64,000 nt of DNA from Glaucostegus cemiculus (taxonomy: Eukaryota). Under the pieces are notes generated by a model. It made no database searches, had not been told where the DNA came from, and saw nothing but the letters and a program-made list of their open reading frames with translations. Both the position numbers and the translations under genes were made by a program. The stretch lies in assembly GCA_976551045.1 (NCBI GenBank), contig CDPCPM010000017.1, positions 4,154,001-4,218,000 of the forward strand, in the 5' to 3' direction. Of the stretch, positions 1 to 64,000 are shown in pieces. How positions within the stretch are numbered: position 1 is the stretch's first letter; every line of letters starts with the position of its first letter.

Positions 1-1179
1 TTGGCAGGTATCTTTCTGCAATGGGTGAGATACAATTCTGTTGTATCTTGTAATTTTGTCAAGGTGCTCAAAGCAGAGATTGGGGGAGTTGTGTCTGCAT
101 TTAAGCATTTGCAATGTGGGAGTGAAACTGCATAAATGTTGTCTGACAATCCATTCAGGATAGAAGTCCTCATTCCCATGAAGTTCTGAAAAGATTTATG
201 CATATTAAACGTACAAAGAGAAAGATTAAGCAGCTATATGAGATACACTGTGCATTCTCTAATGAGCAGTGGACATGCAACATAAAACTGTTTCTTCCTG
301 GTCTATCAATCCATGCTTATAACTCAACTTTAAGGATGACTGATGTGGTATATAGGGTAAAATTATGGCACATTATGTAAAACTGTGCTCCTGAGACTGG
401 GACTGAGAAATCTGCTTGGATAAGGTGCAGAGTACTTTGTTCTGCACCTCACTGTCATTAAAGTTGGCAATGGTTCCAATCCTCACAGCACCATGAAGAA
501 CAGAAAAAAGAAATTTGCCCATGGTGATAGCACTAAATGACCACTATTGCAGCAATTACCTGTTAAATATCAATACTATAATAATAATAATTTATATACT
601 ACAATAATATAATAATTACTATTGTGGATAAGTTAAGAGCTAGATTATATATTCCCTTTTGGTTTATCTCAAAGAATCCTAGGTTTAAATTGTTTTACTA
701 ACAGTGCCTTCTTAAAAAGGGGCACTTATACTGCCATGTATTTGATAATTTAAGCAGGGCAACACCTAGGTAGCTTTCATTTATGTAAAATAGGCAGCTG
801 AGATTGTCCTTCAGTGTGGGGTCCACATTTAAAGGTCAAGGCTGAGCAGACAGAGCTGGCAGATTCTGCTAAGCACAGTGGTGACTGGAATTCATGACAG
901 TGGGAATTTAACATTGATAAGAGGAACATATTAAAGTATTACATATATAAATAATCAAGCAACAGATTAAAGGCCATATTAAAACATGTATAACATAAGT
1001 ATAATAATGGGACAACTGAGACCCATTACCCATGTGGTGCAACAGCTCCAAGAACCTTCATTCATCTGAATATTCAAACATGCAGGGAGTAGCTCTCATT
1101 GTTCATGGTCAAGCTCAAGGTTTCCGGAAGATTGAATAGGCATATTGTATGCTGTAATGTTATATGATTCATATATACT

Positions 1180-1560
1180 AAAATAGTACTATGAATGAGA
1201 GACTTTGGTTATGTAGGAAGACTAGGAAAACTTGTATTGTTCTACTTAGAGCAGAGACAGCATGAACAATCTGATAAAAAAGTGTTCAAAACCATCAATC
1301 ATAAGTATGTGAAGCAAAACTTTTTACAAGGTCAGATGGGTTATACCCTGAAGGATTAGATTTAAGGTAAACAACAAAAACAAAGACAAATGAGGAAGCT
1401 TTTTTCCTATTTTGTGTGTTCTCTAATTCACTCCCTTAATGGGATGGGGGAGCACAAGTAATCATAATTTTCAAAAGAAAACCGGTTAAGTATTTGATGG
1501 AAAAACAATGCAAGGCTTTGGAGAAAGTGCAGGAGGATGCAACTGGTTGGATCATTCTAC
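1180..1560 (+). mobile_element. Decayed CR1 LINE 3' fragment
   Basis: Resembles the CR1 ORF2 C-terminus and 3' end: tatgtaggaagactaggaaaacttgtattgttctacttagagcagaga...agatttaaggt...ttaagtatttg. Confidence 0.6.
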
Positions 1561-2049
1561 CAAGAGCAGAACAGCTGTGTAATTCTACAATTCTAAGTTA
1601 AACTGCATCACTAAACAAGAACTCCAAAGGATTTCAACAGCCTTTGAAAAGCACAAAATATATATTAAAACATAAGAACAGAATATTTGATTTCAGAAGT
1701 ATCTAACTTTTAGGATTTTCAAACTAATAACTTAAATTCCCAACACTTGCTTATACTAGAGCAACACTCAGAAGCTACAGGTCATGAGGTTTGTGTGCTG
1801 CAACATTCTGCACTCAACTAACCTTCTCAGCTTACTTCCAAGTGTGCAGCACTGCAACAAATCCATGAGTTAGCACAGAACAAAAGCAAAGTACCGAGGA
1901 GTGTACATGAAATTGATAATTTGACATTTCTTGTAAAATGAGCATCTCATTATAAATGCCCCAATTAAAATATTTGGATATTCTTATCAATAATTTATAA
2001 TATCCTCACTAACCAAAATCTACATCCTTTTATTTGTTGGACTGCCGTT

Positions 2050-3140
2050 TAAAATCAAATTGGGCAGAAAATAGAAACAGCAAAGATAACTAAAGGATTA
2101 ATATGGATGAAAAAATTAGAGTATAAGATAAAACCAGCTGGGAATGTTAAACAAATTGTAAGAGTTTCCACAGATTATTAAAAAAAAGAGTTAACAAAGT
2201 GAACATGGGTAGAAAGTGAGTTCTGGGGAATTAATAATTGAAAATAAGGAGATGGCAGATAAACAGGTATTTTGCTCTGGACTTCACCAAAGAAAAAATA
2301 TGTAGCATCCAGAAGCAATTGCAAATCGAAAATGAGAAGGGAGGGAGGAACTCAAGGAAAGTGGTACTGAGCAAATTGTTGGAGCTGCTGAGTTACAAGT
2401 CCCCATGTCCTGATGACTCGATTCCAAGCTAGTGAGATAGTTGACATTTTCCTAATTTTCCAAATTTTCCTAAGTTCATGAAAGGTTCCATTAGATTGGA
2501 AAACAGTTACTGCTTTTGTGCCTCCTGCCCAATAGTAGCTCCAAGAAGATTGCACGGCCCAGATGGTGGGCATCTTTGATGATAGATGTTGCCTTTTTGA
2601 GGCAGCACCTCAAGTAGATACAATCAATGGTAGAAGGCATGTGCCTGTGATGTATTGGGCCGAGTCCACTACTCTCTACAGCTTCCTATGTTCCTGCGCA
2701 TTCGAATTGCCAGACCAGACCATGATACAACCAGTCAGGATACTTTGAACAGTTCATCTGTGGAAGTTTCTCAGAGCATTCGGTGACATGCAGAACCTCT
2801 TTAACATCCTAAGAAAGTAGAGGCTGGTGAATGTGCAGATGATTTTTCCTCCAGTGAGAGAATCCAGATATAGGGGGTCACGATTTAAAATTAAAAGATT
2901 ATCCATTTAGGGCAGAGATATCATGATATTTTTTTTCCCCCGAGGATCTCTTCCTCATTGAGCTGTGACAGCAGTCCCTTTAATTTTTTTTTAAAGCAGA
3001 GGTGGATAGATTCTTGAAAAGCAAAGGGATGTAAGTTACTGACAGTAAGTGGGAATATGGAGTTGAGCTAACAAACAAGCTGTGCACCTACTGATGAGCA
3101 GAGGCATCTTGAGGGGCCAGATGGCCCACTCCTGCTAATT
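2050..3140 (+). mobile_element. Decayed CR1 LINE with internal deletion, interrupted by a Rex1-type fragment
   Basis: ORF2 remnant (KVVLSKLLELLSYKSPCPD; gttccattagattggaaaacag, DWK-A-V motif) before 2520. CR1 3' end after 2830 (gaggtggatagattcttg...gaggggccagatggcccactcctgct). Confidence 0.75.
2520..2830 (-). mobile_element. Rex1/Babar-type LINE fragment nested in CR1
   Basis: Reverse-complement homolog of about 6940-7170; the ORF-track peptides share VMYWAESTTLxSFLxSCxFxLxxQTMxQPVRIL. Confidence 0.75.
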
Positions 3141-3319
3141 CATATACTGATATTCAAACACCTGCATGGTATTCTAACCGGGAATATTTACTGAGATCAA
3201 CGGTGTCAAGAAATCAGTTAATACAGATGTTCAAAGGATTTGCTCTGGATACTTTACTGAATATGATACCTCTGTTGGCACACCCATTAAAGCCCACTCA
3301 GCCAAGGGTTTTAATGATT

Positions 3320-4069
3320 ACTGACCTTGAAGATAGCTGCCCATGATCTCTGTAGCATGGACTTCAGTATTACTGTTGTTGGTAGTTTTCATGTTGGTAG
3401 ACATCCATGCTACAATATGTGGTTGTAGTGACCTTGCAATGCCGGTCTTCGTCATTGTTACATCAAGATATGGTAATGACTTTGGATTTTCTACACAAGT
3501 TAACAGGAAATTCCCAAAGATTCAGGAGCCAACATCCTTCCCAGAGTAATCAAAAGAAATCAGTGATCTAACAAGAATCTCAGGGATTTACTCTCACTGC
3601 AAGGTAGGCTGAAAATGTTACACTTTGTTGCGTGAGGTGCAAGCTAGTTTATAATGGAATACTAAGTCATGATTACTGCTTAACTTTTGCTCAAGCCTCA
3701 TAATATTAACCTTAAATATATTTAGATTGTCAACACCTGAGAAATATTTCAAAATATTGAAATATTTTAAAATTTATAATGACTTACTTTATGCCTTATA
3801 GGATTTAATTGTGATACTTCAAACTTAATTATTTGCATGTTTCAATCTATAGTCTTTATTTTGAAAGATTTTTAAAATAGCTAAAAAGTGTTCTTCTTCC
3901 TTCGTAGTTTTCTGTGAGAATTCTTCCATGTGATAGGTGTCCAGCAGCTTGATGACATCATGACCACAGTATGCAGGGATCCCTTTGAACAGATGGCTGA
4001 AAACTACCAACAACAGTAATACTGAAGTCCATGCTACAGAGATCATGGGCAGCTATCTTCCAGGTCAGT
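3320..4069. repeat. 72-bp inverted repeat pair (3320-3391 and 3998-4069) flanking a 606-bp spacer
   Basis: actgaccttgaagatagc...ggtagttttca is the reverse complement of tgaaaactacc...gctatcttccaggtcagt, with 1 mismatch. Confidence 0.95.
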
Positions 4070-6659
4070 GACAAGTGCATGACCATTTGCCATTGGCATT
4101 GACCACAAAATCCAAACCAATGTCGAATATTCAATTAAAAGTCAGTATAAATTATACATGGATATCAGATTTCTATTTTTCAATTTTTTATTTTAATGAT
4201 AATTAAGACTGGCTCAATGTTTACTGCGATCCTTTAGACTGCATATTATATTGATGTAAACATGAACAGGAAAACATTTCAGTTGGAATGATATTCCTCT
4301 ATTCACTATTTTAACACCTGGATAAAATAGTGTAGGAGCAGAAGGTTCATTTATTCTTTATATCTTTTTCAATAGATATTCTCCATATCTTTTTCAATTT
4401 TCTAAAAAGGCAATAAACCATTAACCCTTTCAAGGTCAGTTATCTTAAAAATATCAAAGGATGTTCTCCTGATCAAAGCTTTATTTTTCCCTCACATACC
4501 ACATTCAGCACCCAGAAGTTTCAACATCATGCACCTAATTCCCCAAGGGGAGCTCAGATGATGCCCGCCTGGGTCCATGCAAGAGAACAATCAGCTAGAG
4601 TTCCTGGCTATAGCTTTATGTTGGCAATGAAAGAAAAACCCAGTGTTGGAAACCTTAAATAAATAGAAAATGTCAGGAATGAAATGAGTTCTCATGCAGG
4701 GTCTGACCTGAAATACTGACCTATCATTCTCTTTCAGACACTTATCAATGGTAAATTTCCAGAGTATTCTGATTTTATTTTGTAAGCTCATGATTCTCTT
4801 CATATTCTGAACAGCTCACACATACATAAAGCCCTCATGCTACATTCCAACATATTTTTTGTGTATGGTGTCAGTGCTCAAAATTTTAATGTATTCACTT
4901 CATTTCATCCAACTTTTAAAAATGTTCATCAGTTCAAATTTGCTAATAAAGAACATAGTGTGATATAAAATTCACACAACTTGTGAACTCAACCGGGGAT
5001 AATACAAATATGACTTCATCCCTCAATATAATTAGACGCACTCACTGTATAAATATACAGCATCAGGACTCATGGGACATCTCCTTGTGATAGCAATGAC
5101 CAGATGTCAGGGACTGAGAAAGCAGAAAGGGAGAGGAATGGAGAGCGAGAGAAAATATAGGCAACAAACAGGCTAGAAAGTACAAAAGAACATTAAAAAT
5201 ACTTACGGAGAAAATGCAAGAATTTAATTGTCAAACGTAAGAAAAATTAGAAAGGAAGAAACAGCAGATAAAAAATGCAGAAGGGAAAAAAAGATGAAAA
5301 TTAGGAGATACTTGAAAACTTGCATAAGCATTCATGCTCAATATTTCTGTTTGTTCTAAATACTTACGTCCATATTTAAAATGGAAAAAACCTAGGTAAA
5401 GTTTTTACATGAAATTTTAACTCCCCGTTGAGGTGCCACAGTACTAATAATGGTGGAAGGATAAATTTCAGTGGTACAAGCAATTCCAAAGACAGAGGCA
5501 AGTAACAATCTCCCTTGCAAGGATGACCATCAGTCCTTTGAAACACCATCCCCATTTCACTTTCAAGACCATCTCTCACCTATTTTTGACCACTGCTTCT
5601 GCTTGCAAATCTTTGGCTTTGCTTTAACCTTCAGTTTAGGCACAGGAGCAACCTTCAGCTTGCTCCTTTTCTTATCAAGTTGATATAATCTTCAGATCAA
5701 CTTGCTAAAGCACCCAGACCAACCTGACTGAATGACAAGTTTACATTGGCAATTCCAATTAGAATGACAGATATATGACTTTAAACTAAGCGTATAAGAA
5801 TATAATGTTTGATATTAGAAAGGCACCTGAACTGCAGATCTGCCCCGATCAACAAATCCCTCCCCTGCAACTTCACTTTCAAAACTTTCATCCATTTGTA
5901 TACTACATAATTTACAAAGAAAATTAGCAAAACTATATACAAACTAAGGTCGGCAAACATTATCATGATGTATGGGTATAGATATTTCTTCTGTCTTGCA
6001 TGACTTAAGAAAAACTATTCCTCTTGTAAACTGGATTCCTAGATGCATTGCAATTAACAGAAATGAATTTCATGCATTCAAGTAGTATTCATGCAGCTAT
6101 ATCTTTATATTATAGGAAAAAAATAACTGAATAATTAATCATGTTCAGACTTATTTTTCATTGAAAAAGTAATAACTGCAAATTAATAAACCATTTTCAG
6201 GCAGTGAGAACAATAGCACATGGTATAAGCTCAGTCTGCACATTGGTGGAAGAGGATAAGAATCTGAAGTGGAAGTTCTGCTGAGCCTTTGTTCCACTTG
6301 ACAAGGCTGGCTAAAATTCCAGTGTGCAAGACAGGGAAGAAAATCACAAATCACCTATTACAGCCTCATGTAGCTGCATCAAAACTGTCATTAGGCATCA
6401 ACAAGAGGTATGAAGAAGCCTGCAGAGTGTAAAAGAAAAGTTCCAAAAGCCTCAGAGATTTGTTAGTGGGATTAGTTCCATCAAATTCCACCAGACTGGG
6501 CCTATGCTGTCTTGAGTATAGAATGAGGTTGCTTCTGTGCCTCGACTTTAGCTGCATGAGAAGCTAACATTTTGTTTGGTTTTTGCAGGCGTCATTTACA
6601 AATCAGAAAGGCATTTTGGTAGGTGCATCAGCAACAACAATTTTTCTTTATACAGCACG

Positions 6660-7485
6660 TCTTGGCCTCTGCACTTCCCTCTGCAACCGGATCCTTGACT
6701 TCCTCATCAGCAGATCTCAATCAGAGGATTGGTAATAACATCTCCTCGCTGACCATCAACACAGGTGCACCTCAAGGCAGAGTGCTTAGCCCCTGCTCTA
6801 TTACTTTTCACACATGACTGTGTGGCTAAGCACAGTTCCAATGCCATGTACAAATTCACCGATAATCCCACTATTGTTGGACAAATTACAGGTGGTGATG
6901 AGTTAGCATGAAGGGTAAGAAGGTTCAGCATGTCACTGAACACTCCAACAAACTTCTACAGATGTACCATTGATAATATCCTGACTGGTTGCATCATGGT
7001 CTGGTACAGCAATTTGAATGTGCAAGAATGCAAGAAGCTGCATAGAGTAGTGGACTCTGCCCAATACATCACAGCATATCCCTCCCCACCATCAAAATCA
7101 TCTACATGAGACATTGTCTCAAGAAGACAGTTATCATCAAAGACACCCACGTCTGAGCCATGCCATCTTCTTGCATTGGCCTGAAATCCCACACCACCAA
7201 GTTCAAGAACAGCTACATCCCTTCAACCATGCAGTTCTTGAACCAACCAGCACAAACCTAATCACAACCTCAGTATAGCAACACTTTGACCACTTTGCAT
7301 TACAATGAACTTTTTATTCTAATTGTGTTCTTTCTTGTAAAAATAGGGCATAATTTATGCTTAGTTTTTTTTCTGAATGTAGTGTATCTGATGCTATGTG
7401 CCTGTGATGCTGCTGTAAGTTTATCATTGCACCTGTGCATACATGAACTTGTGTATATGAAAATAAAGTCCACTTTTGACTTCAA
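6660..7485 (+). mobile_element. Rex1/Babar-type LINE, RT fragment plus 3' tail
   Basis: RT motifs LCNRILDFL, TINTGAPQGRVLSP and HDCVAKHSSNAMYKFTD (decayed FADD). Tail ends in aataaag...tttgactt. Confidence 0.8.
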
Positions 7486-7499
7486 TGTAGAAAATCATC

Positions 7500-8110
7500 T
7501 CAAGACACTTCAAAGAACTTCATCAAACAAAATTTGACAAGCCACACGGAAATGCATTAGAGCACTAACCAAAAGCTTGATTAAAGAGGTAGGCTTGAAG
7601 AATGAGAATCAGAGAAGTTTGGGGAGATAATTTCAGTGTTATTGGTTTCTGTTATTGGCTTTGGCAGTCAAAGGCATGACTGCCAATGGTGGAATGATTG
7701 AATTAAGCAAGAAATCTGAATTGGTGGACGTGGCTATCCAGGAAGGCTGTAGAATGTTAGGAATATGGAGGGGAGAGGTTACAATAGTTGAAAATAAGGA
7801 CGAAGATTCTTAAAACTGTAAGGTTTTCAATGACTTCAAGCTTATGCAATGTAGAGCAAGGGAGGGCAGCCAGGAATGCATGAGAATAATCAAGTCTGAA
7901 GTAACAGGACAAGGGTTTCACCAGCAGATGATCCAAGGCAAGTTGGAGTCTGGCACATATTGAAGGCAAAAACAGGCAGTCAGCTGTCAGTGCAAATATA
8001 TGGTTGGACGCTCACCACAAAATCAAATATGACACCAAGGTTGCAGACGGTCTGATTCAACAGATAACAGCAAGGGAGAGGCTTAAAATCATTGGCTAAA
8101 GAACAGTTAG
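7500..8110 (-). mobile_element. L2 LINE 3' fragment
   Basis: Minus-strand peptides TVCNLGVIFD and RLDYSHAFLAALPCSTLHKLEVIEN match the L2 ORF2 C-terminal motifs VRNLGVIFD and SRLDYxNALLAGLP. Confidence 0.8.
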
Positions 8111-11082
8111 TTGTAGCTAAACAACTACACTCCCAGAAACTGAGACGTAATTTGCAGCTTCTTTTCATAGGTATGCGGGGATTCTATTCTGCTATCCTTG
8201 CATCAGTAATGTACCTCTACATGCAAATTTTAACATGTGAAAGGTTTCCTTCAGCAATTACTTTCTGGTCACTCTGGGACCTTCTTAATTCAGTAATACG
8301 TTCTGCCATCTGAAACAGTGCTACAAACCTCCCCCACAGAATTTCTATCCCTTGTACATTGCCTTTTTATAGGCTTACAAAAGTAAGTCTCAATCTCTTG
8401 TAAAATGCAGAAAACATCATCCAAGAACAAAAAATACCTTAACCAACAAAGACGCTAGAATCTTAATAAACTCCCACTGGTTTTACCAAAGCACTTAACA
8501 AGAGTCAACGTTATGAAGACTGTGTATCCTCCGATCTTACCCAATGTTTACTTAACAGAACTTGTTGACCTTTAATACATTTTCACCTTTGCAGCAAAGT
8601 AGTACAACGTCAACTGCATTGTTGAATACTATAATCTTTATGACAAAGAGATTAGCAGAAGCCAAAAGCAAGCAAAAAGAGTGTTGTCCAATTTCCAATG
8701 AACAACACTACAAGATCACTACTGGTTAGTAATAAGGTAGGTTTACAAGTATAATTTTTTCCAATGGACCACCTGCTGTAGGATTATAGCATTCCCCTGT
8801 TAATCTGGTGAAAAGTAATGTTAAAGATGCCTTAACTATCAAAGCTTTCACCGCTGGAAAAACGAATACATTTAACAATTTAGGTATCCAAAAGCATTAT
8901 CGAGCATTCCCAGGGTTACCAAAATGATTCACTGGTACAAAGATTAGCTCCTTTTGCCTAATTCAAGAATCTGCCCCAAGACCGGTATGTTTATTAGGTA
9001 TTTTTCTCATATCGCACAAAATTTATCCCTACATTTACTAAGTTGGTATTCCCCCTGCAGTAGAAGAGGTAGACTGTTTTGTGCTGGAGACTTCCAACCT
9101 TCAGGGTGAATTGGGAGAAGGCAGCTTAAGGATAGGCTGCCTGTTACTGTTTCCATTCACGTTAATGATAACTGAGGGTTGAGGTGTGTGTTACTGATTG
9201 CCCATCCATAAACTCCTCATGATTAACTACAGTAAATCAGAAAATTCATCCATTAGCTGGTGCATTAACAAAGACCAAACTCATTATATTTCTGACCCTT
9301 GTGGCCAATCAACAAAGTGGTCTGAGCTGTATTTGAATCAAGTTATCACTTCAAAGAGAGTACATTAATCAAATGCCCCACAACAGACAGACTCTTGATC
9401 TATATGGTAACTCAGGATCTATGTTAACAAGTATTTTGAAGGTATGTGTTGCATTGATATGTAGCGTTCTATACATAATTTTGCTATAAATTAGGGGATA
9501 AAACACAATTGTTCACATAAATAAAATGTATTAATTAATATACTATCAACAACATTTTATCACAGATACTTACAAATAATGAAATACAGATGGATTCAGC
9601 AGATCATTAATGCAAAGTACAATTCTTAATTGTGCCTGGGCATAACAAATAAATACAAACTAACAACAATATGACAGTAGGGGTTTATCTTCCGAATCAT
9701 AATGCTTTTCAAAATTGTAATGCAGGCATGATATTTTTTCTGATTAATATTCCTAACAAATTGTAAGCACTATGTTTTCAGTGGTGATCAGAAGAACTCT
9801 TCCTGCTGTGATTATAACGTTACAATCACATCCAAATCAAAGAAACTTCACTCTGAAATGTTTAAACAATCTGAATTCATATGAAAATTGAAGCTGTTGA
9901 TATGTCCTTACTGTTGAATGGTAAAAAAATTATAAGACTTTTTTTTACTGCAAGCCAAATGGAATTGAAGGGCACAGAGGGAATAAAAGATGGTGAAATC
10001 TGGATAAGATTCATAAATTATAAACTAAGTATTTTATTCACATAATTAAAAGAAACTAAAGCACAGAGGTGTGTTGATGCTGTGTATCTTTCAATTCAGA
10101 CTGTCAATGTTCTAAAATTAGATTTCTTTAAAACTATTAAAGTTATTACTGGTAGTACATTCATCTATATGTGGAAGTTCCATCTGTATCACACATATGC
10201 ATTTGCAGATCATTTCCAGATATTGAAAAAAATTATAGACCAGATAACAATAATTAACAGCCCCATAATTTAGCAAAATTTCTGTTCATAAAGCTGCAGA
10301 AAATTTTAAATGCAAACATCAGACTCAAAGACATCATAAACTATTTACAAACTTGACATGAAAAACCATTAACACTGTGTAATCAAAATAGCAAAATAAC
10401 AAAGGTTTTCAGGCCCATGGTGATAACTGTTTGTCAACAGAGGGCAACCTGCCAATCAAAGGAATGTCATCCAGTAAAGCAACACCTTCTATATTGAGAT
10501 CACAGTGAAGACGGCATGATAGCTCTGTGTTGATTCTCACGATAAATCCAGTGATAATCTGCACATTAAATATCATGAAAACAACTGCATTAGAATGCAA
10601 GTTTCTGTATACATGTCATGGATGTAAATAGCATAAACTTTGAGAAATGTTTTAACTTTACAGTATACTATAGCTTAACAGGCCTATTCACTTTCTGTAA
10701 AATAGAATTTGTCATATTACTTTATCTACTTACATGCTTAAGGTAAGTTCTCTAAAAAAAAGAGAAAGACTAACCTTTGATCCTTTGTTTGTGACTGTGA
10801 ATCACTTGCACAAGTCTAGTTTTTTTGTCCATTTGAAGATACGGATGTTTGTGTCATCAATTCAGAATCTGATTATCAATCGTTCCCATCTCAGGACCCT
10901 TTTAATGGATATCGATTTGGGGAAGTCTGTAGTTGCTGTCTTACAACGTTGTCCAAAAGTTAACTTCCTCAATGCATTTTCAAAAGATAAATGAGGAGTC
11001 TTAGCAAATAACAATCCAAAATGTTTTGCTGTGATTATCTAAAAGGTGCTTCCTGCTCAAAGACGTAGTGGTGATGTTTTGT

Positions 11083-11095
11083 TTTATTATTTAAT
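11083..11095 (-). terminator. Candidate KCNA5 polyadenylation signals (AATAAA with adjacent ATTAAA)
   Basis: tttatt at 11083-11088 and tttaat at 11090-11095 on + read AATAAA and ATTAAA on -, about 1.2 kb past the stop. Alternative AATAAA hexamers at 10033-10038 and 8990-8995. Confidence 0.3.
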
Positions 11096-12256
11096 GCGTC
11101 TCTAGTGTCAACTGTTAGTATTTCACAGTTAGTGGTTCAAACTTCTGGAACTTAATCCCAATCTTCATGTGTTCTGACAAACCAGTTTTCAGATTTACTG
11201 TTCAGGATAACTATGCAGACTTAAAATCTGTATCTTGAGCGATAACGTAAAATAGTGCATTCATTTAGGTCTTTGTACAAATTTGTTCAAGGGACATCTT
11301 CAATTAAATTCATTGTGTGCAATATATTAAATGGGTTTACATTTCCACAAAATGTTTTCCCCAACCAGACCAGGAAAAAGACAGTATAATGTTTTGCCAA
11401 TTGTGTATATTCTGTACAAAAAACTAGAGATGTTGATCTCAGTCCCCAGTACTATGAAGAAAATACAAAAAGCTTCAATTATCTAAATATACTGTTCAGT
11501 AATTAATGCATAAACATTTATGCTTTGTTTCATAAAGGCAATGAAAAAATATATTGTGGATATGCCATTGCATTGTCCAAATCTGTACCACATTTTTGTC
11601 TTCATTACCAACAGATCCTTAAAATGAACACCTAGATTGTTTTCTCTGCTTAATTCTAGAACAGTTGCTAGAAAGTAAACAATATAAACACTATTCCAAA
11701 ACCTCTTTACTACATGTACCACCTCTGCACTTCATCATCTCTCAGCTCCCCCGCTCCCCACCCCCCCCCCCCGTTCAGCTGCTGCATTTTTTTTAATACT
11801 TTGGAGAAATAAAGCTGAAAACATAAATTCAAACAGCCCACAACCTTTTCTCTTCACGGCAAAATTAAACCGAACTACTTCAAACATCTCCGCAACCCCC
11901 CCCCCCAACCACCACCACCACCCCAATAACAAATCAAAGAATACTCTTGGAATTTGAAGACCACGTTTGCTTTCCATCACTTGAAGGCACAATAAATGCA
12001 ACACAGAACTGTTAAATAAACGCAAACATTGATGTGCTCCTGAAGAAAACGGATGGCCATTGACCTTTCCCCTTCAAGTTGCAGTGCCAGTGCAGACACC
12101 CTATCTTCTTGGTATTTACTTTTGTTGTATAAAATTAGTTTCTCTTCCCACCCGGCTAATCTAACCTCTGTAGTCTGTACAAATGTTGTCTTTACTTCAA
12201 AATAAGTCCTCCTATGGATAAATCTAATCAGTACAGTTCCACCCCCCTGCAGTTGA

Positions 12257-13849
12257 CTACAAGTCCGTTTCAGTACTTGGATCCATACAGAGGGTGTAGA
12301 GGGACTTCCTGATGTCGGCGGTGCTGTTGGCTTTGCAGTGTGTCCCTGCGCCGTTGTTCACCCCATCGCTGTTCTCCAAGTGATTGCCAATGGAGTTTCG
12401 GCTCCTCTTCAGATCCTCCGAGATGCTGCTCTCAACGTCGGTGTCGTGGTGCAGGTACTGGGCTTGCTCCACGTTGTCGTTCTCCCGGTGGTAGAAGTAG
12501 TTGAAGTTGGACACGATGACGGGCACGGGCAGCGCGATGGTCAGGACCCCGGCGATGGCGCACAGGGATCCCACGATCTTGCCCGCCATGGTGACGGGCT
12601 TCATGTCGCCGTAGCCCACGGTGGTCATGGTGACCACCGCCCACCAGAATGCGTCCGGGATGCTGGAGAAATGGGACCTGGGCTCATCGGCCTCGGCGAA
12701 GTAGACGGCGCTGGAGAAGAGGATGACGCCGATGAAGAGGAAGAAGATGAGCAGGCCCAGCTCCCTCATGCTCGCCTTCAGGGTCTGGCCCAGGATCTGG
12801 AGGCCCTTGGAGTGCCGGGACAGCTTGAAGATGCGGAAGACCCGGACCAGGCGGATGACCCTGAGGATGGCCAAGGACATGGCTTGCTGCCCGTTGGACT
12901 GCTGCTCGGCCAGCTCGGTGCCCAGCGTGATGAAGTAGGGGATGATGGCCACGATGTCGATGATGTTCATGATGTCCCTGGCGAAGACCGACTTGCTGGG
13001 GCAGGCGAAGAAGCGCACCAGGAGCTCCAGGGTGAACCAGACCACGCAGGTGGTCTCCACGATGAAGAAGGGGTCACTCAGGCCGTCGTTGGCCGCGCCC
13101 CGGGTGCCGTTGGCCGACCGGTTGTAGCCGCTGTACCTGTCGTCGCGGAACTCGGGCAGGGTCTCCAGGCAGAAGGTGATGATGGACACCACGATGACCA
13201 GCACCGAGACGATGGCGATGCCCCGGGCCGGGCTCGAACTCTCGGGGTACTCGAAGAGGAGCCAAAGTTGCTTCTGGAACTCCTGCTCGGGCATGGGCTT
13301 CTCCTTCTCCTTGATGAAGCCCTCGTCCTCCCTGAAGCGCTCCATGGCCTCGGGCCCCAGCTTGTAGAAGCGGATCTCGTCGGCGAACATGTCGATGGAG
13401 ACGTTGACGGGCCGGCGGATGCGGCCGCCCGACTGGTAGAAGTAGAGGATGCCGTCGAAGCAGGGTCGGTTGCGGTCGAAGAAGTACTCGTTCTTGAGGG
13501 GGTCGAAGTAGCGCATCCGCTTGTCGGGGTCGCCCAGCAGGCTGTCCGGGAACTGGCTCAGGGTGCCCAGCTGCGTCTCGTACCTCAGGCCGGCGATGTT
13601 GATCACCACCCGCTCGGAGCGCCCGCCGCCGCCGCCGCCGTCCGCCACATGCCGCCCGCCCTCCTCCGCCAAACCCTCGGGCAGTCCCGCCAGCTCGCAC
13701 ATGCTGCCCGCCGCCGCCGCCCGGGGGTCGGCGCCGTCCCCGTCCCGGGCCGCCGGGCGCGCCCGCCGGATTCCGCCTCCGCCGCCGCTGCTCGGACACC
13801 TGGCGCCCGCCGCCCCGCCGTCCTCCAACCTCAGCAGGGTGATGTCCAT
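12257..13849 (-). CDS. KCNA5: Voltage-gated potassium channel Kv1.5 (Shaker subfamily A member 5), intronless CDS, 530 aa
   Basis: Contains the T1 domain ([30 protein letters not shown]...EYFFDRNRP), S1-S6, S4 [17 protein letters not shown], pore TTVGYGD and the PVP gate. The N-terminus [12 protein letters not shown] and C-terminus [19 protein letters not shown] resemble the mammalian Kv1.5 termini as recalled (MEIALVPLENGG; DLRRSLYALCLDTSRETDL). Strong Kozak context ggcATGg. Confidence 0.95.
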
Positions 13850-13935
13850 GCCCGCTCCATTAAATATTCATCGGTGCTGCCGCCTCACTGATTTCGCAGC
13901 AGCGAATCAGTCGGCGGGAGGTAGGAGCGCCCAGA
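12310..13935. promoter_or_regulatory. CpG island over the KCNA5 CDS and proximal 5' region
   Basis: Sharp switch from AT-rich flanks to very GC- and CpG-rich sequence, e.g. gccgccgccgcc runs at 13620-13820. Confidence 0.85.
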
Positions 13936-13958
13936 GAGAGAGAGAGAGAGAGAGAGAG
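13933..13958. repeat. (GA)n microsatellite just upstream of KCNA5
   Basis: The run agagagagagagagagagagagagag is directly visible. Confidence 0.95.
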
Positions 13959-14630
13959 GGAACTGAGAACCAGCACCCAGCCAGATGAGCAAAACCTCAC
14001 TGAGTATCCCAGTGCTCAGTCATGCAAACACTTGGGATTACCTGAGCAGAAGCCACAGTCTTCCCACTCCCACTCCAGCCAAACCTTAGCCTAGATCCAT
14101 AACTGTCCTCACCATCAACCAGCCCTGCCCTTATTCTGCGCCGTCTCTCTATCCCACGGTTCCAGCCTCCTCCCCTCACCCCGAACCCGTTAACACTAAC
14201 GCTCTCCGATTGTTTTAACATGTGGCTCTCACACACAACCCCGTCCCTGCGCTGAATCTGCCCAGCCGAACCTTTCATCCTGCCTCACCTCCTAATCTCT
14301 ACTCTAATCAGCCCACTCACTCCCCAAGTGCCTTACCTCTCTTGTCCAAGCCCCAGAAACCTGCTAATTAAAGCCAAGTCACCTGCTTTAAATATTCCAG
14401 AAATCAACCTTCCTGCCACAGGTAAATGATTTAAATGGCAACACAAGCAGTTAGAATATGAAATTAAGACATCAAACCCTGTGTTATTTTGTTTACTTAG
14501 CATGCTGATTGAAGGACTTTCCACAATAGTCTGGTAAATAAACTGGAGGATACAGAGGTTTGATTGTTATTATTATAGAACAGTGAGAGGTGTCCCAGTC
14601 TCTGGATCACTACTGAAACAGAACTTTACA

Positions 14631-14872
14631 GCGGCACGATAGCGTAGCGGTTAGCGCGACGCTGTTACAGCGCCAGCAATCGGGGTTCGATTCCCGTCAC
14701 TGACTGTAAGGAGTTTAAACGTTCTCCCATGTCTGCGTGGGTTTCCTCCGGGTGCTCCGGTTTCCTCCCACATTCTAAAAAGACGTACGGGTAGGTTAAT
14801 TTGGGGGTTCAAAATAGGCGGCGTGGACTCGTTGGGCCGAAAGGGCCTGTTACCACGCTGTAAATAAAATTT
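14631..14872 (+). mobile_element. tRNA-derived V-SINE (HE1-like) with CR1-type tail, well preserved
   Basis: A-box tagcgtagcgg, B-box ggttcgattcc, V-domain tctgcgtgggtttcctccgggtgctccggtttcctcccaca, tail gttgggccgaaagggcctgtt...ctgtaaataaa. Many CpGs retained. Confidence 0.9.
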
Positions 14873-15599
14873 TAAAAATCTAATCAAAAGCAGTGACAAG
14901 AAAACCCAATTGCCTGATCCACTGCTGCTATTTATAATTTGTACAAGGTGTTCCAAGCTCATTGTCATTGGAACTGCTCAGTTCAAACCATCCTCCTCCC
15001 ATTTAGAAAGCTTAATTGTAAACACGGCTACTTCACGGTAAGATTAAATAGTTTACAGCTTCTAAGCCCAGGAGCTTTAGAAAGTAGAGTCCGTGTGGCA
15101 TGACATTCAGTCAAGCTGCTAGCTTGGCTTTGCATAGCAAATTCCTGCTTAGATCTCTCCCTTAGCAAAGATTCTTCAAAGGCAATCTGACCCGCAGTTG
15201 CCTGACAAGCTTCAGATGTGCATACAGTTAAGTTTTAGATACCAGAAATGATTCTCTGTCCCCACACTTCATTCCATATGACACTGAAGACTGACATTCT
15301 TTTCAGAAGATTGAGAGACAATAGGATCCAACCTCTTAAAATGATGAATCACATGAATAATATTAATATAATCAGATTGGGGACATTTATTTATTCATGG
15401 ATTAAAAGGGCCAATTTTATATTAAGAAAATCGTGCTTCCAGTGGAGAGACTTAACAACCAGGGAATCATGTACAGACTTTTCATGATTTTTCCAACCTG
15501 ATAGAAAAGGACTTCCTCCAGAAGGTGTGAAATCCAAGTGTGGGAATAGATTTGGAAATGGAACGGTTGTGACTGAGAGTTCTGTCAAGTGTGGATGGG

Positions 15600-16105
15600 A
15601 AAAAGAAGCACAACTTGGAATTTGGGAGCTGCTGTTACCAGAACAGATATGATGGAATCAAGGTGACCAGGAGCACGGAATGGAATCCTTACAGGAAGCA
15701 AGGTGGGAGTAAGTGTAGTCAAGATAGCTGTGGGAGTCTGTGTACTTGTAATGGATGTTGGTTATCTACCTCATAAGATGGAGATAGAGGAATCAACAAA
15801 GGGAAGGGAAGAGTTAGATGTGGATTGTGTAGGTGTGCGAAAAGGTGATGAAACTTTCAATTTCTGTGCAAGTGCAGGAAGCAGCACCAATACAGTAATC
15901 TATTTACCAGAGCAAGCAGTGAGGGAAGGGAGGCTCAGGCGGGACTGGAACAGTGATCAAATCCACTATCCCACAAAGAATTAGGCATAGCTTGACCCAT
16001 GCCTGTTCCCAGAGCTCTACCTTTGATTTGGAGGAAGTTAAAGAAGAAGTTGCTGCACGTAAGAACAAGTTCAACTTGGCAAGGCAGAGCAGTAGTGGAG
16101 GGAGA
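15600..16105 (-). mobile_element. Penelope-like element, RT fragment
   Basis: Minus-strand peptide VELVLTCSNFFFN-FLQIKGRALGTGMG resembles the PLE RT motif ELVLTLNNFSF...FLQxKGVAMGTxMGP. Confidence 0.75.
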
Positions 16106-16109
16106 CGAG

Positions 16110-18700
16110 GAAGAATGTAAGAAATAGAAACAAGAGATAATTTGGCCCCTCGTACTGGCTCCACCTTTCAATAATATCTTGTCTGATCCTCTGCTGCACT
16201 AACCTTCTATATCTTAATTTCCTTAACATCCAAAAATCCATCCATATCTATCTTGAATATACTGAGGGAGTGAACTCTCTGTGTCCTGAGCAGATAATTT
16301 CAAGCATTCACTTACTCTCCAGGTGAACAACTTTCCTCTCATCTCAGTCATGAATGGCTGACCCTTTATTCTGAAAGATACCCCATCCAGGGAAAGCATT
16401 ATCTGGCATCTATCTATTCTGTAAGAATTGTATATGTTTCAATCAGATAACTTCCCATTCTTCTAAACTCCTTTCCCTTCCCTCAGCTAAGAACTACTTA
16501 GTGAATCTTCATTGCCTTCCTTCTATCAAAAGTATCTCCATCCTTAGATAGGATGACCATACAATATTCCTGATGTGGCCTTACCAAGGCCCAATATAAT
16601 GTCAGTAGGAATCTTTCCTCTTGTATTGAAATCTTCTTGCAGTAAAGGCCAACCTATCATTTACCTTCCTAGTTATTTGCTGAACTTTCAGTGACTCAGG
16701 TACAAGGACACCCTTTGAATTTCTCACCATTTAAAAAGTACTTTGCCTTTCTTTGCTGTTATATTCCATCTGCCATGCCCTTGCCCATTCGCTTAGCCTG
16801 TATATATTCCCTTGCAGCCTCTTTACACCCTCCTCACATCCTGCTACCCAGCTTTATAACATCAGCAAATGTGGATATATTGCACTTGGTGCCCTGATTC
16901 AAGTTGTGGATATAGATTGCAAACAGCTGGGGTCCAGCACCAATCCTGGCAGTACATACCCCTCACTGCCTCCTGCTCCATTTATTCGTATTCCATTTAT
17001 TCATATTCCATTTTATGTCTGCTAATCAATCCTCAGTTCAAACCCAGGGTATTACCCCCCAATCTCATCTGCTGTTGGTTTTGTTTAAAAACCTCTTGTA
17101 TAGCTCCTTATAAAAGGCCTTCTGAAAGTCCAAGTACACTCCAAATACATCATATCTGCTGGTTGCCCCCTTTTCTGTTTTGCTAATTATAACATCAAAG
17201 CACAAATAGATTTGTCAAACATGATTTTCCTTTCATAAATCTACTTGAGCTCTCCCCTATCCTACCACTATTTTCTGTGTGCCCTTTTCCTTGTTCCCCA
17301 ATAATAATTTACAGCATTTTTCCTGCCACTGATATCAGGCTAACTGCTCTGTGGGTCCCCATGTTCTCTCTTCATCATTTCTTACATAGTGGAGTTAAAT
17401 TTGCTCTCTTCCAATCTGTGGGAAATGCTCTAGAGTGAAATTTTGAAATATAATATCAAAACCATCTACTATTTCCATTGCTATCTCGGGTCCTGAGGGT
17501 TTATTGGCTTGCAGGCACATTAATTTTTTTCCGATACTTATTTATTTGTATTTTGTTCCTTCGCTCTATAAAATGTACATCACCACTATTTCCAGGAGGG
17601 TTTCTTTCAAGCAAATTTGCACAAAATATCTGTTTAGTTTCTCTGCCATTTCCTCATTCCCCAGTGATTTCTCTTGTCTCATCATTCTATAAGCGGCTCA
17701 CATGAACTTGTACTAATCTTTTCCTGTCGATGCATCTATTGAGGCACTTACAAGGTCTGTTTTACGTTTCTCACCAGATTACTCTCATATTCTGCTTTCC
17801 TTTTCCTTATCAATGTTATCCTTTGCTCAATTCTGAAATTTTCTCCAATCCTCAGGCCTGCTGCTTTTTTGGCAATATTATCTTTGACTTAATACTATCT
17901 TTAGCTTCTCTTGGTAGCCATGAGTGGAACATTCTTCCCAGATTTTTGTGCCTTAAGCTATATTAATTCCTTAAACATTAGCTTGCTTCTTGTTTACTTT
18001 CATAGTTCTTAATGTTGTTTCCTGATTTACGACAGCCAAATCGTACATTATATTTCGTAGCTTGCTTTCAGTTTGGATTTAAGACACCCATCACTTTTAG
18101 TGTTTCTATGAATTGCTATCATATTTTGTTCACTCTTCCTAAAAGGCCTCTTAACTACCTTTGCTCGTGGCACAATGAGAGTGGCACACAGTGGCACAGC
18201 TGCCTCACAGTTCCAGGGACATGACATTGGGTGCTGTCCACGTGAAGTTTGTACATTTTATGGGTTTGTACCTTTCCCTTACAGCCATGTGGAGTGCCCA
18301 GTTTCCCTTTACATCCCAAAGATGTCCTGTTATGTTAATTTGATACTGTCAACTAACCTTAGTTTAGGTAAATGGCAATAGAATCAAAGGGATATTATGG
18401 GTATGTGAGCAAAAAATAAGCTGCAGGGATACAGGGAAATAAGAAAGGAAAGTAGACTGGTGGGATTTCTCTGCTGGAAGCAGCATTGAATTGATGGGCT
18501 GAATGGCCTGTGTGGTAATAAAACTAAATCAAAAATAGTCCATTCTGTTGTTGGCTTTTCAACACATTGATCTAGAAAGCCATCTCTTACACACTCCAGA
18601 AATTCAACTTCTGTACCACATCAATTAATTTGGTTAGTCCACTCTATGTAGATTAAACTCCCTTGTGCTTATTATAATACCCTAGATGCACTCTTTTCAT
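16110..18700 (-). mobile_element. Long decayed CR1 LINE, interrupted by a SINE at about 18180-18520
   Basis: CR1 tail at about 16110-16150 (aagaaatagaaacaagag...), followed by RT remnants: aaggccttctgaaagtccaagtacac is the reverse complement of VYLDFQKAF, and ggcagtacataccc-type GVPQG region; also ttccaatc (DW). Confidence 0.8.
18181..18520 (+). mobile_element. Decayed V-SINE nested in CR1
   Basis: gtggcacacagtggcacagctgcctcacag head, ccagtttccctttacatcccaaagatgt V-domain end, gatgggctgaatggcctg tail. Confidence 0.7.
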
Positions 18701-18877
18701 GTTCTTATTGGAACTCAGGTTCTCCACCATTCTAGACATGCAATCTCACATTTGTCTATATTAAGGTTACCTTGCATCAATCCACACAAATCTCTTTCAT
18801 CCTTACATCCCAAGCAACTCCTTCACAGTTATTTATGCTCTCTGTTTTTGCATCATCCACAAATTTTAATCATGTGC

Positions 18878-18958
18878 CTTTAATACTTGGGCATATTTAA
18901 GATGTAAGAATTGAGTGAATCTCAATTCTTACATCTTAAATATGCACAAGTATTAAAG
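18878..18958. repeat. Near-perfect palindrome/hairpin: 38-bp arms, 5-nt loop
   Basis: ctttaatacttgggcatatttaagatgtaagaattgag-tgaat-ctcaattcttacatcttaaatatgcacaagtattaaag; 1 mismatch. Confidence 0.95.
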
Positions 18959-19469
18959 TTGTTTACATCACTCTCTCTAGCATGAAAGCATCCTTGAATA
19001 TCCCTCTGTTTATCAAACGGCATTTCTCCACTAATGTCACAATTTTTTTTGATACAGTGCACCTTTATCAGTGAAATTATTTATTAATCAAATGCCTTTT
19101 GACAGTCCTCATAGAGAACATCAGCTTAATACACATCATAGCTTTCTATATCCCCTAAAAGACTTTATTATATAAATAAAGTTTTAAATAAACCAATGCT
19201 AGCAAGTGAAATAGGCTCCTCAGTGGCATTGATTTAAGTAATTCCAGGGACTGAAAAGAGAAGAGGAAGTTGGTGCTTACTCATTCACCTAAATAAATTC
19301 TGCACGAGAGATCAAGTACATTAAAAAAATTGATGAGAGTCTATTTGGTTGAGCTCAAGTTTAATGTAGACCTACCACGCTGTCTAAGAAACACAAAATA
19401 CCAGTGTTGTTGAGATAGTCTCCACCATATGTGTTTTTAAAAATTATATACTAAAGCAAAGCCCCATCT

Positions 19470-19640
19470 GACTAGCATTATTCAAGGGGTGGAGAATTCT
19501 CCCACTTGTCTGACGTATTCCCCTCTGAACCAATTCCCAAAGAGTCAATCAATTTACTCATTGCCATTTGTTGGTTAATGTTGGCTCGGGATGGCTGGTG
19601 TGTTTGCTTCCATAACAACAAAACTTGTGAAAATCTTTCT
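19470..19640 (+). mobile_element. Deu-domain SINE remnant (SacSINE1/AmnSINE1-like)
   Basis: gcattattcaagggg...gaattctccc...tattccctctgaaccaa...ctcattgccatttgttgg...tttgcttccataacaaca resembles the Deu domain as recalled; heavily diverged. Confidence 0.5.
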
Positions 19641-19679
19641 GAGTTCCTAAAATTGTTCAAGAAAGAAATCACGATCAAT

Positions 19680-19866
19680 GATAAGCATGGGTTAATGGGC
19701 CACTGTAAGTTGTAGACGAGTAGTGGAAACTGGGGATAGTTGATGATAATGTTGGGAAAATGAAAAACAAAGGGATTAGTGTAGGATAAGTGAAAATGGG
19801 TGCTTGATGATCAGTGCAGACTCAGTGGGATGAAGGGCCTTTTCAGTGCTGTATGGTTCTATGACA
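19680..19866 (+). mobile_element. 3' half of a V-SINE (CR1-type tail)
   Basis: ggttaatgggccactgtaagttg...gggtgcttgatgatcagtgcagactcagtgggatgaagggccttttcagtgctgtatg. Confidence 0.7.
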
Positions 19867-20879
19867 GATAATGACCAATATCTTTAAAAATCCTCAGTGA
19901 ATTGCAAGATACTTGAAAAATGTCATTCCAATTTATTGTTCCTAAATAAATGTTTTACTTGCTTTCTTGATTCATATAAATGGTTATTCAATTTTGAAAA
20001 CTTAATTAGCTTGTTTCTGAGAGAAGCCTGTGTATGATGTCAGCAAATCAGCACTCAAATTTATGTCCCAATTATTACAGAGCACGGCTATTTTATAGAA
20101 GCAAAAGATTTTGTCTTGTATTCTAATAGATCCTGTATTGCCTAACCTGGATTGCGATTAGTTCATAGACCTGCCTTTTCTCTTATTATCTTGCCTCTAC
20201 TATTCCATGGTTCCTAATTTTTAGATTTCTCATCTTTTTTATTTTCTCCTTACAATTAAAGTAGATGCAGTAGAAGGAGACATCTGAGAGCATATCCTGC
20301 CTTCCGGTAGAAGCTAGGCACCTTCAGTTTTCTGTTACTGTGGTCTAACATCAAAAGTTACATTTGATTTTATTCTGTCGTTAGTTTTGTTGGCCGTAGG
20401 AATCAGAGATCAGCTGGTGTTATCAGCTGAATGATGCTTCCACTGGAAGTTCATTTGTCCCCACTGAACTCCTAAAATGTCTCTAGACATCGTAGCCCAT
20501 CCGAGGCAGTTTTAACCTGAAGAAGTCAGCTTCTTATGGTAAATTCTACCATCCGCATGGGACTGCTTGCATTTATAAACAGCTGTGGCTAATGGGCAGT
20601 GGGCTATTAATGGTAAACTCCCAGGTCACGTGGTATGTGGCCTCATCTTCTTTTAGAACGGACAGCAGGGAATGCAAAGTTAAGAAATTAACCCAAAAAG
20701 TTAAAAGTTCTTGGCCGTTCGTATTCCAGTTAGTGTTTGTGTTTTTTTGAAGTAAACTACGTTACTTTTCTAAAGAGCAGATGTAGGTCATCTTTTCTCT
20801 AATACTTTGAGACAGTTTCTTGATACATATGGCTAGAGATATATGCAGGATATGTGTATACTTGTCCTCCTTCTCTGAA

Positions 20880-21425
20880 TTTCTCTGTCTTTATCTCAGG
20901 AGCAGAATTGCCACTGACATTTTCTATAAACCTACTGACTCCCACAGCTGCCTTCTACATCTGCTCCCAGCCTGTCCACTGTAAGGACACCATTTTTTCT
21001 CAACTTCTCTATCTCTGCCACATATGCTCTCAAGATGAGGCCTTCTTCTCTAGAGTTTCTGATATTTCATCCTTCTTCCAGAAGCGTGGCTTCCCCTCTC
21101 CCTTAGTTGATGGAGACCTCACACATATTTCCTCCATTTTCCATACTCCTGCTCTGAAACCCCCACCCCCAATCTCCCCAGCAATACAGTTCCCTTGGTC
21201 CTCACCTTTCACCCCACCAGCCTCCACATCCAACACATCATCTTCCGTCATTTCCGCCAGCTCCAACACGATCTCACCGCCTTCTTCCCTCACCTTCCCC
21301 TCTCCTCTCTTTTCTGCATTCCGCAGAGACTGATCTCTTCAGGACTCCCTGTTTCACTCATCCCCTCCCACCCATCCCTCCCCGTCCCCTGGCATTTTCC
21401 TCGGCAGCTGTAGGAGTGTAACACC
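20880..21425 (+). mobile_element. Penelope-like element, RT thumb/linker fragment
   Basis: Peptides TDIFYKPTDSHS, CKDTIFSQLLYLCHICSQDEAFFSRVSDISSFFQKRGFP and LVLTFHPTSLHIQHIIFRHFRQLQ are characteristic of PLE ORFs. Confidence 0.85.
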
Positions 21426-21667
21426 TAGGGAGCAAAATGTCAATAGTCTGAAAACCACTCAGAGGGATGGGTTGGGAAGTTGCAACTAATCTGCTGTCAA
21501 GCATTTAAATTTATTAATGGGGCTGTATGCCTCTAATTTTAAAGGAAAATAGCAATTAATAGCAGGTGATCACCTAGCAACTGAATAGAAGCAAAAGGGA
21601 AGAAATGCAACAGGTAAGTGCCTTTCTAGCTCTCCTTATAGACTACAAGGAGCAAAGACAAGAAGTC

Positions 21668-21990
21668 GAGAAACAAAGGACTGCAGATGCTGGAATCTAG
21701 ATGAAAAACACTATGATACTGGAGGAACTCAGCAGACCAGGCAGCATCCGTGGAGAAAAGCAGGCAGTCAACGTTTCAGGTTAGGACCCTTAGGACTGAA
21801 GATAGGAAGAGGGGAAGCCCAATATATAGGAGGGAAAAGCAGAGCAGTGACAGGTGGACTAGTGTGGGAGGGCAAGTTGAAGTGACTGGCAATGGGGAGA
21901 TGCAGGCTGCGGTTACAGACAGAGCGCACGTGTTCTTCAAAATGGTCACCTGCTCTGCGTTTGGTTTCACCGGTGTAGAGGAGGCCACAA
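21668..21990 (-). mobile_element. Penelope-like terminal repeat plus endonuclease remnant
   Basis: ctgcagatgctggaatc...ctcagcagaccaggcagcatc...aacgtttcagg terminal motif, followed by gaagtgactggcaatggggaga...ttggtttcaccggtgtag (GIY-YIG region, reverse strand). Confidence 0.7.
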
Positions 21991-22504
21991 AGAAGACAAG
22001 AAGTCCCCTCCAGACTAACTGGCCATTAAAACTAGTTCCAACCCAGACTTAAGTGACCACAATCTGAACCCTCACTGCTGGTCACTAATGTTCTCAAATA
22101 TTTTCTCCTTTGTCTGAGGCCTCCACTGTCTCCTCTCTGCTCCTTGAATACGTCCTTCCACCAGCCCTGGAGCCAGTTGTCCACACAATCTGGCTGACCG
22201 CCATCCAGTAAAAATAAGAAAATGGTCAAACAGGATCCTACTGTTAATTTGGCAGGATGTATCCATCACCCAAATTTAGTTTCCTGGCTGTTATCATTCT
22301 CACCCCACTTCCAACACCTCTCAATTCCACATAAATATTAGTGCCTTATTTTTGATTATTATAATACCGCTATTTTATTTTTTCCAGAGACAGAAAGCTG
22401 TGATTTGAATTAAGATTCTTTCACAGCTGTCATACTCCATCTGCAGTGTTAGGTTTTTTTAACAGCCACTATCACTTAGACTCAAATTGTGAATGATGCG
22501 CTTT

Positions 22505-22705
22505 GTGCTGCTGGAAATAATGTGCTAAGATTGTATGGAGAGAGAAAGAAAATTAATGTTTCAGGTCAATGACCCTCCCTCAGAACTCTGAAGAAGGGTC
22601 ATTGACCTGAAATGCCAATTGTTTCTCACACCACTGATGCAGCCTGTTTTGCTGAGTATCCCCAGCACTTTGTTTTTATTCCAGACTTCCAGCATATGCA
22701 GTGTT
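22505..22705. mobile_element. Palindromic non-autonomous element made of two inverted Penelope terminal repeats
   Basis: Central palindrome tttcaggtcaatgaccct...agggtcattgacctgaaa; the arms match the gctggaaat/ccagca terminal family also seen at about 4640, 23150, 25790, 27785, 28750, 40490, 42960 and 50570. Confidence 0.7.
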
Positions 22706-23350
22706 TTCTTCGCTCTTCAACAGGATTTTATGTAATTGACTGAATGAATCTAATTTGAATATTCCTTTAAAAAAAACAATTCGTAAACTTTTTGCAAACC
22801 TGGATTCAATAGCATTGACACTTTTTGCAAATGTCAGTAATTTTGATGAGCTTCCTTTTAATGAGCAACAGTTAAACTTTGTAGACTTTACTGCTGTAGA
22901 GTTTAAAAACAGATAAATGACTGCTATCTGTGGCTGGAAATATGACATAAATTTAAAAATTAGTTGGATGCGAATTCGTAACCAAGCCGTTATTCAGCTG
23001 CTACTTGTCTAAAGATGGGAAAGAGATGTTTTTCTCTCGATGAATCTGTCCATGCTTATTATTCTAGCAACTTAGTAGGAATGTTGAATCCATTACAAAA
23101 TGTCCTATGATGTAAGGGAACCTACTCAATAAGGTGATAAAGGACCTGTGTCCTGAGACATTAACTCGATTTCTCTTTCCACTGATGCTGTCTAGCCTGC
23201 TGAGTGTTTTCACATTTTCTACATAATCCACAAGTGGGTGATGCAATTTTCCTATGTTGAGAAAGTTTATGCTTTGAATTACATTCTTTGGTTCTAAATA
23301 ATTGTTTGGGTTTAATTTTGCAAATGCTTAGTTTTAAAGCCAAAGCTAAG

Positions 23351-23572
23351 TACAGGTCCTTCCAAGCGCATGAACACTCGACTTATGTATAGCTCATACA
23401 TACAAACGAGCTTTCGGGAAACTGGCAGTATGGATGTGCTGGCTGGTGCAGGGCTGCAGGCATCTCCTGCTGTATGAGAGCTCGGTTTGTGGTGGCATTT
23501 CCGACTTGTGAACTGTTCGAGATACAGAGAGTTCACAGGAACAGAATCCTGTTAACCTGAAGGCAACCAGTA
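23351..23572. mobile_element. Tc1/mariner (Tigger-like) MITE
   Basis: TA-flanked degenerate termini tacaggtccttc...gaaggcaaccagta and internal cgactt repeats. Confidence 0.5.
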
Positions 23573-25028
23573 TATTGAATTTTCATTATTTTACCTAATT
23601 ATTCCTAATTCATTTAAATCTTAACCTATTTTTACAAATATGGAATATTCATTTTGTTTTTGCAGTTTAGGTCTCTAATCAACTTTTGTAGACAATTATC
23701 TGCCAAGATCCAAAAGTATACAATAATTGTAATCAACAGACTCATTGGATAGTATCATATTATGCTGGTATATAAAATTTTACAAAAATGAATGTGCTTC
23801 TGCATGACAGTATAATTTATTCAAGAGCTTTCTGTACAATTCTCTGAAATAGTAGAAGAGTGTGCCATAGTACAATTGGTTTGGCATAAACTGATTCACA
23901 ATAAATGCCCTATTAACTTAATTTTTCTGTATTACCTACTGTTTTTCAGCTAGGAGGTTCTAAATAGCATTATTTTTAGTTGTATATAGCATAATTAACT
24001 TTTGATTAATTTGAAGTATTGAACACACTAGAAATTCTTCAAACCATGAAAATATTTTTAAAATGTATTTTCTCCTTCTATCTCCTCATTTTGCAAAGAG
24101 TAAAGAATCCCAGAAAGAGTGCTGGCCAGCAGATTGGGTGATGGGGTGGAATGGGGAAATCATTCCAGCTTCCCAAGAGGGTAATCTCGTTGGATGAAAG
24201 TATTGGGGGGGGGGGGGGTGGAAGGAAGGGACTGGAGGGTGAGGTTGGAAAAATGATGTGGAGAAGGTGCAGGGAGGTCATGAGCTGAGGCAGAGGCAGT
24301 GGAGGCAACCTCTAAGAGTGAGAAGAAAAGAACTTAACTTGAGTAAGGTTGATGTCTTGGACTTACTGGCAGTGATCCAGGTAGGTCTCAAGCCTCTGGT
24401 TAAGACCAAAACTAGTGGTCAATGCTCACTCACTTAACAAGCTTTAGTTGTGCAGTAGAATTTTGCACATGGCATAAATTGGCTTTTGTAGCTCAATGCA
24501 AGCACAGTGGCCAGAGAAAACAAACCAAAAATCTGTAAGTGTGAAATTTTAGATAAAATTCATTCAAGTGAAGCATAAATATATTGCAGGCCATCTGAGA
24601 ATTGTAAGTCTACCAATACTGCAGAAATATGCAACTTAAAAATGTTTTTGGAAATGACAATATCTAATAAATAAAATAAAAGCTCAATGACAAATTTTCA
24701 CGGCTTTTGACATCTTTAGAGCTCAAATGAATTACTGTTAAAAATACAAATGATTTCTCTTGCCTTCTTCTAAAGAAATACATTTCCTCTAAACATTATT
24801 CCAAATTCTGCAGCGCAGATTGCTGTTCTGTATCATGGTCTATTGTCACTTGATTAGCAACAATGCAACCAGCTCCAGTTAATCAGCTTTTCCAATAACA
24901 ATGAAAACAGCATTTGCACATATGAAATTAAAATAATCACAATCAGTTTACTGCCAGAATTAGTATGTTAACAATACCGTTAGTGTGCCTTGTCATTCAA
25001 TGACAAGTGTAAACTCTATACTCTGCAC

Positions 25029-25089
25029 TTCAGTGTGCCATATGAAATGTGTTTCAGTGTGCCATATGAAATGTGTTTCAGTGTGCCAT
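25029..25089. repeat. Perfect 24-bp tandem repeat, 2.5 copies
   Basis: Unit ttcagtgtgccatatgaaatgtgt. Confidence 0.95.
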
Positions 25090-25789
25090 CATGCACTAAA
25101 GGTGAAGGTGTGCTCAGCAGCAAATCCTCTAAAATTCATTAAAAGTTAAGGAGCACACCCTGAACAATACAAAGAATGGTATTCAGCATGCCCCATTCAA
25201 GTGGCAAGATTAGGCAGTGCTTCCTGTAAAATTCAATGAGGTGTATACAGCATTCCATATATAATTCATAAGGAGTGTGTAGCCAAGAGATATGTGACAC
25301 GCCCTGAGTGATCACTGGAAATTACTTACAATATACATAACAGATATAAAACATCCAGATCAAAATGTCCAAAGCAACATTTAGACTATTCAAGCCCCCT
25401 CCCACTCTCCTTCTTTTGACCCTACTGCCATTACTCTCCTTTCTACTCATAACCAGCTTCCCTTAAATGCATCAATACCACTTAGCTCAGCTGCTCCCTG
25501 TGGAAAGGTTGCCCACATTCTCAACATGCTATGGATAGAGGTTTCTTCTGAAATCCCATGCTTGATTTCTTGGTAACAATTATACATTGGTGGCTTCTAA
25601 TTTTTTTGTACTTATGTACTTGACTCAGATTCTAATTTGTTAATGTAAATTTTAGAAGGTGTGGTTCCAGCACTGGTTCACATGGGATGCCATTCACCTT
25701 TGCCACCTTGAATCGCTTCCCATTACATCTACAATCTGCCCTCGCTATTTCAAATATCCCGTCATATATCCAGTCAAGCTGAAAATTAA

Positions 25790-25970
25790 ACAAAAAAACT
25801 GCAGATGCTAGAAATCTGAAATGGGGAAAGAAACAGGGCTGAAGGTTCAGATCGAAGCCCTTTGTTAGCAGGAATCTGAGCAAGGATTTTTGACTGAAAT
25901 GTTAATTCTACTCCTCTTTCCACAGATGCTGCCTGACCTATTGAGTGTTATCGGCATCTTCTGTTTTTAA
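25790..25970. mobile_element. Inverted pair of Penelope terminal repeats
   Basis: aaaactgcagatgctagaaatctg...actgaaatgttaattc...cacagatgctgcctgacctattgagtg. Confidence 0.65.
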
Positions 25971-26374
25971 TCCAGTTATTTTGCTTATTCACTAACTCCG
26001 CACGGACTAATGTTAATCATTGGTCTGTTGTACAATACCATGTGGAGATCCACCACATTAACCTTGTCGGCACTCTCTGTTACTTTGATAAGGAATTCAG
26101 AATTTGATTTTCATTAGCTTTTTTGAATTCCAAGCAGACAATTCATGACTTTACTTACATTTTATTGTCTGTTCTCTTCTGTTGTAGAGATTCCATTATG
26201 TTTGTGCTAGAATGTTAAATGAACTTATCCAAAGTTACACATTCTGTTCCCCCATTGAAAATATGAATGTGGCTTGTCATCTACTCTGCTTGTATATCTC
26301 CTTTCTAACAAATTATTAAATATATGTAACAGAACTTCTCCCTATATTATGTAATAATTTCTCATATTTCCTCA

Positions 26375-26705
26375 CAACATAGAAAGAGACCATTCAGCCC
26401 AGCAAGAATATGCTGGCTCTCGGGGCAATTCCATCAATCCCATTTCCCCCACTTATTTCCCTGTAACACATTCTTTTTCATGTGCCCATCAATTTCCCTC
26501 TGATTCTCTGACAACCCACCTACACTGGGCATGATTTGCTGCAGCCAATTAACCAACCAACCAACACATCTTTGGGATGTAGGAGGAAACTGGAGCATCT
26601 GGGGGAAACCTATATATTCACTAGGGAGAACATGCAAACTCCACAGCACCCAAGGTTGGAATCAAACCCAGCTCAGCAGAGCTATGAGATAGTAGTGTTA
26701 CCTGC
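26375..26705 (-). mobile_element. V-SINE, decayed
   Basis: catctttgggatgtaggaggaaactggagcatctgggggaaacc...gggagaacatgcaaactccacag is the reverse complement of the V-domain; tail accattcagcccagc. Confidence 0.8.
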
Positions 26706-27784
26706 TCTATCAGTCAATGGGAGGTTTCCTTCTATCTGCAAATAGATATTCATCCATTTTGAGGAAAATTAGTTTATTTAATATTTTTATACTTATTTTA
26801 AATGGGATTATATTGTTTCTAATCTTATCTGCTGATGTCAAGTTAACATTGTATCTCTGATAAGTTAATAGGAAGCATGCAGTACCCTGTATAATTCAGT
26901 GAGTATATGGCACACTCTGTGTAATTCAATATGGTGTTTTCAACGCTCCCTATATAACTTAGTCTACAACCTCAAACATATGAGACATATACAACAATAC
27001 AATCATGCATAATTGTAGAATCAACATAGATTTTGAAGGGTGAATTTATGGATGGGTTTTGCATATAATACAAACCTAAGAGCACGTTTTAATCTTAAAG
27101 TCATCCTACCTGGGGACTGCAGTGGGTCTTCTGTATTCTTTTCAGTGTTCTCCTCCTTAATCTGGCATTTTCCTAGGGCTTGTAAATACTCCTCCAATTC
27201 CTCTTGAACTGCCATTTCCATTCTGTTTGCACTGCTGCACAGAAAAAATAAAAACAAGAAGAAATCTCTTCAGAGGCTAAATCTCAAAGATGCTACTTGT
27301 AAGCTTATCGGCTGAAGCCTGCTTTGGATAGTTCTGTAAATTTATATCCTCTCATTAGTCATCTTAAAGTTAGGTCCCAAAAACATGCTGGGGCCACATT
27401 GCTTGCTGCTGGCAGTTTTCATCACCTGGGAGGCAAAAGGACATTTTATCCAGGATTGGAAATAAAATGTGAAAATGACCAAGAAAACAAATTTGCTTGC
27501 ACAAATCTTAAAGAAGGAATACACCATTTATTCCTCAGGTCCAGGAAATTTATTGCAGCCTCTTCACTAGACAGTATTATATGATCTATTGTAATGTATA
27601 ATTGCTGTCTCACTAGAACATGGGTTAATGTGCTTAATTTACTGACTGCATTATCACTTCCCAATCTCAGTTTTTCCATGACAAAAGAAGATAAATGAGG
27701 TCACACATTAGGCACTAAAATCTATGCGCCAGTTGAGGCAGCTCGAGGCCAAGGCAAGTGAAAACACAAGACGTAAAAACAGAC

Positions 27785-27940
27785 TCCTCAGCAGGTCAGT
27801 CAGGCAGCATTCTGTGGAGAGAGAAACAGTTAACGTTTCCAGTCAGTGACTCTTCTGCAGAACTAGAGAATGTGAAAACAATTGATTTTTGTTGGAGGGA
27901 AGGGGAGAACAAAGGGCATATCTGTGAATGGGTGGAGGCC
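27785..27940 (-). mobile_element. Penelope-like terminal repeat
   Basis: ctcagcaggtcagtcaggcagcattctgtggagagagaaacagttaacgtttcc. Confidence 0.65.
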
Positions 27941-28409
27941 ATGATTGTCCAGGTGAAGCACAAGCAGCAGGTTTAAATGGATACCTATGGAACAGTGTAT
28001 CAGATAAACTCTGTCTTGCAAGAAGAATTACAGAGTTACACAGGCAGCAACTGCATTTACCTTACACCTACTTGAAACATAATTTGACCAGCACCACACA
28101 AACCTTGATCTTGTTATCTCTCTATAGGTTTGTACAAAGCAAGCACAGCCTTAATTCCATACCACGTTTTTGTTTGGTGAACGGCCTGATACAATGCATT
28201 GAGAACTAGTACAGAAGACAACATTTCCCTCAAACCACCTGTCGTTCCAGTAGTTGTTGAGTATCCTTTTTCTGATATATTGGCTTCCAGTATGCTGCCA
28301 GGCTGAGAGAGCCTCTGTTCTCTGCCTCAGACAGAAGGAAAACAATAAGCTTTAGACCACCTGGAGATCTGAGACCATTGTGCTCTTCTAAATTGATACA
28401 CAAGAAGGA

Positions 28410-28650
28410 GCACAAGAAAATAGGAGCAGGAGTAGGTCACCCGGTCCCTCAAGCCTGCCCTGCCACCCAGTATGATCAAGGCTAATCTACTCCTGGCCTC
28501 AAATCCTCCTGTGTCAGTTCCATAGCCCTCAATTCCCCAATCGTTCCAAACTTTATCTACCTCCTCTTTAAGTGCCTCCTGTGATCTGGACTCTGCAATA
28601 TAGAAAGTTCCAAAGATTCACTAGCCTCCATGAGAAGAAATTCTTACTGA
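28410..28650 (-). mobile_element. CR1 LINE 3' end
   Basis: cacaagaaaataggagcaggagtaggtcac...ttccaaagattcactagcctccatgagaagaaattctt. Confidence 0.75.
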
Positions 28651-28749
28651 TCACTTTGACCTCTTTTTAAATCATAGTTTACAAAGCAAAAATTACTGGA
28701 GAATTCTGGAATTTTGATAAACTAAATTGTAATATAGTTTAAGAAAATC

Positions 28750-29335
28750 AAAAAATACTGCAATTGCTGTAAGTCTGAAACAAAAACAGAAAACGCTGGA
28801 AACACACAGCAAATCAGGCAGCATTGGTAAAGGGAGAAACAGTTAATGTTTTGGGTCTGGGACCCAAGGATAGGAACCCAGGGATAGGAAGGCATTTGTA
28901 GGACAAAGGAATCCCTCTGATAGGATGAGTCCAAATGGCTTACTGAGGACAGTAACCAGTGCATTAAGCTTCTTTGTGTAATGTGTTGCAAATGGCAATT
29001 AATTGCAGCTGGTCACCCAGCAAGCAAGCCATTTTCTATATGAATAGAAAAAGAAAAGCTGAGCCAATATAACGACAGGCAGAAATTGCCAGTTCTGATT
29101 CATTCATTCATTCAGACAGACAGACAGACAGCTAGTCAGAGAAGCTACAACATACCCAGGCAGAAGATAAGGTTTCGTTCTTCAAGCTTGCATTAGGTCT
29201 CATTTTAATAGTGCAGGAGATTACAGACAGAAATATCAGAGTGCGAGTGAGATGGTGAATTAAAGCAGCAGGCAACTGTATGTTCAGGGTCACTCATGTG
29301 GCCTGAATGCAGGTGGTCTGCAGGAGTAATCACTA
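28750..29335 (-). mobile_element. Penelope-like terminal repeat and GIY-YIG endonuclease end
   Basis: Terminal motif at 28750-28870. The minus strand of about 29150-29190 reads KLEERNLIFCLGM, resembling the PLE C-terminal motif RKLEEQHLIFRLG. Confidence 0.7.
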
Positions 29336-30355
29336 TATGCTACACTGAACCTGTGATTTATTTTTGTTGCATTCTACCTGGAATGAGTATTAGGATAGCC
29401 AAAAGAATTTAAATGAAGCTTGTAAGTTAATATATCCCCAAGACTCATTTCTGAATAAGTGATTTTCCAAATCATGTTACTACCCTCCCACTGAAAATGT
29501 TAAATCTGGGGCATTGGACAACCTATGAACTGGATATTATCTTCTCCCACACAGATAGCCTTGGATGTTAATGTTAACAAAAAGTGGAAGTGATGAAACT
29601 GCTGACCAAAATTAGTTATTGAACTCTCTCTCATTACACACTCTTCTCAATCTTTCTCTTTTAAAAAAAAATGCAAACCAAAAGAAAATAAAAACACTGA
29701 GGCTTGTTAATGACTGAGGGTCTGCAACAGAGCAATAATGTTAAAATAATCTGTAAGAGCAGCAAAATCAACACAGTGCTAGTTGTTACTAGGAAAATGT
29801 ACAGTTGTGATTAAATCCCCTTTATGAGTATAACTCCTTACAGCAAACCAGACTATTTGTCACTTATGCAAATAAGTCAATCATTGCCAATGCAAATTCA
29901 TTTCATCTTGATGACCCCCACCCAGATATACAGTCAACACAGAACCTGCTTAGAAAACAGGAAAGAACATCAGCTCCCAACCCCTGCCTTTCCTCATGTA
30001 AACAATTATCTAAATTCATTGAGATATTTCAGCAAATATTGGTTGGATGTGCACCAATTTTTGCTAAATGGCAGTTTAGCCAGGGGCATTTTAATATCTG
30101 CTCCCCTGCCTATATATTGTACAACAAGAGCATGATTTTTGAGAAGTGCAGTGTAATGTGACAATATTGACCCAGTTGTTTTTATATAAACAGAAGTAAA
30201 ATGGAACCATGTTAATTTCCAAAATTTCAGCTCTAATTTCAGACACCTCAAGTGTTCCTGTATAAAATTTTGTGGGAGGATGATGACTGAATTGGAAGCC
30301 AAGGAGGAAATAAAAGCAAGGAAACTGCTATGGTGGTGGGGACGTTTGTTTTTAG

Positions 30356-30425
30356 TTGGCAAGTGTCACTAATGTCTCATTTGTAGTATGAGACAATTTA
30401 TTTGGCAAGTGTCACTAATGTCTCA
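30356..30425. repeat. Perfect 24-bp direct repeat with a 22-bp spacer
   Basis: ttggcaagtgtcactaatgtctca occurs at 30356-30379 and 30402-30425. Confidence 0.95.
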
Positions 30426-31227
30426 GTAGTGATAGGCATATAGTTCTTCACTCTACAACCAATAATAATATACCACAGAATTAAGTATGTAGAAGCCTTC
30501 AACACTATTGCCCACATCACAGGAAGTGCCCAATTTGAAGCGCTGGCAAGACAGGGATGGTCGCTGAAGAGTTGTCTGGCTGACTAAATGGCAAATATTG
30601 CAAAGTTGCTCTGTCCTGCAAGCTAAACCATTCCAAGTTTGTTGTACTTCCATTTAAAGTCCATCTCTTTACATGCAAATCAAATTCTGATCCAAAGCAA
30701 TTATAAATGAGGGAAACACCCAGCTCATGGTTCCTAGGACAATGAAGATTTTGTTTGGGTGGAATTCCCTAGCAACCCCCTTCTAAGGAAATCCCTGTGT
30801 TACACTACCACATTGTTTCCAGTCTCTTGTCAAGTGAATAAAACAAGATATCCTAATAAGTCAAAAGAACAGGCGTGCCAGAACTGATGACTCTGGTGAA
30901 GCTAAACAGAGCAGGTTGTTTCATGAGTTGGTGTTGTTGAAATTGAATATAGTAGTGTTGATTTTCAAAAAATGTTTCAGTCACCAATGAGCTATGAGAA
31001 CCTTTGAAGAAAAATCATTATCTTTTACAGCTTTAAGAAGTTCAAGCACTCCACTTCTTAACATGTCATTACCAACATTAAAACTCTGCATTTTCTTACC
31101 GATGGGATTCTACTTACCAATGCAGTGTATTCTTTTCCTATACTTCTATGTAATTATGTAGCTACTTCACTGTGTACTCACCTACACTCACACCTGACTT
31201 TACTTGATTTTAAGGTTGACTTGCTTA

Positions 31228-31534
31228 TAAGGTAAAATTCTGATAATCCGGCATCCAATTCTCCAGGAATCCTATTGGTTTAGTATTCGGCTCCCTCATT
31301 AGTCTGGAATGTGGGCCAGGGGTCCAGACTGCGAGCAGGGGGTGCGGCCAGAGTTCTTGTATATTTCCTGCTCCTTCAAATTCACTGAAACATTTTTTAT
31401 ACAATTGTATAAGAAGTTTTAAAAAAAAAGTGAAACAAATGTGTGTCTAGGTTTAACATCCAATAGTCTGGAAAATCTGCTAATCCTACATCGTCAGAGT
31501 CCCAAGGGTGTCAGATTGCTGGAAGTTTACTGAA
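31228..31534. mobile_element. Tigger-like MITE, copy 1
   Basis: Degenerate TIRs gtaaaattctgataatccggca / tgtcagattgctggaagtttactg; the 3' part catccaatagtctggaaaatctgc...cccaagggtg is shared with copy 2. Confidence 0.6.
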
Positions 31535-32345
31535 TCTTTTGGCCTGATTTGGTCCCATTGGCTGATCACTGCTATTGGTGCCGAGATGCAACTCTTAAAA
31601 GAACTGCAGATTCCCCTTAAGAGGGCAAATAACTTATTAGCCAGAAATGCTTGCACAAGAATACTGAAATAAGTGGATACTTTGAATTGGAGGCTTTGTC
31701 ACAAAATACAAGAGAAGTGGGTCTCCACAGTACAACATGTAGCAGGCTAGGAAATCTACCAAAGTAAGGTTAGTAGATGGCAAAGTACAAATGCCTCACA
31801 GATTTCCTCTCACCTTGTTGATCCATGACTCCTCTGGAAACATTGGTCTCAATCTTCTGATGCTACTCTCTCACTAAGGTTGGGACTTATCCACGGTTAT
31901 CCTTAGAAGTCCATGTTTCCAGCACTGCTGGGCTTAAACCAATGGTGGCATCTTCCACCTTCCACCTGGCCTGCCAGTGATGCACCGGCAGACGTCACAG
32001 ACACTGGCAGGGCAGCAGAATTTCCCATGGACTCTCAGGGTAGGAAATCTGCCATCCGCAATCAACACTGGCTGCATGTTCTTGGATGTTTGTTAATATC
32101 AAACACTTCCACTAGCATTTGACAGTCAGTGTACCAGGGGAAGGGCCTCACAAGTAGTCATAGCCATTTCACAAGTTTAAAGGCTGACTGTCTGATATGA
32201 TCTCTGCAGAAAGATTGTGTCCAGGACAACACTGGAGCAAATGGTGCAGGACAAGGCTGGGTGGCCTGTTATTTCAGTGCAACAGGACATCTGTCACACC
32301 CTCTATCCCACACACTCTCTATCACTGTGATAAGACTATGGTTAT

Positions 32346-32704
32346 GGGCAGGCATGGTAGTGTAGCGGTTAGCGTAATGCTTTACAGTGCCAGTGAACCG
32401 GGTTCAATTCCAGATGCTGTCTGTAAGGAGTTTGTACATTCTCCCCGTGTCTGCATGGGTTTCCTCCAGGTGTTCCTGTTTCCTCCCGCATTCCAAAGAC
32501 GTACGGGTTAGGAAGTTGTGGGCGTGCTATGTTGGCACCAGAAGCGTGGCGACACTTGAGGGCTGCCTCCAGAACACTCTATGCAAAAGATGCATTTCAC
32601 TGTTTGTTTCCATGTACATGTGACTAATAAAGATATCTTATCGAATGGTTCCCTTTTTCGCTGTACCTCAGTACAAGTGGCAATAACAAACCAATACCAA
32701 TACC
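32346..32704 (+). mobile_element. V-SINE with a non-CR1 tail plus a second appended LINE tail
   Basis: A-box tagtgtagcgg, B-box ggttcaattcc, V-domain, first tail ...catgtgactaataaagatatcttatc, then ttttcgctgtacctcagtacaagtggcaataacaaaccaataccaatacc. Confidence 0.9.
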
Positions 32705-32835
32705 TTGTGCAAAACACAGGAATAGAAGTTTGTCATATACTTTTTCACACTTTACCTATTTTCCATTAGCTTTAGGATTCAGCAATGTCAAAATGTAATC
32801 ACATTAAAATTACAATGTTTATACCATTCTTGACA

Positions 32836-33225
32836 TAGTAAAACTCAGATTCAGAATTAATAAACTAGTCGATCTCCTGTGGGTCAGGACTGATAACACG
32901 CTATCTGGTTGTTTGGAATTCTCTGATGGTTTGCCATCTGGCTCACTGGGTGCTGCTTCCCACACTCCCTTTAAACTCTCCCGATCTCATTTCCTGTGCT
33001 CCCTTTAAGCTCACTGGGGTCCTGATTCCATCACACTCTTTAAACTCACCAGGTTCATTGGAAAATTTAGTATACTACGATGCAACATATTTTTAGAATG
33101 TGAATTAAAGATGTTTTGGGGTATTAATAAGAGTAACATCCAACAGTCTAGAAAATCTGCCAGTCCAGCATCGCCAAAATCCCAAGGGTGCTAAATTATT
33201 GGAGTTTTAATATCGGAGTTTTTAG
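32836..33225. mobile_element. Tigger-like MITE, copy 2, with internal degenerate minisatellite
   Basis: agtaaaactc...catccaacagtctagaaaatctgc...cccaagggtgctaaattattggagtttt; internal ctccctttaaactc units at about 32965-33050. Confidence 0.6.
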
Positions 33226-35399
33226 AATTGGGACCTAGACCCTCTCCAGCCCCATCTTGTGGTAGAAGATGGATGAGGTGCGACTTTGTCACAGAGTAGT
33301 AATGCACAAATAAGGAGCGAATGGCATGCACGGAAAATGTTTTATATTGTGTAAATAATTACCATACAAAAGAACAATTCATCTGATTCCTGACTGTTCT
33401 GCCTCACTCAGAATGCAGGTTCACAGCTAAGCTGCAATAGTATCCTTGCCTTTACTGTTAGGTCAAACACAGTAATATTGTAAGTAATAGTTTTTTCTAA
33501 CATTAAGTTATTAGTTAATGATGTTTCAGTGTCATAGGATTTACTTCTTTCTTGTATAATTTTGTGAGTAAATAGCTGCCTAAATGGAAACAAAATAAAT
33601 CATAAAGCAAACTTTGGATTTGAGATTTTTCCAGTTTTAGTTATTTACCAAGTTAATTTCTGAAGTGTATTTTTTCCGCAAGCTTCAGGCTAGAAAAGTA
33701 GCTAGATGAAACAGAAACTATTTTGAATGTATGTAAATCTAGCTTATTCATCTATTTATTGGTCTGAACCTGGTTGTGTGAGGCAAAATAGCAAAGGACC
33801 CCTTTAACAGGATCTACAATTGTCAAATGAAGATTATTTGATGGCTACTAACAAGATAAGATTTTACTGGTAGAATCTGTTAATTCAAGCAGTTTATTGA
33901 AGTAAACGTATATTCACAGCTAGTTGTACATTGCCTTCAACGTCAGCAGAGGGTGGACTGCGACAAAGAGAAAGCAGTGAGCTGCCAGAAGCTTGGTTTC
34001 TGTAACACAAAGCTAGTTCATTCTCCTTATATGACTTCGTCACTATTATTTTTCCTTCTGTCCAAACTGTAACATATTGGGAATGAATTTTTGAAGTGAC
34101 GGATTTTTAAATGCACTTAAATGTGTGTGCACATGGGCATGCATGCAACTGAATATGCATTCATGTATATGCTTGTGTAATGTGTGAGTATGTGTTCTGA
34201 ATGTTCATATATCTGTCCTATTATGTTTTATGCAAATGCATTTTGTGTATATGAATTTACATGAATGAAACTATATGTGTATGTATAGTCATCCAAAACT
34301 CTGCTGTCAATATCTGAACTTGGATCAACTCTTCTTCATCACCATTCCCAAGCTACACCAGCTTTTGCACTGACAAGGCCTCAACTTTAAACAGATAGTG
34401 CTTGTTTTAAATTCCTTAAATAGTCTTATTCCACAATCTTGTCATTTTTTTTGTTTGATTACATTTCTGTTAAGCACCTTTGGGAAAATATCATTACTTT
34501 GGAGGTTCTAGGTAAATTTAAGTCATTGTGTGTAAATAAATATGTGTTCATGTAAATGCATGTAGTGGTACCGTGTAGATGTGTGAGTCAATGCAATCAT
34601 TTGGTTGTTTGGATGACACCTGGGTTATTCTAGTGGATTGCATAAATTGTTGGGGGTCAGCTGTGAAACATCAGCGTATTTTGTTTGTACTGCTGACATT
34701 CCACGAACACTGCAAAGAAGTTGCTATGGTTACAGTTTGCGCTTAGTGATGGAGAGAATGGGCATAGTGCCGTTGATATATTTTTAAACTGCCTCTGGCT
34801 CATTAGAAAGTAAGTGTAGTCAGGCTGCTTCCCGCTGTTATTTTTGGATATTGGATGGCTTAGGATATGGGCAGAAGCATCGTAACAAAGATTGATGCTT
34901 CAAACCTTTGGCATTAATGACTGCAAAAATTCAGCAATTTGGCAAGTTATGCAGAATATCAACAGGGAACTTATTTTCTATTGCCCACATAAAATATATT
35001 TCAACAAATGAAATCTGCACTTACACTTCAGCACCAGAAGGTGACAATATCTGAGCGAGACAGTTCTGTGGTATGGATATCCATATGAATCTTGACGACT
35101 GACATTCCACATGGATTTTATGGATTGATGTGGAAGGCCTGAGCATAGCCAGAGGTCCTCCTGATAGGAACTTGAAGGTCTGGATTAAGTACTGTTCCAG
35201 TCTTATCATTGCCCTGGCAGTCCTGGAGAGTTGGACTGATCCATGGCTTAAATGGGAAGTTGGCTGTCATCATAGCTTTGTAACGTACAGGCTCCAAGGT
35301 CAAGAGATAATTTTTCCTGACACCCTCCTTAAAGCCTATAAATATAACAACAACTTTTTGATTTCAATCTGGGTCCTCTGTTGAAACGGCCGAAGGCCA

Positions 35400-35418
35400 C
35401 ACTGCCATCTGTTGGCGG
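35400..35418 (-). promoter_or_regulatory. Candidate CTCF site
   Basis: The minus strand reads ccgCCAACAGATGGCAGTG, one mismatch to the CCASYAGRKGGCRS consensus. Confidence 0.45.
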
Positions 35419-36974
35419 ATTGACCTGACTACGACTTATTGTTCTCACTGGGTCCGGCTATGTAAATAATGTGTCCTCATAATTTGGCTTGAAGATTGTC
35501 ACTCAAGCAGAAGGGAATCAGAACGTCAGAATTTTAGTTCAACAAGGGATTTTACCATGAGAATGAGGATGAGGCTAAAAGTTATTCACCATTGTTTACG
35601 TGGGAAATGCATGCACTTGAGCAGTTTTATGCAGAAACTTGAAGGTTGTTATTCCTGGTGTGATGCACCTCCAAAAACTACCCAATCTATTGGATTCAGC
35701 ATTCTCATACACTGAACAACGTGCCATACACTTTTCCAAAACAGCCCAGCAGAAATTGAAGATTATCCATTTCCTTGTCCCTATCATCTCAACGTGTGGC
35801 TGGCATTAATTCCTGCTAAAACTAATTGAATACCTTGGTTAAGGAGATACTTATGCTTACAAGTTAGCACATACTTCTGATGCACTAAACATAAGCTAGA
35901 GTTGGCACTAGCTCCAGATTTGGAGTCACCACAAAAACAGAGTCAAGTGTCAGAGGGATTGTGATGGAATTGAGGATGAACCAGGGATAAATATCCCACC
36001 CACTTCCCAAAATGCGATCGTTTGAAACATAAGCAGTTTCATTTTAATTGTAAAGGCAATGACCCAACAACGTGTCTTTAAATCCCATAATGTTCATTAC
36101 TTTGTATGGTGCACTTCTTGTTGAACCGTGCATTACCAACACAGGTCATAAATCTTGATAATGACAGAAATCGGATCATTAAGCAAATAAAGCTCACTAT
36201 GCACATTGATAATTTAATTACATGTACCAAATAATACAAGGAAATACCATCAACATAAGGGTAAGTCATATCCGGAAGTGCCTGGTCCAATTTCCCAATG
36301 GGCAAGATTTCATTCGGAAATATTTGCAGTTACTTTGATCTGATATTACTGAAGGAAATGCTGAGTTTGGACAGCTGTTACATCATCTACATACAATCAA
36401 ATAGTGAACAAACATCTACCTTAAATGTATGGTACAGTGAGGTCACATCATGTTGAAAGCTACAAGTTTAACAAGCTTCTTAAACATCAGGTCCATGATA
36501 TCAGAAGTCGCAGTGTGGTCCTGACTACAGATGCCATGCTGGCACAATTAAGAAAGGGAAGAATAGAATTCAGACCTCCTTTATGAAATCGATCCAGCAT
36601 GACACATTTTCTCTAAGCATTGTTTTGGAAGCAAGGATTCATTACTGATTGATGAAGCCAAGGAGTTCCAAGGACTTCCACAGAAGCCATATCCAGTGTC
36701 AGCATATAAAAGCTCCTTGAACTGTTCAAGTGTCATCCCTGAAATGTGTGCTGTGGCTGGCAAACTGGTATCTCCACTGCAGATCTCATGATCTCTGCTT
36801 TCACAGGAGCTGGTGTAGTTCTGCAGGTGAAGGCTTACACTGGCACAAAGTGCAGACTGGGGGAACCGACGTTGAACTCAAACAGTGAATGGCTCCGATA
36901 CATACCCAGGTATGCACTGTTCACAAAAACCTGGACAAATCTAATCCAGCTCATTCAGTCCCCTCTCAAGTATC

Positions 36975-38275
36975 AGCAAAGTAACAGAAGGTGTCATTGG
37001 CAGTGCTAACAAATGGCACTTGCTCGTCAACCTGCTCACCCACGCCCACTTTAGGTTTCCCCAGGATCACTTGGTTCCAGACCTCATTAAACCTCTGTTC
37101 TAAACATGGGTCCAAAGAAATTCCAGAAGTAGAGTAAAAATGACTGCCTTTTGCCCCAAGGCAGCATTTGACCAAGTGTGGCATCAAGGTGCCCCGGTCA
37201 AAGTGAAGTCAACAGGCATCAATCGGAAAAGGCTCCATTAGTTGGTGTCAGACCTCAGTGTTATGGTTACTGGAGGTCAGAACTTCACTGTATGGGTTTC
37301 TCAAGGCAGTGTTCGAGGAGTTCCTCAAGCCAGTGTCCAATGCCCAACTATTTTCAGCTCCTTCATCAAAGACCTTCCTTCTGTCATAAGGTCAGAAGCG
37401 GGGATGTTCGCTGACAATTGCACAATGTTCACTTCCATTCAGAACTCCCCAGTGAATGAGGCAGCATATAGCCACATGCAGCAAGATCTAGACAACATTC
37501 AGGCATAGGCTGACAACAGGCAGGGAACATTCATCTTACAGAAGTGTCAGGCAACTACCATCTCCAACAAGAAAGTATCAAACTACTTACCCTTGACATT
37601 CAATGGCATTATCAATACTGAGACCTCTACCATCATCATTCTGGGGGTGTCACTATTGAACAGAAACTCATCTGGACTAACCACATAAATACCTCAAAGA
37701 GCAGGACAGGGGATGGGTATCCTGCAATGAAGCAAGTCATTTCTTCATACCTTCCAAAGCCCTTCCACTGCCTGGAAGGCACAAATCTATAGTGTGATGG
37801 AAAATTCGCCACATGCCAGGATGAGTGCAGTCCAAAAACAGTCAAGATGCTTGACACAATCCAGGACTAAACACCCCACTTGATTGATAGCCCATCCATC
37901 ACACTAAACATCCATTCCTTCTTCTGCCAGTGTGCAATGTCTACAGTGTGTATTGTCTACAAAATACACTGCAGTTACTCATCTGGGCACATCTGACATT
38001 ACCTCAACTTCTACAACCAAGAAGGCAAGGGCTCCAGGTACATGAGAACACCACCTCCTGCAGGTTCCCCCAGATCTTGCATATTCTGACTTGGAAGCAC
38101 ATCCCCATTCCTGCACTGTCACTGGGTCAAAATCCTGGGACTCCCAGCATAGTAAGTGTACCTTCACCAAACGGGGGGCAGGTGAATTAGTACAGATGCC
38201 CACCACCTCCTCCTCAAGTGACGGTGGTACCTGGCATTGCCAGCAACAGCCAATATCTGAAAAATAAATGAATAG
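36975..38275 (+). mobile_element. CR1-group non-LTR retrotransposon (family distinct from HER1-type CR1), RT to 3' end
   Basis: Motifs KAAFDQVWHQG, GVPQASVQCPTIFSSFIKDLPSVIRSEAGMFADNCTMF and MQQDLDNIQA; 3' tail cccaccacctcctcctcaag...aaaataaatgaata. Confidence 0.8.
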
Positions 38276-41200
38276 AAACTCAGCACTTCCATCAACCAAG
38301 GCTTCCTGGGCAATAGAGCATGGTAGGGGTCATCACTGTCTTCCCCTCCTTGCAATATTTTACATTATTTGTACTGTGACTGGGAGAAAAGGAAAGATGT
38401 ACAACAATCCTTTTCACCAGCCCACCTTTCACCCAGAGCGGTTTTCCCAGGGACCTTCGAGCAGAACACAACAAGCAGTTCATTCTAATTCTAGGTAATC
38501 CCCATGCATCTGTACTTATCCCCTGCCGGAACATCTGTTGTCTTATTCCGCACTCTGGACAGATCAATAAGCCTTTAAAGGAGAATATCCTCTGCATGTT
38601 TTCCTTAAATGTATCAGTCTTCATAGAATATTTGACAAGAATGAAGAATATATGCACAAAGTCTGTCTAGAATGTTGCATTAATTCTGATGATGTAAAAG
38701 TTATATTTGTAACCACGGTGCTGAAGACATCCGCTTCAGGTTGTTATTTCTGTGAAATGACACTTAAACTAAAACCATGGTTGTTCGAGAGAAGTAAAGT
38801 AGATACATTATTAATATAGAGTCTTAAGACCTAACGAGCAAAATTACCCAATAACATTCTAACCCAACTTTTACTAGATTGCTTTTTCCAATGAATGTTC
38901 ATAAAGTTTCCAAGCCAAAAGACGAATAGAGACAATGTTCATTTAAAATCTGCCCCAAGGGTAAAATACGTTTCTATAAAAGCAACAGAGAAAATGGCAT
39001 CATCTTCATTCAATAAATGGGTCAGCTGCAAAACTCAGGACCCATATCCTCAGTGCAGCGTTTCACCCAAAAACAAAGGTGCAATGATGATGTCACTTGG
39101 GGAGGGGAAAGTCAAAATACTACACAAAAATATGGCCCTATACAATAGTTAGTATTTGCACCAAATTCAAAATATTGTTAAATTTCAGCAAAATCTTCCT
39201 TGCACCAAAAATATAACTGTGTCTATTACTAGTATGATAAACTTCTGACAGATTCATGTAGGAAAAAAATTACACACATGCAGCCACAATTTCCAAGTGT
39301 GCACTTACATTGAGAAGGCTCCTCGACCAAGGTTTATAAATAAAACATTTTCTCAGATACTGGGACTGCAAAACTCTATTCTATAGTGTCTATTGATAAG
39401 GTGCTATCATAACCAAAACATTTGCTGGACCTCAAAGAATTTAGGAGGTTAGATCTGGGTAAATGGTACTTGCTTTAAGTTTATGGAATATGCAGGTCGT
39501 AATGTCAGTCAGTATGGAACACTGGATTGACATTGCTGCCAAATTGGAGCTCCATGCTTCATTTAAACCTCCCTCTCTTAATCCCTCAGTTGTACGCAGG
39601 GCTAGACTAGAATTCCGCCAATTCAAAGGGGCCATCAACTATGGCAGGAGGCCGCTTAATGATTCCTATTGGCTGATACTACAATTCAACGAAAACTATG
39701 GGCTTTCTAAAGTCAACACGTTGTGTGGGTTAAATGCCAACACACTTTGCCCTAACTTCAAAGCTTCTGATTAGATCAGTGTGTCACCTAGAGTACACCA
39801 TGAATGGGAGAATGCAGAGAGGAAGTGCAGAACAGGACAAGCTGTTAGAAGGGGGAGGTGGAGGAGAGGGAGGACAAACCTCAACAGATGCCCATTTTGG
39901 CCCAAGGTGTTCTCTGATGTGAACCCCAGCTGTAAACTCTGTTTGGGACCTCTGTGCTTCCGTGCTTATGTGCTCAGTAACAACTACACTGAAATATGCC
40001 ATCTGCTCCAGCCAAAACTCCAGGGTAACAGGCACATTGCCCCTGGCGATCAAGGACGGTGTGACCATGACCTTGTGCACTGGATCCCTTCGGGCTGGAG
40101 CTAGAGACATTTGCAACGTCTCACTGCCATCCACAGTTGCATAAGAAAGATCCTTGAAGTTCTTTCTACAGAGATTGCTCATTCTCTCCTGCCAGACAGC
40201 AAATGACCCTCAAGAAAAGTTAGTATTTTATACTAAATATAAATTATTTCCTTTTCCCCAGAGAGAAAATTGTTAAATTGCAGCAAAATTTTCCTTGTAA
40301 AGAAAATAGGTAGCTTTGTCCCAGGCTTCTCCATGCTGTGGGATACCACACAGAGTAGACCCACAATGATATGTTCCCATACCCTGGTACCAGTCAGACT
40401 CCCTTCATTCCATGACAGTCTATCGTTCCACATGTATTTAGGCCCCCACAATGAGGCAAGTCAAAAGCAAAATACTGCACCTGACTTAAAGCATAATTTC
40501 TCTATTCATAGATGCTGCCTGATCTGCAGAGTATTTCCTGCATTTTATTTTTTTATTATAACATACCACTGGATAAAAAGGGCTAACACTAAAACACTAA
40601 AACCAAGCTCATTTGGGCAACCTGCAAAGAACAATGCTTTGCCACCCCATGAAAAGTGATAGAACGGACCATTGGTGTGCTGAAACAATTCCACTGCCTG
40701 GACTACTTTAGAGTGGAAGTCTCGAGCTTCGAGATGATGTGCTGTATGCTGCAAAAAGCAACCATCATGACAGTACAGCCCCTGACACCAGTGATACGGT
40801 GAGCAGCTGGAGAAGGATAGGGGAAGGAGTGGAATGGAACAAAGAGAGAAGAGGAAGGGGATGGAAGGAGGCTGCAGATGCCGTGCTCTTTGTGAACATA
40901 TGTTGGTCTTGCCAGTGACATCCACATCTGAGAAGTAAGAAAAACCTTATCCAACTGTAAATACAACCCAACTCCACATTCACCACCAATCTCATATCTA
41001 ACCACCACAAAGCAAAATAAAAGCCAACAAAAAGTATTTCTCTTAAAGCAACCATCCTGTAAATGCACAGGGAGCGTGGTCTGCATTGTAAACAGCAGGG
41101 TCAGGTTCATAGAGCATTGCAATCTCTACATGCCTATTTCGTGGGAGACTACAATTAAAATTATATTTAATGATGAATGAACCTTTCAAGCTCCCACCAC

Positions 41201-42334
41201 CTCAAGCAAGAACTTTTCCTGAAGCTCTTCATTGACCAGTATTCATGCCTGATTACCATCAGCAGCTCATTGAAGGCACAGGCTCAATTTTCAGAGATCC
41301 CAGGTCAGAATCTCTGGGCATTCTTTCCAAACATATAATCCAATCTGTGCCATTTTCCTTTGTGAAACAAATTCTACATGAAATTTGATTATGTTTTTCC
41401 AATAAAGATACCCGTTCTATCTCTCGATATAAACTTGATACTTTAAACATGGTTCTCACTTTCACACAGAGCCCCTGAACAGTGTTGTACATCTTAAAAC
41501 ATCAGCAAGATGAAATGGCATAAAGTTTGACACAGATATACCATTCAAAATCCTTTTCAGAAGGACTGCAAAAGGACATTCTCTAGTTATACATTAGATA
41601 AGCTGCTTGTCAGACACCAGGGAATTTACGTTAAATGAAATAGATAGATTGATTGACCTTTGTCAAATTCTTTGGATGAATTCTTGGATTTATCACTACT
41701 GAACTACAGCGCCGAAGCCTGACCATTCCTGAACTCTGCCTTGTGATGTCCTGTTCTGGAAATGAGTTTGACAGTAACATATAATCTATACAACTTGCAG
41801 AAAAAGTCAGAAACATCCGACCTTCACGCTGTATGTGTCTTGTCCAGCCAGACTGGATTCAATAGATCAAGGAGAGAATTTGTTTTTAATTTTGTCATGG
41901 TATCCATGTAGATTTACACTAATGTGATTTATGTGGGAAATTTTAACCCCTAGAACGGGTGGTTTCTGCTGAGGTTAGAGGCAAAATTTGAAAAGTTTAG
42001 AACCTGTCCAAGCCTGTTTAATTCTGGAATGGAGAGAGGGCAAGAGGTGGGGAACCAATCCGCCGTCAGGCCAGGATTCTATTGGTAAACTTTTAAGGGG
42101 CCCTTCTGCCTCTATTGTTATAGGGTTTCTTTTGTCCAATTCTGTCAGGTTTCCCAGCCTCAGTGGTGGATAAAATGAAGCTTGAAGGGCCAATTCCATT
42201 TGGCAATTGTCCTTCTGATCTGGTCTATAGGACAAAAGAACCTGGAGCCTTTCCCCAGGCACACTGACCTCACAGTGTACTCCCCACGATCCAAATTTTC
42301 CTGATTTCTATCCCTATTCCCCAACACTGAATGC

Positions 42335-42530
42335 ACTGTCATGGGTGGTGGCATAGGCAGACACAATAGAGGTGTCTAAGAGGCTGTTAGGATAGGCACA
42401 TGAATATGCAAAGAATAGAGGGATGTGGACGATGTGCAGGCAGAAGGGATTGGTTTAATTTGGCATCATTAGCATAATTACTTTGGCACAAACTAATTTA
42501 CCTGTGCTGCACTCTTCTATGTTCTATAAC
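42335..42530 (+). mobile_element. CR1 LINE 3' tail
   Basis: ggcagacacaatagaggtgtctaagaggctgttaggataggcacatgaat...cctgtgctgcactcttctatgttcta. Confidence 0.75.
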
Positions 42531-43999
42531 CCCATCAATCTTCCACTACACATAATCTGTCCATTTCAACTATGACCTTTTCCCTAACTACAATTGCTTC
42601 CACCGAATCACAAACTCATGCACGACCACATCTCTCCCTTCACCCCTCCCCGCCTCTGTTTTTAGTCAACAGGCTGCAAAAAAACTGTGACGTGCCTTGT
42701 ATTATGTTTCAGCAGGACATCCAGAATGGCCTGCCTCCAAGTATCCCACTGAGAATCTCTCACCATCTCCCACCAATATATATTAGGGCCATTTCTACAG
42801 GATAGAATTCATTTATTCTGTTAATGTTTCTTCTATTGTTCACAGGAACATCTAACAGAAAAAGATGAAAACAATGGTGAAATATACCATTTCAGCCTCT
42901 GAAAGGAAAAATAAGTTTACTTGTTAAGTATGGGCTCTTTGTCAAAACTTAAACCTTCCTTTCACAAGAGACTGACAGACCTCCCCCGTACATCTGGCAT
43001 TTTCTTTTATAAGTTTCTGATTTCTAGTATTTGGTGTTCCCCCTTTCTCTTCAACCAAGATCATGCCGTTCCAGACCATGCTGAATCAAACATAAGAACT
43101 GAAAATGCCGAAATCTGAAATGAAAACAGAATTGGCAAGATTCATACAGCAGGTGGGTGGTCCTTTCTATAAAGAGAAGTGCTCACGTCTAATCTCTCCA
43201 GGAAAACTTGTCAAAATCTAGTGTTTTCAGCATTTGGTGATGTTGATTTTTGCTTTCTTTCCTTACATAATATAATTCAAAGAACTCTGCCTAATTATAC
43301 CTGAAAATGTTCCATTTAATTGAAGAATGTTAATCTTCATGTAATTAATTATCACTGCATTTCACATATATAGCTGGAAATTACTCCCTGTGCACCTACT
43401 GTATCTTTGCCTTTAGCATAAATGTAAAGCATAGAAAATTTCCATCCAATAAACCGTGGAATTTTAAACCTGTCAGCAGAGTTAATGAATGGATAGAAGT
43501 GACTTGCGTGATTCAGTTGCAGCCTGAAATAGAAACATTCACTTTTATATATAGAAAAATGTCGAGAAAGGCTGTCACACACCAGGTATCACATTCTGCA
43601 TGAAAAGGCAAACTGAAAATGTCACATATATTTTAAAAATAATATTAAAAAACATGGAAAACTAGTAATCTGAAGTTTTCTCTGATCTCCAAAAATAATT
43701 TGACCTTTTTCCTAAAGGGGAGGAACTATGCACCTGCCAATCTAGTTAAAAGTCTAACAGCAAGAATAAGTAGCCTGTAATTGGCCTCAGGAACATAATT
43801 AGACTACTATACGGAGGGATCACCTGAGCAGTGAGTCGCTGGGCATAGTTCCATTTTTGTAGCTAAACATCCCAGGATCAAATTGCACCAAGCAAAGCTA
43901 TCAATAAATTTGAAATCAGCTTGAAATTGTGATATTTGTATAATGTAATGGAAAACCTTTGAAAAGGTCATTGCCTGCTTTAGAAAATTTACAAAGAGA

Positions 44000-45292
44000 T
44001 AAGAAATGGAATGGGTCCAACATCATTATGGGGAGGTTTGTTACTGCTGTCAGGGAGAGTTTAAACTAATTTGGCAGGAGAATGGGGAGCAGAGTAGATG
44101 TATAGTTGAGGGTGGGGAGGGCAAATGTAGGAGGAAGTCTAGGTCATTCTAGTCGGGCGAGTATAGATAGGCATGATAAGGAAAATGGGAGGAGCACCTA
44201 TATTAATACAAAGAGTCTGACTAGTAAGGCAGGTGAACGAAGAACAGAGGAACATGATATTTTTGCTATGACGTGACTGAGAGAGATATGACTGAAAGAA
44301 GGGCAGGACTGGCATCTCAACATTCCAGGAAATAGAATCTACAGGCATGACCAGAGGGATGTAAAAGATGAGGGGGCATTACAGTGCTGATTAAGGAGTT
44401 CATTATGGCAGTAGTAAGGGAGGTGTTCTGGAAGGCTTATCAAATAAGGCCATATGGATAAACAAAAAGAAAGCAATCACTTTGCTGGGAGTACATTACT
44501 GACCCCCTAACTGTGAGTGGGAGATGGAGGAGCTGAGATGTATGCAAATTACAGAGATGGAAGAATAATACAGTTGTATTAGTACACTTGCCTTGGTATG
44601 AAAGACTTAGTGGGGTGGAATTTTTGAAGTGCGTCCATGAGTGTTTTAGGAACCATTATGTAGATTGTCCTACTAGAGAAGGGGCAGTGCCAGACCTATT
44701 GGTATTGGTATTGGTTTATTATTGTCACTTGTACCGAGGTACAGTGAAAAATTTGTCGTGCATACCGATCGTACAGATCAATTCATTCCACAGTGCAGTT
44801 ATATTGGGTTAGTGCAGAAAAGTGTAGAATGATTTTAGAAAAGGTAATGAATAGATCTGTAGAGGGCAGCTTGCAACGAGTTGCCATGCTCTGGCGCCAT
44901 CTTCATCTTATTGAATATAGCCAGGCAAGTGGCTGTAGTGTCAGTGGGAAGGTATTTTGGAGAAAGTGATGATATCTGCACAAGGTTCATGAAGGTGTTA
45001 TGGAAATGGATACATGTGCACTGGAAATTAAGGTCCTGAAGTGGGGAAGCCTGATTTCAATTTTTTGGAACAGGACTACAGATGACATGAAAATTGGTGA
45101 TGTTGATAGTAAGGAGGTAGAGTTATGCTGTAGGATGATATTGATGAACTGGTAAAATGGGCAAGCGGCAGAAGACAGAGACTAATCCCGATAAGACGTG
45201 GTGTATTTTGGGAGGACCAACAAGGCCAGGCCATACACAATGTATATTAGAGCCTTAGGGAATACTGAAGAACAGAGGGATATTGGCATGTG
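44000..45292 (+). mobile_element. Internally deleted CR1 LINE (ORF1 end, ORF2 endonuclease, RT remnant)
   Basis: ORF1 end (gggaggtttgttactgctgtcagggagagtttaaactaa), endonuclease remnants (GQDWHLNIPG; tactagagaaggggcagtgccagacct = TREGAVPDL) and RT C-terminal remnant (VYFGRTNKARPYTM...EEQRDIG). Confidence 0.8.
44698..44903 (-). mobile_element. Short non-autonomous retroelement inserted in CR1
   Basis: The minus strand starts aagatggcgccagagc and ends ...tgtacctcggtacaagtgacaataataaa(ccaata)n; CR1 sequence resumes on both sides. Confidence 0.75.
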
Positions 45293-45913
45293 TCAACACC
45301 AAATGAGAAGATCTGGGAGTGTTGTCAGATATTGTCACTCACTGAAGTCATCAGCAATATGTACATTATCGATACGAGAACCAAATGGGATCTCAGAGTC
45401 TGAAACCAGAGACATAAAGCAGAAACCTCAGCACTCAAGTGCTTCTTAGTTTGAACAGAGAGTGCTATAATGGACCCAGGTGAAACAGTGTGTACAATTC
45501 TCATCACTGTAACCTGAGAAAGGTCTCCATTCACTGGAGAGAGTTCAGCAGAGAAGCCAAATTATGAGCTGGGAAGTAAACTTCTTAGAGTAATGAACAG
45601 AGGAAATCAAAGCTCAAAATGCTTACATTAGAGGGGCAGGTTCCTGGGTAACCTTATTCAAGATCATAAAGCATGCAGATAACATGAAAGGCTCTCTGGT
45701 ATTTGGTTTCTCTGGGATTTCTGCTTTTCTCCTGCCAATGAGAAAACATGAAATAGCTCTTTACATTTTCAAGGCCAATGCATTTTAACAATCGAGCATT
45801 GCCTCATAGCCTCAGCCTTAGAAGAGAGTGGAATATAATGGCTGAAAGGTCAGGATTTGTAGGGGGAGAGTGAAGAAAAACTAGCAAAAATCGAGACAGG
45901 TCTGGGTACTTAC

Positions 45914-46016
45914 CTGGTTGGAACGTCATGAGGGGTATCACCGGAAGTGATACCAGGGTGGTCGGGATGGGTCACAGTGGTCGTTGTCATCCTGTCTCCC
46001 CTTTTGTTCCAATAAC
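45914..46016 (-). other. Candidate 103-bp internal exon of an unidentified transcript
   Basis: Acceptor cattctcttgcag|G and donor CAG|gtaagt; one of three frames is open. Confidence 0.4.
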
Positions 46017-47416
46017 CTGCAAGAGAATGTAATAGATATCGCTGAATGGATTAATTGAAGAAGTTGGGAAATTCCAATCAAATTAAGAAGACATAGAGCA
46101 AAGGAAAGACATAATGAAGAGAAAGAATAACTGGGCAAAGCAAAGGAGGTTAAATGTCATTATTTTCTATGTTCTATATTTAATTTCAACAGTTGATGCT
46201 CAGATACAGCTGAAGGTTTATTATTATTGATTATATATTGTTATCATCGTTACATTAAAATATTTGCAACATTTGCAGTGGAAAAAAACTTGATGACTCC
46301 AGATAAATAAAGTTTTCCTCTTAATTGCATGAAGAGATTTTAAATTAACAATCATAAATTCATTCCTTTTCCCTCCTAATGTGACATGAAAGAGTGGAAT
46401 GCCTTTTACTCCTGCTTGCAATAAAAAGCCACTGTAGCAGCTGGGAGGTAAAGGGCTGCAGCATGACTTCAATCCACTCTGATGGATACTGCAAAGAAAG
46501 TTCAGCATCCCAAGGCACCCTCTCAAGGGAGGGGCGTGCAGTCTGTCTGGGGAACAACACAGAAGCAGATGTTTGCTTGGCATCCAGAAATGTGCTACGA
46601 TAAGACTTCATTTCTTTTCTTCATTCTCAGGATGTGGGCTATGCTGGAAAGGTATTAACTGTCTGTGTCTGGTTACCCACAGACGATGGTAATGATTGAT
46701 CTTGGATTCAGTAGCTGCTGGTCCAATTTAGAGGACAGTTCAGACTGAGAAGACTGGAGTAATATACAGACAAGACCAGGAAGGACTTGTGAGTGTGCTT
46801 GTCTGAAATAAATAGGAATCAATTAATAGATACTTCATGACAATCCCACAACCTTCTGGTCTCTTTTTGTTTTGCTTTCCAAGATTTCCAAAATATATAT
46901 ATTTTTAAATATTTCAAATTCACAAATCCATGGTGGGATTTCAACATGTGTTCTCCAAGTTATGGTCCAGGCCTCCAGATTATATCCAATATCATAATTC
47001 CTATAATACTGTACACCTTGTGTATGCCCTGTACATTCTTTGGAATGTTGGTGCTGAAGCTAATGGAGGTAGGAATGGGCAGGATGAGGATGTCCAGAAA
47101 CAGTGGCAATTTTCACATGGGATAAGAATCATAGAGGAACAATTTAATGTCGAATGCCATTCCACTGTTTCCAGCGGTGAATGATAGTTTCCTTAACATT
47201 GCCAAGCAACTGGGGACCTTTAACCACTCGCTGGAGGCAGATCTAATTCTCTGGAAGCAGCTAAGGACAGCAGCCTGATTCACCACAGTTGGTGTGGGCT
47301 GCACACCTGTGTATGAAAGCAGGTACATTTCTACAAGTAACAGCAGCTTGTAAAGGTGCTGAATGTGTCTTCTAACCATGCTTGCAACCATTAAAAGCAG
47401 AGCTTTTCTGTTGTGT

Positions 47417-47830
47417 AACATAAAAAAAAGAAACAGGAGCAGAAGTCGGCCATCTGGCCCATCGAGCCTGCTCTGCCATTCAATAAGATCATGGCTGATT
47501 TGGCCATGGACTCAGCTCCACCCACCTATCTAACTGTGTCTTCAAAATATTTAATGAGGTAGCTTCTACTGCTTCCCTGGGTAGAGAATTCCACAGATTC
47601 ACTACTCTCTGGGAAATGCAGTTTCTCCTCATCTCTGTCCTAAATCTATTCCCCTGAATCTTAAGGCTACGTCCCCTAGTTCTAGTCTCACCTACCAGTG
47701 GAAGCAACTTTCCTGCCTCTATCTTATCTATTCCTTTCATAATTTTATTGTAAGATCCCCTCTCTTTCTTCTGAATTCCAGCAAGTATAGTCCCAGGAGA
47801 CTCAATCTCTCCTCATAGGTTAACCCCCTC
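47417..47830 (-). mobile_element. Relatively young CR1 LINE 3' end
   Basis: ORF-track peptide MKGIDKIEAGKLLPLVGETRTRGRSLKIQGNRFRTEMRRNCISQRVVNLWNSLP is the CR1 ORF2 C-terminus; tail aacaggagcagaagtcggccatc. Confidence 0.92.
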
Positions 47831-48679
47831 AATCACTGAGCCTAATTTTCTATTCCACCATCCAACCCCCACCGGTGTTCAGGTCAGATGGAATGTAACT
47901 AGATGTCCTCCACTTGTTCTGCCTCCTCCCATATATACTGGCACGGTCAAGCAATCTGAATAGGTCCAGTACACCCCAGGCATCAGGCTACCACTCGGCA
48001 AAGACCTCTGCCTGGTGTCGGTGAGAGAGAGGCAAGTGAGTGCAGCCAGATGGTTTCAGTGATTGAAGTCTGCGAGGAAGTGGGTCCACCAGCCTTTTTA
48101 TTCTGAAATAAAGTGCACGCATATCAGAAGTGATCATAAGTAGATTTTAATATTTTAATGACTCAAATCCTTTTCAGCTGATTGTCAGAGTCATGGAAAA
48201 GTGACTAGGACTGAGCGTGAGCTCATAAAAGGCTGTCAGGGCACTGATGGGTCTCAAGATGCACCAGAGGGAGGCCTGATCCCTTGGCCAGCTGTGGAAC
48301 CGAGACCTCAGGGCCCCAGGGAACCATGCGGCCACAGACGGTCATTGTGGCTGCGGGGAACAGAGCGATCGAGCAAGATCCAGCTCTTAACCCTTAAGTT
48401 AATATATAGGTGCAGTTATTACAGGGTAGATTCTAAAAGCAAACATTTATCTAATTATTAGTACATGGGTGTAGTGCTGGAAAAATGGAATTCTTCAAAA
48501 GAGAATCCATTTCATTCTCAGTCAAAATGGAACATAATGTACATAATGGATCCCATAATGTACATACTCCAGTGTTTTGGAGCTAGAATTTCATCCCATC
48601 AAGTGTGCATTCTGCCAAGATAGCTCCAATGTTTTTCAATGCTAACTATATATAAATCTTTGGAAGTCAATAAGGTTGT

Positions 48680-49000
48680 TAATAAATGGAATCCTTGCTT
48701 TATAAATAAATGCTTAAGGTACAAGAGCAACAGAGGGATGTGACATTTTCATGAAACCCTGGTTGCCTGCGTCCAGTTCTGGACAACACATTTTAAGAAG
48801 GAGGTCAACCCTTAGAGAGGGTGCAGGGATAATTTCCTTGAACTAACTATGTATTTACGACTTTAGGACTTCAGTTAGTGGAGAGCTGAGGTGAGTGAGG
48901 AATAAAGGATATTCAAGATTATAAGTGGTTTTACTAGACAGGGAGAAACTGTCTCCACTGGAAAGAAGGTTGAATCAGAGCACACAAATGGAAGGTCCTG
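48680..49000 (+). mobile_element. CR1 LINE fragment
   Basis: gcgtccagttctggacaacacattttaagaaggagg (VQFWxxHFKK) followed by ttagagagggtgcag. Confidence 0.7.
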
Positions 49001-49679
49001 GGGTAAATCATGCTCTGCACCCAGTTCACTACATCTCTGTGCCCTCGACCATGCAATATCTCCCCACGTACTCTGGGTGCAATCTTCTACTGCTAGCCCA
49101 GTTCCAGTACATCAGAGGGGCTAGTGGCCTGCACCAGTGACAAGAGGAACTTTTGACAGTGCCAAAGCCTACAACCAGTTCACTGGCTGTCAGACCTCCT
49201 CTTTAAGTTGAAGATTTGTGCATGTCTGACACTTGGGCTTCAATAAAATTTAAAAATCAGAACTATTTAAAAAAATGAAGTTGAAAGTGTTCTCACACAC
49301 ACACACATACACACACGTTCAAACAATTGAAGGATTTCATCGAACTTAAATAAAATAAAACCATTATCTTCATCCCGACAGCTGATTTCTCACACTCCTA
49401 TCAATGGGCTGCTGTCACTACATCATTAACCTGACGCCAGTTCAGTGGGGAGGGCATCTCAGGCTGAGTGCAGATAAACGTGTGGAAGTTTGTGCTGCCA
49501 GTAGATTCCATGAGCAGTCCATCCAGACAGTGCAGAAGTTTGTATTTTTAGACAAGGTTATTTCTCAGAAATTAACACAAGTGCTGATTGGTGACCTTCC
49601 ACAATTACACCATTTGTAAAGTAATGAACTTCCACAGAGCATTGATCATTGCCACATCTTCCTCGCTGCATAATTTACC

Positions 49680-49755
49680 ACCAACGTATTCATTGGCTGT
49701 AAAGTGGTTTGAGATGTCCTGAAGTAGTGACTGAGACTGTGTAAATTCAAGTTTT
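49680..49755 (+). mobile_element. L2-type / Deu-SINE 3' tail
   Basis: gtattcattggctgtaaagtggtttgagatgtcctgaagtagtga...taaattcaagttt. Confidence 0.55.
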
Positions 49756-52109
49756 GTTCTTCATCTGATTAAGTGTTTCAGATCCAGTTAATACCTTTAA
49801 GCTTGGTTGCACATTTATGGAGGGAAAAAGCCCTGTAAACAAACTCAGAACATCACTGTCCTTTGCAACTATCATTTCATGGAACATCTCACAAAGTTTT
49901 TCACTGGATTTTCTGTGGATATTGTTCTGATCACTTTCTATGCAAGAACATTGTTTCATTTGCTTGTTTGACTTCTAACACGGGCCAGCATTTTGGATAC
50001 CTGCAAGATTTCCAGATCTCTGTTGGTGAAGGCAACTCACCATCTGCAATGCTGAAACATTGTTCTAAAGGCTGACTTTCCTCAAGTCTACCAGCTGCCT
50101 GAACAAGTTCAGCAATGTTTAAACGACTTCTGTAGACGCTTTCAGTCTTTGGATGTCCTTAGTATGACAGCTGATGCCCGACTGAACTTTCACCAATGGG
50201 CAAAGCTACTGAAGCTTCCTGATCACAATGCTGAAAAAAAAATTGGGCATTCAAAAAGAATGGAAAGAAAGTCAGGGCTAATTATAAAAGCTGCTCCCTC
50301 CAGTAAATGGTGCAAACCTGTACAGCACTCACTCACTACTGGTGTCTGGCAAAGGTAAAATAAGCAACTGTATCAGGAAATCAGGAAATACTATGACAAG
50401 TTTATCCCTGACATTCCAAGCAAACTTCAAAAAGTTAAAGTGGCTCACCACAATCTCAGCTCACTAGGAGCATAGCTGGAGATGCTATCTTCTTTCAAGA
50501 ACTTGCAATTCCAGTTTAATGGAAGTAATCATTCAATATTATATTCTCGAGCAACAAACAGACAGCTGGAGGGACTCAGTGGGTTGAGGAGCATCTGTGA
50601 GGGGAAAAGAATTGCCGACGTTTTCCCCAGCAGATTGTTTATTGCTCCAGATTACAGCAGCTGCAGTCTCTTGTGTCTCAATATTATATTCTTGCTGGGG
50701 CAGACAAATTGCGCAGAGCAAAATTAGCAAAAGCATTTGAGAGCACCTGCACTCACTTCAGCACAGAATGATGCAGCTCAGAGGAAAACTTGGTCATCCC
50801 ATTGCTGATTTAACTATCGCTCACCTGAATACATCAACTTCCACCGCAAAATAAGGCCCGTGCCTTACATTTCTGGTGACTATATTTAGTTGTCCCTGTT
50901 AACACAGCTTGCTCAATTGTATAATGTAAAGATTATCTTCATACAGTTGCTTTTGTCTGCACCAATCCATAGACTTCCTGTTTTGCAGTGTGCCAGTTTC
51001 TTTGCCCTGGTTTCTTACCTTGTCGTCAGCCTTCAGAAAATAGGCCATAGATTGTTTAGCTGTTCCTGGTTCTGCAAATGATGAAGAATACTGTCTCTGC
51101 AAGAGATCACATAAAGATTACAGGAGGTGATAACCTTGCACACTGCAAATAGCTTCTACAGCACCCGTCAAAATGCAAAGTTGTTTTAAAAATCAAGCTC
51201 AGTTGTACTGATTTACAGTGTTGTAATACAACTTCAGCATATAGGAATGATAAAAGGCTATTTACTTGAGGAAATGTGAAAATGAAAAGTTAACAATTCA
51301 TTCCCCCAGTTGACAATTCTGTACAAAAAGGGGTGTTACCTCAGAATTATTTCTAGTGGACAGAAAGCAAAAATTAGAGAAACATTTCATTTAGACTTAA
51401 TAATGCGTGACTCTTCCCCACAATAAATATTAAAGCAGAGACTGCAGCACTATTTTTTTAAGAAAAGGAAGACTAGAACTGGAAAAGGAAAGGGGTCAGA
51501 GAAGAAAAGATCTACTTTACTGTTCCTTAGCCTGTGTGATCTACCTTTTCCTTCTATGCAGAAGTCAGGAGAAGGTAGATGGTACCCTCTGATAGACATT
51601 ACCATGGATTTCCCCCAACTCCAAATACGTTAATAGTTTGGTTCCACAAAGGAGCAGTGCACTTTAGATATACCAAACACATTCGCCACTTCAGAGGGCA
51701 GTTAAGAGACAACCACACCTGGTGGGAACTACGGAGGAATTAGTGTGTGCAATGATCTGTGACTGAAACTGGCACCATTGCAGGCTTTCAGAGAGTCATC
51801 TACAGTGGAGATCTTATGACAGGAGTTAAACCCAATGTTGCCCAGACTGGGGTTATTAAATCCCTCATCCCAATGTAGATGAATTTCACTTTTCCAGATT
51901 CAATCTGCTGAATGATTGGATTGAGACAGCACTGATTTATGGCTTAAGCCAGCTCACGGTTTCCTTATTGCTTGCTCCCAAGCAGACACCCAGCCATAAT
52001 GAGACACTGTCCACAGTTGTGTATGATGATTGAACTATCAACAAAATTGCTGTCATTCAGTGACATCTTAGCAAGCTAACACGGCAGACGGAAGGTGAGA
52101 CTGTGTGCA

Positions 52110-52875
52110 GTATTATGTCAGAGGGACTCCCTCTTGAGTTCCTCACTATCATAGAAGCCAGTCTTCAACCAGTTTGGTTCACTTCATGTGAGAGAGGAGA
52201 AATGGCTGAGAGCACTGAATACAGCAAAGCTCCATGGAACCAAACAACATCCCAGCTATTATAGAGAAGATTCAGCTCCATATCTATTCCTGCCTCTAGC
52301 CAAGCAGTTCCAGTAGAGTTAAGACATCTACCTAACAAAATGAAATATTATCCACGCTGAGAGCATCAAATAAAACAAAGGCAAATAGACAAGGCAGAAC
52401 AGCAGCTGTAGTACAGTAGACCTGCACCAAGAACTAGCTGTAGCTCTAGACAAGCCATTCCAGGAGAGTTACAACAATGGCATCTTCCTGATGACGTGGA
52501 AATTTGCCCAGGTATGCCAATAGCCACAAAAAGCAGGACAAATCCAGCGCAAGCCATCTCAAACATCAACAAAGTAATTGAAGGCATCATCAACTGTGCT
52601 ATCAAGTGGTATTTACTCATCAACTCCCAATTTGGGTTTTACCAGGAGTACTGAGCTCAAAACCTCATCACAACCTTGGTCCGTGGACCAAAGAATTAAA
52701 TTCTAGGAGTGAGGTGCGAGTGTCTATCTTTGACCTCAAGATGGTATTTCCTGAATGTGGTTTGTACTGATGTCAATAGCATGCAGGGGAAAACACTAAT
52801 AGTTGGATTCTTACATCAGATTTGAAGAAGATTGTTATTGTTGGAGATCAACCGTCCCAACCCTAGGGCATCACT
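52110..52875 (+). mobile_element. CR1-group LINE fragment, same family as 36975-38275
   Basis: Shares aaaagcaggacaaatccagc, tttgggttttaccagg, acctcatcacaaccttggtcc and tttgacctcaagatggtattt with the 37-kb element. Confidence 0.7.
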
Positions 52876-53049
52876 GAAACTCACCACTGGAAAATGATTG
52901 GGCTCCATTTCATTGTTTCTTGGACACAGGAGCTAACTTTTAATGGCTAACACTGTTGGGTCCATAGTAAAATAACTCACATTCGCTTGTTGGAAAAGAA
53001 TAGGGAGACACTAAGGAGCTGGAAAACCGCATCTTTCTGCTCTAGGTTG

Positions 53050-53200
53050 TTTATTCATGTTTCAGAATCTAGCCAGCATTTATTACCCATCCTTAATTGC
53101 CTTCGAGAAGGTGATGATGAGCTGCCACCTTGAACTTCTGCAGTGCTTCTAGTAAAGATGCTCCCACATACTGTTGGGTAGGGAGTTCCAAGGTTTAGAA
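53050..53200 (-). mobile_element. 3' tail of the same CR1-group LINE family
   Basis: ccagcatttattacccatccttaattgccttcgagaaggtgatgatgagctgcc...gggagttccaagg is reverse-complement similar to about 38130-38270. Confidence 0.7.
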
Positions 53201-53765
53201 TCATAGTCATAGGGTTGTACCGCACAGAGAGGGGTGCTTCAGCACAACCGGTCCATCCTGACTGTGATGCCGATCTAGGCTAATCAGTTCGCCCACATCT
53301 CTCAGCTCCTCTACTGTCCAGGAATCTGTCCAAATGCCTTTCACACATTCTAATTCCATCTGCCACTTCCTCCGGCAGCTCATTCCATAACCAGCACCCT
53401 CTGTATGGAAAAACTTGCCCTCAGATCTCCTTTACATCTTTCCCTTCTCACCTTAAACCTATAGCCTCCAGCTTTAGAATTGTCTATTGTAGGAAAACGA
53501 TTGACTTATCTATGCCCCTGATAATTTTATAAACTTCAATAAAATCATGCCTCAGTCTCCTACATTCCAGTGAGAACACACTCACTCTATCCAATCTCTC
53601 CTTCTAAGTAAAGCTCTCGATTCCAGGCAACACTCCGGTGAATCTCTTCTGCACTCTCTCTCTATTGCTACCACATCCTTCCTGTGGTGTGGTGACCAGA
53701 ACTGTACACAGTACTCCAAGTGCAGCCTGGGCAACGTGTTGTACAGTTGCAATATGACATCAAGC
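53200..53765 (-). mobile_element. CR1 LINE 3' fragment
   Basis: Peptide DVILQLYNTLPRLHLEYCVQFWSPHHRKDVVAIER; tail gaatcatagtcatag. Confidence 0.9.
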
Positions 53766-54769
53766 CCCAAAGCCTGCTGTATGAAATCAGCACACAAGAG
53801 CCAATTGCAACACAATTCCAGTGGACAGGGACATCTGACAGAAGCATAGCTGGTGCACAATCCACGGCCATTACTTTTACACCTATCAGTGTTGGAAATG
53901 ACTCCCCTGACCCTTGTCTTATTCCAGCCTTTGTTCAGTAGCGGGACAGCAGGAGAGCTTTAAAATTTTTTAATCAGGAAATCCTGCCTTGGTCCTAAGC
54001 TGAGAAAAGTAAATCACCTAATCTCTTATTATCTGGAGAGAGCAGTTGTCTGCTTGTGACAGCACCTGAGACTCTGTCATTCCAATACAACAGCAGGAGC
54101 AGCCTTCACTACAAGTATGTTCCCAAATTGTTTCCTTAATTCTTCAAAAATACTGAATAGTGAAAAAAACATCGCAGTCAAGATTTTATTTCCAGTTTCT
54201 GTTTGGTTATCTGTCCTTTTACTATTCTGCTGCTTTCAGTAATTCCTGAGCCTCCTCGTTCTCACTAATCTCCAGATTTCCTATAATTCCACTATTTATC
54301 ATTTTATTCATTTAATCCTTCACCATGATGTTAAATTCTATCATTGTTATAACCAGAATGATTCTCTAATAACATAAAAATGAGTTCACTGCTCTGTACG
54401 ACTGGGAGAAACACGAAGCAAGAACTAAGATTCCTCTGTTGGCTATTTCAATGCAACCAGTAATCTGCTTAATTTAAATGTACCAATGCTGCAATAGTGG
54501 GGCAGGATTGACTGGCCCACGTACAGCCAGTCACAGCCATAACTGCCTGGACTGTCCTCCATTTTACGGGGTCCTCACCCATTGGCAATCCACTGGCTTT
54601 GCAACCAGCCTCTTGCTAATGAAGCTGGCACCTCCCCACACCGCTGGCAGCTCGGTCTCCACCGAGAACATTTTCTCATAGATGTGGGTCGCTGTGGCGG
54701 GTGGATTCTGACCAAATGAAACCCTCGAGAGAAGCAGGAGATCCGCTTCCTGTCTGGCATCAGGAGACG

Positions 54770-55175
54770 GGAGGGGTAGGAGTGAGTAGAGGGGCAGGTG
54801 GTCATGAGGTCTGGCGGGGGATTGGCGGTGTTGAACGGTGGAGGCGCGGGTGGGATGTTGCTGGTAGGTGCATCATGGGTAGAGGTCAGGGAGATAAAGG
54901 CAGATGGGGATGTGTGGGGAGAGCACTGAGGGGTCATGGGGTTGTGTGGGGGAGGTGGGGATGGTTAGGAGTTGTAGTGAGGGGAAAGTTGATGACATAC
55001 AGAGGTTGATGCAGGCTGGTGGGGTGGCACGAGTGGAAGAAGGTGGGTGGGGGGAGGGTTGGTAGATCAGTGGGGGGGGCATGGAGAGTGGTGGGAGAGG
55101 CAGTGGCTGGGCAAGGGGTGTTGTGTATCTGTGTGAGGGTGGAGGTGGTGAGAGGTAGGGAGACGGGATGTGTGC
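54770..55175. repeat. G-rich low-complexity tract
   Basis: Dense GGG/GGGG runs on +; no regular period seen. Confidence 0.7.
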
Positions 55176-55285
55176 TAGTCACCACAAAATGAGAAAAATG
55201 GCTTTTGGAATTAATTTGCCTAATTTTGACAGAAAAAAATTGGCAAATGAGTTGGCTTTAATGATGTTTTTCTTGTAAGGAGCCA

Positions 55286-55555
55286 GTGGCTACAGAACTT
55301 GTCTCTTGGTCTGGCATTGGCGAGGAAATGGAAGATCTAGTTAGCAGCCTCAAGTACTTACAAGACCATCCTAAGGGTTCCACGCTGACTATTGTACAAA
55401 AGAAATGGGTAACTTTTGAGCATCCACTGACAACCTTTTGAAGTGATTAGAAGTACATCATGAGGAGTCATATACTGCCACAGAATGCATGATGAAGGAG
55501 TTTACAGCTATCTTTGGTACAACTGGACTTGCTGAAGAAGTTGTATTAGATGGAG
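55286..55555 (+). mobile_element. Gypsy/Ty3 LTR-retrotransposon integrase relic
   Basis: Manual translation gives VATELVSWSGIGEEMEDLVSS, then after a frameshift HADYCTKE...TDNLLK*LEV...SYTATE...IFGTTGLAEEVVLDG. This resembles the integrase pattern WWPGIDxDIExxV...HIDF...VDxxSKWLEV...IFAxxGLPEExVSDNG. Confidence 0.65.
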
Positions 55556-56069
55556 TAAAAGGAGCCCCGTGAGTTTAAAAGGAGCCCAATAAACAGAGGA
55601 CTGTGGGTAAAAAGAGCACAGGAAAGAGAGAATCAGTGAGTTGAGTATAAGATTAGTGAGAAAATAAGGACATGTAAGTTTAAAAGAAATGAAAGAAACA
55701 GAGGGCCAGTGAATTAAAAGAATCAAGGGAAGCAATAGCCCTGGGTGTAAAAGGAGTCAGAAAGCAGAGACTTAGAGAGTTTAAAAATACAGGGTTCCTT
55801 CAGGATAAGTTAACAGTAAGTAATGTAATAATATGACATTATAAGTACTGCATATTCATTGTTTTAGTTGAATTAATCTATACAGACGTATAGGGAAATT
55901 CAGATGCATGGAACACATATCCTGAACCACATGGAATCTCAGGATGCTTCCAGATTGAGGTCTGAGTTTTGAAGCTGAGCAGCAGCTGTCACTGTGGTCC
56001 ATCAGTGACACCGAGCGTTTGATGAGGAGCATGTTTCAGGTGATGGCCACCCACAGTTTATCAAGCAAA

Positions 56070-57910
56070 ACTGGAACTGAATTACGGGAGTGGATGTAGT
56101 TCAGCTGTATTTTGGGTACGTTCCCGTGAGGGTGAAGAGTAGGGACATTAAAACCTGAGTTCCATGGCTTTCCAAAAAGGTAGAGAGTAAAATAGAGCTG
56201 GAAAAAATGAGCATATTGAAGACATCAGGTTGCAACACAAGGGAGGCCAGGTTGGCTATGGAAAGTTCAGAGGGGTGGTTAAAAAAGGAAATAAGAGGGA
56301 ACATAAAAGAAACCTGGAACAAGCATAAAAGAGAATCCAAAAATAGCTTGTATGAGGAGGAAAAGAGAAATAATTTGGGAGGTGAAGCTGACCAGACACA
56401 AAAATGAACTATAAAGGGGAATGGCTGGGGTACTAAAGAAGTACTTTGCATCACTCTTCAGTAAGAATGAAGATGATGCTGGAATCTCCAAAGGGATGTA
56501 ATTAAGATTCTAAAATTTGAGGAGAATTATTAGCTGGAAAGACCACGTGCATAAAGGTGATGGATCAACTGGAATAGATGGGCTGCTCAGGGAAGTCAGA
56601 GAGGAAACTGCAGTGGTTTGGATTCACCGTGGTGTCCAAGGATTGGAAAATTGCAAATGTTACACTCTTGTTCAAAACAGAGCATAAAGATAAACACAGG
56701 AACGTCAGACCAGTCAGTTTAGTCTCAGAGGCAGAGAAATTTGTAGAAACAGTCAGCAAGGACAGAATTAGCAGTCACTTGGACACGTGTAGATTGATTC
56801 AAGAAAGCCACCATGAATTTGTCAAGGACAAATTGTGTAGAACTAATGTGATAGAAAATTTTGCAGAAGTCACAGAGAATTGATAACAGAAATGTGTTTG
56901 ATACAATATAGATGGACTTCTAAAAGAAGGCATTTGGTAAGGTGCCACAGAATAGGCTCGCCATCAAGTCTGAGGGCCATGGAATAAAAGGAGCTGCATC
57001 ACCATGGATAGAAACTTGGCGAGGTAAAGGGAAACAAAGAGTGACAGTGAGAGGTTTTTGTTTGCACTGGAAGGAAATGTACAGTGGAGTTTTCCCAGGA
57101 GTTCATAGCAGAACCACTGCCTCCCTTAACATATATTAATGATTTGGATTTGGGTATACAGGCTACAGTCTCCAAATACATAAAAGGGTCAAAACTTAGA
57201 GCCACAGTTCACTGTAAAAAGAATAGTAATGTTCTGAAAACAGAAAGAGAATGGTGGAATGCAAGAAGAGTAGGCAAGTGAAATTTAATGCCGAGAAATG
57301 TGAAGTGTTATATTTTGATAGGAATAATGAGAAGAAGTAACATAAACCAGGGGGTATAATACTAAAAGGGATAGAAGAGCAGAGGGGTCTGGGGGCGTAA
57401 GTGCACAATTCATTGGAGGTGACAAGTCAGGTAGAGAAAGCCTTTTCATAAAACATATGGGATCCTGGGTTATCCCAGAGTATAAGATCAAGGAAATTGT
57501 GAGGAATCTTTGTAAACTCTTGTTCAGCCACATCTGAAGTATTGTGTCTAGTTCTTGGCACCACACTTCAGGAAAGATGTAAGGCTTTAGAGAGAGTGCA
57601 GAAGAGGTTTACTAAAATGGATCCAGGAATGAAGTACTGTAATGTGAATGGACTGGAGAAGGAGGCTGGAACAAGGAGGTTGTGAGAAAAGCAATCAGGA
57701 ATGTTTTAAGTTCTGACGTGCATAGACGGAGTAGATAAAGAAAAACTGTCCCCATTGGCAAAGAGGTCAAGAACTAGGGAATAAAGATTAAAGTTGCTTG
57801 GCAACAGGACCAAAAGTGGCATGAGAAAAATAATTTTTACACAGTGAGTGCTCTGTGTCTGGAATGCACTGCCAGATTCAATCGTAGTGTTCAGAATGGA
57901 GTTGGCTAAG
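56070..57910 (+). mobile_element. Decayed CR1 LINE ORF2 (RT)
   Basis: VSKDWKIANVTLLFK...NVRPVSLVS...IQESHHEFVKDKLCRTN; atggacttctaaaagaaggcatttggtaaggtgcc (MDF-KAF-KVP); YINDLDLG; VSSSWHHTSG-type CVQFW region; WNALP. Confidence 0.9.
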
Positions 57911-59309
57911 AATGTGTAGTAGTACCAACTTGATTGGCCTAACAGAGATGATACAGACTCACAAACAATAATTTCTTTCACCTTCACGTAAGATATTTCT
58001 TCAAAAGAATTTTCCCAATCATAGTAACAACAACTCAACATTTTTTCACATTGTTCCTACAAATTAGGCTATGACCTACTGTAGGTAGTATACTTTTCAC
58101 TGTACTATTGTGTGTTGAGGTGGATCAATTCTAAACAATAATGTGCAAAAGATGCTTATCTGGGAATTCTCTGCCATGTGGTTTATTCACTTTGCTGAAA
58201 TCATTATATTTGTTTCTGCAGGAAGAAAGTGTGCATGCTGGAAAGTGGGTGGACACCAGGTTTTCTCCTTCCTCAAGGAATCACTGTACCCTAATCCCAG
58301 GCACTTTTATAGAGGTTTAGTCACTCGGTAGCTTGCTGTCCTGCTGTTGATCACCTGAGTGTTATATCTGACTGCTTTATCTATTGCATTTTCACACTCC
58401 AGATCCATGGAATGTTTTACTAGAATAAAAATGTATAAATGTAAGTTTTATCACTGAGTGCATTTTAACTTATGGGCCTGGAGTGTGAAAATGCAATGGA
58501 TAAAGCAGTCAAGTACAAAACACAGATCATGGACAACAACAGGTACACAAAGGATTGAGATGTTCGCACAAGGTTGCAGAATGTGGCCTAATTCCTTTAC
58601 GCGGCTGGGGAAGAGATGTGCAGAGAGGGAAGGTAAATACACAGGACTGTACTGAAATGTTACAGGGGATGGGGAAGAGACTGGGAAGATTTGAAATGTG
58701 AACAGCTCCCTTAGAGTAAGCTGTTCTGAATCAATATCTGCCAAATAACTCTTACAATTGCCAAAGTGTTTGTGCTACCACGCCCTCTGATTCCTCAGGT
58801 GGCTCAGCATCATCCTTCAGCTGATTCTCAGAGGGCCTTTACTGCAGCTGCTCCCCTTAATACCTCTGTCAATTGCCCAGTCGTTGAGAATGCACTGTGC
58901 CAAGAATATCTTGGAGATGTTATCAGGGTTGTGCTGAGGAGTAACCCTGCCTGTCACGACTTAAGGACTGATGAAACAGTATGTCTTTGGTACACTCAGA
59001 GGGGAGCCCACAAAGGAATGCAATCATCAACTCTGTTCTCTGCTGGTGCTCAGGTCAGGAGCTGAGGCAGCAGCACAATTGCATGTCCCAGCAGTGAATT
59101 TTCCACATGCTGCACATTGTGCAAATTTACAGTGCAAAATGAATGCATCATGACTGGAAAATCAGGACTACACTTATGTATCACAGTATCCTCTTATGCA
59201 TGTTGAATTAAAGTGCACTCAATAAAAGCAACTTACACTTATACATCTTTATTCCAGTAAAACTTTACAAGCTTCACAGGAATACTACCAAATAAATTAT
59301 GACACTTAG

Positions 59310-59630
59310 ACACATGTTGAGATATTAGGATACATGACCAAAAGCTTTGGCGAGTCCTGAGGAGAGAGCTGGAGAGGTGTAAAGAGGGAATTACAGAGCT
59401 TAGGGCCTCAGAAGCTGGAAACACAGCTATCACTAAACTCAGTGCTGCACAAGAGACCAGATTAGAGGAGTAGAGAGATCTTGGTGGATTGTAGGACAGA
59501 GTTTACAGAGGTTGGTAGCAGTGAAGCCACAATGCCTACAAAAACAGGGAAGAGGAGTCTTCAAATCTAAGCACTGGTAAACTTCAAGGAAATGTGAATC
59601 AATGAATGCAAAGGTGATGTGTGAACACAG
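59310..59630 (-). mobile_element. L2 LINE 3' fragment
   Basis: gagatattaggatacatgaccaaaagctttgg...gagggaattacagagcttagggcc...agctggaaacacagc resembles 7550-7700. Confidence 0.65.
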
Positions 59631-61577
59631 CATTGAGAGTGAAGAGGAGCTCTGGCATATCAAAATATTTGTGGGCCATCAATGTCTCCCTGGGTTTCTC
59701 ATATTATTATGTTCTCCTCATCGCTATTTCCTGACTTGCTATTACATTGAAACTGATGAACTGAAGTAAAAAAAAAAAATCATCTTCATTACTAACCACA
59801 GAAGTCTGCCCTGGATTTTGGGTGTGGATTTTCCAGAAGAATAATCCACAATCGTCCCACTATTTTTTTGATTCTGAGTCTCTAAAGACATTGCTCCTCA
59901 GTCTGCTCTAGGTAGTTTCTCTTGTGCCCATTTAATTCATTGTCAGAATAACGGGAAGTACCTAACCAACTTCTTGAGTGGCACCTCTCTTTTATAACAG
60001 CCAAACATTCAACATCAACCACCTCTGTTCCTTCACGTAACCAAAGCACACAAGTTCTCTCCAAGGAGAAACCCAATTTGCAAAGGGAAATGGTGACAAA
60101 GGAGAGGAAAAAAAAAGTCTTTCAAATCTTTGCACATTGGTCCCACAGTGCAGCCAATATAAATACTACCTTTCAATAACATGCACACAAATTGCTGCCT
60201 CCCTCCTAAGCTTTGCATCCCAGGTACAGCTTAGCAACTGCCAACCACTGAGTTTTCTTACCATTTCCTTGCATCCCTAATGAGTGATGTGAACAAATGA
60301 AAATAGCAGAGGAGGGACTGCAGCCTCTCTGTCATTGTAATGAATTGTCTGCACCTTTTACTGGCATGCCCACCCTAAACCCATCTGACCTGGTCCTGGA
60401 AACACACATCATCTGTAAACAGATGCTAGCCTGGCATAGCATGACTCCACCCCTTTGTTCTGGTCTGGTTGCCCTGGAAACAGAAACTAATGAGTCATCC
60501 TAATGAGAAAGATCAGCACCAAGGAGTTTAATTTCAGCCACAGCTCAGAAATAGATCAGTGTTTGAGCAGAAGCCAATTCATAAGTTGCAATGCTGATTC
60601 AAACCAGTTTTCATACTATGGGCTTGAGGAAAGGCACTGGACTACATTTGAATCAACATGGACCAGCATGGTTTGTGCACTAAGATATTGGAAAGTCTTG
60701 TGTACCTGAAGCTCCAATTTTAACCCCAAGGGATTCTGGGTGGATAGTGAGGTGGGTTAGGAGTCATTTAACATCCAACAAATGTTTTCCTGTTTGTTTC
60801 ATATGGAACACAACAATAAAAGTCACAGGACTTAGGTGACCCAGTCTATACAAAGAGCTGAAGAGTCGGTTTCAAGGGGCCATCTTGTCGGCAGGTGCAA
60901 AGTTGAGTGTGTGCGGGGAAGGGCACAGACTCCAGTAGATTAGGTTTTCATCTTCAGTGCAGGATAGTGATGGCTAGAGTGGGCTTCTTGCCCTTTCTAG
61001 GCTTGTTCAGTTTTCATCGTGTTAAAAGGCTTTGCAATATTCCAGACAAGGTAGATAAAAATGCTTCCAAGGCAACAGCTTGTCATTCAAACAAAATGCC
61101 CTTAACTGTCGTTGGGCAACTCCATGTAATAAATGGCGGTTTCACACAGAGTAACCGTATTTTCAAAGTGATAAAGTGAGCCACACGGCTGTGGACAGTA
61201 GGAGGCCTGTTCCATGGGTGGGGACTTCCTCTGGTCTGCAACATTACCAGGGAGTGAGCCAGCACTCAGCTGCAAGTTCTAACTACTAATTTATTGTTAT
61301 AAATAAGTAACTTTCTCAGACTCAACTGGCAACGTTTAAAGCTCATGTTCTATCTGGTTTAAATTCAGTCTTCAAAAATAATCAGAAGAGAGAAAATTTC
61401 AACCTGTAATCTTACTATTTCTCTACTCTATAGAATCTTCTCAGACATAAGGGACATTGATCTGAATGGTTATGTCACAAGATGTTACAGAACAAATACA
61501 TCTCTTAATTCATTACATGACACAACATGCATCTATACTAAGTATTCACAGCTGACTTCATAGTTACACTTTTATTC

Positions 61578-61752
61578 ACCTGAGAGACTGGTGGAAGTGG
61601 GTACTCTCATAACATTTAACAAATATTTAGATGAGCATTTGAGGGGGTTTGGACAAAGTGCTGGTAAATGGGATTAGTGTAGACGAGTAACCGATGCTTG
61701 GCCATGGGGCACAGTGGGCTGAGGTGCCTATTTCTTTGCTGTATGATTCTAT
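61578..61752 (+). mobile_element. CR1 LINE 3' tail
   Basis: cctgagagactggtggaag...aacatttaacaaatatttagatgagcatttga...gtgggctgaggtgcctatttctttgctgtatgattcta. Confidence 0.75.
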
Positions 61753-61979
61753 AACTCAATACACCAAGAACTTGGAAACACACATAATGTAGTCCAGTAA
61801 ACGCTGCCTCTTATTGGGTGCAAGTATCTTGAAAAGATCCTGCTCCTTTCTCTGTCTGAGTGAACTGTACTCACTTGGCTGGGAAAGATACAGCAGAAAT
61901 CATTTGCTTCATTGAGATGCTGGTGATGAGCAGGCCCTACCAGAAAGATTTCTGCTGGCCAGGCACTGGTATTGGAGAA

Positions 61980-63005
61980 AATGTCCATGGTATTGGAGGA
62001 AGTGTGTTAGAATGGCCTGAAAATGGGCTGTCTCATAGAAAACAGAGAGTTGGAATAGCTGGGTGGAGGGAGGTAACCAGTGGAGTAGCAGAGGGATCAG
62101 CTCTCGGCCCGTAATTGCTCACCGCAGTATGATAGGTTTCCAAATTCGCCAATGATACAAAACTAGATGGGAGGATGTGTTGTGATAAGGAGACTGTGAT
62201 TCTGCAGTGGGGTAAAGATAGATTTGAGTGAGTGGGCAAAAGACTGGAGAATGGAGTTTAAAGCAGGGAAGTGTGAGGTAACAGAGAGCAAAAGGCATTA
62301 TTTAAATGGAGAGAGACTGTAAGTGAGTGAAATACAGAGGAATCCAGACCTGCTAGTGCATGAATCATAAAAAAGCTAGCAGGCAGGTCCAACAAGTAGT
62401 TAGGAAGGCAAATGACATTTAGGCCTTCATTACAATGGAGTTGGAGTTTAAAAGTAGGGAGGTTTTGTTGCAGCTGTCTAGGAGGTTGGTGAGGCCACAC
62501 CCGGAATACGGTGCACAATTTTGGTCTCCTTCCCTAAAAAGAGATAAAGTAACATTGGAGGCAGTACAAAGGAGATCCACTAAGCTAATTCCAGGGATGA
62601 GGGGACTGTGTGACTAAGAGAGACTGAATAGTTTTGGCCTGTATTCCTTGGAGTATAGAAGAATGAGGGGTGATCTTATTCAAACATATCACATCCTAAG
62701 GGGGCTTGACAGGGTAGATATTTGGATGTTTTCACTCATGGAAGAGTCTTGAACAAGGAGGCATAACTACCAGGTAAGGGGCCGGATATTTAAAACTGAG
62801 GTACACAGAAATTTTTTGCAGAAGTCTCTGCCCCGGTGGGTGGTGGAAGCTGGATGATTCTAGGTATTTAAAGTGGATGTGGTTAAATATTTGATAGATC
62901 AAGGAATAGAGGGGAATGGAGAAATGAAAGAGAGGCTGGCATCGATCAGCTATGTTCATATTAAATCGTGAGGCAGGCTTGAAGGCCCAGATGGCCTATT
63001 GCCTC
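61980..63005 (+). mobile_element. CR1 LINE, RT to 3' end
   Basis: WREVTSGVAEGSALGP; SKFANDTKL; FKSREVLLQLSRRLVRPHPEYGAQFWSPSLKRDKVTLEAVQRRSTKLIPGMRGL; tail aggcttgaaggcccagatggccta. Confidence 0.92.
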
Positions 63006-63139
63006 CAGAGATTTTCTCCTGCTCCCAAATCACACTGCCTCTGACCCTCCCCTTCCAGATCCCGAGCCTTCAGGTCTTTGCTGTCAGCTTTTGTTTTCCC
63101 ACTGTGGTCAGAGGGATGGGCTTCATCACCCTGCTTCTA

Positions 63140-63460
63140 TCGGGACCTGGCCCTGGCCATTCCCCCACTGACACCTAATTCTCCAGTTCACCCTGCTGCC
63201 AGGACACCACCCCATCTACTCCTAACACTGCCAGGACCTACGCCGCCTGCACCCACCCTTGTGGAAACCCGTTCCCCACCCTCCCATCGCCCTAACTGCT
63301 GGAACCCTGCCCCCTCTCCTCCCACTGCCAGGACTCACATGCTTTGCATCCCCCACGGCTGGAACTCCACACCCTGTCCCCACTGCCCCTCGCAGGGAAC
63401 CTCACCCCCTGCCCCTCACAGAGATGGAAACCACAATCCACTCTCCCCAGTGCTGTCCTT
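63140..63460. repeat. C-rich degenerate repeat tract
   Basis: Recurrent cccactgcc(a)gga(a)c-like units. Confidence 0.6.
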
Positions 63461-64000
63461 CCAAGCACAGGGTCCAGTCATCATGCATCATGGGACAAGA
63501 ACTGGGTTCTGGGAGTCCTCTGCAAATATGGATGGGCTATTGGTAAATTAGTCAGAACATATGCAACCCTCGGAAATGATTACAGGTCTCATTTCAGAGC
63601 CAGGGTCCTAAATGTCATTTTCATCGCCTCTGAGTCACACAGCTTGGAAACAGGCCCTTCAGTCCAACAAGCCCACACCAACCATCAAGCATGCGCTTTT
63701 CCTTGCTCGTGTTTATGATGCACCAGTCCTCTTTCTGGTAGTTGAGACAAACCCACAATATTTAACCAGTCCACTGATATTTTTCTGCGTTAGGTAGTGT
63801 CAGAAGGAACAAGAGGACTACCCGTAGGCTCCAAACAGCAGGATGCTTTACGGCTCACTTGATTTGTCCTGATGAGGCCCAAGGACAAATATCCACTGAG
63901 CCTCGGGTCTCTTCATTCCGGCACCCTGGTGATGTGAGGTTCACACCCAGTTCAGGGCACTGAACAATTGCGACCCAATCAACACACATGGGGTACGTCC

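Follow-up and report, generated by a model that had tools for sequence, protein, structure and literature searches.

What placed two stretches of 72 nt, almost perfectly reverse-complementary, on either side of a spacer at this locus, and gave each of them the start of an open reading frame with the same hydrophobic leader? The earlier note on the window (the whole stretch of 64,000 nucleotides that was analysed) offered three readings: a tail-to-tail pair of secreted-peptide paralogs, an invertible cassette, or a MITE or template-switch duplication whose reading frames arose by chance. The answer favoured here, with a probability of roughly 0.87, is that positions 3320-3400 are a locally templated insertion, made by a repair of a germ-line break or stalled fork in which the template was switched more than once.

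The inverted arms and the corresponding site in relatives

Self-comparison of the window gives the same geometry as the earlier note, with a 606-nt spacer between two arms that are reverse-complementary at 71/72 positions; the sole mismatch pairs 3328 with 4061, and the arms share no perfect run longer than 63 bp.
3320 to 3391, minus strand: left arm, probably an inverted copy of 3998-4069; it matches the repeat profile described below at internal positions 659-740 of 800, on the minus strand.
3998 to 4069, plus strand: right arm, the putative ancestral donor and an internal part of an old dispersed repeat.
Also in agreement with that note, the arms are better preserved than the decayed repeats around them, a nearby inverted LINE-like pair being only 77-81% alike. 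The feature lies between these decayed LINE-like copies (2542-2798 and 6921-7173), which point in opposite directions and are 77% alike. However, the weak similarity that was claimed to continue past the arms is no better than that of shuffled sequence: 73/200 shuffles score equally well for the inward extension anchored at the arms, 200/200 do so for the outward one, and the best local alignment beyond the arms is equalled by 1502/2000 shuffles. In a genome search, high-identity copies of the arm were found only at the two sites in the window, so that the dispersed copies with the same termini that would point to a transposon were not encountered, and the 2.85-Gb assembly holds only one place for the feature.

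Thirteen public sequencing runs contain part of the stretch, and four of them (X1, X2, X9 and X11) were aligned to 2900-3720. No RNA run is listed among the thirteen, which speaks neither for nor against expression. Both runs that cover the site skip 3320-3400, X1 and X11 having no coverage there. For relatives B and C (runs X2 and X9, one contig each, of 3538 and 3590 bp), position 3319 is joined directly to 3401, with 81 bases skipped; the contigs are about 94-95% identical to the flanking segments 3135-3319 and 3401-3720, and the junction has a 2-base ambiguity and 187 letters on its shorter side. The 72-mer is present once per contig, on the opposite strand and within 2 and 10 bases of the offset expected for the right arm. 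For example, window 3401-3720 corresponds to contig positions 213-547 and the arm to 827-898 in record 28, the equivalent positions being 3327-2993 and 2705-2634 in record 21. The relatives thus retain the spacer and the right arm, and only 3320-3400 is missing from them. In addition, one run without coverage of the site holds a short contig with the 72-mer between unrelated flanks, fitting the right arm.

Since 3319 is directly followed by 3401 in the relatives, and their only 72-mer sits at the offset of the right arm, this arm would be ancestral and 3320-3400 would be extra in the lineage of the window. An insertion is much likelier, we infer, than a precise deletion of exactly the copied bases. 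Most differences from the window are common to B and C, which suggests that they probably form one clade and amount to about one comparison, so that they do not fix the polarity alone. In the species of the window itself, the patch is known from the assembly alone. Moreover, both relatives have 15 extra bases at window position 3531, an indel separate from the patch that took place in the lineage of the window or in the ancestor of the relatives.

The repeat copy beneath the spacer and the right arm

An old transposon-like element underlies the spacer, and its copy runs through the right arm.
3406 to 4118, plus strand: putative old dispersed-repeat copy of about 710 bp, from a sharp-ended family whose profile spans about 800 positions; its left boundary is approximate.
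Searching the genome with 3100-4300 yielded 31 matches beyond the window, whose local identity is 70-87%, and sensitive alignment revealed copies that are colinear through the right arm, such as L007 over 3547-4169 and L006 over 3616-4121. After two further searches the set comprised 72 other copies, every one of them chosen for matching the family; 7 window loci, 5 duplicates and 20 loci of an unrelated repeat (L023-L042) were left out of the counts. The arm region is covered in 43/72 copies, and a young inverted repeat of at least 35 bp within the 3-kb locus is present in none of the 72. A profile of 45 copies, with the window excluded, matches 3418-4122 over profile positions 28-787 of 800 (E 2.7e-98); the left arm, on the opposite strand, aligns to an internal part of this profile (E 4e-8). 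In these alignments the spacer and the right arm form one colinear copy of the repeat, and the left arm is an out-of-place internal piece.

The third reading of the earlier note has two branches. A template-switch duplication with chance reading frames is upheld by the empty site and by the presence of two templates. The MITE branch was rejected for the arms, on their internal position (659-740 of 800), on their high-identity presence at this locus only and on the fact that 0/72 copies have such an inverted pair. Moreover, a MITE would leave an empty site without the whole unit of arm, spacer and arm, and a target duplication, whereas the relatives are without 3320-3400 only.

Regarding the identity of the host repeat, the family loses its conservation abruptly at either end, and the termini of the copies carry roughly complementary short motifs, such as GGCTTGGATTTTGCAGT at the start of L014 and ACTGCAAAATCTAGGCC at the end of L081. 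A 17-base motif, allowing up to 5 mismatches, is found at 8/24 left and 10/24 right ends against 42/2000 control stretches, the motif being taken from the same copies, and a profile-level end-to-end test of the termini gave an E of about 0.05. Based on these complementary terminal motifs, the host repeat is probably a non-autonomous DNA transposon. The copy in the window has the motif at its right end with 4 mismatches and not at its left end. Among ten copies, all heavily decayed, the flanking 3-mer is identical in 1/10 and the 2-mer in 2/10. On its own, the segment 3401-3540 aligned significantly neither with any single copy nor with the full profile, so the window copy is bounded on its left by an end profile (E 6e-5) together with the copy alignment; the insertion site is about 5 bp beyond this approximate boundary.

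A Pfam search on 18 read-through frames, from the window and four repeat copies, returned only 2 sub-threshold hits, and stop-codon counts revealed no frame open along the repeat. The idea of a Penelope-like retroelement was unsupported by these Pfam frames, and 3126-3252, proposed as part of the host repeat by a weak translated hit, had no support in the later alignments or the profile. As described for MITE-like non-autonomous DNA transposons, possibly of the PHIS superfamily (in the account of PMC4482050), the host repeat is about 800 bp long and dispersed, ends sharply and probably has short terminal inverted repeats starting with GG, and no coding domain was found in it. However, the 72-bp arms correspond to an inner part of the host repeat and not to its termini, and a superfamily is not assigned to it.

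Two further duplications were noted among the repeat loci. Two contigs share a 100-bp piece of this old repeat at 96% identity (L076:1501-1600 and L004:1519-1618), the L076 piece being followed by an A-rich tail and flanked by an apparent 11-bp duplication, like a LINE-mediated non-coding copy (class 1 TSIP). Also, L103 has a 169-bp direct duplication (1301-1469 and 1729-1897, 96% identity) overlapping its repeat copy. In the surroundings, the nearest clear gene lies about 8 kb away, in a GC-rich island (12257-13867, minus strand), and encodes in an intact single ORF a potassium channel of the Kv1 (KCNA) type, possibly KCNA5 judging from the ETDL at its C-terminus. The LINE fragments at the flanks would suit the cartilaginous fish presumed in the earlier note. 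Imperfect palindromes are present at 18878-18958 (91%), 22559-22612 (89%) and 58340-58543 (72% self-complementary), and an Rfam search gave one chance-level hit, outside the feature.

Anatomy of the patch and a proposed course of repair

The extra bases are accounted for by two templates, both of them intact, and a third template may have been involved.
3320 to 3400, no strand: putative lineage-specific templated insertion of 81 bp, with no target deletion and a junction ambiguous by 2 bp (AC).
3392 to 3400, minus strand: second templated segment of 9 bp, apparently a re-copy of 4004-4012 and the same as arm bases 3377-3385.
4429 to 4451, minus strand: candidate third template, a 20/23 inverted match across the left junction (3309-3331).
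3404 to 3414, plus strand: 11-mer that is 3 bp away from the insertion site and recurs within the donor, at 4028-4038.
Thus, 72/81 bases correspond to 3998-4069 and 9/81 to 4004-4012. The 9-mer of the second segment is present in the window only at 3377, at 3392 and, inverted, at 4004, and a random 9-mer of the window matches the arm in 267/200000 draws. The patch is inverted, two-segmented and locally templated, with no loss of target, a 2-bp overlap, and neither poly(A) nor a long duplication. The 9-base re-copy, the repeat membership of the spacer and right arm and the absence of the patch in the relatives are all new with respect to the earlier note.

At the left junction, 4429-4440 is the exact reverse complement of 3320-3331, the first 12 bases of the patch. 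A junction-spanning match as good as that of 4429-4451 was seen in 15/5000 simulated insertions and in 26/4000 AT-matched ones (0.3-0.65%), the simulations masking the insertion site's own diagonal. This segment, a match picked out post hoc, would qualify as a third template provided that it is ancestral. No good spanning template was found for the junctions 3391/3392 and 3400/3401 (scores of 5 and 4). Regarding microhomology, 2 bp are present at the outer junction, with possible matches of 12 nt and of 8/11 through 4429-4451, and none was found at the other two junctions. The 11-mer at 3404-3414 has no listed difference in X2 or X9, its pair gives an 11-bp stem in the product, and 11 shared bases were seen in 27/20000 random pairs of site and donor; noticed post hoc, it might have acted as a tether holding the broken end near the donor.

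All templates are on the right side of the site and share one orientation, and it is from this single reading direction that a fold-back of the right end is proposed. A break at 3319/3401 would have been followed by resection of the right end over about 1 kb, and the 3' single strand of this end would have folded back on itself. The folded strand would have copied 9 nt and then released, primed again at 3998 and copied 72 nt, and would probably have hopped through the 12-nt repeat to 4429-4440, gaining 11 more nt that could pair imperfectly (8/11) with the left end and so allow joining. A mirror path starting from the left end, on the sister chromatid or on a lagging-strand template, would fit equally well. 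The substitution in the donor at 4061 probably came after copying.

The patch is filed as a locally templated insertion, and a pathway is not assigned to it. The templated insertions of MMBIR type described in PMC8421209 (MMB-TI), among which are complex inverted germline insertions from several templates, are like the patch in their inverted nearby template and return to the original position, as well as in their use of more than one template, their presence as germline variants and, possibly, their short microhomology. However, that study searched for templates within 100 bp, whereas the patch has its donor at a distance of about 600-670 bp and its candidate third template at about 1 kb. Polymerase theta and snap-back SD-MMEJ, in the accounts of PMC7165422, PMC2943611, PMC11541566 and PMC13269935, resemble the patch in the foldback orientation and the repeated rounds of synthesis, multi-round snap-back synthesis being described in PMC2943611. 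Also alike are the short aborted round and a possible newly made microhomology finishing the join, as aborted rounds are reported to make new microhomology (PMC7165422). Nonetheless, the insertions of this polymerase are given as 3-30 bp, with first rounds rarely above 10 bp (PMC7165422), and its templates peak within 20 bp (PMC11541566). A 72-nt tract copied from 600 bp away exceeds what is typical of it, and this counts against the explanation; the patch would work like one of the narrow polymerase theta TINS but is not filed as one. Longer templated insertions are attributed in PMC5120786 to FoSTeS/MMBIR. Finally, the short-range template switches of great apes (PMC7954356) are likewise species-specific reverse-complement insertions recognised by genome comparison, and 72 nt is within the range of their tracts as reported (median 12, maximum 128 nt). 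In contrast, the model given there has one pair of switches within about 100 nt, whereas the patch reaches farther and comprises two templated segments or more.

Reading frames, rival explanations and significance

The two reading frames begin, as the earlier note claimed, with a common leader of 16 residues, MISVAWTSVLLLLVVF, and their Cys residues, at positions 26 and 27, are present.
3343 to 3549, plus strand: ORF1, 68 aa, apparently created by the insertion, with its first 19 codons within the patch; probably not a gene.
3825 to 4046, minus strand: ORF2, 73 aa, within the old repeat; probably not a gene.
The hydrophobic character of the leader was confirmed, only these two among the 66 ATG-initiated frames of at least 68 aa in the window (about one per kb) reaching the score of ORF2. 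The start of ORF1 and its leader are absent from the orthologous site in both relatives, and the 49 further open codons that ORF1 requires are found in 9.7% of 50000 random frames. For ORF2, the start column is ATG in 3/42 repeat copies and the 73 codons are open in 0/42, its only other match in the genome being another repeat copy, with a stop. Pfam gave no match for ORF1, ORF2 and a third short ORF, and protein searches with ORF1 and ORF2, a weak method for short orphan peptides, found no homologue among proteins of near length. The Atlas yielded no usable hit either, a result that speaks for neither absence nor novelty. The two ATGs are preceded by C at -3 and followed by A at +4, which is a weak start context by the Kozak rule. 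Both frames are probably by-products and not genes, and the shared "signal peptide" would result from an ATG and a T-rich run that the copied 72 bases happened to contain.

Two tail-to-tail genes for secreted peptides, with a shared or gene-converted leader, would explain why both frames are intact and why their leader is the most hydrophobic among the window frames of this size. However, the leader of ORF1 is absent in the relatives, the two bodies are without homology to each other, ORF2 lies in a decayed repeat whose copies have lost the frame, the searches above gave no homologue, both starts have a weak context, and frames of such size occur about once per kb; we regard this pair of genes as extremely improbable. 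The invertible cassette, in which the 606-bp spacer would flip between the arms, has in its favour the geometry of near-perfect inverted arms, and it deserves almost no credence. In the one assembly available, the spacer has the same orientation as in the relatives, judged from the left flank, and is colinear with the intact repeat copies, judged from the right flank; moreover, no long ORF is near the site except the potassium channel 8 kb off. In addition, the perfect run of 63 bp is well short of the range in which recombination in mammals declines, a 20-fold drop being reported as perfect homology goes from 232 to 134 bp (PMC2583991).

That a chimeric or fold-back read inserted a reversed piece of 3998-4069 during assembly is very unlikely. 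This artefact would be compatible with the single place of the feature in the assembly and with the fact that no near-identical run spans the site, X1 being without coverage there. Nonetheless, the single 72-mer of relative B has 0 differences from the left arm of the window, whereas the C at 4061 of the right arm is absent from that column in 26/26 repeat copies, and a left arm with the base of the relative at the mismatch argues against a simple artefact, as do flanks that are otherwise cleanly colinear with the relatives. The C at 4061 is probably a derived base, arisen in the donor after copying, or else the donor was another allele. Such a mismatch also bears on the age of the copy. The arms differ at 1/72 positions (95% interval 0.04-7.5%). 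This is not significantly lower (P 0.08-0.13) than the species divergence of 5-6%, which for the two relatives corresponds to 29 and 25 differing positions out of 505 bp. An inverted copy older than the species split, followed by a precise deletion in the ancestor of the relatives, is compatible with this divergence and with relatives that look like one clade; even so, it is highly improbable, as the deletion must take exactly the 72-bp copy and the 9-bp re-copy with only a 2-bp overlap, and the origin of the copy would still be a templated insertion.

Similarly doubtful to a high degree is a patch that derives from an RNA or cDNA of adjoining sequence, taken up at a break by the route of class 2 TSIPs. 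As these are described in PMC5110952, they have no target duplication of at least 5 bp, no poly(A) and junction microhomology, and the patch is like them in the first two and, with its 2-bp overlap, possibly in the third. Their donors, however, are distant and a passage through RNA is proposed for them, whereas the donor of the patch is local and inverted, and two or three overlapping templates in the same orientation point to repeated priming on nearby DNA. LINE-mediated insertions (class 1 TSIPs) are recognised by a duplication of at least 5 bp and a poly(A); the patch has no poly(A) and no target duplication above 2 bp.

With the locally templated insertion as the preferred reading, the significance of the locus depends on what the patch encodes. 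The proposal that one repair event put a start codon and a hydrophobic leader ahead of non-coding DNA and thereby made a translated and secreted peptide of 68 aa, a de novo gene birth in which existing repeats of 11 and 12 bases would have guided the template switching across 0.6-1 kb, is given exceedingly little weight here, and translation of ORF1, if shown, would be what makes the feature matter. As an ordinary repair scar, the patch matters little. It is a clean and datable example of a templated insertion in several steps, with a longer tract and a farther template than most experimental examples, and it is usable as a species marker. Moreover, it illustrates that a templated copy can mimic a paralogous pair of signal-peptide genes or a transposon.
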